In this document: positions 1 through 35,428 of the stretch, in pieces
Position numbering within the stretch: position 1 is the stretch's first letter
Layout of the letters: every line of letters begins with the position of its first letter
Virus record (IMG/VR): IMGVR_UViG_3300032270_000610
Coordinates: 1-35,428 of that record
Direction: 5' to 3' (one strand)
Origin: a virus
Taxonomy: Duplodnaviria > Caudoviricetes
Length of the DNA: 35,428 nucleotides
The notes under the pieces: generated by a model
The model's database searches: none
Told to the model about the DNA's origin: nothing
What the model saw: only the letters and a program-made list of their open reading frames with translations
Program-made: the position numbers and the translations under genes

Positions 1-2425
1 ACTCAAGACGAATATCTCAATTTTCTCCAACGCTTTTGCCGACGAACCGGATGAGGCGATCACGCTGGAGGCATTCTTCCAAGGCGTGAAGGATGGGCGG
101 TGGCAGCGGCAGGTGGACATCCTGCGCGAACACCTCAAGCGCGGTGACGAGCCGCGCTACACAGCCAAGAAGCGCGACCTGCCAGCCGTTACCATTTCAT
201 GCCATTGCCTCTCCCGCGAGCGTGACCTTTCACCCGAGGCGAAAGCGATCACTCACAGTGGGTGGCTGCAAGCGGATTTTGACCTGAAGGATAACCCGAT
301 GCTTGCGGATGATTCCGTGGTGCGCGCCAAGCGGGCGGAACTCCTTGCCGATCCCTATGTGGGTGCGGTTTTCGTGGGTCCATCCGGGCAAGGACTCAAG
401 GCCGTGGTCTCAATCGATACCGAGAAGCACAAGGATTCATGGTTTGCGGCTGAACTCCATTTCCGTGAAAAGCACCGGCTGAGTCTCGACAAGGCGACCA
501 AAGACCCGATGCGCCTCTGCTTTGTCTCCTACGATCCCGAAATGGAGACAGCGGACATTTACCAGCCGATCCCCGTGCCGGACAAGATGCCAGAGCCTGA
601 AGTGTGGCGTCCACCCGTGGAGACGACAGCAGCAGACATTGCCGAGATGCTGCGCTACATCCCACCGCGCCCGGATTACGATACATGGCTCAAAATTGCC
701 TCCGCAGTGTGGAGCGTCCTCCCGATGCTCGACGGTGCGCGCATCCTCCACCAATGGTCCCCAGAAGAGAAGGATGGCGAATACGCATCCAAGCACAAGG
801 CACGCCTCAAGCAGGTGGGAGTCGGCACGCTGGCACACATCGCCAGTGAACATGGATTCGATGCCCGTGAGGCATGGAGGCGGAAACGCTGGGCTGGCCG
901 CATCCGCTTTGCCGACTCGACCCTCGGACCAGGACAAGGGGAAGACCCGCTGGCCGGTGCCGATGTCGCAGCTATCGGAACCGAGATTTCCCGTGAACGC
1001 ATTATGGTGGCCTACGCGCAGGCCCACAAGGGAGACGCCCGCCTATGGGCTGAACTCCGAAAGGGCCTGCGCGTTTGGAACATCCACGCCAAGGTGTGGA
1101 TGACCTACGAGGACGGCTTATGGAGGCGCGACACGGGAAACACGACGCTCCTCGATATATCCGACACACTCACGGAGGTTTATCAGCGGGTAGCCGACTC
1201 GGTGCGGGCCGAAATGAAGGCAAATCCCTGCGATGACGAAAAGAAAGACCCGCGCATCAAGGAAATCAAGGGCCTCGAGGACCGCTGCCACAAACTCTGC
1301 CACTCGGAATATCTGGCTTCAGTCGAGCGCATATCCAAGAGCGAAATGAACCTCCCGGCGACCGCTTTTGATTCCAACCCCGAGATCCTCGTGGTGCTCA
1401 ATGGCACTCTGGATTTTGCCGAGGGCATTTTCCGCGAACATCGCGCATCCGACTACGCGACGACACGCTCGCCAATCAATTTCGACGGGGCCGTGGAGTG
1501 TCCAAAATGGGATGCGTTCCTCAACCGATTCATACCGGATGTCGAGACACGCGTCTATCTGGCTCGTGCTTTTGGCTATTCGCTGACCGGCCGCGTGGAC
1601 AAGGACGCGCTCTTCTTTGCCTACGGCAAGGGAGCGAATGGAAAATCCACCCTTTTCGGTGTGCTCAAAATCCTCCTCGGAGACCTCATGACCACGGTCC
1701 CCATTGCCGCCCTCCTCGCTGCCAAGTCTGATAACAACTTCGATTATTACAAAGCGAGCATGGAGGGAAAGCGCGTCGTTCTTACGGACGAAATCCCCGA
1801 GGGGCGGAAATTGGCCGATAGCCAGGTGAAGGCGATCACCGGCGGCGATGCCATCAATGCCCGCCGGCCATTTGAACAACCCTACGCCTTTTTCCCCACT
1901 CACAAGCTATGGCTCATGGGAAACCACAAGCCGGATGTCCAAGGCACAGACGAGGGAATCTGGCGGCGGGTTCACATGATCCCGTTTACCGTCACGATCC
2001 CCGAGAACGAACGGCGCGAACGCCACGAAATCCTTGCTGAGTTTGAGGCTGAAGCGGCCGGCATCCTCAACTGGGCGATCCGTGGACTCCTCGAAAGCCG
2101 AGACATCGGCCTCAAGCCGCCGCCCCAAGTCGTAGAGGCGACAAGGAACTACCGCGAGGAAAACGACCAGTTCGGCTCCTTCCTCATCGAATGCACGGAG
2201 AAGGACATCACCGGGCGCTGCGGTATCGGATCGCTGGCGAAAACCTACGCCATCTGGTGCGACCAAAACAACGAACAGCCACGCTACCGAGGGACACGCC
2301 AACTCCGAAAAGTGATGTCCGAACGAGGCTACCACATCGAGCCGGACAGGAAGGACCATCCGACCATTCACGGAATCAAACTGAAGATCGAGGAGAAGAA
2401 TGACGCCTTCGGACTCTCTGCCTAA
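1..2425 (+). CDS. P4/D5-family primase-helicase (VirE-N/BT4734-like N-terminus, PriCT-2, D5_N, SF3 helicase); true start probably ATG 35424 across the junction
   Basis: Walker A GKGANGKST, Walker B region VVLTDE, VKAITGGD, KLWLMGNHKP, GIWRR; PriCT-2-like DYDTWLKIASA...WS. The frame is open from base 2 to the listed GTG at 86. Confidence 0.9.
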   Translation, partial: LKTNISIFSNAFADEPDEAITLEAFFQGVKDGRWQRQVDILREHLKRGDEPRYTAKKRDLPAVTISCHCLSRERDLSPEAKAITHSGWLQADFDLKDNPMLADDSVVRAKRAELLADPYVGAVFVGPSGQGLKAVVSIDTEKHKDSWFAAELHFREKHRLSLDKATKDPMRLCFVSYDPEMETADIYQPIPVPDKMPEPEVWRPPVETTAADIAEMLRYIPPRPDYDTWLKIASAVWSVLPMLDGARILHQWSPEEKDGEYASKHKARLKQVGVGTLAHIASEHGFDAREAWRRKRWAGRIRFADSTLGPGQGEDPLAGADVAAIGTEISRERIMVAYAQAHKGDARLWAELRKGLRVWNIHAKVWMTYEDGLWRRDTGNTTLLDISDTLTEVYQRVADSVRAEMKANPCDDEKKDPRIKEIKGLEDRCHKLCHSEYLASVERISKSEMNLPATAFDSNPEILVVLNGTLDFAEGIFREHRASDYATTRSPINFDGAVECPKWDAFLNRFIPDVETRVYLARAFGYSLTGRVDKDALFFAYGKGANGKSTLFGVLKILLGDLMTTVPIAALLAAKSDNNFDYYKASMEGKRVVLTDEIPEGRKLADSQVKAITGGDAINARRPFEQPYAFFPTHKLWLMGNHKPDVQGTDEGIWRRVHMIPFTVTIPENERRERHEILAEFEAEAAGILNWAIRGLLESRDIGLKPPPQVVEATRNYREENDQFGSFLIECTEKDITGRCGIGSLAKTYAIWCDQNNEQPRYRGTRQLRKVMSERGYHIEPDRKDHPTIHGIKLKIEEKNDAFGLSA

Positions 2426-2444
2426 AATGAAAAGATGTCTTCAG

Positions 2445-2655
2445 AATCCGGCGTTTCCCGCGCCGGAAATGCCGGAAAGAAAAAGAATCCTTTTTATTGA
2501 CATACCCAAAAAAGGCATTTTGAGGGCTATTTCTGCCGGAAATGCCGGATTGGCCGGATGTTTCATATTAAATGTTAGGAATCTATTTTTAATACCTCTC
2601 TTCTCCACAGATCTAGGTTTCACAACCCCTCTTTTCCGGCATTTCCGGCACCCCC
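2445..2655. repeat. Iteron-like repeats; probable replication origin
   Basis: GCCGGAAATGCCGGA at 2462 and 2535, an inverted copy at 2633-2650, and an AT-rich stretch between them, directly downstream of the primase-helicase. Confidence 0.6.
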
Positions 2656-2673
2656 GTTTTTTCCCGTTTTCCT

Positions 2674-3057
2674 ATGCCAACCTTCACCCAACACGACCTT
2701 GAACGACTCGGATACACCCTGCAACCAGACGGCTCCTACGCACGAGCCAGTCATCACCCTACACCTGCCCGGATACCTGACCCCAAGCCTCAACCGGCTA
2801 TTCGGCAAACACTGGACTGCCAGCCACCGCGAAAAGCAACTCGCACGGGCCGCGTTACTCTCCGCATTACACGCCACGCACGCCGCCTCCTCGATGCCGA
2901 TAATTTCGCAGGCGGTTGCAAACCTCTCATCGACCAAATTCGATACGCCGCCCTCATCCCGGACGACGACCCGGCCAGCGTCGAACTCCAATTCCGCCAA
3001 GAGAAAGTCGCCAAGAAACACCTCGAAATGACCACCATCGAAATCACGCACCCATGA
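2674..3057 (+). CDS. RusA-like Holliday junction resolvase (catalytic portion)
   Basis: RVTLRITR...LDADNFAGGCKPLIDQ...LIPDDD matches the RusA D-x-D-N...K...D...DD pattern. Confidence 0.72.
   Translation: MPTFTQHDLERLGYTLQPDGSYARASHHPTPARIPDPKPQPAIRQTLDCQPPRKATRTGRVTLRITRHARRLLDADNFAGGCKPLIDQIRYAALIPDDDPASVELQFRQEKVAKKHLEMTTIEITHP
2699..3031 (+). CDS. Overlapping alternative-frame ORF carrying a RusA-like N-terminal segment
   Basis: ITLHLPGYLTPSLNRLFGKHW..HREKQLARAAL resembles the N-terminal PSxN strand-helix of RusA-family proteins. TTG start; the rest of the ORF looks non-coding. Confidence 0.4.
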   Translation: MNDSDTPCNQTAPTHEPVITLHLPGYLTPSLNRLFGKHWTASHREKQLARAALLSALHATHAASSMPIISQAVANLSSTKFDTPPSSRTTTRPASNSNSAKRKSPRNTSK

Positions 3058-3362
3058 AAGAAATTCTCGAAGAAAATAACCGCCTCAAAGCTGAGGTGGA
3101 AAAACTCATCAGCGACAACATGGAGCTGACTGCCGTGATCCGGTCGCTGCGCAGGAATGCCAGGGAAGAAGCCGAACACCACGACCGCATGGTTGGGGAG
3201 ATTGAAAAGGTCTACGATGAACGCGACGAGGCGCGGGCCGTTGCATACGATCTGGCCGTTATCGCCTCACACTGCCTCGGATCGCACGGTTCTGCATTAT
3301 TAACCGAAACATCTGAAAGAATTGCAGACACATTGAAGCGATGGAGGGAGCTAAAGCAATGA
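3054..3362 (+). CDS. Hypothetical coiled-coil protein
   Basis: ATG overlaps the upstream TGA (ATGA coupling); heptad-like sequence with ERDEAR. Confidence 0.7.
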   Translation: MKEILEENNRLKAEVEKLISDNMELTAVIRSLRRNAREEAEHHDRMVGEIEKVYDERDEARAVAYDLAVIASHCLGSHGSALLTETSERIADTLKRWRELKQ

Positions 3363-3586
3363 GCGAGGAGGTCGCCATTGGAATGCAAAAACTCGCCTGC
3401 GCCATCCTTATATGCGCAGCAGAAGACTTGAACGCGCCAACGGATTACAAAAGCCCTTACGCGAGCCGAATCGCCGTAAAAAACAAAACTTCGGCAATTA
3501 ATTTTTTCCAAAGCAAATGGTTTGCAGAAATAGCACAGGCAATCGGAAAGAACCCCAAACGACTTCGTGATGCGGTATTAACATGA
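3359..3586 (+). CDS. Conserved phage hypothetical protein
   Basis: ATGA-coupled start; LACAILICAAEDL...AINFFQSKWF pattern typical of small proteins near phage late-control regions. Confidence 0.7.
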   Translation: MSEEVAIGMQKLACAILICAAEDLNAPTDYKSPYASRIAVKNKTSAINFFQSKWFAEIAQAIGKNPKRLRDAVLT

Positions 3587-3789
3587 AAGCCTCAAAAATC
3601 CTTAATCGGTTGTATAAGACCGGGACAACTCATCACGCAGCGCGTGGGTATGTGTGCTTGTGGGGGATTTTAATGGAAAAGGAAAACCCCGAAAAGACAC
3701 ATATTTACCAAGAAACCGCGAGGCTTTTATTGGAGGATATTTCATCTGATGAACGCAGAAAAGACGCAGGAGAACCCCATGTGCTCTGA
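3583..3789 (+). CDS. Hypothetical protein
   Basis: ATGA-coupled 68-aa ORF within the operon. Confidence 0.55.
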   Translation: MKASKILNRLYKTGTTHHAARGYVCLWGILMEKENPEKTHIYQETARLLLEDISSDERRKDAGEPHVL

Positions 3790-4072
3790 AATTCCACTAC
3801 CACCAACCGCGCAAGACATCGCCGAAATCATCGGAAAAGAATCGGCCTTGGCGATTGCATTCACGACCCGGCATCGGTGCGTCTATGTGCCACTCGGTCG
3901 GCTCCCGTCGCACAGCTATCTCGTCAGAACAATCGGGGAAGAAAAGGCCAAACTCCTGCAAAGACAATTCGGCGGGATGCTCCTGCCACTGGCGACCTGT
4001 CACCAAACCAAACAAGCCCTTATCAGGGCAAAAATCCAACAACTGAAAACACAACAACATGCAAACACCTGA
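3779..4072 (+). CDS. Mor/C-like transcription activator family protein (C-terminal HTH not apparent)
   Basis: LPPTAQDIAEIIGKESALAI...VYVP...LVRTIGEEKAKLLQRQFGG matches the duplicated Mor-type dimerisation motif. Confidence 0.6.
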   Translation: MCSEIPLPPTAQDIAEIIGKESALAIAFTTRHRCVYVPLGRLPSHSYLVRTIGEEKAKLLQRQFGGMLLPLATCHQTKQALIRAKIQQLKTQQHANT

Positions 4073-4505
4073 CCTCATACTCGTCAAAGACTCGATCAAC
4101 ACGATCAGCCAACTCCAATTCTGGGAAATACCAGAAGACACCACAAAGGAAAAATGGACTGACGGACACAAACAACTCCTGCTCATGCAGCAGGTAGTCA
4201 GAAAGCTATTGCCAAAGTCGCAATCATTCGGCGTCAAACAATTTGGCCTGGACTATCTGGTTGAGACGGAAGCCCAATTCCAACTGGAATTTGAAATCCC
4301 TCTACCGGCTGAAACCCCAAAGCGCGAAGAGGAAAGCGATGTCATTGATTACCTGGTCAAAGGATTCCAACGCTGGGCCGAGAAGGCTGGCGACATTGAA
4401 GCATGGGAGAAGGACCGCTTGGAACGGGCGCTCGAAATCCTCAAGCCGCTAACCTCAACAGCAGAACGCATTAAAAAGACTCTGCAAAGCAAAACTCTCC
4501 AATGA
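4059..4505 (+). CDS. Hypothetical protein
   Basis: 148-aa helical ORF overlapping the previous gene; last gene of the middle operon. Confidence 0.7.
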   Translation: MQTPDLILVKDSINTISQLQFWEIPEDTTKEKWTDGHKQLLLMQQVVRKLLPKSQSFGVKQFGLDYLVETEAQFQLEFEIPLPAETPKREEESDVIDYLVKGFQRWAEKAGDIEAWEKDRLERALEILKPLTSTAERIKKTLQSKTLQ

Positions 4506-4633
4506 TCCAAGCTATGACACGGACAATACCCGGGGGGGTAGTAGTTACTCCTGACGGGGGGACGGGTGCGGGTATGCGGAAACTTGCAGAGTTTGGCTAG
4601 AGATTGAACAAAAAACCGCAGTTTGCTTTTCAA

Positions 4634-5149
4634 ATGAAACAACAAAACTACCAGATTGAACAGATCGAAACGGGGAGTCTCATCCCCTACGCACGCAACG
4701 CCAAGAAGCACGATGACGCACAGGTGGCCAAGATCGCCGGAAGCATCCGGGAGTTTGGCTTTAACAACCCGGTGTTGATCGATTCGGAAAACGGAATCGT
4801 TGCCGGTCATGGGCGCGTGCTTGCCGCGCAAAAGTTAGGGCTGGCATCCGTGCCGTGCCTCCGGCTGTCGCACCTCACGGACTCGCAACGCCGCGCTTAC
4901 ATCCTCGCCGACAACCGACTCGCCGAGATCGGCGGCGGGTGGGATGAAGAAATGCTCAAGCTCGAGCTGGCGGACCTCGCCGCCTTGGATGTCGATGTTG
5001 CTGAGATTGGGTTTGATGAAACAACACTCCATGAAATCAATTTTGAACCCGGCACAGAATCGGACCAAGGCAAACTCGATCAACTGGAACCGAAAATCGT
5101 GAAATGCCCGCAATGCCAAAAACAATTCGACGCCCGTGAGCAAGTGTGA
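4634..5149 (+). CDS. ParB/Srx N-terminal domain protein with C-terminal CxxC
   Basis: LIPYARNAKKH...IAGSIREFGFNNPVLID...IVAGHGRVLAA...AYILADNRL; C-terminal KCPQCQKQF. Confidence 0.88.
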   Translation: MKQQNYQIEQIETGSLIPYARNAKKHDDAQVAKIAGSIREFGFNNPVLIDSENGIVAGHGRVLAAQKLGLASVPCLRLSHLTDSQRRAYILADNRLAEIGGGWDEEMLKLELADLAALDVDVAEIGFDETTLHEINFEPGTESDQGKLDQLEPKIVKCPQCQKQFDAREQV

Positions 5150-5834
5150 CCTCAAGATTGATTGGGCCACGCATGAGGCGGCAAAGTATGCCTGTGAAAA
5201 TTGGCATTACAGCGGATGTCTCCCAGCTGGAAAATTGGTAAAAGTCGGCGCATGGGAAAACGGAAAATTTATCGGCGTTGTTTTGTTTGGCCGGGGCACA
5301 AATAACCGGATGGCGCAAGCATATAATCTAAAGCAAGACCAAGCTGCCGAACTTGTTCGGATTGCACTTTTAAAGCATTCCACGCCAGTCAGTCGGCTTG
5401 CTGCCATTGCGATGAAATTTCTTAGAAGGGCAAATGAAGGCTTGCGATTGATTGTGTCCTACGCGGACCCAAAGCAAGGGCATCATGGCGGGATATATCA
5501 AGCAGGGAATTGGATTTATGCGGGCAGTTCACAAGCTCAGAGAGAGTTACTGGTCAACGGGATTTTTATGCACAAGCGAAGCGCTTTTTCAAAATTCGGA
5601 ACTGCTTCCCCGTCTGAAATTCATGCAAAGACAGGACTGAAAGTTGAATGGGCACCGCTTGAATGGAAACACATTTACCTCATGCCACTTGACACCGAGA
5701 CAAGACAGAAGATATTAGCACTCGCCAAACCTTATCCCAAACGCGCCGTAAGTGATACTACGGACACGGCAGGCTTCCAGTCTGCAGAGGGCGGCTCAAT
5801 ACCGACCACGGCGCTCCATCTTCCAGTGGCATAA
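5136..5834 (+). CDS. mom: Mu Mom-like GNAT-fold DNA adenine modification enzyme
   Basis: WHYS, GVVLFG, ELVRIAL, IVSYADPKQGHHGGIYQAGNWIYAG and terminal PYPK are Mom-family motifs; located next to ParB-N just before terS. Confidence 0.8.
   Translation: MSKCDLKIDWATHEAAKYACENWHYSGCLPAGKLVKVGAWENGKFIGVVLFGRGTNNRMAQAYNLKQDQAAELVRIALLKHSTPVSRLAAIAMKFLRRANEGLRLIVSYADPKQGHHGGIYQAGNWIYAGSSQAQRELLVNGIFMHKRSAFSKFGTASPSEIHAKTGLKVEWAPLEWKHIYLMPLDTETRQKILALAKPYPKRAVSDTTDTAGFQSAEGGSIPTTALHLPVA
5743..5818 (+). tRNA. Non-canonical tRNA-Gly(TCC)-like gene embedded in the mom 3' end
   Basis: Acceptor stem GCGCCGT/ACGGCGC (7/7 Watson-Crick), D-stem GTG/CAC, anticodon arm GCAGG-CTTCCAG-TCTGC, 4-nt variable loop, T-arm GGCGG-CTCAATA-CCG(A)CC, discriminator T, encoded CCA; 76 nt in total. 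Confidence 0.8.
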
Positions 5835-5846
5835 CCCTTTTCTATT

Positions 5847-6407
5847 ATGCCAAACAAAACCGAAGCCCAGACCGCCACCGTAACCGTGCTGGCAAATATA
5901 TTCAACATCACGCCCGTGCGAGTGCAGCAACTTGCCAAGATGGGGGTTGTGGTAAAATCGGCGCGGGGAACTTATGAGGTATGGCGATCCGTGAAGGGAT
6001 ACATCAAATATCTCCAAGACCGAGCAGCAGGAAAAGGCATGGGGGAAGGAGACGGAGGCGACTACGAAAAGCACCGCACACGCCTCTACGCCGCCCGTGC
6101 TGACGCGCAGGAAGTCATTTCGGCCAAGCTCAAACGAACCGCGCATGATGCCGAGGCCGTGGCCGAGGTGATGAACGACATGGTGGCCAACGCCCGCAGC
6201 CGCATCTTGGCAATCCCCACGCTGGTCGCGCCAAGGGTGGCCGACGAAAGCGATCCGGCAGTGTGTCTGGAAATCATTCGGGACGCCGCGCATGAAGCCC
6301 TCACCGAACTGACGGATTACAACCCTGACAAAGTTGTGGCCCGTTTTTACAAACAACTGGAAGCAGAGCGCAACGAAAGCCCCGAAGCAGACGAGGCGGA
6401 AGAATGA
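5847..6407 (+). CDS. terS: Terminase small subunit (Nu1-like)
   Basis: N-terminal winged HTH (LANIFNITPVRVQQL...GTYEVWRSVKGYIKYL) followed by a coiled coil; directly upstream of terL. Confidence 0.85.
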   Translation: MPNKTEAQTATVTVLANIFNITPVRVQQLAKMGVVVKSARGTYEVWRSVKGYIKYLQDRAAGKGMGEGDGGDYEKHRTRLYAARADAQEVISAKLKRTAHDAEAVAEVMNDMVANARSRILAIPTLVAPRVADESDPAVCLEIIRDAAHEALTELTDYNPDKVVARFYKQLEAERNESPEADEAEE

Positions 6408-8323
6408 CCGTCGAGCAGCAAGAATTGGCCGGCCTCGGGCGGGTGATTTCAAAAACTTGGTCGCCTCCTCCAAAGTGGACGATCAGCGAATGGGCAGACC
6501 ACCGTCGCAAACTCAGCGGAGAGGCGGCAGCGGAGAAAGGGCAATGGCGAACGAACCGCGCCGAATACCAGCGTGGCATCATGGACGCCGTTGCCGATCC
6601 GACTATTGAGCAGGTTGTCGTGATGTCCTCGGCACAGGTGGGAAAAACGGAGGTGCTTCTGAACTGCATCGGCTACTTCGTGGACTTCGACCCCTCGCCC
6701 CTCATGCTCGTGCAGCCGGACGAGGCCATGGCAGAGACATTCAGCAAAGACCGACTCGCGCCGATGTTTCGAGACTCGCCAAGCCTCCGCTCGAAAGTGC
6801 GACCGGCGAAGACACGCGACTCAGGAAACACGATCCTGCACAAAAGATTCCCCGGCGGCCATGTCACGCTTGTGGGTGCGAACGCCCCCAGCGGCCTCGC
6901 CTCGCGCCCGATCCGCATCCTCCTGCTGGATGAGGTGGACCGATACCCCGCGAGCGCGGGAACCGAAGGCGATCCGGTGAACCTTGCCATGGCTCGAACA
7001 AAGAACTTCTGGAACCGGCGCGTGGTCATGGTCTCGAGCCCGGGCGTGAAAGGTCTCTCCCGCATCGAGCGAGCTTTCGAGATTTCCGACCAGCGGCATT
7101 TTCTTGTTCCGTGTCCGCATTGCCAACACGAACACCCGCTGCGGTGGGGGAATGTCGTATGGCAGGACGGACGCCGCGACCTCGCAACCCTCCGGTGTCC
7201 CGCCTGCAACGGCACGATCACCAACGCGCAGAAAAACCAAGCGGTCTCCCGTGGTCGGTGGCAGGCCAGCGCGGGACCGAGCCAGATCGCAGGCTTTCAC
7301 CTTAACGAACTTTACTCCCCCTGGCGCAGCATCGCAGACATCGCCATTGAGCACGGGCGAGCGAAAGACGACCCCTCAACCCTGCAAGTCTGGATTAACA
7401 CCTCGCTGGGCGAAACATGGGAAGAAGGAGGCGAACGCATCAGCGAGCATGCCCTCATCGAACGGTGCGAACCCTACCCGCAGGCCGATGTCCCCGCCCG
7501 TGGCCTTATCCTCACGGCGGGAGTCGATACCCAGCAAGACCGCCTCGAGGTCGAAGTGGTCGCGTGGGCAGGCGGCGAAGAAAGCTGGTCGGTGGCATAC
7601 CATGTCATTCTCGGCGACCCCGACATTCCCGAAGGAACGGCAGGCAGTCCGTGGACGCACCTCACCAACTACCTCCGCAAGCGCTGGACATCAGAGGCAG
7701 GCGGCGAAATGGTCATCGAAACCACCTGCATCGACACCGGCGGCTCGAACACCCAAGCCGTTTACGGCTATGTCAAACGCCACAAGGGAGATCGGGTTTA
7801 CGGCATCAAGGGCCAAGGCGGCCCCGGCTTGCCCATCGTCGGCAACCCAGCCCGCCGCAGAGCAGGAAAGAAAACCACACGCCCCATCGATGTCTACATT
7901 GTCGGAGTCGATTCGGCGAAATCCATTGTTTACAAGCGCCTCCGCATCACCGAACCCGGACCCGGCTATTGCCATTTCCCGCAGGGACGCAGCGCAGAGT
8001 ATTTCAGAGGGCTGACCGCAGAAAAGGCGATCACGAAATTCATCAAAGGATTCCCGCGCCTGGAGTGGCACAAGACATCCGGCGCACGGAACGAACCGCT
8101 CGACTGCCGGGTTTACGCATTCGCCGCGCTTGTGCTACGCGCTCCGCAGTTTGACAAGCTCGCCCTACGGAGGCGGCAGACCATGCCAACGGCCAAGCCC
8201 GCCGAGGCCGAAACGCCCCCTCCTGCGGAACTCCCCGCAGAAGACACCCCCCCACCTCACGCAGACACTGCCGGAAAACGCAGGCGCACCCAGCGCCGTG
8301 GCAGCTTCGTGAATTCATGGTGA
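6404..8323 (+). CDS. terL: Terminase large subunit, lambda gpA family
   Basis: SAQVGKTE Walker A, LLLDEVDRY Walker B, CPHC/CPAC zinc motif, GVDTQQDRLE nuclease motif, NEPLDCRVYA. Confidence 0.96.
   Translation: MTVEQQELAGLGRVISKTWSPPPKWTISEWADHRRKLSGEAAAEKGQWRTNRAEYQRGIMDAVADPTIEQVVVMSSAQVGKTEVLLNCIGYFVDFDPSPLMLVQPDEAMAETFSKDRLAPMFRDSPSLRSKVRPAKTRDSGNTILHKRFPGGHVTLVGANAPSGLASRPIRILLLDEVDRYPASAGTEGDPVNLAMARTKNFWNRRVVMVSSPGVKGLSRIERAFEISDQRHFLVPCPHCQHEHPLRWGNVVWQDGRRDLATLRCPACNGTITNAQKNQAVSRGRWQASAGPSQIAGFHLNELYSPWRSIADIAIEHGRAKDDPSTLQVWINTSLGETWEEGGERISEHALIERCEPYPQADVPARGLILTAGVDTQQDRLEVEVVAWAGGEESWSVAYHVILGDPDIPEGTAGSPWTHLTNYLRKRWTSEAGGEMVIETTCIDTGGSNTQAVYGYVKRHKGDRVYGIKGQGGPGLPIVGNPARRRAGKKTTRPIDVYIVGVDSAKSIVYKRLRITEPGPGYCHFPQGRSAEYFRGLTAEKAITKFIKGFPRLEWHKTSGARNEPLDCRVYAFAALVLRAPQFDKLALRRRQTMPTAKPAEAETPPPAELPAEDTPPPHADTAGKRRRTQRRGSFVNSW
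8227..8269 (+). promoter_or_regulatory. Late promoter motif, copy 1
   Basis: GGAActCCCCGCAGAAGACA, 17-nt spacer, GACACT; lies inside the terL 3' end, upstream of gpW and portal. Confidence 0.7.
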
Positions 8324-8814
8324 CAATAACGGCAGGCGAAACATTCGAGGTTACGGTATCGGCAGACCCCGCCGCGACCGTCCTTGTGCAATTCGCTGGA
8401 ATGCAATCGCGCAATGTCGCAGCCACAGGCACGGCAGGAACCTTTACCGCCGCCGCAGATACGACCGGATGGATTCCTGGGCATTACATCTGGGAGGCAT
8501 GGGCAACGGTCGCCGCACACCGCGCCCTTGTCGGAACAGGCGACCTCCTCATCCGCGAATCCGCGGCCACACTCGCCCCCGGTGCAGAGGTTCGCACGCA
8601 GGCCCGCATCGCCGTGGCGCACATCCAAGCCATGCTTGCAGGTGGCGCAACGCTTGAGGCGAAACGCTACAAAATAAACAACCGAGAGCTTGAGCGGCAC
8701 AGCATCGCCGAACTCCTTCAGCTCCTCTCATTCTGGCGGCGTGAGCTGTCCCGCGAGTCCCGCCTCTCATCCGGCATCTCGTGCATCGGCCAATCCATTT
8801 CCGTCCGCATCTAA
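8317..8814 (+). CDS. Head-tail joining protein (gpW-like) with N-terminal extension
   Basis: Between terL and portal; C-terminal YKINNRELERHSIAELLQLLSFWRREL is gpW-like. Confidence 0.7.
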   Translation: MVTITAGETFEVTVSADPAATVLVQFAGMQSRNVAATGTAGTFTAAADTTGWIPGHYIWEAWATVAAHRALVGTGDLLIRESAATLAPGAEVRTQARIAVAHIQAMLAGGATLEAKRYKINNRELERHSIAELLQLLSFWRRELSRESRLSSGISCIGQSISVRI

Positions 8815-8816
8815 CC

Positions 8817-10346
8817 ATGGGCCTCTTCGATCTATTTTCCCGCACCGCCACCACGAAGACGCCCGCGCCAAGCCGTGCCGACCAGCCTCGCCTCTGGTCG
8901 GCGCGGTCCATTCTTTCCGACACCATCGGCAGCTTCGCCACAGCCGGGATGCCACAAGCCGCCGGCGCAGGGCGCTTGGAATCAACCTGGGCAGGCACAC
9001 CGACCACGATTGACTCATGGATTTTCCATTACTGGTCTCGCATCGTCGCCCGTTCCCGTGAGCAGGCAGAGAACAACGACCACCTGAAGAAATTCCTCCA
9101 AATGGCTCGCGACAACATCGCAGGCCCCACCGGCTTCACATTCAACGCACAGATCCGCGACCCCAGCGGAACGATGGACACCGTAGCCAGCTCCGCCATC
9201 GAGGACGCTTTCGCCGATTGGAGCAAGCGCGGCAACTACGACATCACCGGCCAGCTCTCCCGCGCCGATGGCGAACGCCTGGCAGTGACCACAGCGGCTA
9301 TGGATGGCGAGGTCATTTGCATCAAGAAGTATGGCGAAGACCTCAACAAGTGGGGCTTCGCGGTGCAATTCATCGACCCCGTTTTGCTCAACCCTACGAA
9401 ATGGGAAAAGCTAAACAACGGCAATGTCATCCGCCACGGCATCGAGTTTAATCCGAACGGTCGCCCGGTGGCCTACCATTTCCGAAACTACGACGAAATG
9501 ATGATGGGCTACATCAATCACAACGGCGAAAGCTTCCAGCGAGTGCCAGCCGATCAGGTGATTCATCGTTTCCTGCCAGAGCGAGTCGGCCAAAAGCGAG
9601 GCCTCCCGTGGGCACGCACAGCCCTCTGGCGCATGCGCATGCTGGCGGGATTTGAAGACGCCGCCGTGGTCAACGCCCGTGTGAGCGCAAGCAAGATGGG
9701 CTTTTTCCGCAACCTCGACGGCGACAGCGACGACATCCTCGAAATGGACGCCGAGCCGGGCAAGTTCGAGGACATCGGAAACCGCGAGTTTATCCCCTAC
9801 ACGCCGCAATTTCCCGATCAAGCATTTGACCCCTTTTGCAAAGCCATGCTCCGGTCGATTTCCTCCGGCCTCGGTGTGAGCTACAACAACCTCGCCAGCG
9901 ACCTGACGAGCGTCAATTTTTCCAGCATTCGCCAAGGCGCACTCGACGAACGCGAAGTGTGGAAGGGCCTGCAAGAATGGCTCATCTCTGGCTTCGTCCT
10001 TCCGATCTACGAGTCATGGTTGGAACGCTCTCTACTCGCCAACAAAATCCTGATCGCTGGCAAGCCGCTCAAATTCGACCGACTGGAAAAATACAAGCAA
10101 GTCGCCTTCACCGGACGCCGGTGGGCATGGATCGACCCAAGCGCAGAAATGGCCGCGAACGAAAAAGCCATCTCGCAGAAGCTCAAATCCCGCAGCGAGA
10201 TCATCCGCGAGACATCGAACCGAGACCCAGAAGATGTCTGGAGCGAGATCGAGCGCGAGGAAGTGGAGCTTAAAAAACGCGGCATTGTCCCGCTCATCCC
10301 CGCAGGCGCAGCCGCCCCCGTGGCACAGCCCGACCCCCAGCCATGA
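8817..10346 (+). CDS. Portal protein, lambda family
   Basis: ARSREQAENN, DGEV, HGIEFNPNGRPVAYH, GQKRGLPW, NFSSIRQG, WIDP motifs. Confidence 0.95.
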   Translation: MGLFDLFSRTATTKTPAPSRADQPRLWSARSILSDTIGSFATAGMPQAAGAGRLESTWAGTPTTIDSWIFHYWSRIVARSREQAENNDHLKKFLQMARDNIAGPTGFTFNAQIRDPSGTMDTVASSAIEDAFADWSKRGNYDITGQLSRADGERLAVTTAAMDGEVICIKKYGEDLNKWGFAVQFIDPVLLNPTKWEKLNNGNVIRHGIEFNPNGRPVAYHFRNYDEMMMGYINHNGESFQRVPADQVIHRFLPERVGQKRGLPWARTALWRMRMLAGFEDAAVVNARVSASKMGFFRNLDGDSDDILEMDAEPGKFEDIGNREFIPYTPQFPDQAFDPFCKAMLRSISSGLGVSYNNLASDLTSVNFSSIRQGALDEREVWKGLQEWLISGFVLPIYESWLERSLLANKILIAGKPLKFDRLEKYKQVAFTGRRWAWIDPSAEMAANEKAISQKLKSRSEIIRETSNRDPEDVWSEIEREEVELKKRGIVPLIPAGAAAPVAQPDPQP

Positions 10347-10687
10347 GCCAGCCTTTCGACATCAACATTGCAGCAGGCGAGTCATTCTTTTTCGAGGTCA
10401 CGTTAAAAGACTCTACCTTGCCAAACGCCCTGCCAGTAAACCTGACAGATTTCACGGCATCCGGCCAACTCCGAGAAGACTGGGACAAGCCACTCCTCGC
10501 CAATTTCACCGTCACATTTCCTTTGCCTCGCACGAGCGGCAAAGTGCGCGTGGTTCTATCGGACGAACAGACACGCGCCCTGCCAGTGACACGCGCCCGT
10601 TACGACATTTTCATAAGCGACCCATACGGCAACAGCCGGAAACTCCTCGAAGGCATTGCCACCATAAGCCGCTCCATCACCAGATAA
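10343..10687 (+). CDS. Ig-like/BppU-N-like virion adaptor protein
   Basis: INIAAGESF..VNLTDFTASGQLR...GKVRVVLSDEQT...YDIFI...LLEG is a beta-sandwich pattern common in phage adaptor proteins. Confidence 0.6.
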   Translation: MSQPFDINIAAGESFFFEVTLKDSTLPNALPVNLTDFTASGQLREDWDKPLLANFTVTFPLPRTSGKVRVVLSDEQTRALPVTRARYDIFISDPYGNSRKLLEGIATISRSITR

Positions 10688-10691
10688 AACC

Positions 10692-11432
10692 ATGGCCTCC
10701 GTTGACATCACTCTAGTTCCAAACACTCAACTCGTCGTCACCCCCGGCATCGCCATGCCAATCGGCGCAGGAGCGCAAGGCCCCGCCGGAACGGTAGCCA
10801 TCGGAAGCGTCTCGCAACTCGCCACAGGCACAGCGCCCACCGTGACCAATGTCGGAAGCCCCACGAATGCCGTTCTCAATTTCGGCATCCCCCTCGGAGC
10901 GCAAGGCCCCGGCGGCACGATAGCCGTTGGCGCAGTGCAGACTGTGGCAGGGAACCAACCCGCCACCGTTGCCAATGTCGGCACGCCACAAAATGCCGTC
11001 TTGAATTTTGCCCTTCCTCGCGGCCTCTCCTCGACCATCGCAGTTGGCACGGTCTTCATGCTACCAGCAGGCGCAACGCCCACGATTGCTAATGTCGGCA
11101 CGCAGGAAAACGCCGTTCTAAATTTTGGAATACCAGAACCAGCGCCCGGCCCGAAAGGCGATGCAGGTGAGCGAGGCCCCGCCTTTGTTTACGGCGCGAT
11201 CTCATTCATCTCGGATGTCAGCGACGATCACTTGACGCACTGGATCGGTCGCGCCTCCGCAGGAACGGGAACCGATCAACCAGCATGGACGATCACCCGC
11301 AGCGTATTCACCCGCAGCGGCGAACTCGTCAGTCGAGGCGTAGCTGCAAACGCAGTCTGGGACACCCGTGAGACAGCCACCTACATCGCTGGAGTCGTCT
11401 CCACCAGCGAGATCGACGCAGGGTTTTTCTAA
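10692..11432 (+). CDS. Accessory virion fibre protein with short collagen-like and repeated beta units
   Basis: Three repeats of T(I/V)A(I/V)G.V......(P/A)TV.NVG(T/S)..NAVLNF, GxxGxxG triplets, and C-terminal IDAGFF. Confidence 0.7.
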   Translation: MASVDITLVPNTQLVVTPGIAMPIGAGAQGPAGTVAIGSVSQLATGTAPTVTNVGSPTNAVLNFGIPLGAQGPGGTIAVGAVQTVAGNQPATVANVGTPQNAVLNFALPRGLSSTIAVGTVFMLPAGATPTIANVGTQENAVLNFGIPEPAPGPKGDAGERGPAFVYGAISFISDVSDDHLTHWIGRASAGTGTDQPAWTITRSVFTRSGELVSRGVAANAVWDTRETATYIAGVVSTSEIDAGFF

Positions 11433-11536
11433 AAATTTCCCGTCACGCCTCTGGCCTGCCATGCGCATCTTGACAGTCTGAATCGACAGATGAGGCCCAA
11501 GGACGCTTGGGCGTAGGGTTCTCTCCACTTCTCCCC

Positions 11537-11563
11537 CTCCGTGTCCTCCGTGCTCTCCGTGGT
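11537..11563. repeat. 9-bp tandem repeat (CTCCGTGNN x3), copy 1
   Basis: CTCCGTGTC CTCCGTGCT CTCCGTGGT. Confidence 0.8.
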
Positions 11564-11574
11564 GAAACACGCAC

Positions 11575-11616
11575 GGAACGCCCCGCAGAAGACACGAATT
11601 TTCGCAGCGGCAAAAT
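11575..11616 (+). promoter_or_regulatory. Late promoter motif, copy 2
   Basis: GGAAcgCCCCGCAGAAGACA, 16-nt spacer, CAAAAT. Confidence 0.72.
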
Positions 11617-11670
11617 AGCGCCCGTCCACCACGGACACCGCAACCACAACCACCACACCACAAAAAAATC

Positions 11671-12420
11671 ATGTCTGTCCCAATTCGCATTCGCCGCCGT
11701 CAATCCGGTTCCGCAGGAGCACCCGGAGTCCTCAAATCAGCCGAACTCGCCTTCAACGAAGTTGATGGAATCCTTTACTACGGTAAAGGTGCCGACGCTT
11801 CTGGCAACGCAACACAAATCGTTGGCATCGGCGGCAACGCCTCCAGCAGCTACGCTGACGGCATCGTCGCAACAGAGCAAGCCGCACGCATCGCCGCTGA
11901 CGCAGCAGAAGAGACCCGCGCCCTCGCCGCTGAATCCGCATTGAGCACACGGGTGACCACTGAGAAAAATCGCGTTGATGCGATCCTTTCCGCTTCACAG
12001 GCCGATAAAGACAGCTTCGCCGAGATCGTAACTTTGATCAATTCGGTGGACCTGACGAACGACAACGCGCTCGCAGCCGCCGTCCTCTCGATCAACAACT
12101 CGGTTGACGCAGAGGCCACCCGCGCCACTGGCGAAGAGAACACGATCAAATCGGCAGCGACCGCGCTCACGACCCGTGTGAGCAGCGCAGAAAGCAGCAT
12201 CACAGCTCTGCAATCCCGCGCCACCACCATCGAAGGTGCAGCGACATCGCTTACGAGCCGAGTCACATCAGCCGAGAGCGCAGCGACCGCACTCACCAGC
12301 CGGGTTTCCGCAGCAGAGAGCGCAGCCACCAGCGAGGCCAGCACACGCCTCTCAGCCGATAACGCATTGTCCGCCCGCATCCTTGTTCTCGAGACTGAGA
12401 TCGACGGCGGCACGTTCTAA
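11671..12420 (+). CDS. Coiled-coil fibre protein with Mtd-N-like N-terminal domain
   Basis: IRIRRR...APGVLKSAELAFNEVDGILYYGKG, long alanine-rich heptad repeats, C-terminal IDGGTF. Confidence 0.75.
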   Translation: MSVPIRIRRRQSGSAGAPGVLKSAELAFNEVDGILYYGKGADASGNATQIVGIGGNASSSYADGIVATEQAARIAADAAEETRALAAESALSTRVTTEKNRVDAILSASQADKDSFAEIVTLINSVDLTNDNALAAAVLSINNSVDAEATRATGEENTIKSAATALTTRVSSAESSITALQSRATTIEGAATSLTSRVTSAESAATALTSRVSAAESAATSEASTRLSADNALSARILVLETEIDGGTF

Positions 12421-12500
12421 GCAAACGGCCCAATCGGGGCCGGTCAACCTCGTGACCATTCATGACGACCGGCCTCTTAAAATCTTCCGAGTCCATACTC

Positions 12501-12875
12501 ATGCCAGTTCCAATTAAGCCTAAAAAAACCGTCGTGCCGGGTCGCATCCCCAGCACGGCGGATTTATCGCTTGGCGAGGTCTGCATTAACTACGCCGACC
12601 GCAAAATCTACGGACGCCACCCGCAATCCGGCGCAGTCATCCAACTGACCGCCACCCCCCGCAACGAAATCCCCGCCATTCTCGTCCACGCCGTAGACGG
12701 AGCAAACCTCTACATCGGCCGCCTTGAGTGGGACGACTACCCCGCCACAGGCGAACCAGACGACTCTCCTGCCTGGACAATTTACCGCATCACCACCAAC
12801 TCCGCAGGCGATGTTGTCGCGGAGCAATCCGCCACCGGCGCGTGGTCGAACAAAGAATCTCTCACCTACTCATAA
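12501..12875 (+). CDS. Small virion protein (Mtd-N-like domain plus shared C-terminal module)
   Basis: IKPKKTVVPGRIPSTADLSLGEVCINYADRKIY, then YIGR...WTIYR...GAWSNKESLTY. Confidence 0.7.
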   Translation: MPVPIKPKKTVVPGRIPSTADLSLGEVCINYADRKIYGRHPQSGAVIQLTATPRNEIPAILVHAVDGANLYIGRLEWDDYPATGEPDDSPAWTIYRITTNSAGDVVAEQSATGAWSNKESLTYS

Positions 12876-12878
12876 AAC

Positions 12879-13511
12879 ATGATCGCAACATCCACAGGCA
12901 GACCACTCATGCCGACCAGCCGACTGCTCGGTCGCACAACATCCGGCACCGGTCCGGCAGAAGATATTACCATTGGCTCTGGGCTTTCCCTTTCCACCAA
13001 CACCCTTTCTGTCACAGGTGGTGGATCGACGAATGTATGGATTCCAGCAAGCGCATGGATTCCCCGCACTACAAACGGCTGTGGAATTGACTCCCGCGAA
13101 CTTGCCACCAACCGCACAAACTACGACGAACTGCTGTTCGATCCTGCAACGAACGAATTTGCACAGGCTTTAACCATTCTGCCAAACAACTACAACCTTT
13201 CCACTATTACCGCTCGCTTTTACTGGACGGCAGCCACTGGTAGCGGAGCAGTGATTTGGGGCTTGCAAGGGAGCGCGTATGCTGACGATGACACGCTTGA
13301 CACAGCTTTTGGCACGGCCCAAACAGTCACCGACACGCTCCTTGCAGCCAATGACATGCATGTGACCTCCGCAACGAGCGCCATGACCATTGCCGGAACC
13401 CCAGCAGCCAACCGCCCAATCCTCTTCCAACTCTACCGCGACGCTGCCGCAGCCGGAGACACCTTTGGGTCAGACGCTCGCCTCCTCGGCGTGGAAATCC
13501 TCTTCAACTAA
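12879..13511 (+). CDS. Virion structural/fibre protein
   Basis: LLGRTTSGTGPAEDITIGSGLSLS fibre motif followed by a beta-rich domain. Confidence 0.65.
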   Translation: MIATSTGRPLMPTSRLLGRTTSGTGPAEDITIGSGLSLSTNTLSVTGGGSTNVWIPASAWIPRTTNGCGIDSRELATNRTNYDELLFDPATNEFAQALTILPNNYNLSTITARFYWTAATGSGAVIWGLQGSAYADDDTLDTAFGTAQTVTDTLLAANDMHVTSATSAMTIAGTPAANRPILFQLYRDAAAAGDTFGSDARLLGVEILFN

Positions 13512-14197
13512 TGAGAGCGCGGCAACGACATCTCAAGCCAAAATCGATTGGAGCGATGGTTTCATTAGATAGTCGCTACATCAACCAATCAAATAATAGC
13601 GCGATTTCTTCGTGGGGTGACAATAGCGGAAATTCAAATAACGCAACGCAAGCAACTAGCGTAAATCGACCACTTTATTTTACAAGCATCCTAGGCGGAA
13701 ATGGCGTTGTTCGGTTTAACGGAATTAACGATTTTCTTGAGACGCCAACAATTACAAAAAGTCAACCATATACTGTTTTCATTATAACATTTCCAAGGCA
13801 ATATAAGGCAGGAGGTTATAATTCGTTTTTTGAAGACACTAGCTTAGGATGCACTCCGTTTATCGGCCCAAGCGGAGGCGTTTCAAAATATGGGATTTAT
13901 GCTGGAGTTGATTTATTTCACGGAAGCAACTCATCCTTAAACACATGGTTCCTGCAAAGCGCCGTAGTTAATTCCACTAGCTCAAATGTAACAATAAACG
14001 GATCAGGAACTAACACAGGAAACGCGGGGACGCGCAATCTTAATGGAAAATTTCAAATTGGAAGAAACTGGACTACACAACTCTATTTTGATAACGACAC
14101 GGCCCTTTGCCTTTTATGTGAAACCGCTTTTTCTAACGCGCTACGCAAGCGGATAGAAAAATCCGCCGCTTTTTCCTTCAAACTCGCATGTTCTTAA
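13511..14197 (+). CDS. LamG/concanavalin-like lectin-fold protein, possible receptor binder
   Basis: ISSWGDNSGNSNNATQ...RP...VRFNGINDFL motif; Asn/Ser-rich; DNA visibly more AT-rich than its neighbours. Confidence 0.65.
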   Translation: MRARQRHLKPKSIGAMVSLDSRYINQSNNSAISSWGDNSGNSNNATQATSVNRPLYFTSILGGNGVVRFNGINDFLETPTITKSQPYTVFIITFPRQYKAGGYNSFFEDTSLGCTPFIGPSGGVSKYGIYAGVDLFHGSNSSLNTWFLQSAVVNSTSSNVTINGSGTNTGNAGTRNLNGKFQIGRNWTTQLYFDNDTALCLLCETAFSNALRKRIEKSAAFSFKLACS

Positions 14198-14200
14198 AAT

Positions 14201-14566
14201 ATGAAAACGTATCTCCGCTACGACAAGCAAACTCGCACAGAAACCGACCCAGTAGTCATTGACAACCTTGTCCGAAAGGGCTGGGAAGTTTACACGCCTG
14301 AGCCAGAGCTGGTTATTCCGCCAACCTACACCGCCGAAGAGTGGACTGCCCAGCAAGGCTACGGCGGCAACCGCCCCACCACGCTCCTCTATCAAAAGCT
14401 GCGCCTCGACGCATCCGCGAAATCCTCTCCAAAGCTCAACGCTGTCCAAGCATGGCTCGACGGCATGATCGCCCTCGGCCTTGCCCCCGCCGCCAGCAAC
14501 TGGCCCGCAGCACCGCACAGCTTTGAGGCAACGCTCACCGAAACGCTCACCATTTTAAACTCCTAA
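14201..14566 (+). CDS. Hypothetical protein (possible fibre chaperone)
   Basis: 121-aa ORF directly after the lectin-like gene. Confidence 0.6.
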   Translation: MKTYLRYDKQTRTETDPVVIDNLVRKGWEVYTPEPELVIPPTYTAEEWTAQQGYGGNRPTTLLYQKLRLDASAKSSPKLNAVQAWLDGMIALGLAPAASNWPAAPHSFEATLTETLTILNS

Positions 14567-14570
14567 AACC

Positions 14571-15272
14571 ATGGCAAACGAACTGAACATCGCACTATCC
14601 ACCGGCCTCACCGTCACCGCTCAACGCTACCAATCCGGCGCAGCCGTAGGCTCTGCCATTTCATGCCCCGAAACCGGATCAACTGGGTTTTACAGCGGCA
14701 ACATGACCGGCACAGCAGGCACATACCAAGTCGCCTTCCTCGCCGCAGGAGCCAATGTCGGCAGCGGCAGCATCGTGTGGAGCGGCAGCGCCGAAGTGCC
14801 AGCCAGCACATTCAACCCAGCGACTGACACCGTGGCAACCGTCACCACTCTGACCAACGCACCAACGGTCCCAACCGCCGCCGCCATCGCTTCTCAGGTG
14901 CGAACCGAGCTTTCGGTTGAGCTTGGCAGAGTGGATCAGTCCATCAGTTCGCGCCTTGCGGCATCGGCCTACACAGCGCCAGCAAACAGCGACATTGCCG
15001 CAGTGAAAGCAAAAACGGACAATCTGCCAGCAAGCCCGGCAGCCGTCAGCGACATACCAAGCGCGAACATCGCAGCCATCAAAGCAAAAACCGACGCGCT
15101 CCCAGCCTCGCCAGCAGCAACCGGAGACATCCCTACCGAGTCGGAAATTGCAGATGCAGTTTGGAGCAAGCCGACAACGGAATTAACCGTCACCGGCAGC
15201 ATTGGCGAACGCGCAAAAAATCAAAGCACAGTCTCAACGACCGGCGCTCAACTCGCCGCCGCACTCTCGTAA
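14571..15272 (+). CDS. Virion structural protein with internal repeats
   Basis: Repeated IAA(V/I)KAKTD(N/A)LPASPAA..DIP and IADAVW motifs. Confidence 0.65.
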   Translation: MANELNIALSTGLTVTAQRYQSGAAVGSAISCPETGSTGFYSGNMTGTAGTYQVAFLAAGANVGSGSIVWSGSAEVPASTFNPATDTVATVTTLTNAPTVPTAAAIASQVRTELSVELGRVDQSISSRLAASAYTAPANSDIAAVKAKTDNLPASPAAVSDIPSANIAAIKAKTDALPASPAATGDIPTESEIADAVWSKPTTELTVTGSIGERAKNQSTVSTTGAQLAAALS

Positions 15273-15288
15273 GTTTGGTTTGTTGTTT

Positions 15289-15322
15289 CCCGGCGTGGGA
15301 CAAAACCCACGCCGGGTTTTTT
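15289..15322 (+). terminator. Intrinsic terminator
   Basis: CCCGGCGTGGG-acaaaa-CCCACGCCGGG followed by T6. Confidence 0.88.
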
Positions 15323-15326
15323 GTGT

Positions 15327-15353
15327 CTCCGTGGACTCTGTGTCCTCCGTGGT
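15327..15353. repeat. 9-bp tandem repeat, copy 2
   Basis: CTCCGTGGA CTCTGTGTC CTCCGTGGT. Confidence 0.8.
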
Positions 15354-15363
15354 CAATCTCCAC

Positions 15364-15405
15364 GGAACGCCCCGCAGAAGACAGCCCGCCTCCCGCTGGC
15401 AAAAT
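15364..15405 (+). promoter_or_regulatory. Late promoter motif, copy 3
   Basis: GGAAcgCCCCGCAGAAGACA, 16-nt spacer, CAAAAT, ending 10 nt before the capsid gene ATG. Confidence 0.75.
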
Positions 15406-15415
15406 TCGCGCACAC

Positions 15416-17284
15416 ATGAAGCCCGCCGCGAAAGAATTTTTTAGCACCCCTATGCGTCGAGTGATGACCATCGGCGCAATCGCTGCGGAGTCGCGCACCA
15501 TCGAGCTGGCTTTTTCCAGCAACGCGGAAATCGAACGCTGGCCCGGCATGGTCGAAGTCCTCGATCACTCTGCAGATGCCTGTGACCTCTCGCGGCTCAA
15601 CGACCGCGCAAATCTTTTGTTCAACCATGACGCATCCGAAGTCCTCGGAGTCGTCGAGACCGCCCGCATCGATGCAGACGGGATGGGCCGTGCGCTGGTG
15701 CGCTTCGGCAAATCCGAATGCGCCGAAGAAGCGTGGCAAGATGTGCAGGACGGAATCCTCACGAAGGTCTCGGTCGGCTACCGCGTCCACGATGTCAAGT
15801 TGACCGAAGAACGCGAGGGCGTCGATGTCTACACCGTCAGCCGGTGGGAACCCTACGAAATCTCCCTCGTCACCATCCCCGCCGACACTTCTGTCGGAGT
15901 GGGTCGCAGTCTTACCAACCCGCCAGAGCCAATCGGCAAAGGCACAATCACCCAATCCAATATGCAAGACACACCTACACCCGCGCCACAAGCGCCCGCA
16001 CCGGCGGCGCCGGAGATCAACATCGTCGCCGAGCGCAATGCCGCTGTGAAAAGCGAGCAAGACCGCACCCGCTCGATCCTCGATGCCGGTGACAAATACG
16101 GAATGCCCGCCCTCGCCGCACAGATTGTGCGTGATGGTGGTAGCCTGGTGGACTTCCAAGCCGCCGCACTTGCCGAAAAAGACAAGCGCAGTGCCCAAGT
16201 CCGCGAAGGCCACGCACCGATCGGCCTCAACGAACGCGAAGCATCCAGTTTCTCATTCGTGAAGCTCATCCGCGCCCTCGCCGCAGAGCCAACCGACAAG
16301 AAAGCCCGTCAAGACGCAGCTTTTGAATTGGAAGCTTGCGAAGCAGCCGCCGGCGCAATCGCCCACCGCAATGTCAAAGGCACCATGATTCCCGTGGATG
16401 TCCTCACCGCAGGCTACGGCCAGCGCGGCACGAACACCGTGTCGGCAAAAGCCGCCGCTGGCTACACCGGCACAGGCGGAAACACCGTGCAGACAAGCCT
16501 CCTCGCCTCCTCGTTCATTGATGTCCTCCGCAACAAAGCGGTCATCATGAACCTCGGCACCGAGCTGGCTGGCCTCGTCGGCAATGTGGACATGCCTAAA
16601 CAAACAACCTTCGGCAGTGGCTATTGGATCGGCGAAGATGACGACGCGACAAAATCCGACATCGATTTCGGACTCGTCTCGCTCCGTCCTCGCACGGTTG
16701 CCAACTTCGGCGAAATCACCCGCCGCATGTTGATGCAGCCCTCGCTGTCGGTCGAAGCCCTGCTTCGTAACGACCTCGCGCAAGGCCTCGCCCTCACCAT
16801 CGACTCCGCAGCCTTCTACGGCACAGGACTCAGCAACGCCCCGACCGGAATCAAATCCGCCGCTGGCGTGCTCTCGCAGTCCTTCGTCGCAGTTCAGCCA
16901 ACCTTCGCGGAACTCGTGAATATGGAAAGCCTCGTCAGTGCGCAAAACACCGATGTCGCCAGCATGGCATTCGTTGCCAACCCATCCACACGCGGCATGG
17001 CCAAAACATCGCTCAAATTCCCAACCGGCTCCACCAACGGCGGCACCATCTGGGAAAACGGCACGATGAACGGCTACCGCACCGAGATCACAAACCAAAT
17101 CACCTCTGGTGATGTGTTCTTCGGCAACTTCGCTGATTTCATCATCGGCCTCTGGGGTGGTCTCGAAATCACTGTGGACCCATACAGCAACAGCACCAAG
17201 GGCCGTCTCCGCATCGTCTGCATGCAGGATGTGGATTTCGCTGTCCGCCGCGCCCAGTCCTTCGTTTACGGCAAGAAGCCTTAA
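15416..17284 (+). CDS. Prohead protease-major capsid protein fusion (HK97 fold)
   Basis: N-terminal protease (LLFNHD, KVSVGY, WEPYEISLVTIPAD), Pro/Ala linker, C-terminal capsid domain (YWIGE, FFGNFAD, GGLEITVDPY, DFAVRR). Confidence 0.93.
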   Translation: MKPAAKEFFSTPMRRVMTIGAIAAESRTIELAFSSNAEIERWPGMVEVLDHSADACDLSRLNDRANLLFNHDASEVLGVVETARIDADGMGRALVRFGKSECAEEAWQDVQDGILTKVSVGYRVHDVKLTEEREGVDVYTVSRWEPYEISLVTIPADTSVGVGRSLTNPPEPIGKGTITQSNMQDTPTPAPQAPAPAAPEINIVAERNAAVKSEQDRTRSILDAGDKYGMPALAAQIVRDGGSLVDFQAAALAEKDKRSAQVREGHAPIGLNEREASSFSFVKLIRALAAEPTDKKARQDAAFELEACEAAAGAIAHRNVKGTMIPVDVLTAGYGQRGTNTVSAKAAAGYTGTGGNTVQTSLLASSFIDVLRNKAVIMNLGTELAGLVGNVDMPKQTTFGSGYWIGEDDDATKSDIDFGLVSLRPRTVANFGEITRRMLMQPSLSVEALLRNDLAQGLALTIDSAAFYGTGLSNAPTGIKSAAGVLSQSFVAVQPTFAELVNMESLVSAQNTDVASMAFVANPSTRGMAKTSLKFPTGSTNGGTIWENGTMNGYRTEITNQITSGDVFFGNFADFIIGLWGGLEITVDPYSNSTKGRLRIVCMQDVDFAVRRAQSFVYGKKP

Positions 17285-17305
17285 TCGATAGCTGACAACT
17301 CAACC

Positions 17306-17342
17306 GCCTCCTCCGTGTGCATTCGCGGAGGAGGCTTTTGTT
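17306..17342 (+). terminator. Intrinsic terminator after the capsid gene
   Basis: GCCTCCTCCG...CGGAGGAGGC followed by TTTTGTT. Confidence 0.85.
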
Positions 17343-17356
17343 AGGAACCGCAGATT

Positions 17357-17524
17357 ATGGAACCTCAAAAAATCACACTCCTTCAAGAACTCATGATTGG
17401 CGGCGAACGGTGCTTGGTCGGCAGCAATGTCGAAGTCTCGCCATCCTTGGCCCGCGAACTCATCGCCCATGGCCTTGCCAAGCCATTCGTCGAAACAGCC
17501 GTCGAGCCTAAGAAGAAAAAATGA
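17357..17524 (+). CDS. Small capsid-associated protein (55 aa; not in the ORF track)
   Basis: MEPQKITLLQELMIGGERCLVGSNVEVSPSLARELIAHGLAKP... resembles the small proteins that follow capsid genes; its TGA overlaps the next ATG. Confidence 0.7.
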   Translation: MEPQKITLLQELMIGGERCLVGSNVEVSPSLARELIAHGLAKPFVETAVEPKKKK

Positions 17525-17787
17525 GCCTCGACGAGAAGGACGGACGCCCTGCCGTGAAGATGAATCTCGCGGAAGCCATAGCCGCTCTGGCCCTCATAGC
17601 CACGGTATTCTCATCGCTCAACGGCTGGATCGTCCTGCCCGAACAGATGCGCCAGGTCAGAAATGAAAATGAAAAACAAGACATCCGCCTCCAAGCCATC
17701 GAACGCCTCGCAGCCGACCGCAGCGAAACACTCGCCCGCATCGATGAAAGAACCAAGCGCATCGAAGAAAGCCTCAAAGCTAAATGA
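17521..17787 (+). CDS. Single-TM coiled-coil lysis-cassette protein (holin or i-spanin candidate)
   Basis: Hydrophobic AIAALALIATVFSSLNGWIVL followed by a coiled coil (LARIDERTKRIEE). Confidence 0.6.
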   Translation: MSLDEKDGRPAVKMNLAEAIAALALIATVFSSLNGWIVLPEQMRQVRNENEKQDIRLQAIERLAADRSETLARIDERTKRIEESLKAK

Positions 17788-17963
17788 AAACCCTGCTGGC
17801 ACTCCTGCCGATCCTGCTCCTACCCGCCTGCGTCAGCGTCCCGCTGCCGCCAAGCGGCGAAAAAATGGGAAGCCTCGGGCGAGTGGAGGTCGGCATCCGC
17901 TATTTCCCACCAGTCACGATCGACTGGTTCAACCCGCAAATCCCAAGCCTCAAAGACAAATGA
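17784..17963 (+). CDS. Lipoprotein, spanin candidate (59 aa; not in the ORF track)
   Basis: MKTLLALLPILLLPA|C lipobox, Pro-rich mature part, overlaps neighbouring genes at both ends. Confidence 0.65.
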   Translation: MKTLLALLPILLLPACVSVPLPPSGEKMGSLGRVEVGIRYFPPVTIDWFNPQIPSLKDK

Positions 17964-18136
17964 AAATCCTCGATTACATCCTCGCCCGCCTTGCCGAATC
18001 ATCCACTTGGCGCGGCCTCGTATTCGTGACCTCCGCAGCCGGAATCGTTCTTGATCCCGACAAAGCTAACGCCATCGCAGCAGCCGGAATGGCCATCGCG
18101 GGAGCGATCAACATTTTCCGCAAAGAGAAGAAGTGA
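17960..18136 (+). CDS. Holin-like small membrane protein
   Basis: 58 aa with ESSTWRG, two hydrophobic segments and a basic C-terminus RKEKK; directly upstream of the endolysin. Confidence 0.65.
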   Translation: MKILDYILARLAESSTWRGLVFVTSAAGIVLDPDKANAIAAAGMAIAGAINIFRKEKK

Positions 18137-18145
18137 TTCACTGAA

Positions 18146-18655
18146 ATGATCCACCGACTCCTCGCCATCGCCCAAGCCGAGATCGGCATCCGCGAAGAGG
18201 GAGGAAACAATCGCGGCCAGCGGATACGCGACTACCAACGCGCCACCGACCTACCACCCGGCCCGTGGCCTTGGTGCGCCGCTTTCGTTTCGTTTTGCGT
18301 TCAGGAGTGGCTTAAAGAAAACGATGTCCCTGAGTGGCTACGCCTCACGCGCTCGCCTGCCGAGTGGCAACCCTGCACCGCGCTGGCGTATGGATTCCGC
18401 CAATGGGCAAAAGATCGCCCTCGCACCACGACCATCTACACCGACCAAGACGCCGCCCAGCCGGGCGACATCGTGACCTTTGACTTTTCGCATGTCGGAA
18501 TTGTCCTTGAGGACGATGGGAAGAACCTCGTCACCGTCGAAGGAAACACCAACTTTTCTGGCACACGCGATTCCGAGGCTGGCGATGGAGTCTGGCGCAA
18601 AATCCGGCCAAAATCCCTTGCTCGAAACTTCATCCGCATCCACCCCGCTCGATGA
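18146..18655 (+). CDS. Endolysin, CHAP-domain amidase/peptidase
   Basis: PWCAAFV, GDIVTF..SHVGIV and TVEGN catalytic Cys/His motifs. Confidence 0.88.
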   Translation: MIHRLLAIAQAEIGIREEGGNNRGQRIRDYQRATDLPPGPWPWCAAFVSFCVQEWLKENDVPEWLRLTRSPAEWQPCTALAYGFRQWAKDRPRTTTIYTDQDAAQPGDIVTFDFSHVGIVLEDDGKNLVTVEGNTNFSGTRDSEAGDGVWRKIRPKSLARNFIRIHPAR

Positions 18656-18945
18656 CCTACGGAAACCTCGATGTTTTTTTCTCCGGTCTCGACCACACCG
18701 AGATTCTGTTTTCCCTGCCGACTGGAACCCGGATCGTGCGCGGCTATTTCGACAACGCCTTTTTCGACTCCTCCGTGGGCGAGGTAGTCCTCGACAGCAC
18801 GCAGCCACGTTTCCAGTGCAAGGAGTCGGATGTCTCAGGCATTGCCCGCGAAACTGCCTGCAAGGTCGAAGGCAAAAATTACACCGTGATGGAAATCCAG
18901 CCAGACGGAACCGGCCTCGCCACCGTCACACTCGCCCATGAGTGA
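18652..18945 (+). CDS. Head closure / head-tail joining protein (lambda gpFII-like)
   Basis: VRGYFDN...QP...YTVMEIQPDGTGLATVTL and gene position. Confidence 0.75.
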   Translation: MTYGNLDVFFSGLDHTEILFSLPTGTRIVRGYFDNAFFDSSVGEVVLDSTQPRFQCKESDVSGIARETACKVEGKNYTVMEIQPDGTGLATVTLAHE

Positions 18946-19453
18946 CATGATTTTCATCGAGGCCAAGGGCCTCGACCGCATCGGGCGCGACCTTGGGGCA
19001 ACGCAAAAACAGATCGAGCCAGCCATGCGCAGCGCCGTCTCTCGCGTCACCCGCTGGGCAGGCAACGAAGCCGCCCGCCGCATTGCTAAGGCGACCAAAG
19101 TCACAGGCAAAGTCATCAAAGGCCGCATGCGCGTCGAAGTGATGGGCAAAGATGGCATCCTCGGGCGCGTGTGGGCTGGCCTGCGCAACATCCCGCTCAA
19201 AGCCATGAAGCCACGCCAGACCAAGAGCGGAGTCACCGCAGGCCCCGCCAAAAGACCCGGTGCCTTCATCTCCAAAAAAATGGGCGGGCATGTCTTCGAG
19301 CGGGTCGGAAAAAAACGCCTGCCCATCAAAAAATCCGAAGGCGTGAACATCCTCGACCCCGGCATGGATGCCATGGGGAGTCTGGAAAAAGAAATCGGCG
19401 AACGCCTGCAACGCGAATTTGAAACCCAACTAAAATGGCAACTCAGCAAATAG
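18938..19453 (+). CDS. Minor tail protein (lambda gpZ-like)
   Basis: Basic protein with GAFI...HVFERVGKKRLPI; neck gene position. Confidence 0.75.
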   Translation: MSDMIFIEAKGLDRIGRDLGATQKQIEPAMRSAVSRVTRWAGNEAARRIAKATKVTGKVIKGRMRVEVMGKDGILGRVWAGLRNIPLKAMKPRQTKSGVTAGPAKRPGAFISKKMGGHVFERVGKKRLPIKKSEGVNILDPGMDAMGSLEKEIGERLQREFETQLKWQLSK

Positions 19454-19977
19454 ACCTCGCCGTCCTGCACACGAAGATTGCCGAGAAGATCAACGCCAAA
19501 TTCGGCAGCACGGTCAAAACCATCGCCGCATACTCGCGCTACATGGACAAGATCGAAGTCCCTGCCATCACTTTCGAGTTGGACACCATCGAGCCGTCCG
19601 ACCCCTCGGATGTCGGAACGCAGCAACTCCAGGTCGATCTCCGCTTTTCCGCTTCGCTCATCTACTCCTACAAGCAGGGCAACAAATTCGCCGTGCGCCT
19701 CATGGCCGCAAACTTTGCCGCCTTCCTGCAAGGCCAGCGATTCGGCATGCCCGTCACGCCCGCCCGATTCATCGCCGCCACCCCGCAAGAGTTCGACGCC
19801 GAAAACCCAGAATACGAAACATGGAGGGTCGAATGGGAACACACTTGCCTCCTCGGTGAAACCGCATGGCCCGAAGGTGGGGCGCTACCCACAGACATCC
19901 GCGCCTCATGGGTTCCCAAGATCGGCATCCCCCACCAAGCGGACTATGTGCCGATCCAAGACATCCTCGCCACATGA
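19435..19977 (+). CDS. Tail completion/terminator protein
   Basis: PAITFEL...WRVEWEH; lies between the gpZ-like gene and gpV. Confidence 0.6.
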   Translation: MATQQIDLAVLHTKIAEKINAKFGSTVKTIAAYSRYMDKIEVPAITFELDTIEPSDPSDVGTQQLQVDLRFSASLIYSYKQGNKFAVRLMAANFAAFLQGQRFGMPVTPARFIAATPQEFDAENPEYETWRVEWEHTCLLGETAWPEGGALPTDIRASWVPKIGIPHQADYVPIQDILAT

Positions 19978-20744
19978 GCAACGCCCGCATCGGAGAGCTT
20001 GAGCGCCGACTAAGCAACACCATCCGACCCGGCACCGTGCTGGAAGCGGACTACGCCAAGGCCCGCCTGCGTGTCACGATGGGCGACAACACCAGCGCAT
20101 GGTTGCCATGGCTCACCAGCCGCGCCGGTGAAGACCGCACATGGCACGCCCCCGAAGTCGGCGAGCAGGTCATCGTCATCGCCCCCGGAGGCGAACTCTC
20201 CGCTGGCTACGTCATGCCAGGAGGCGTGTATAAAAACGACTACCCAGCAAACGCCGACAAAGCCGAGATCTCCCGCACCACCTACAAGGATGGCGCAATC
20301 CTCGAATACGACCGGGAAAACCACACCCACCTCCTACAACTCCCCGAAGGATCTGCAACGGTCAAAGTCGGAGACGATGCGCAAACCGAGATCACGCCCG
20401 AAAAAATCACGGCCCAAGTCGGATCGGACGCCAAAACGGAAATCACCGCCTCCAAAATCCTCGCCCAAATCGGCAGCGATGCCAAAAGCGAAATCACAGC
20501 CAGCAAGATCACGCACAGCCTCGGCAGTGGAAAGGTGGAGATCACCAGCGGCAGCGTGAAAATCACGGTCGGCGGAACCACTCTCGAAATCGCCAGCGGA
20601 GGCATCACGATCACCGGCAACGTCACGCAAACCGGAAACTACGACCAGACAGGCTTGATGAAATCCAACCTGATCACCCTCTCCACCCACACGCACGGTG
20701 GCGTCATGCCCGGAACAAGCATCACCGCCGTCCCGAACCCTTAG
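19974..20744 (+). CDS. Baseplate spike protein (P2 gpV-like)
   Basis: SAWLPWLTSRAG, PEVGEQV, DGAILEYD, beta-helix repeats, C-terminal HTH (His-x-His) metal-binding tip. Confidence 0.92.
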   Translation: MSNARIGELERRLSNTIRPGTVLEADYAKARLRVTMGDNTSAWLPWLTSRAGEDRTWHAPEVGEQVIVIAPGGELSAGYVMPGGVYKNDYPANADKAEISRTTYKDGAILEYDRENHTHLLQLPEGSATVKVGDDAQTEITPEKITAQVGSDAKTEITASKILAQIGSDAKSEITASKITHSLGSGKVEITSGSVKITVGGTTLEIASGGITITGNVTQTGNYDQTGLMKSNLITLSTHTHGGVMPGTSITAVPNP

Positions 20745-20746
20745 AA

Positions 20747-20788
20747 GGAAGTCCCCGCAGAAGACACCCCCCAGCGCAGCCATAAAAT
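20747..20788 (+). promoter_or_regulatory. Late promoter motif, copy 4
   Basis: GGAAgtCCCCGCAGAAGACA, 16-nt spacer, TAAAAT. Confidence 0.75.
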
Positions 20789-20796
20789 CTCGCCCC

Positions 20797-21132
20797 ATGC
20801 GAGGCATGAGCAGCGACACCGGCAAGGCGCTTTCCGGGTTGGACCATTTGAAGCAGTCGATACGGGACATTCTCACGACCCCGCTCGGCTCTCGCGTCAT
20901 GCTCCGAGACTACGGCTCGCGCCTGTTTGACCTCGTGGACGCGCCGATGAATCGCGGGACCATTGTTGAAATCTATGTCGCCACCATCGAGGCGATCCGC
21001 AAATGGGAACCTCGCGTTGAGATAACCCGCGTCATCGCGCAAGGCATCGAACCCGGCAAGATCACCATTGCCCTTGAAGGCGTCTACCTGCCCACCGGAA
21101 CCGCGCTCACACTTGACGGGATGGTTGTATGA
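20797..21132 (+). CDS. Baseplate protein (P2 gpW / T4 gp25-like)
   Basis: HLKQSIRDILTTPLGSRVMLRDYGS...WEPR. Confidence 0.93.
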   Translation: MRGMSSDTGKALSGLDHLKQSIRDILTTPLGSRVMLRDYGSRLFDLVDAPMNRGTIVEIYVATIEAIRKWEPRVEITRVIAQGIEPGKITIALEGVYLPTGTALTLDGMVV

Positions 21133-22028
21133 GTTACACGCCAATCGATCTTTCGAGCCTCCCCGCGCCGACGATTGTCGAAAGCCTCGACTACGCCGCG
21201 ATTTTGCAGGAGATGGTGGACGATCTCAAAGCTCGCGATCCGGCATTCACCGCCATCGTCGAAAGCGACCCCGCCTTTAAGATTCTGGAAGTCTGCGCCT
21301 ACCGCGAAATGCTCATCCGGCAGCGGGTCAACGATGCCGCCCGTGGAGTCATGCTCGCCTATGCAACCGGCGCGGACCTCGATCAACTTGGAGCGATATT
21401 CGGCACCTCACGCAAAGTCCTCGTGCCAGCAGCCCCCACAGCAATCCCGCCGCGCTTGGCCGTCATGGAAACGGACACCGATCTGCGCTATCGGGTCACG
21501 CTCGCGCTGGAAGGACTCAGCACCGCAGGCCCCGAAGGAAGTTATCTTTACCACGCCCTCAAAGTGGCCGGCGTGAAACACGCGACCATCGTCGGCCCTC
21601 CCACCGTCTCCCCCGGCAATGTCCTCGTGACCGTCCTCGGCCTCACAGGCAACGGCGCACCGTCGGCAACCGTGCTCTCCAACGTCACGCTTGCCCTCAA
21701 CGCCGAATCTGTCCGCCCGCTCACGGATGCCGTGACCGTGCAAGGCGCATCGGTTCAAAGCTACACGATCACAGCAACGATCTTCACCTTCCCCGGTCCC
21801 GACTCCGAAGTGGTAATGCAGGAAGCCCAAGCCAGCGCCCAAGCCTTCGCAACGGCGAATCACAAAGTCGGGAACGACATCAACCTTTCCGCCATCTTTG
21901 CAGCTCTCCATGTGGACGGAGTGCAAAAAGTCACGCTTACCGCACCCACGGCCAACATTGTGTGCGACCACACGAAAGCGCCCTTCTGCACCGCGATCAA
22001 TCTGACATACGGAGGCTTGAGCCAGTAA
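21129..22028 (+). CDS. Baseplate J-like protein
   Basis: IDLSSLPAPTIVE, AYREMLIRQRVNDAA, STAGPEGSY, VRPLTD. Confidence 0.95.
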   Translation: MSYTPIDLSSLPAPTIVESLDYAAILQEMVDDLKARDPAFTAIVESDPAFKILEVCAYREMLIRQRVNDAARGVMLAYATGADLDQLGAIFGTSRKVLVPAAPTAIPPRLAVMETDTDLRYRVTLALEGLSTAGPEGSYLYHALKVAGVKHATIVGPPTVSPGNVLVTVLGLTGNGAPSATVLSNVTLALNAESVRPLTDAVTVQGASVQSYTITATIFTFPGPDSEVVMQEAQASAQAFATANHKVGNDINLSAIFAALHVDGVQKVTLTAPTANIVCDHTKAPFCTAINLTYGGLSQ

Positions 22029-22029
22029 A

Positions 22030-22797
22030 ATGAGCCGGTCGATTTACCAATACCTTTCCGACCAAGACGGGAATTTCTTTTACTACGGACAAGCCCCTAA
22101 CGCCGCGAAAACCACCGACCTTCTGTGGAATATCCTCCGGCAGGAATACAGCTCCGCAGGCGACCTGCTCGACACCAAGGTGGCCATCAACGGCGCGTGG
22201 ACGAACCGGACAAATCTCGTTTACGGAGACCCCGCCAACGAAGACGAAATCGCCGCAGATATTACCCTGCGCGACCTCCTGCCGCCCAACGCAACAAGCC
22301 CAGAGCGATCCCTATCGCTCGCCACCTCCCGCCTTGGGACAATTTCAACGCCCATCCGGTCGCTCTGGAACGCCGACACCTGCCCCGAAAACCTCCTCCC
22401 GTGGTTAGCCTGGGCCGCATCGGTTGACGAGTGGGACGCCAACTGGACAACGGCAACCAAGCGCAACTTCATCAAGGACAGCGCCGAGATTCACCGCAAA
22501 AAAGGCACCGTCGCAGCCGTCAAAACATTGCTCAACTCCTTCGGCATTTCGCTCAAGCTGACCGAGTGGTGGCAGACCACGCCGAAAGGCGATCCGCACA
22601 CATTCACCATCGCCCTCGGCTGGCTGCAAACTCCCGCCTCCGTGCAGGACTCAATCACGAAAGCCGTCGCAGCGATCAAGCCGGTGCGCAGTTCTTTCAC
22701 ACTTTCAACCATCGAGTCATTCGTTGGCAGCGTGAACACGGTCGGCATCTGTCGCACGGCCACATTCGACCGCCTCGACTGCGCCGCCACCTACTAA
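22030..22797 (+). CDS. Tail protein I (P2 gpI-like) with an extra N-terminal domain
   Basis: LLPPNAT, LWNADTCPENLLPWLAWAASVDEW, HRKKGT, preceded by ~80 extra residues. Confidence 0.9.
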   Translation: MSRSIYQYLSDQDGNFFYYGQAPNAAKTTDLLWNILRQEYSSAGDLLDTKVAINGAWTNRTNLVYGDPANEDEIAADITLRDLLPPNATSPERSLSLATSRLGTISTPIRSLWNADTCPENLLPWLAWAASVDEWDANWTTATKRNFIKDSAEIHRKKGTVAAVKTLLNSFGISLKLTEWWQTTPKGDPHTFTIALGWLQTPASVQDSITKAVAAIKPVRSSFTLSTIESFVGSVNTVGICRTATFDRLDCAATY

Positions 22798-22800
22798 TTT

Positions 22801-24429
22801 ATGGCCCTTCAATTCATCATCACCGACGCAGGCCGCGCCGCCATCGCCCAAGTGGGCGGTGCCATCGGCCCTGTCACACTCACAAAAATAGCCATCGGCA
22901 GCGCAGGCTACACGCCAACAGCAAGCCGCATAGCCTTGCAAACCGAGATCAAGCGCCTCGATCCATCTGGTAGCACCGTGCCAGTCCCCGGCACGATCCA
23001 CATGACCGCGCAGGATGATTCCGCAGACTCCTACTCGGTAAAGGAAATCGGTCTATACACGAACAACAGCGTCCTTTTTGCCATATACTCGCAAAGCACA
23101 GCCATCATCACCAAGGGCAGCACAGCCAGTGCTCTATTTGCGCTGGATTTTGTGATGACCAATGTTCCAGCTGGAACGGTTGTTGTCGGAGACGCAGGCT
23201 TTTCCTACGCGCAAGCCAACGAAACCCGCCTCGGCGTCCTTGCCATTGCCACAACCGCCGAAGCCCAAGCGGGAACAATAGACACAAAAATCATCACCCC
23301 TTTAAAACTCGCGCAGGTCACAGCCACGGAGACCCGCCGTGGCTTGATTGAATTGGCCACTACCGCAGAAGCGCAAGCCCTCGCGCCAGACGCAACCAAG
23401 GCGCTAACGGTTGCGAGGCTCGTGGATCGCACGGCAACAACAGGCCGCGCCGGCGTTGTAGTATTTGCAAACAGCGACGAAGTTTTTGCAGGAACAAACG
23501 ACACAAAATCAATAACTCCAAAAAATCTACGCAACCATTATGTGCAAAAGGCAGATTTTGCGTCGGAAACGGAGTCTGGGATTATTGAGATTGCAACAAG
23601 CGCCGAGACGCAAACAGGAACTGACGCACTACGCGCTGTCACTCCTGCCGGTCTTGCGAGCCGCACGGCAACAACCGCACGAGCAGGCATCGTTGCACTT
23701 GCAACAAGCGCCGAGACGCAAACAGGAACTGACGCAAACAAAGCGGTAACGCCAGCGGGACTCGCAGCACGCACAGCTACAGACGCACGGGCTGGAATCG
23801 TTGAACTCGCAACAAGCGCCGAGACGCAAACAGGAACTGACGCACTACGCGCCGTCACACCCGCCGGACTCGCCAGTGCCGCAGCTCTATTTGTCCCGCC
23901 CGGTGCGGTCATGCCATTTGCGATGACGACAGCGCCCAGCGGTTGGCTTGCCGCCAACGGTCAAACTATTGGGAGCGCAGCCAGTGGTGCAAATTTTGGA
24001 AATCCAAATTACTCCGATCTTTTTGGCGTGCTTTGGGCAAACTGGAGCAACACTCTTCTGCCAATTCAGACCAGCACTGGAGCGGCGTCTACTCGTGGGT
24101 TATCGGCAGCGGCGGACTTTGCATCTAACAAGCGATTGCCATTACCCGACCTGCGCGGATACTTCGTGCGCGGTAGCGGAACTAATACAGACGGGACGGC
24201 ATCCGGCGCTTTTGGAACAAAACAGGCGGATGCTTTTCAAGGACACCGACATGGGGCAGAGCAAACTTCGACTTTTGCAGGTCCGACAGGAACAGCGCAG
24301 GGAAGCGATGCTCAAGCGAATAACTCAACAACAGGTGATCCAGTAACAGATACCGTCAACGGCCCCCCCCGCACGGCATCCGAAACCCGCCCCAAAAACA
24401 TCGCCCTCCTCTACTGCATCAAATTCTAA
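22801..24429 (+). CDS. Tail fibre protein (gpH-like N-terminus, 36-aa repeats, tail-collar domain)
   Basis: ITDAGRAA/KEIGLY N-terminus; AT.AE...GTD...AVTP repeats; PPGAVMPFA...PSGWL...LPDLRGYFVRG; FQGHRH; ETRPKNIAL. Confidence 0.9.
   Translation: MALQFIITDAGRAAIAQVGGAIGPVTLTKIAIGSAGYTPTASRIALQTEIKRLDPSGSTVPVPGTIHMTAQDDSADSYSVKEIGLYTNNSVLFAIYSQSTAIITKGSTASALFALDFVMTNVPAGTVVVGDAGFSYAQANETRLGVLAIATTAEAQAGTIDTKIITPLKLAQVTATETRRGLIELATTAEAQALAPDATKALTVARLVDRTATTGRAGVVVFANSDEVFAGTNDTKSITPKNLRNHYVQKADFASETESGIIEIATSAETQTGTDALRAVTPAGLASRTATTARAGIVALATSAETQTGTDANKAVTPAGLAARTATDARAGIVELATSAETQTGTDALRAVTPAGLASAAALFVPPGAVMPFAMTTAPSGWLAANGQTIGSAASGANFGNPNYSDLFGVLWANWSNTLLPIQTSTGAASTRGLSAAADFASNKRLPLPDLRGYFVRGSGTNTDGTASGAFGTKQADAFQGHRHGAEQTSTFAGPTGTAQGSDAQANNSTTGDPVTDTVNGPPRTASETRPKNIALLYCIKF
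23593..23880 (+). repeat. 108-bp tandem repeat x3 within the tail fibre gene
   Basis: Identical 36-mer GCAACAAGCGCCGAGACGCAAACAGGAACTGACGCA at 23593, 23701 and 23809. Confidence 0.9.
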
Positions 24430-24472
24430 GGAAGTCCCCGCAGAAGACACCAACACGCTCATTTTCCACACT
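24430..24472 (+). promoter_or_regulatory. Late promoter motif, copy 5
   Basis: GGAAgtCCCCGCAGAAGACA, 17-nt spacer, CACACT; upstream of the sheath gene. Confidence 0.72.
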
Positions 24473-24504
24473 CTCACCCGCAACCGCAACCACACCATCA
24501 ATCC

Positions 24505-25611
24505 ATGCCAACTTTTTTACACGGAGTCGAAGTCCAAGAAATCACAGGCGGTCCACGCCCAATTAAAACCGTTTCATCCAGCGTCATCGGCCTCGTCGGC
24601 ACAGGCACAGCCCACGCTGATTTCCCGCTGAACACGCCCGTCCTTGTGACATCGCCCACAGGAGTCTCGACCAAACTCGGCGCAAGCACCTTCCTCGGCA
24701 AAGCCATCGAGGCCATTTATAAGCAGACCGGCGCGGTTGTAGTGGTAGTGCGGGTCAGCGCAATGACAGATGTCGCCGGAAGCGCAAGCCTTCTCACAGG
24801 CGTTCACGCCCTCCGCAAAGCACAGGCTGAACTCAATGTCACGCCTCGCCTCATCGTTGCCGAAGGAGCTTACGAAACGACCACGATTGACGATGTGAAA
24901 GCCGTCGCCTCCGCTCTCCGTGCTGTTGCAATTGCTGGCCTCGTTTCCAGCGTTGCCGCAATCGACACCGCAACCGAAGCATCCGCATGGGTCACAGCAA
25001 ATGGTAACGACCGCATGTATGCAATCTGGCCAGCCGTGAACGGCGGCGAAGACCCCGCTCCGTATGTCGCAGGTCTCATGGCCCGCATCGACAACGAGCG
25101 CGGCTTCTGGTGGTCTCCATCAAACAACGAAATCGCCGGTATTGAGAAGATCGACAAAAGCGTGGATTTCGTCCTCGGTGATACATCCTCGCTGGCGAAT
25201 GTGCTCAACTACGGCAACGTAGCCACATTCATCCGCTCCGGTGGATTCCGCCTCTGGGGCAACCAGACCGGAGCAACCGACACCAAATATCAATTCGTCA
25301 ATGTGCGCCGCACAGCGGATTTGATTTTCGACTCACTGCAACGCGCCCACCTCTGGGCAGTCGATCGCCTCATCAGCAAGACCTACCTCGAGGATGTCAC
25401 GGAGTCCGTCAACGCCTACCTCGCCAGCCTCAAAAACCAAGGCGCGATCCTTGGCGGGAAATGCTGGCCCGATCCAGACCTCAACACCCCTGCAAACATT
25501 CAAGACGGCAATGTCTTTTTCAACTTTGACTTCACGCCGCCGTATCCAGCCGAGCACATCACTTTCCGTGGTGAGCTGACCAACGAATATCTCAGCGAAA
25601 TCCTAAACTAA
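24505..25611 (+). CDS. Tail sheath protein (P2 gpFI-like)
   Basis: FLHGVEV, GFWWSPSN, GFRLWGN, FVNVRRT, PPYPAEHITF. Confidence 0.95.
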   Translation: MPTFLHGVEVQEITGGPRPIKTVSSSVIGLVGTGTAHADFPLNTPVLVTSPTGVSTKLGASTFLGKAIEAIYKQTGAVVVVVRVSAMTDVAGSASLLTGVHALRKAQAELNVTPRLIVAEGAYETTTIDDVKAVASALRAVAIAGLVSSVAAIDTATEASAWVTANGNDRMYAIWPAVNGGEDPAPYVAGLMARIDNERGFWWSPSNNEIAGIEKIDKSVDFVLGDTSSLANVLNYGNVATFIRSGGFRLWGNQTGATDTKYQFVNVRRTADLIFDSLQRAHLWAVDRLISKTYLEDVTESVNAYLASLKNQGAILGGKCWPDPDLNTPANIQDGNVFFNFDFTPPYPAEHITFRGELTNEYLSEILN

Positions 25612-25620
25612 AATCTTACC

Positions 25621-26130
25621 ATGGCAACCGCATCAAAATTTCTCAAAAATTTTAACCTCTATGTCGATGGGCGCGGATACGCAGGCGTCTGCGACGAACT
25701 GCAACTGCCCAACCTCGGCCTCAAAGTCGAAGACTTCCGCGCTGGCGGCATGGATTCGTCCGTGGCCGTCGAAATGGGCCAGGAAAAACTGGAAGCCTCC
25801 TTCGTGCTTTCAGGATATGAAGAAAATGTTCTGAACCTGTGGGGCGTAGGCCAAGGCACGACCGTGCCACTCGTGGCTCGTGGCGCTCTCGAAAGCCTTG
25901 ATGGTTCAGTGACGCCCGTTGTCGTCTACATGACGGGAACGATCCGCTCGATGGAACCCGGCGCATGGAAAGCTGGCGAGAAATCGACCATCTCTTTCAC
26001 GATGGACCTCCGCAGCTACAAATACACGCAGGCTGGAAAGACTATCAACGACATCGACATCCCGAACATGATTCGCGTCGTGAACGGAGTGGACCGCCTT
26101 GCGGCACAGCGCAACGCCATCGGAATCTAA
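25621..26130 (+). CDS. Tail tube protein (P2 gpFII-like)
   Basis: LKNFNLYVDG, FRAGGMD, WKAGE, VNGVDRLA. Confidence 0.95.
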   Translation: MATASKFLKNFNLYVDGRGYAGVCDELQLPNLGLKVEDFRAGGMDSSVAVEMGQEKLEASFVLSGYEENVLNLWGVGQGTTVPLVARGALESLDGSVTPVVVYMTGTIRSMEPGAWKAGEKSTISFTMDLRSYKYTQAGKTINDIDIPNMIRVVNGVDRLAAQRNAIGI

Positions 26131-26141
26131 TCTGGCGACAC

Positions 26142-26405
26142 ATGGCCAACAAAAAATCCAGCGTCGAAATCGAACTCGATTTCCCAATCAAAATCGAAAG
26201 CGTGGAATGCCGACGCCTTACCCTTCGTAGGCCAAAGGTCGGCGATATCCTCGCAGCGGAGGAGGGTAGCAAAGGCGGGAGCGACAAAGACACGGAAATC
26301 CTGACCTTTGCCAACCTCTGCATGGTCACGCCTGCCGAAATCCGCGACCTCGACCTCGGCGATTACAAGAAGCTCCAGAAGGCGTTCTCAGGTTTTTTAG
26401 GCTGA
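26142..26405 (+). CDS. Tail assembly chaperone (gpE-like)
   Basis: LDFPI...LTLRRPKVGD...LDLGDY; between the tube and tape measure genes. Confidence 0.88.
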   Translation: MANKKSSVEIELDFPIKIESVECRRLTLRRPKVGDILAAEEGSKGGSDKDTEILTFANLCMVTPAEIRDLDLGDYKKLQKAFSGFLG

Positions 26406-26527
26406 CGCGGGAGGACGCCATGCGCGGCACTCTCGCACTGGCCAGCCACACAGGATGGAGCCTTGCAGAAATCAGCGCAATGACCGCCGAGGAGCTTGTG
26501 GACTGGTGCGGTAAACTTCCTAAATAA
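26393..26527 (+). CDS. -1 frameshift extension (gpE'-like) of the chaperone
   Basis: Slippery T TTT TTA at 26393-26399. The -1 frame reads ..RLTREDAMRGTLALASHTGWSLAEISAMTAEELVDW..* with its stop ending just before the tape measure ATG. Confidence 0.85.
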   Translation, partial: FFRLTREDAMRGTLALASHTGWSLAEISAMTAEELVDWCGKLPK

Positions 26528-26528
26528 A

Positions 26529-28469
26529 ATGGCGACCGAGAAAAAATTCAAAGCGACAATCGAGATCGGCGGCGCCGTTGCTGGCTCGTTGAAATCGTCG
26601 TTTGCCGCTGTCACCGGGAACACAAAGGTTCTTGGCGCTTCGATGTCGCAGCTAAAATCTCGCATGAAGGAGATCGGAGCGGCCATGAAAGCCTCCGGCG
26701 CGGATACCGTCACCCTCGGAAAAGAGCTTGCCGCCCTCCAACGCAAGGCAGACGCAACCCGCAAAGTGATGGACTCGTGGGGCAAGATCAAACCCATCGG
26801 CGACAACTTTCAGACCGTTCTCAAACGCACCGCTGGCGGATTAGTGGCCATCGGGGCAGCAGCCGCCGCAGCCAGTGCCGCCGTGTGGAAAATGGGTTCA
26901 GCGTTTGGAGACTTTTCAGACTCCGCAGCAGAGGCCGCAGACACGCTTGGCGTGGATACAAACTTTCTTTTGTCGGTAAAATACGCCGCTGCTGATGTCG
27001 GCGTCGCGGTCGAGATGGTCGACAAGATGATTTCTGAAATGAACATCCGTATGGTCGATGCGGGAGAGGAGGGCAACAAGACCGGCGAAGCACTCCGCGA
27101 GCTTGGCCTGGACATCGGAAAGCTGCAAAAAATGGACACCGCAGCGCAGTTTGCAACGATTTCTGAAGCCTTTAAAAATTACAGCGGAAACGTCAACAAG
27201 GCCAAACTCGCCACCGATGCCTTTGGAAAAGCAGGGCGGAAAGTTCCAAACCTCCTGAACCTTGGAAAAGACGGACTGAACGAATACGCAAAAGCCGCCC
27301 AAGAGGCAGGTTACCTCCTGAGCGAAGCCGACGAAAGGATGGGGGATGAGTTTGGGAAGCAATTTTTGAATCTCAATAAAAGCCTTGAAGGCGCGCGCAA
27401 CATTATCGGTCGAGAAATCCTGCCGGTGATTACCGACCTTTTAGTTTCCCTCGGTTCATTCGTCAGGGAAAACGCGCCCAACATCAAAGCCGTGGCCCAA
27501 GAGTTCGGCGGCTGGTTAAAAACCAACGGCCCGATCATCGGCGGACAGATCCGCGACATGGCAAAGAGCCTGGTCGAAATGGGCAAAGCCGCATGGCCGT
27601 TCATCGAATCGGTCGGAGGCGTCAAAGCGGTGCTAACAGGAATTGGAACGATTGCCTTCCTGCCAACCATCGCCGCAGTGGCTTCGCTTGGTGTCTCATT
27701 TCTTAAGGCAGTCCCGGCTATTGCCACTTTGACAAAGGGCCTCTTGGCTTTGGCCAAAGCTGCAACAACAACGATGATACCGGCAATCGGAGGAGCAGCA
27801 ACCGCGCTCTGGGGCATGGCAACCGCAGGATGGGCCGCAATCGCGCCTCTCCTGCCAGCAATAGGAATCGGCGTTGCTATCGTTGGCGGTCTAACACTTC
27901 TCGCGTTTGGAATTAAACATGTGGTCGAAAACTGGGATTACTACTCAGCAAAGATTTCCGAGGTTTGGAAAATGACAACGGACTTCGTGGGAGGCATGGG
28001 CAGCGCAATCGGTGAGTGGGTCAACAATACCACCATGGCCATCGCGGACATGGGAACGAGCATCTACGACAGCATCGCTGGAGCCTTCGACAAACTCACA
28101 GGTAAAATCGGCGCGTGGTTCGGATGGGTCCGCGAAAAATTCGCCAGCCTCGGAAGCTCAATCAAAGGCGTCTTTACAGGAGGCGACTCACCCGCACCTG
28201 TGGACGGAGCACGCGCAGCCGGTGGTCCCGTTGCCGCTGGCAAAAGCTACCTCGTCGGAGAGCGCGGCCCCGAAATCTTCTCGCCCTCATCCTCCGGGTC
28301 GATCATCCCAAACCACCGAGCAGGCGGCAGCGTGAGCAACGACAACCGCACGATCACCATCACCATCAACGCCTCCCCCGGCATGAACGAGCGCACGCTT
28401 GCCGACCTCGTTCTCGCTCGCCTCGATGGACGCCAAGCCGCCCTTGCTGGTGGCGCACTCTACGACTAA
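26529..28469 (+). CDS. Tape measure protein
   Basis: Long Ala/Gly-rich helical protein with hydrophobic segments; C-terminal RAAGGPV...VGERGPEIF. Confidence 0.9.
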   Translation: MATEKKFKATIEIGGAVAGSLKSSFAAVTGNTKVLGASMSQLKSRMKEIGAAMKASGADTVTLGKELAALQRKADATRKVMDSWGKIKPIGDNFQTVLKRTAGGLVAIGAAAAAASAAVWKMGSAFGDFSDSAAEAADTLGVDTNFLLSVKYAAADVGVAVEMVDKMISEMNIRMVDAGEEGNKTGEALRELGLDIGKLQKMDTAAQFATISEAFKNYSGNVNKAKLATDAFGKAGRKVPNLLNLGKDGLNEYAKAAQEAGYLLSEADERMGDEFGKQFLNLNKSLEGARNIIGREILPVITDLLVSLGSFVRENAPNIKAVAQEFGGWLKTNGPIIGGQIRDMAKSLVEMGKAAWPFIESVGGVKAVLTGIGTIAFLPTIAAVASLGVSFLKAVPAIATLTKGLLALAKAATTTMIPAIGGAATALWGMATAGWAAIAPLLPAIGIGVAIVGGLTLLAFGIKHVVENWDYYSAKISEVWKMTTDFVGGMGSAIGEWVNNTTMAIADMGTSIYDSIAGAFDKLTGKIGAWFGWVREKFASLGSSIKGVFTGGDSPAPVDGARAAGGPVAAGKSYLVGERGPEIFSPSSSGSIIPNHRAGGSVSNDNRTITITINASPGMNERTLADLVLARLDGRQAALAGGALYD

Positions 28470-28471
28470 CC

Positions 28472-28921
28472 ATGGCCAACGACACCATGCTCGCGCTCGG
28501 CGCTTTCCGGTTTTCGATTTCAACTGCCGCATATCAGCAGCTGGAGCGACAAAGCTCCTACAAGTGGGAAGAGGTCGAACGATTTGGCCAAGCCCCGCTC
28601 ATGCAGTATTGTGGCTACGACTCGGAAACCATCTCCCTGCAAGGAACGATCCTCCCCGAATACAAAGGCGGACTTGGCCAGATGTCGCAAATGCGCGTGC
28701 AAGCCTCCCTCGGAATCGCCCTGCCGCTGGTAACTGGCACAGGAAATTACTACGGCCTATGGGTAGTCGAATCAATCAACGAGGCGCAAGAGGTTTTCTG
28801 GAGCAACGGCCAACCCCGCAAAATTGATTTCCAGATCAATCTCAAAAAATACGCCGAGGTCACGCTGAAGATCGGGCCATTCAACGTCAGCGCCTCCGGG
28901 CTTTTAGGATCACTGCGATGA
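28472..28921 (+). CDS. Tail protein U (P2 gpU-like)
   Basis: MLALGAFRFS, ETISLQG, GLWVVESI, PRKIDF. Confidence 0.9.
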   Translation: MANDTMLALGAFRFSISTAAYQQLERQSSYKWEEVERFGQAPLMQYCGYDSETISLQGTILPEYKGGLGQMSQMRVQASLGIALPLVTGTGNYYGLWVVESINEAQEVFWSNGQPRKIDFQINLKKYAEVTLKIGPFNVSASGLLGSLR

Positions 28922-29133
28922 ACGTCTACAAAACAAAGCAAGGCGACATGCTGGACGAAATCTGCCATCGGCATTACGGCAGCACCTACGGCCAGCAGGT
29001 CGAGACCGTGCTCGAGGTCAACCGCTCGCTTCGCCTGGCTGAACAAGGCCCCTACCTCCCCGCTGGAATCCACATCGTCCTGCCCATCATCGAAGCGCCG
29101 AAAGCCAAGGAAACGGTCTCGCTCTTTTCGTAG
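28918..29133 (+). CDS. Tail protein X (LysM-like)
   Basis: YKTKQGDMLDEICHRHYG...VLEVN...LPAG. Confidence 0.92.
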   Translation: MNVYKTKQGDMLDEICHRHYGSTYGQQVETVLEVNRSLRLAEQGPYLPAGIHIVLPIIEAPKAKETVSLFS

Positions 29134-29136
29134 GCC

Positions 29137-30246
29137 ATGAAGCCAGATTTCCGCATCACCGGCACAGGCGGCGACCTCACGAAAACCTACGCCCAACGCC
29201 TCGCCTCGCTCACAATCACGGACAACTCGACCGAGCAGGCGGATACGGTCTCCATCGAACTCTCGAACCACGACGGCAAACTCCCGATCCCCTCCGAAGG
29301 CGAAATCCTGAGTATCGCCATCGGCTATGAGGGAAACACGGTGGACAAGGGCCAATTCGTCATCGACCAAATTTCGCTCTCTGGTTTCCCCGAACGCATG
29401 AGCCTCTCAGGAAAAGCCGCACCCTTCGCAGCGGCGGGCGGATTCACGCCATTCCAAAGCCGAAAAACCCGCAGCTTCGACAACATCACCCTCGGCCAGC
29501 TCGTCACCAACATCGCCGCCGAATGCGGCCTCATCCCCGGCATCGCCCCGCAATACTACGCCGTCACTATTCCTCACCTGGACCAAACGAACGAGAGCAA
29601 CATGAACCTCCTCACGCGCCTCGCCCGTGACTACGAGGCACTGATGAAGCCCACATTCGGGCGCTTGCTCTTCCTACCCCGCTCCACCGGCGCGAGCATC
29701 ACCGGCGCAGCTCTGCCCGGTCCGACTATCACCAAGGGGGAGGTCGCCAGCTACAACGCACAATTCAGCCAGCGCACAAAATACGGAAGCGCGACAACCC
29801 GCTGGCACGACCCCGAAACGGGCGAGACAAATTCCTTCAAACTCGACGGCGAAGGGAGCGGAGCCGACTACGAAGCGCCCAACCTCTACCCTGACGAAAC
29901 CGCCGCCAAAAACGCCGCCAAGTCCTTCCTCAAATCCAGCGAGCGAGGCAGCGAATCGATCACACTCTCCATGTCAGGCAGACCCGACATCATCGCCGAG
30001 GGTTTGATTACATTGAGCGGATTTCCCGACGCCATGAACAAAAGCTGGACGATAAAAACCGTGACCCACTCTCTCAGTCCTTCCGGTTTCACAACCTCAG
30101 TGCAGGCCGAAATCAAAGACCTCACCACCGCGAGCGCCACAGCCGCCACCCCAAACACGACCAGCGCAGCAAACAATCCAGCGACCCCCGCAGGCCGAAA
30201 CATCGAGGCTGTGACATGGAACCCTGAGACAAGCAGTTTTGAGTAA
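29137..30246 (+). CDS. Baseplate hub (P2 gpD-like)
   Basis: SLTITDN...AD, IGY, HLDQTNESNMNLLTRLARDY, VTHSLSPSGFTT. Confidence 0.92.
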   Translation: MKPDFRITGTGGDLTKTYAQRLASLTITDNSTEQADTVSIELSNHDGKLPIPSEGEILSIAIGYEGNTVDKGQFVIDQISLSGFPERMSLSGKAAPFAAAGGFTPFQSRKTRSFDNITLGQLVTNIAAECGLIPGIAPQYYAVTIPHLDQTNESNMNLLTRLARDYEALMKPTFGRLLFLPRSTGASITGAALPGPTITKGEVASYNAQFSQRTKYGSATTRWHDPETGETNSFKLDGEGSGADYEAPNLYPDETAAKNAAKSFLKSSERGSESITLSMSGRPDIIAEGLITLSGFPDAMNKSWTIKTVTHSLSPSGFTTSVQAEIKDLTTASATAATPNTTSAANNPATPAGRNIEAVTWNPETSSFE

Positions 30247-30255
30247 AACGCAACG

Positions 30256-30383
30256 GCCAGAGACCCGCATAAACACTCATTCTGCGGACGCCCGCAAACC
30301 CGCTTAAATACTACATCTGCGGGCTTCACAAAAAAATAATTCCAAACGCACCCGCTGAGCCAGTATTCATGCGGCTCTGCGGG
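30256..30383. repeat. Three 33-bp imperfect palindromes (CCCGCAGA-N17-TCTGCGGG family)
   Basis: Copies at 30256-30288, 30291-30323 and 30351-30383; related copies at 31458-31490 and 33735-33767. Confidence 0.75.
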
Positions 30384-30462
30384 CCACTCTGTTTTTGTTT
30401 TTGTGTCAACAATTATTTTTCAAGTCCCGTAAAATTATTTTTATTTTTTTTGAAAATAATTG

Positions 30463-30491
30463 TTGACGAAAAATCAAGATTGTGAGATAGT
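30463..30491 (+). promoter_or_regulatory. Sigma70-type promoter for the accessory cassette
   Basis: TTGACG-17 nt-GATAGT with an extended TG and a very AT-rich upstream region. Confidence 0.7.
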
Positions 30492-30542
30492 CATTCCAGA
30501 TCGAAGCCACCACGGCGACGACAAAAACAAAAAACCAAAAAA

Positions 30543-30755
30543 ATGAAACTCACAGAAATCATCAAAGGAAATTACAAAGCTGAAATTCAAACAGTCCGCG
30601 CATACGAAGGTAACGACAGGGTGTGTAGCTTTCTTGTAAAAGTTATTTACATGAACGGGGCAAATTTCAACGGGGATGTTTGCTTTATGAAAACATACAA
30701 TGGCAACATTTCTGCAATGAAAGCCGCGCAACGTATGCTCGCAAAATTCGCCTAA
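30543..30755 (+). CDS. Hypothetical protein (AT-rich accessory gene)
   Basis: 70-aa ORF after the promoter and an A-rich leader. Confidence 0.7.
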   Translation: MKLTEIIKGNYKAEIQTVRAYEGNDRVCSFLVKVIYMNGANFNGDVCFMKTYNGNISAMKAAQRMLAKFA

Positions 30756-30824
30756 CCACACCCGGCGCGGGTTCGATCCCCGCGCCAGCTTGACCAACCA
30801 AACCAAAAACCGAAAAATCAAAAT

Positions 30825-31073
30825 ATGAAAACAGACTTCCACGCAAACTTAGTTATCGATCCAGCCGGTGAAATCATGGGCAGCGGAATGACAGAAGTGC
30901 ACGCCGTCCAAGACGCCGCAAAAGCTCTACAAATGGAAACTTGGGAAATCGATGCGCTGATTAAAAAAGCAAAAGCCGGATACCAAGGCGAAGAGGAAAC
31001 TTTAATGCTTCGCACGCGGCAGGAATGGGAAGAGACATCTGGAATGACGGTTGAGGAATACCTCGGACAATGA
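30825..31073 (+). CDS. Hypothetical acidic protein
   Basis: 82-aa ORF with an A-rich leader. Confidence 0.7.
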   Translation: MKTDFHANLVIDPAGEIMGSGMTEVHAVQDAAKALQMETWEIDALIKKAKAGYQGEEETLMLRTRQEWEETSGMTVEEYLGQ

Positions 31074-31381
31074 GCAACCCCACCACCCACGGCGGCCCGC
31101 GCAAAGGTGCGGGTCGCCCCGCAGGCAAGAAATCCGCCAACGCCAAAGGCCGCACATCCGTCACGCGATCCGTCTCCATGCAGCCCGAATCATGGGCCAA
31201 GCTCGACCGGCTGCGCGGCACGCAGTCGCGCGGGAAGTTCATCGAATCGATGCTTCCAGCCGAGGGACGCGGGAAAAAATACGAGGTCGTTTGCAATCTC
31301 CAAAAAGGCGAAATCCATTTGATCGAGCTGAAAAAAGACGGTCAGACGCAACACGGACGCAACACTCTTGCAAATTATTGA
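31070..31381 (+). CDS. Putative DNA-binding protein (GGxRxGAGRP plus RHH-like segment)
   Basis: HGGPRKGAGRP...TRSVSMQPESWAKLDRLRGTQSRGKFIE. Confidence 0.65.
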   Translation: MSNPTTHGGPRKGAGRPAGKKSANAKGRTSVTRSVSMQPESWAKLDRLRGTQSRGKFIESMLPAEGRGKKYEVVCNLQKGEIHLIELKKDGQTQHGRNTLANY

Positions 31382-31570
31382 TTATCAATATATGTTTTCC
31401 GATTCGTAATCGATAGGTCACGAGTTCGAATCTCGTCGTCGGCTCTCCTTCTAAAAGCCCGCAGATGCCCATATGGATTGGCTCTGCGGGCTTTTTCTTC
31501 GGCTGGGTAAAATTGGTTGAAAGTTGCTCCAAATGGGTGAAAATGCCATCATGGACGCAACGGACGCAAC
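31345..31570. promoter_or_regulatory. Integrase arm-type sites and IHF-like site flanking the attP core
   Basis: GACGCAAC tandem pairs at 31345/31356 and 31554/31563; AATCAATAATTTG (minus strand, 31371-31383) matches WATCAANNNNTTR. Confidence 0.65.
31400..31445 (+). other. attP core: 3' half of tRNA-Thr(CGT)
   Basis: CGA-TTCGTAA-TCGAT-AGGTC-ACGAG-TTCGAAT-CTCGT-CGTCGGC-T gives the anticodon loop, T-arm and 3' acceptor strand. The 5' half is absent and the site is ~105 bp upstream of the integrase. Confidence 0.88.
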
Positions 31571-32555
31571 AGGCAGGAATAAGCCGATCATCACACTTCG
31601 CACGGCTACGGTGCGCGGGGAGCAACGGCATGTGGTTTTTTCACGGATTGCAGGGGTGGAGAAGCGAGTTTTTTTTAAGACCAGACTGGAGGCGCGGATG
31701 GCGCATGACGCGCTTTTGGAGAAATTGGAAACCGGAGGAACGGATGCTTTCAAGAAGTCCGCTGGCATGACGGTAGAAAAAGGCTGGCAGGAATTTCAAC
31801 TGGTGCGGATGCCGAAGCTGAAAGAGGGAAACCACACTCGCCTTCTCAACTGGTGGTGGGGGCATTTTGTGGAGAAATACGGTTTGCTGGATTTGAATGA
31901 CATTAAGCCTGTCCACATTGAGGCGTTCCTGTCTCGCCCAGGTTGGAGCGGGACTACGGCAAATCAGGGCTTCGTTTACCTACGGCTCGTATTCAACTGG
32001 CTGGTGCGCTACGAACTCGCAGCGGCAAATCCGGCACTCAAGATCGACGTGCCGAAGGCTGCACCGGAGCACCACTTGCTGACCGTGGCGGAAGTGAAGA
32101 AGCTTTTGAGCCTTACGAAAAAAAAGACTCGGCTGCGAGCCTGGATCGTTCTGGGTCTTTTTGGCGGGATGCGCATCTCGGAGGTGTGGCGCTGCCGACC
32201 GGAGCATATCGAGCAGACGGAGATTTTCGTGCCTATCCGAAAATCCACCGACCCAAAACCGCGCCCTCGCTTTGTGCCGATCCTTCCGGCGCTGACACGG
32301 AATCTTCCCAAAAAGTGGGATGACTTAGGCGAGGACATCATCAAACGCGAGCGCACGGAGCTGGCTCACGCCATGGGGTGGCAGGAGTGGCCTCAAAATT
32401 GCCTACGACACACAGCAGCCTCGATGCACCGCGCTATGTGGCAAGACAGCGCAAAGACGGCGTATTTTCTCGGTCACTCATCCCCGCGCATGGTGGAGGA
32501 TCGCTACGCCAGAGGAGTGAGGCAGAATGAAGCCAAGGCGTTTTGGGCGCTATGA
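31551..32555 (+). CDS. int: Tyrosine integrase
   Basis: GMRISE (R), LRHTAAS (R), LGHSS (H) and DRYA (Y) catalytic motifs; adjacent to attP. The exact start codon is uncertain (31524-31551). Confidence 0.92.
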   Translation: MDATDATGRNKPIITLRTATVRGEQRHVVFSRIAGVEKRVFFKTRLEARMAHDALLEKLETGGTDAFKKSAGMTVEKGWQEFQLVRMPKLKEGNHTRLLNWWWGHFVEKYGLLDLNDIKPVHIEAFLSRPGWSGTTANQGFVYLRLVFNWLVRYELAAANPALKIDVPKAAPEHHLLTVAEVKKLLSLTKKKTRLRAWIVLGLFGGMRISEVWRCRPEHIEQTEIFVPIRKSTDPKPRPRFVPILPALTRNLPKKWDDLGEDIIKRERTELAHAMGWQEWPQNCLRHTAASMHRAMWQDSAKTAYFLGHSSPRMVEDRYARGVRQNEAKAFWAL

Positions 32556-32597
32556 AAAATCCTTGGCGGATTGTTGTCAGACATTCATGCTTTTAAT

Positions 32598-33263
32598 ATG
32601 CCTGTAAAAAATGCTTCCAACGATGATTGGCGAAATGATCCTATCACGGAACGGCAACGAAATTTGATCGAGGAAAAAGGCTACGACGCTCCAAATACAA
32701 AAGGAGAAGCGAGCGACCTAATCAGCGAAATTTTGAGCAAAGAAGATGAAGCGACAGAAGGCCAGATAAGGCGGTTGGAGTTCTACGGAATCTATGGAGA
32801 TTTCACTAAAAAAGAGGCGATGGAATTGATTGAAAAAAACAAGCCTCTCCACGATGAAGATGAATACCAGGAGTGGAAAAAAATCGTTTGTAAGATAGCC
32901 AACCCTACCGAACCAATACAACAAACCACGGAAACAATAGCGCCTTCTTCAACCGTTAAAAAAGATTCTCATTGGATAATGGTTTTTGTGCGCGGGTTAG
33001 TTTACGCATTCCGGATTGCAATAGGGATTTTGATCACAATTCTGGCGCTTGCTGCGTTCTCAAAATCAATTTACGCATTTGCTCTGCTTTTGATCTCTGC
33101 GTTTTTGGCCTTTCCGTTTTTATCTAAGAAAATCATAAGCGGGTTTGTTACAAAAGGAGTGGTTTGCGCGGGATGTTTTTTTGTAGGCGTGATCTTTTTT
33201 GGAAATGCCGCAAGCTCAACTAAGCCCGTAACTCAGAAAAAAAATGATCAGACCCAAAAATAA
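32598..33263 (+). CDS. Membrane protein with two N-terminal helical repeats
   Basis: Two T..Q...(L/I)...G....TK.EA..LI repeats and about three C-terminal TM segments; AT-rich DNA. Confidence 0.75.
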   Translation: MPVKNASNDDWRNDPITERQRNLIEEKGYDAPNTKGEASDLISEILSKEDEATEGQIRRLEFYGIYGDFTKKEAMELIEKNKPLHDEDEYQEWKKIVCKIANPTEPIQQTTETIAPSSTVKKDSHWIMVFVRGLVYAFRIAIGILITILALAAFSKSIYAFALLLISAFLAFPFLSKKIISGFVTKGVVCAGCFFVGVIFFGNAASSTKPVTQKKNDQTQK

Positions 33264-33344
33264 AAATTGGGATTAACTATCTTTACCATCAAAAATCACC
33301 ATCTTCACCGCATTCTGCGTGGGTGGTTAGGTCGTGAATCTGAG

Positions 33345-33659
33345 CTATCCAGTCCGGAGGGAATTTTTCTTCGTAGCTGTTGATGGCCCAGAGTCTAAAT
33401 TCTCTGACAGCGTTTCCATCTTGGCACCAACATTGAGGCGTGCTTGGCGCGCATTTTGGTATTTTCCCTTTTGTTTGTCCTGCGGGAGGTCAACTGACTG
33501 AGCGGACTCTTGAATACCTGATTGCATGATGTCTTGCTCAAGTAGGTGGCGCATGTGTCCTTGAAGGTTCCGGTGCTGTGACTTGGCGCGAGCTTTTGCA
33601 AGCTCTGCCAATTCTTTGGGAACTCGAACTGATACAAATTTGAAGTCTTCTTTTTCCAT
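33345..33659 (-). CDS. Arc/MetJ-type ribbon-helix-helix repressor (CI position)
   Basis: FVSVRVPKELAELAKARAKSQHRNLQGHMRHLL; the only credible minus-strand gene, divergent from the early operon. Confidence 0.8.
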   Translation of the reverse strand: MEKEDFKFVSVRVPKELAELAKARAKSQHRNLQGHMRHLLEQDIMQSGIQESAQSVDLPQDKQKGKYQNARQARLNVGAKMETLSENLDSGPSTATKKNSLRTG

Positions 33660-33850
33660 GTAAACAAACATTTCACCAGTGTGAACAAAAGCGCAACAAA
33701 TAATTTTTTTTGTGCGCAAAAAAATATATTTCGGCCCGCAGACCCGCATAGAATGGGCATGTCAAGAGAAATTTATGGGGTGAAGTCCCTACCTTTGTAA
33801 AATTTTTTCTTTCATTTTTTGTGCACAAATTTTACAGATTTGTGCACATG
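33657..33850. promoter_or_regulatory. Divergent switch region with five operator-like palindromes
   Basis: TGTAAACA 33659, TGTGAACA 33680, TGTGCGCA 33711, TGTGCACA 33820 and 33841 in an AT-rich region. Confidence 0.65.
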
Positions 33851-34018
33851 CAAACGGAAACAGAAGAAGCAATCGACACCCAGCACATCGGATTCCGTAT
33901 CCCGAACAGTCTGCGCGAAGCCGCTCAGGAACGGATGCAGGGGAAATACTCCACATTCAGCGAATACCTTCGCGACCTGCTTCGCCGGGATGTTGAGACC
34001 AAGGAGGCCGCGAAATGA
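33848..34018 (+). CDS. Ribbon-helix-helix protein (Cro position)
   Basis: HIGFRIPNSLREAAQERMQGKYSTFSEYLRDLLRRD. Confidence 0.8.
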   Translation: MQTETEEAIDTQHIGFRIPNSLREAAQERMQGKYSTFSEYLRDLLRRDVETKEAAK

Positions 34019-34203
34019 TCGACTCAACCGCAATGGCCACACGCCTCGGAGTGGCAAAATACACGGTCGAGGATTGGGCGCGGAAAAGCCGAATCCCCGC
34101 TTTCAAGATTGGACGGTGGTGGAGGTTTGACGAGGCCGAAGTCATGAAGGCGCTGAAGCTCTCCGGGAACGATCTCAGCCGCGCCATTGGGAGGGTGAAA
34201 TGA
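34015..34203 (+). CDS. xis: Excisionase-like HTH DNA-binding protein
   Basis: MATRLGVAKYTVEDWARKSRIPAFKIGRWWRFD. Confidence 0.75.
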   Translation: MIDSTAMATRLGVAKYTVEDWARKSRIPAFKIGRWWRFDEAEVMKALKLSGNDLSRAIGRVK

Positions 34204-34352
34204 AATACCCCCGCCTTTTTCTTTGCGAGGGCTACTGCCCCGTCTTTGGCCCGATTCGCTCGATGATCCAAGCCGCCGGATTCGGTGATGCGAAGACCAA
34301 GTTTTATCTCAAGCACCGTGTGAAGGCCACGCATGTCTGCCTCGAAAGATAA
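34200..34352 (+). CDS. Small early protein (50 aa; not in the ORF track)
   Basis: ATGA-coupled; MKYPRLFLCEGYCPVFGPIRSMIQAAGFGDAKTKFYLKHRVKATHVCLER. Confidence 0.6.
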   Translation: MKYPRLFLCEGYCPVFGPIRSMIQAAGFGDAKTKFYLKHRVKATHVCLER

Positions 34353-34355
34353 TTT

Positions 34356-34484
34356 ATGGAACAACACGAAGTCATAATCAGAAACATACAATTCGCGTGG
34401 GAGTTCATCCGCGCTGTCAGTCCAGCCGTTGTGCTGGGGGTCGCAACCTACTGGGTAACTACATGGGGGGAGCGGACACGATGA
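34356..34484 (+). CDS. Small membrane protein (42 aa; not in the ORF track)
   Basis: MEQHEVIIRNIQFAWEFIRAVSPAVVLGVATYWVTTWGERTR; its stop overlaps the next ATG. Confidence 0.55.
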   Translation: MEQHEVIIRNIQFAWEFIRAVSPAVVLGVATYWVTTWGERTR

Positions 34485-34621
34485 GAACTTATTTGTGCCG
34501 ATCAAAAACCCGCATTGAGCGAGTGCAAGCTAAAGACAAGTGGGCTGCTCGACATCAGTTTTTTTGCGAATTTGGACACGACCCAATTACGGTTGAAAGA
34601 GTGCGGAGGATCGCACGATGA
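34481..34621 (+). CDS. Small early protein (46 aa)
   Basis: ATGA-coupled at both ends. Confidence 0.6.
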   Translation: MRTYLCRSKTRIERVQAKDKWAARHQFFCEFGHDPITVERVRRIAR

Positions 34622-34965
34622 GCGCCTTCTATGTCATCGACACCGAGGCTGAAAAAGTCGGGATGAGGATCATTTTCGGTCCCTACGAGACCCGCGCAGG
34701 GGCAGAGGCATTCATTCGAAAAGATTTTGCGGACTGGTGGGAAAATTCAGACACGCCGTTAAAGGATCGGGATGCCGCATCGTCTGCAACCTATCAAATT
34801 CTGCAACTGGTCGCCGAAGTGCGTCCGGTTGGTAGCTCCTCGCTTAAGGTCAAACTGGTGGAGGAGGCTGAGTTAGTGGCTATGAACACGCCTGCTACGG
34901 AGGTTGCAACTTGTGGTGCGGAGGTCGAAGCAATGGCCGCAACGACACGGAAGGAGGCGAAATGA
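34618..34965 (+). CDS. Hypothetical early protein
   Basis: 115 aa with FGPYETRAGAEAF; coupled to neighbours. Confidence 0.7.
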   Translation: MSAFYVIDTEAEKVGMRIIFGPYETRAGAEAFIRKDFADWWENSDTPLKDRDAASSATYQILQLVAEVRPVGSSSLKVKLVEEAELVAMNTPATEVATCGAEVEAMAATTRKEAK

Positions 34966-35180
34966 CTTCCACCATCGAATGGATGGCGTCCACCGACGAG
35001 CTGCCGGATGCCGACGAGACGGTGATCCTCGCCCTCGAGGACGGGGATGTCACCACAGGATTTCTGGACGGGGAGACATGGCGGGACATTTCCGCCGACC
35101 GTCTGCCGGATGCGCCTCTTTTCTGGGCGCGGTTTCCTGAGCCTCCACAACCTCGCGCCAAGAAGGGGAAAAGAAAATGA
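34962..35180 (+). CDS. DUF551-like small protein
   Basis: W....ELPD...V......G.....W......(F)WA..PEPP pattern. Confidence 0.7.
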   Translation: MTSTIEWMASTDELPDADETVILALEDGDVTTGFLDGETWRDISADRLPDAPLFWARFPEPPQPRAKKGKRK

Positions 35181-35326
35181 GCGCGACTCTCGCCATTTCC
35201 ATCGCCGTGCTGACCCTCGGCTCGTGCCTCGCCTCTTACATGCTGGGCCGCGATTCGATGCGCCAGCAAATGAGGGACTTCCAAGAACGACGCAGGCGCT
35301 GGGAAGAGTTCGACGACGAGGACTAA
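35177..35326 (+). CDS. Small single-TM protein (49 aa; not in the ORF track)
   Basis: Hydrophobic N-terminus, charged C-terminus, ATGA coupling. Confidence 0.6.
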   Translation: MSATLAISIAVLTLGSCLASYMLGRDSMRQQMRDFQERRRRWEEFDDED

Positions 35327-35428
35327 CCAAATTTTCCACCCCAGAAAATTTCCCCGAGCGGCGCGGTGCGGCGGCGCGGCGAGGGCAAACACAACAACAG
35401 CCGCGATTTATTAGGCGAATAAAATGAA

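Follow-up and report, generated by a model that had tools for sequence, protein, structure and literature searches.

A conserved, deformed tRNA-Gly lies within the end of the mom gene in the viral DNA analysed here and, judging from sequence comparison, it probably serves as a non-translating glycine donor for Mom, in the adenine modification of phage DNA. The DNA in question (henceforth, the window) is a stretch of 35,428 nucleotides corresponding to a whole virus record (G000; Caudoviricetes; 82% complete, linear). The element is real, widespread and under strong selection at the RNA level.

The Mom enzyme of phage Mu transfers glycine from Gly-tRNA-Gly to the N6 of adenine, yielding 6-NcmdA (Silva et al. 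2026, PMC13219725); the original prediction had referred to this biochemistry, and correctly so. Given that Mom takes glycine from charged tRNA-Gly, the element is likely to be the enzyme's private glycine carrier.

The mom locus and its embedded cloverleaf

The features of the locus are as follows.

4604–5149, + strand: ParB-N domain protein (PF02195, 1.4e-5; phrog_620, 3.5e-52), overlapping the start of mom
5136–5834, + strand: mom, encoding a 232-aa DNA adenine aminoacyl-transferase of the Mom family, with a GNAT fold (PF25680, phrog_1384)
5689–5716, + strand: predicted sigma70-type promoter, TTGACA (5689–5694) and GATATT (5711–5716) separated by 16 nt
5743–5818, + strand: tRNA-Gly(UCC)-like RNA, 76 nt, overlapping mom codons 203–228
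5743–5749/5808–5814, + strand: acceptor stem GCGCCGT/ACGGCGC, 7/7 pairs
5752–5754/5765–5767, + strand: D-stem, 3 bp, pair probability 0.34
5769–5774/5780–5785, + strand: anticodon stem, 6 bp, with a 5-nt loop
5776–5778, + strand: anticodon TCC, read from the sequence
5790–5794/5802–5807, + strand: T-stem GGCGG/CCG(A)CC, with a bulged A at 5805
5815 and 5816–5818, + strand: U73 and CCA, respectively, read from the sequence
5847–6407, + strand: terminase small subunit, terS (phrog_57, 3.7e-31), starting 29 nt past the CCA
6404–8323, + strand: terminase large subunit gpA (PF05876, PF20454), at the start of the late packaging operon

In the window, genes for a primase, a RusA-like protein, a late activator and the ParB-N protein precede mom, in that order, and terS follows it; downstream of terS are genes for terL (lambda-type), the portal, the capsid, a tail resembling that of P2 and an integrase. 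ParB-N is the usual upstream partner of mom, the same pairing being found in phiEf11, Sicarius2 and Warren, and a ParB and mom pair also recurs in Dehalococcoides islands (PMC3146451). No terminator-like site was found on the + strand between the CCA of the element and the start of terS.

The mom product matches the Pfam Mom family (PF25680) over residues 6–202 (1.3e-44; 152.7 bits, against a cut-off of 27.1). Residues 1–202 make up the enzyme core, which ends in PYPK, while residues 203–232 form a tail spelled by the RNA; as the PF25680 match ends at residue 202, the element begins one base into codon 203. The AlphaFold model of the protein (pLDDT 90.4) has Mu Mom (PDB 8bv8) as its best Foldseek match (E 1.8e-11, TM 0.70–0.73). 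In the alignment to 8bv8, H24, Y25 and R75 fall on Mu H58, Y59 and R111, and S86, D111, K113 and Y121 on Mu S124, D149, R151 and Y159, so that six of the seven named Mu residues are identical. The seventh, Mu R151, is Lys113 here; it is reported as essential in the Mu enzyme (PMC13219725). The window Mom may modify adenine as Mu Mom does.

Predicted pair probabilities were 0.89–1.0 in the acceptor and anticodon stems of the window copy. Canonical elongator tRNAs have U8, A14, G18G19, T54-U55-C56, an uninterrupted 5-bp T-stem and an unpaired anticodon loop of 7 nt. The window copy departs from this RF00005-type consensus: U8, A14, G18G19 and T54 are missing, and a C32-G38 pair extends the anticodon stem to 6 bp and leaves a 5-nt loop.

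The cloverleaf had originally been predicted at 5743–5818, with a perfect 7-bp acceptor stem, anticodon TCC, a discriminator T and an encoded CCA, all of which proved exact. The tRNA-Gly identity elements attributed to it are present as well, although the structure is more non-canonical than had been described, owing to the 6-bp anticodon stem and the bulged A. The prediction also held that routine annotation would overlook such an element, and indeed ARAGORN (0 tRNAs in the whole window) and Rfam (no tRNA match at E ≤ 1 in positions 4500–7000) both miss it.

Taken alone, the window sequence is weak evidence for a tRNA-like RNA. The single-sequence fold had a z-score of –1.59 and 13 of 200 shuffles were equally stable, hence a non-significant result, and an acceptor-only descriptor gave 16 matches in 200 randomised copies of the window. 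A blastn search with positions 5680–5830 gave no match among annotated phages, and no repeats flanking the element were found in the window.

Selection on the RNA and linkage to mom

A search with the Mom core returned 525 viral relatives, the best 80 of which were kept, and the element was present in all of these (80/80). The descriptor located it directly after the Mom core in 77 of the best 80; a covariance model recovered the remaining three, namely L004 and L005 (where it follows a second, tandem mom) and L024 (19 nt downstream). The descriptor matches in L004 and L005 were spurious and were left out of the counts, the true copies being those after the second mom. In both loci (positions 2001–3297) the first gene of the tandem pair ends just past PYPK without an element, and the second carries it at 3222–3297.

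Covariation was evaluated on 49 distinct copies, the window included (the covariance-model score of the window is a matter of construction). Invariant in this set were G1 C2 G3, C35 C36, C70 G71 C72 U73 and the CCA, together with five T-stem pairing positions and the bulged A. Pairing was retained in 99.4% of 781 cells, with two-sided changes at 11 of 16 pairs; none of 500 shuffles equalled this covariation, and slid structures dropped to 29–42%. RNAalifold, unprompted, returned the whole cloverleaf from 32 long-form copies of our own selection (21 pairs, 16 with two-sided changes), the consensus showing a 3-bp D-stem, a 6-bp anticodon stem and a bulged T-stem.

These comparative data exclude chance. 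On another alignment (A3), two of five covariation measures were no better than shuffles; covariation in A3 is partly built in by the search pattern and the model-fitted alignment, and our conclusions rest on the 49-copy set and on RNAalifold.

The reading frame of the CCA varies among the relatives, all three frames being used, and the tail peptide changes with it, meaning that selection acts on the RNA and not on the peptide. Protein-level conservation as the origin of the element was rejected because the tail peptides are read in three frames. The comparative check on mom homologues that had been proposed along with the original prediction was thus favourable to it, with enrichment of Gly identity, covariation in the stems and no conservation of the peptide.

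Linkage to mom was also assessed with an RNA-only pattern, consisting of the bulged T-arm and the acceptor 3′ strand and using no protein information. Its matches are estimated at ~1,700 viral and ~2,900 metagenomic stretches, and 120 loci of each were listed. All but one of the viral matches listed (121/122) are cloverleafs, and 114 of the 121 adjoin a match to the Mom profile, with mom upstream in 92 (element 3′) and downstream in 22 (element 5′). The remaining viral cloverleafs listed comprise four with too short a flank and three with no mom nearby, two of these three having mom elsewhere on the contig.

The Mom profile was trained partly on viral loci; Pfam independently gives Mom for most of the weak cases, and the metagenomic set was not used for training. 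In that set, 79 of the 96 cloverleafs listed adjoin mom, six have short flanks and 11 are without mom; 5′ elements number 20 among the metagenomic relatives listed. Non-cloverleaf matches behaved otherwise, none of the 27 listed metagenomic ones adjoining mom. G1 C2 G3, which lie outside the search pattern, occurred in 114 of the 115 distinct viral copies listed. By position, the 98 Mom-linked matches listed fall inside the 3′ end of mom (68), across its stop codon (10), after the gene (1) or at its 5′ end (19).

Two different copies of the element occur in tandem in L127, L186, L420 and L427 and with protein P0033, the spacing being 1 nt in L420 and L427. L220 (2160–2233) has a canonical tRNA-Met whose start is 14 nt beyond the element, an arrangement like that of a tRNA operon. 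A stand-alone copy (L107, 558–631, – strand) belongs to an 83%-complete record in which no Mom match was found. In L124 and L388 the element comes after a glycosyltransferase-like gene, with mom ~1.3 kb upstream in the L124 contig, an arrangement that suggests a larger DNA-modification cluster. Two metagenomic loci, L437 and L457, have near-identical D-armless copies without mom, each preceded by CCTCAG; the L457 copy stands directly after a transposase-like ORF, and both copies were possibly moved by a mobile element, or are the target of one. The element thus behaves as a free gene, occurring at either mom end, in three frames, in tandem and stand-alone copies and next to a tRNA-Met.

The published set of bacterial Gly identity elements comprises U73, G1-C72, C2-G71, G3-C70, C35 and C36 (PMC9976931, Table 1). 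U73 and the three base pairs are found in the window and in 49/49 distinct copies, while C35 and C36 are invariant in the 49 and occur in 81/83 seven-nt loops of the pattern-first set, which contains 102 model-aligned copies from 100 of the 120 viral loci listed. What is conserved (G1-C72, C2-G71, G3-C70, C35, C36 and U73) is therefore what that paper gives as the bacterial Gly identity set.

Position 34 is free in the 49 copies, where the anticodon is TCC in 27, ACC in 18, CCC in two and GCC in one, the last copy having a shortened arm that is mis-registered. Such freedom would be allowed by the EcGlyRS-tRNA structure, which has one hydrogen bond to G34 and a specific reading of C35 and C36 (PMC9908026). 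The invariance of C35 and C36 while the other loop bases are free points to charging by GlyRS.

Decoding features, in contrast, are lost. In the 49 distinct copies, U33 is found in 22, a TTCRA T-loop in six and U8 in none; 32:38 is paired in all 49 and the D-arm is reduced to 11–12 nt in 30. Anticodon loops in the 102 pattern-first copies are of 7 nt in 83, of 8 nt in 15 and of other lengths in four; the 83 seven-nt loops present ACC (39), TCC (36), CCC (6) or other anticodons (2), and 76 of them have 32:38 paired.

The bulged A lies between pairs 50-64 and 51-63, the order along the T-stem being G-C, G-C, bulged A, C-G. The affinity for EF-Tu is set by T-stem pairs 49-65, 50-64 and 51-63 (PMC3239215), and by analogy we infer that the bulged A would weaken EF-Tu binding. 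The bulge is absent in L225, L370 and Warren, and in Sicarius2 it is paired into a 6-bp stem. Near-canonical copies exist, in that 9 of 20 selected relative loci pass the Rfam tRNA model or ARAGORN.

Distribution of the element and a predicted promoter

In cellular genomes the element was found in 23 of 36 mom loci, while 12 are without it and one is cut short. The covariance model at E ≤ 1 accounts for 20 of the 23; L225 was recognised by ARAGORN and Rfam, and inspection by eye added L233 and L243. The 3′ end is visible in 22 of the cellular copies, of which 21 retain U73 but nine encode the CCA, the pattern to be expected if the RNA is completed by CCA addition. The sole exception to U73 is L225 (2100–2177), from Methanobacterium ferruginis, which combines A73 with an unbulged T-stem and an abnormal anticodon loop; A73 is the archaeal Gly discriminator (PMC9976931). 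ARAGORN calls L225 a tRNA-Val, probably a register error. The same three features recur in L370 and L372 (1292–1365), and L370 groups with the Methanobacterium copy at support 89 in a quick tree; the A73 observation rests on one named host.

A set centred on phiEf11, which overlaps the best-80 set, had the element in 48/80 loci and lacked it in 32/80; the model found 46 of the 48, and ARAGORN, Rfam and an identical sequence pointed to L370 and L372. The element was not found in phage Mu, in any of 16 Mu-like loci searched (of 44 fetched) or in four further mom loci searched (0/4), nor was it seen in 10 of 12 named phage records. In Arthrobacter phage Sicarius2 (L083, 1301–1372), ARAGORN reports a tRNA-Gly(tcc) that spans the stop codon of mom and is absent from the GenBank annotation; this copy has a 6-bp T-stem, and its CCA is not encoded. 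In Warren, a tRNA-Gly(CCC) is annotated 33 nt beyond mom and on the other strand. Plasmids gave five Mom-like matches.

Being missing from one third of the cellular loci (12/36) and from the 32 phiEf11-centred loci, the element qualifies as accessory. In the quick tree, built from 57 hand-picked Mom proteins, it appears in separate clades and at either mom end, and one clade with a 3′ element joins Mu Mom with an SH-aLRT support of 100%. Gain, loss or movement of this accessory has thus occurred repeatedly.

In element-less phiEf11-like loci (L294, 1307–1440; L302; L303–L307), another structured region, conserved and covarying, follows mom, consisting of a hairpin and then a multistem with a CCACGCG core (two-sided changes at 13 of 32 pairs, n = 7). 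This region gave no Rfam match at the gathering score.

From the candidate promoter inside mom, transcription is predicted to start ~20 nt upstream of the element. A scan of the window gave this one site and shuffles give 1.1, which by itself is chance level. Across homologues, 30 of 51 distinct upstream windows contain a promoter-like site, compared with 5 of 204 control windows taken nearer the start of the gene, and its register is the same in nearly all homologues that bear it.

With the protein held fixed, the –35 score was 4.88 against a synonymous null of 4.06 ± 0.10, and the –10 score 3.84 against 3.27 ± 0.07 (43 sequences at <85% identity; 0/2000 resamplings reached the observed scores). 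The codons that build the boxes ranked 1, 2, 6 and 24 of 147 columns in synonymous bias, and 1, 4, 5 and 10 of 137 after de-duplication at 75%. Codon statistics of this kind show selection on promoter-like codons in mom.

A promoter score of at least 9/12 was reached by 37 of 91 element-bearing mom genes (54/91 scoring below) and by 0 of 20 element-less ones, a small control in which 8/20 share the Leu-Asp residues (P = 0.02), with related sequences and with 9/193 loci unparsed. Ten copies from cellular genomes showed no promoter signal. The stand-alone copies L107 (12/12), L464 and L175 each have a consensus promoter of their own.

The internal promoter could serve terS instead. If it is real, it removes the main objection to a separate RNA, namely, that excising an embedded tRNA would destroy the mom message, and a single stretch is then predicted to be triple-coded, for protein, promoter and tRNA.

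Possible roles of the element and related systems

As a glycine donor for Mom, the element would be transcribed from ~5723 and/or cut out of the late operon transcript by tRNA-processing nucleases of the host, after which the host GlyRS would charge the matured RNA with glycine. The T-stem bulge would make for weak EF-Tu binding, allowing escape from both EF-Tu and the ribosome. The window Mom would then use the charged element, so that the translational pool of Gly-tRNA is spared and competition with EF-Tu avoided, while the C-terminal peptide of the protein would be a by-product of read-through.

This reading is favoured by the invariance of the GlyRS set and of U73 even where the CCA is not encoded, by the loss of decoding features, by linkage to mom in both directions of search, by the free-gene behaviour of the element, by the promoter signal and by the clade that groups with Mu. 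Other observations speak against it: the element is absent from many mom loci, the T-stem bulge is not universal and a Lys occupies the position of Mu's essential R151; moreover, without EF-Tu to shield it, a glycylated RNA would be open to attack by D-aminoacyl-tRNA deacylase (PMC4880308). In addition, Mu Mom is active with host tRNAs, accepting all three E. coli Gly isoacceptors and rejecting Gly-tRNA-Ala, and it is speculated in the same paper that Mom reads only the acceptor end of the tRNA (PMC13219725). Since Mu Mom works with host isoacceptors and Mu is without the element, the RNA is not required for Mom chemistry.

It is possible, although we would not count on it, that these loci form a widespread two-part phage system, in which an orthogonal carrier RNA, lying within the enzyme's gene under its own promoter and reduced to the features that GlyRS reads, is invisible to EF-Tu and the ribosome, preferred over host tRNA by these Mom enzymes and retuned to host identity rules (A73 in an archaeal provirus). 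Were this two-part reading true, bacteria would have a natural aminoacyl carrier without a D-arm, and DNA chemistry its first dedicated tRNA.

Alternatively, the element might be a cis-acting tRNA mimic in the mRNA, controlling expression of mom or of the terminase either as a site of processing or as one to which Mom or GlyRS binds. We regard this as unlikely. Overlap with the CDS at either end is indeed far commoner than a free position in the 98 Mom-linked matches listed, and there is no terminator before terS; a cut at 5743 would remove the mom stop codon or, in the 5′ clades, the start. However, position switches between mom ends and clades, tandem copies and stand-alone promoter-driven copies exist, U73 is kept where the CCA needs post-transcriptional addition, and an internal promoter would uncouple the RNA from the mom message.

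A host-type sigma70 promoter would presumably produce the RNA before, or without, late Mom expression, and the acceptor end, which Mom is thought to recognise (PMC13219725), is perfectly conserved. Both points would suit an inhibitor or decoy, which might bind Mom without donating, so quieting a host-toxic enzyme, or soak up host enzymes that attack tRNA-Gly. Such a function is quite unlikely, because C35 and C36 are invariant in an otherwise free loop, which points to GlyRS charging, whereas Mom is speculated to read the acceptor only (PMC13219725), and because a decoy for tRNA-attacking enzymes needs no linkage to mom.

Very unlikely is an ordinary supplementary tRNA-Gly, sustaining translation while Mom drains the host pool, despite the near-canonical copies that pass the Rfam tRNA cut-off or ARAGORN, the annotated tRNA-Gly(CCC) after mom in Warren and the share of GGA among Gly codons (135 of 504 in 15 window ORFs). 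Most relatives, like the window copy, are without U8, a conserved U33, the T-loop TTC and often the D-arm, and there are ACC anticodons, loops of 5 and 8 nt and a bulge in the helix bound by EF-Tu.

A decaying relic, whether a host tRNA-Gly reduced to an att-site fragment or pseudogene or a side effect of protein conservation, is hardly credible, for all that the window encodes a tyrosine integrase and two metagenomic copies (L437 and L457) are without mom, one of them after a transposase-like ORF: compensatory changes in all stems largely refute it, three reading frames are used, and the element sits tightly between mom and terS, at a distance of 25 kb from the integrase, with no flanking repeats.

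The glycine-donor reading, if true, would explain how a large and fast supply of activated glycine for whole-genome modification is obtained without a contest with EF-Tu or starvation of translation. It would also extend the strategy of dedicated non-translating tRNAs from staphylococcal cell walls to viral DNA modification, in many clades, and it offers a testable function for the pseudo-tRNA described in Dehalococcoides in 2011 (PMC3146451). Furthermore, a large RNA family missed by standard finders is now exposed, whose D-armless forms, 5- and 8-nt loops and tolerance of any N34 amount to a natural mutational scan of what GlyRS needs.

Mu Mom (PDB 8bv8) shares family and fold with the window enzyme, as well as all but one of the seven active-site residues, and the Gly identity of the element matches Mu's proven donor (PMC13219725); Mu differs in that it borrows a host tRNA and encodes no such RNA. 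In PMC13219725, main-text terms and two supplements yielded no mention of a co-encoded RNA, the only 'tRNA gene' passage concerning E. coli clones, and no mention was found in the passages of the 2023 Mom preprint or of PMC7261163. More generally, no published donor role for a mom-linked tRNA-like RNA was found in the mostly open-access literature covered.

An embedded tRNA-Gly-like locus in mom has been known since 2011, when McMurdie et al. (PMC3146451) described a conserved 76-bp tRNA-Gly-like 'pseudo-tRNA' in the first 150 bp of a Dehalococcoides mom homologue, in ssrA genomic islands (16 islands and one fosmid); the passages of that paper propose no function for it. The two loci are alike in the length of 76 nt, the tRNA-Gly-like fold, the anticodon ('DCC' there) and the placement of mom after a ParB gene, a likeness by description. 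They differ in that the Dehalococcoides element is in the 5′ region of mom, whereas ours is at the 3′ end and has a predicted internal promoter. The window element also belongs to a family estimated at ~1,700 viral stretches.

The selC* tRNA-Cys with its bulged A51a (PMC7609411) is a further bacterial tRNA that departs from the canonical form, its T-stem likewise containing an unpaired A; it differs by its 8/4 acceptor branch, its Cys identity and a bulge on the 5′ strand, and the relevant passage of that paper reports no link to DNA modification.

Similar in function would be the non-proteogenic tRNA-Gly species of S. aureus, which have TGC/TGT T-loops, a 6-bp anticodon stem, a 5-nt loop and weak EF-Tu binding (PMC7826273, PMC3239215) and are preferentially used by the Fem transferases (PMC7826273). 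These RNAs (NP1-3) and the element both keep GlyRS identity, replace the T-loop TTC, combine a 6-bp anticodon stem with a 5-nt loop (PMC7826273) and alter the T-stem to which EF-Tu binds, and in both cases the partner is a GNAT-fold transferase (PMC7826273, PMC3239215). In contrast to the element, NP1-3 are free chromosomal genes confined to staphylococci, retain the D-arm and feed peptidoglycan rather than DNA (PMC7826273), and they weaken EF-Tu binding through A-U pairs (A49-U65, U50-A64, A51-U63) in place of a bulge (PMC3239215). By analogy, then, the element would work like a non-proteogenic tRNA-Gly, while being neither a member of the staphylococcal lineage nor a canonical tRNA.

Follow-up and report, generated by a model that had tools for sequence, protein, structure and literature searches.

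A widespread, mom-linked tRNA-Gly-like element with a bulged T-stem, embedded in phage mom genes, as a candidate glycine donor for DNA modification

The Mom protein of phage Mu moves glycine from Gly-tRNA-Gly to the N6 of adenine, giving 6-NcmdA, and can use any of the three E. coli isoacceptors (Silva 2026; PMC13219725). Nearly all charged tRNA in a cell is held by EF-Tu, which sequesters Gly-tRNA from the glycyl-transferase FmhB and thereby inhibits it, less so when the tRNA is a non-proteinogenic form (PMC7826273). On such competition, and on the drain on translation, the available text of the Mom paper points only to late expression, and that text holds no mention of an embedded tRNA (PMC13219725).

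Three further systems bear on the locus described here. In Staphylococcus, the tRNA-Gly species NP1-NP3 serve as donors for FmhB, FemA and FemB; they are chromosomal, free-standing and unbulged, carry A49-U65, U50-A64 and A51-U63 in the T-stem, and their EF-Tu binding has been measured (PMC7826273, PMC3239215), with a calculated value of -9.5 for the non-proteinogenic type (PMC3239215). Exclusion of EF-Tu at the junction of acceptor and T-stem, as we propose below, is also known from tRNA-Sec, which uses pairs 7-66, 49-65 and 50-64 for this purpose, has its own factor, SelB, and still reaches the ribosome (PMC11231383). The third is a conserved, tRNA-Gly-like 76-bp "pseudo-tRNA" reported in mom from 16 Dehalococcoides ssrA islands (McMurdie 2011; PMC3146451), for which the available text gives no function and mentions neither EF-Tu nor a bulge.

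The window analyzed here is the whole 35,428-nt stretch of IMG/VR record IMGVR_UViG_3300032270_000610, a temperate tailed phage (82% complete) that carries a primase, a late activator, a ParB-like gene, mom, terminases, head and tail genes, and an integrase. By its sequence, the ORF at 5136-5834 belongs to the Mom family (Pfam PF25680, E 1.3e-44 over residues 6-202, 152.7 bits against a cut-off of 27.1); the formation of 6-NcmdA by its product is a prediction. In the alignment, Mu Mom residues H58, Y59, R111, S124, D149 and Y159 correspond to H24, Y25, R75, S86, D111 and Y121, so that six of the listed active-site residues are shared with the Mu enzyme, whereas R151 of Mu is replaced by K113 and W48 by E14. 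Mu also differs in that no tRNA-like element lies beside its mom and host isoacceptors are used. The Mom domain stops at a YPK motif, and a tRNA-like fold begins on the same strand at 5743; the final ~30 codons of mom are this element translated as protein. The features of the locus are as follows.

4604-5149, + strand: ParB-like gene, overlapping the start of mom (context)
5136-5834, + strand: Mom-family DNA adenine glycyl-transferase gene, 232 aa; Pfam PF25680, phrog_1384
5689-5716, + strand: sigma-70-like site (TTGACA, 16 nt, GATATT) inside the PLD...KIL codons of mom, ending 26 nt before G1; candidate promoter
5743-5818, + strand: tRNA-Gly(UCC)-like element, 76 nt with encoded CCA, from the sequence and covariation in alignment A1
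5743-5749, + strand: acceptor 5' strand (G1, C2, G3, C4), 7/7 pairs with 5808-5814, among them G1-C72, C2-G71 and G3-C70
5750-5768, + strand: A8, A9 and the D-arm, with a 3-bp stem (5752-5754/5765-5767), a 10-nt loop and the GG shifted 3'; pairs 10-25, 11-24 and 12-23 covary
5769-5785, + strand: anticodon arm, 6 bp including C32-G38, 5-nt loop, TCC at 5776-5778
5790-5807, + strand: T-arm, with G49-C65, G50-C64, bulged A 5805, C51-G63, G52-C62 and G53-C61; loop CTCAATA at 5795-5801
5808-5818, + strand: acceptor 3' strand, U73 (5815) and CCA (5816-5818)
5847-6407, + strand: terminase small subunit (phrog_57), starting 28 nt past the CCA; late-operon context

Elsewhere in the window, a lone G+C-rich hairpin with a T-arm-like TTCGATC loop lies between small ORFs (~30766-30787, + strand), and a partial tRNA-Thr(CGT)-like sequence, its 3' portion with a T-arm of canonical form (~31400-31445, + strand), stands just upstream of the integrase gene (31524-32555); read by eye, the latter is the likely attP core.

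Like the Dehalococcoides element (PMC3146451), the element at 5743-5818 is a 76-nt tRNA-Gly look-alike that lies inside mom and next to parB, with a DCC anticodon in a 5-nt loop; the former, however, occupies the first 150 bp of mom, the latter the last 92, and 5'-end relatives in our survey are bulged. With NP1-NP3 (PMC7826273, PMC3239215) it shares glycine identity, an altered T-stem at the EF-Tu site, an off-consensus T-loop, a 6-bp anticodon stem with a 5-nt loop, and a tRNA-dependent glycyl-transferase as partner. It differs from them in being phage-borne, in overlapping the ORF of its partner, in its bulge and its G49-C65, G50-C64 and C51-G63 pairs, and in having a DNA-modifying partner, and it is known from sequence.

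All of the features listed in the initial annotation of this DNA are present in the element. A replaces U8 at 5750 and the T-loop CTCAATA departs from consensus, as had been described; the variable region is 4 nt. The acceptor stem and anticodon had been called intact, which is right for the seven acceptor pairs and for TCC, but the C32-G38 pair shrinks the anticodon loop to 5 nt; U33 and A37 are retained. The 3-bp stem and 10-nt loop of the D-arm are likewise there, yet the judgment that this arm is atypical did not survive comparison with canonical viral tRNA-Gly controls, 12/80 of which have the same form, and it was ruled out as a sign of abnormality. What is odd about the D-arm is the lost A14-R15..GG motif, kept in 6/51 full-length bulged elements versus 64/80 controls. 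A compensatory A8-U14 swap was also considered and ruled out, position 14 being variable in alignment A1. Among the marks of a canonical elongator, U8, A14-R15..GG, a TTCRANY loop and an unbroken 5-bp T-stem are all absent from 5743-5818.

ViennaRNA recovered the acceptor, anticodon and bulged T arms; at z = -1.59, the folding of the element taken alone is not above chance. ARAGORN, run on the window and on 52 loci out of the first 80 homologues, called no such tRNA, an Rfam search returned a chance match only (E 6), and the element had no blastn match among cultured phages. The above-chance evidence for the fold is comparative and does not come from the single sequence.

Mom loci were collected with one full-length query (biased to tailed genes), four tail-free queries and 12 cultured-phage records, and their flanks were searched with an identity-blind parser that scores pairing only and does not require glycine identity. 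The shuffle maximum of 40 was exceeded at 131 of 176 distinct loci; L327 (wrong strand) and L494 (false fold) were removed. This search yielded 119 distinct elements beside Mom homologues, 96 bulged and 23 unbulged, so that the bulge, whose conservation in other mom-linked tRNAs had been raised as a check, is indeed a conserved trait. Outside these counts stand five real-looking elements scoring 38-40 (L344, L382, L399, L465, L476) and another, L370, located further downstream. In a Mu-like set of 45 loci, outside the 176, no element was found by an earlier parser that required glycine identity. Since the score cut favors intact stems, the misses were inspected; with the tail-free query from Arthrobacter phage Martha, 51 of 53 distinct loci held an intact element, 2 held none and 0 a half-decayed one.

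The elements are constrained as RNA. Alignment A1, which comprises 42 of the 73-nt bulged elements including 5743-5818, has changes on both sides in 17 of 22 pairs, and 96.5% of its cells are paired, versus 34-44% with slid partners; the acceptor stems of the 119 elements contain 1 mismatch in 833 cells. The protein reading, meanwhile, varies: among the best 120 Mom proteins the tails after YPK differ in reading frame, G1 is the third, second or first base of a codon in 45, 38 and 4 genes, respectively, a stop lies inside or before the element in 6/88 genes, and 8 bulged elements are located at the opposite, 5' end of mom. Occurrence in all three frames together with the kept G1-C72, C2-G71 and CC argues that this is not a decaying pseudogene; in agreement with the earlier suggestion, the lesions are nonrandom across homologues. 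Two other outcomes were seen among mom genes. At the mom 5' end of L516-L522 a tRNA-derived peptide (PLF...P.SPLQ type) is kept, but fold, anticodon and CCA have been lost, so that these Mom N-termini are apparently protein sequence born from a tRNA gene. In L157, an N-terminal remnant of mom is fused to the 3' half of an element, an internal deletion.

Glycine identity is strictly preserved. G1-C72, C2-G71 and CC in the anticodon loop occur in 119/119 elements and U73 in 115/119; among bulged elements, U73 is found in 93/96 and CCA in 86/96. Since G1-C72, C2-G71, U73, C35 and C36 are the major GlyRS determinants (PMC10464925) and all five are present at 5743-5818, charging of this RNA is predicted. 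The minor determinant, purine4-pyrimidine69 (PMC10464925), is absent, position 4-69 being C4-G69 here, and a purine at position 4 is found in 7/96 bulged elements versus 76/80 controls. Together with the modeling of GlyRS domains B1/B2 on the T-stem and elbow (PMC10464925), this deviation suggests that charging may be reduced. At an archaeal locus (L473, Methanobacterium ferruginis), the element after mom is unbulged and has A73 and U51-A63, and A73 also occurs in L500, L501 and L510; an A73 discriminator usually accompanies the alpha2 type of GlyRS. Glycyl-tRNA free of EF-Tu is more exposed to DTD, against which U73 protects.

Other regions have drifted from the elongator pattern. U8 is present in 10/119 elements versus 76/80 controls, U33 in 47/102 (36/87 bulged) versus 71/76, and a TTCRANY T-loop in 29/119; TGC, also present in the T-loop of the staphylococcal non-proteinogenic forms (PMC7826273), occurs in the T-loop of 27/96 bulged and 13/23 unbulged elements. 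Positions 32 and 38 form a Watson-Crick pair in 98/102 elements versus 26/76 controls (84/87 when bulged, with all four pair types), although this trait alone proves little, as the staphylococcal proteinogenic GCC tRNA pairs 32-38 too (PMC7826273). Several anticodon loops have 6 nt. The D-arm is absent from 45/96 bulged elements; these forms (L006, L008, L041 and L045 among them) are 65-67 nt long, 45/45 encode CCA, and an extended anticodon helix appears to replace the lost arm. The tRNA elbow has roles in ribosome and RNase P recognition.

We then examined the T-stem, in which the unpaired A 5805 lies between positions 63 and 64. For 5743-5818 alone, the bulge register and a G.A-mismatch register are equal at -26.6 kcal/mol. 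In alignment A1, both top T-stem pairs form in 42/42 elements in the bulge register versus 33/42 and 41/42 in the other, and the non-bulge register is possible in only 45/95 elements, so that the homologues favor the bulge. The bulged base is A in 95/96, while position 48 is G in 46, C in 35, A in 8 and U in 6. Pair 49-65 is an invariant G-C (96/96), and 50-64 is G-C in 93, A-U in 2 and C-G in 1; covariation adjoining the bulge is thin.

EF-Tu affinity is read from pairs 49-65, 50-64 and 51-63 (PMC3239215), and the bulge sits between two of these three, 50-64 and 51-63. With the bulge ignored, the three pairs of 5743-5818 give -10.0 kcal/mol, no outlier against bacterial tRNA-Gly(UCC) at -10.8 (sd 0.68). 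The energy model used covers no bulged stems, the word "bulge" having 0 occurrences in the available text of its source, and the -10.1 reference is one that we infer from Table 3 there (PMC3239215). Unbulged relatives are more telling: their 51-63 pair is A-U in 14, C-G in 5, U-A in 4 and never G-C, the 14/23 with A51-U63 matching the NP type, and four have G50-U64. Across the family G51-C63 occurs in 2/119 elements versus 71/80 canonical viral tRNA-Gly controls, a frequency overstated in the controls, whose search pattern required a pyrimidine at position 63 and a set T-loop. Predicted EF-Tu binding averages -9.44 kcal/mol for unbulged elements versus -10.64 for 79/80 canonical viral tRNA-Gly, the control mean lying near published bacterial means; all elements are related by descent, the 23 unbulged ones forming 16 clusters at 85% identity. 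Subject to that model, the unbulged class with its weak 51-63 pair gives the strongest independent backing to EF-Tu avoidance. The 5'-end elements, which keep U8 in 8/8 cases yet are bulged, mark the bulge as the core trait, with elbow changes that vary by lineage. The initial annotation had placed the deviations where the translation machinery, and not GlyRS, reads the tRNA. This is borne out for the bulge, which falls in the EF-Tu T-stem; A8, the D-loop and the T-loop, by contrast, are elbow features, and pair 4-69 is a GlyRS-read position that does deviate.

To quantitatively assess linkage to mom, we searched IMG/VR with an RNA pattern, which finds an estimated ~1,700 stretches, and took linkage counts from 120 matches listed. 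Among the matches listed, the bulged pattern has mom within 1 kb in 62/64 full-flank viral loci (62/62 Pfam-confirmed), while a canonical tRNA-Gly pattern has mom beside 0/64 full-flank viral loci and 1/124 overall. The viral control was repeated with a cleaned Mom profile, without the generic GNAT of L094, with the same result. On metagenome contigs, mom was present at 18/31 full-flank matches, which are 18 of the 19 that close the acceptor stem; the 12/31 without a closed 7-bp acceptor stem include none with mom, and most of these look like chance matches in coding DNA, the exceptions being L533 and L540, which resemble genuine or decayed elements that are not accompanied by mom. L111, L602 and L533 each carry a bulged element and have no mom inside 0.9-1 kb; in L111 it follows an ORF that by eye resembles a glycosyltransferase. 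In L094 (558-650, - strand), which is not one of the 64 viral loci counted, a bulged element with a perfect TTGACA-17-TATAAT 13 nt upstream stands beside a generic GNAT acetyltransferase near the contig end.

In a FastTree phylogeny of 85 representatives (including the non-Mom L094), bulged elements occur in all three main Mom branches; Mu and JD024, which are without the element, are sister to one of these (support 0.999). Cultured phages carry several variants. In Salinibacter phage B2_17 the bulged element lies wholly past the mom stop, and Arthrobacter phage Martha (L326, 1107-1177) and Pseudanabaena phage Pan3 (L336, 984-1052) have unannotated, unbulged elements with A51-U63 at the mom 3' end. 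A tRNA-Gly with a tight canonical T-stem neighbors mom in Microbacterium phage Appa, on the opposite strand, and no element was found at 8 of the 12 cultured-phage mom loci examined. The RNA is thus an accessory: Mu Mom can use host tRNA, and an element is missing from several mom genes. Four loci (L114, L565, L572, L605) have a direct tandem of two nonidentical bulged elements downstream of mom, and such divergent copies fit a product whose dose matters. Where mom genes themselves are in tandem (L004/L005 and L119), the element follows only the second. Judged on these comparisons, the element is a real, widespread, mom-linked tRNA-Gly variant, noted once in print (2011), without a function.

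Within mom, the candidate promoter at 5689-5716 is one site found versus 2.3 expected by chance in the region. Among homologues, 48/110 score at least 9/12, compared with a mean of 16 (max 21) in 30 synonymous shuffles; in many close homologues the site lies 24-26 nt upstream of G1, with biased synonymous codons, and the Asp codon of the -35 box is GAC in 43/59 genes (<80% identity) versus 20/55 and 28/57 at other conserved Asp codons. In a second Mom clade 0/35 have such a site, and an internal promoter as a family-wide trait is not supported; the evidence for a clade-limited internal promoter is suggestive.

Retention of the glycine marks, together with a bulge placed where EF-Tu grips, leads us to regard the element as likely Mom's private glycine carrier. 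The element would be transcribed from the late operon or the internal promoter, and the RNA released by RNase P and 3' processing. It would then be charged with glycine by host GlyRS and bound only weakly by EF-Tu, and Mom could use it as a reserved glycine donor for adenine modification of the phage. To this reading, with charging by host GlyRS, weak EF-Tu binding and glycine donation to Mom, we give a probability of roughly 60%. Against it stand the energy of its own three pairs (-10.0, bulge ignored), from which weak binding is not predicted, the use of host isoacceptors by Mu, the 8/12 mom loci without an element, the canonical T-stem in Appa, and the elements of L111 and L602 without mom. 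A wider proposal is that phages across all main Mom branches have an orthogonal glycine carrier written on top of the ORF of the enzyme, that it escaped EF-Tu by at least two routes (the bulge between 63 and 64, or a weak 51-63 pair) and that the D-arm was often shed; for this the arguments on either side seem to us evenly balanced. In titles and abstract openings, in searches that covered few subscription papers, we found no proposal of a donor role for a mom-linked tRNA-Gly, nor, in titles and abstract openings of the literature on bulged T-stems and EF-Tu, any such proposal.

The element could instead be a tRNA mimic that acts in cis and is never a donor, either as punctuation in the late transcript, separating mom from terminase, or as a regulator of mom when bound by Mom or GlyRS. 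The overlap with the ORF in most genes and the position between mom and terminase here would suit this role, and release of the RNA would truncate the mom message, since cutting at G1 would leave it without a stop in 82/88 genes. Yet elements are found at either end of mom, past its stop (B2_17) and in tandem copies, and punctuation would need no strict glycine identity, and we consider a cis-acting role unlikely. Also improbable in our view is that the RNA is a dedicated donor whose bulge is a positive determinant for Mom or the processing enzymes, with the elbow and anticodon loop excluding it from translation. The constancy of G49-C65 (96/96) and G50-C64 (93/96) goes beyond what a mere block would need, and FmhB prefers its tRNAs through their D and T arms (PMC7826273); unbulged relatives, however, converge on weak 51-63 pairs, and Mu Mom is proposed to read the acceptor end only.

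Defenses that act on tRNA-Gly, such as anticodon nucleases or tRNA-acetylating toxins, might be countered by the element as a decoy or as a substitute that resists them. TacT and other GNAT toxins do act on Gly-tRNA-Gly, and altered tRNA loops could resist nucleases, but such a function leaves the linkage to mom (62/64 versus 0/64 for the canonical pattern) unexplained and is very unlikely. An ordinary translating tRNA-Gly that refills the pool drained by Mom is harder still to credit: although the copy at 5743-5818 keeps U33, A37 and a D-arm, and the mom-adjacent tRNA-Gly of Appa has a canonical T-stem, the family loses U33, U8, the T-loop consensus and often the D-arm, and several members have 6-nt anticodon loops. 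Least credible of all is that the element is what remains of a tRNA pseudogene in decay or of an attachment site, preserved only as a protein tail, since, despite the failure of tRNA finders and the true decay in the sister clade L516-L522, the pseudogene reading is already largely refuted by covariation (17/22 pairs), the use of three frames and the 51/53 intact, never half-decayed loci of the Martha query, and the attachment-site reading is ruled out by the separate tRNA-Thr-like 3' fragment (~31400-31445) that the integrase has of its own.

As a reserved donor for Mom, the element would explain how heavy adenine modification can proceed without losing glycine to EF-Tu or draining translation. 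If so, the principle of the staphylococcal non-proteinogenic tRNAs would extend to viruses and to DNA modification. The ~1,700 IMG/VR stretches (an estimate) are mostly missed by tRNA finders and annotated as protein tails. With them one could ask, in a natural setting, whether a single bulged base is enough to block EF-Tu, a point of use for orthogonal tRNA design, and cultured phages exist for both forms: Salinibacter B2_17 for the bulged, Arthrobacter Martha and Pseudanabaena Pan3 for the unbulged. Should the wider proposal be true, these phages would encode a tRNA for DNA chemistry and not for translation, with a natural single-base bulge that blocks EF-Tu, and in the clade of the phage studied here its transcription may start from a promoter hidden in the codons of mom.
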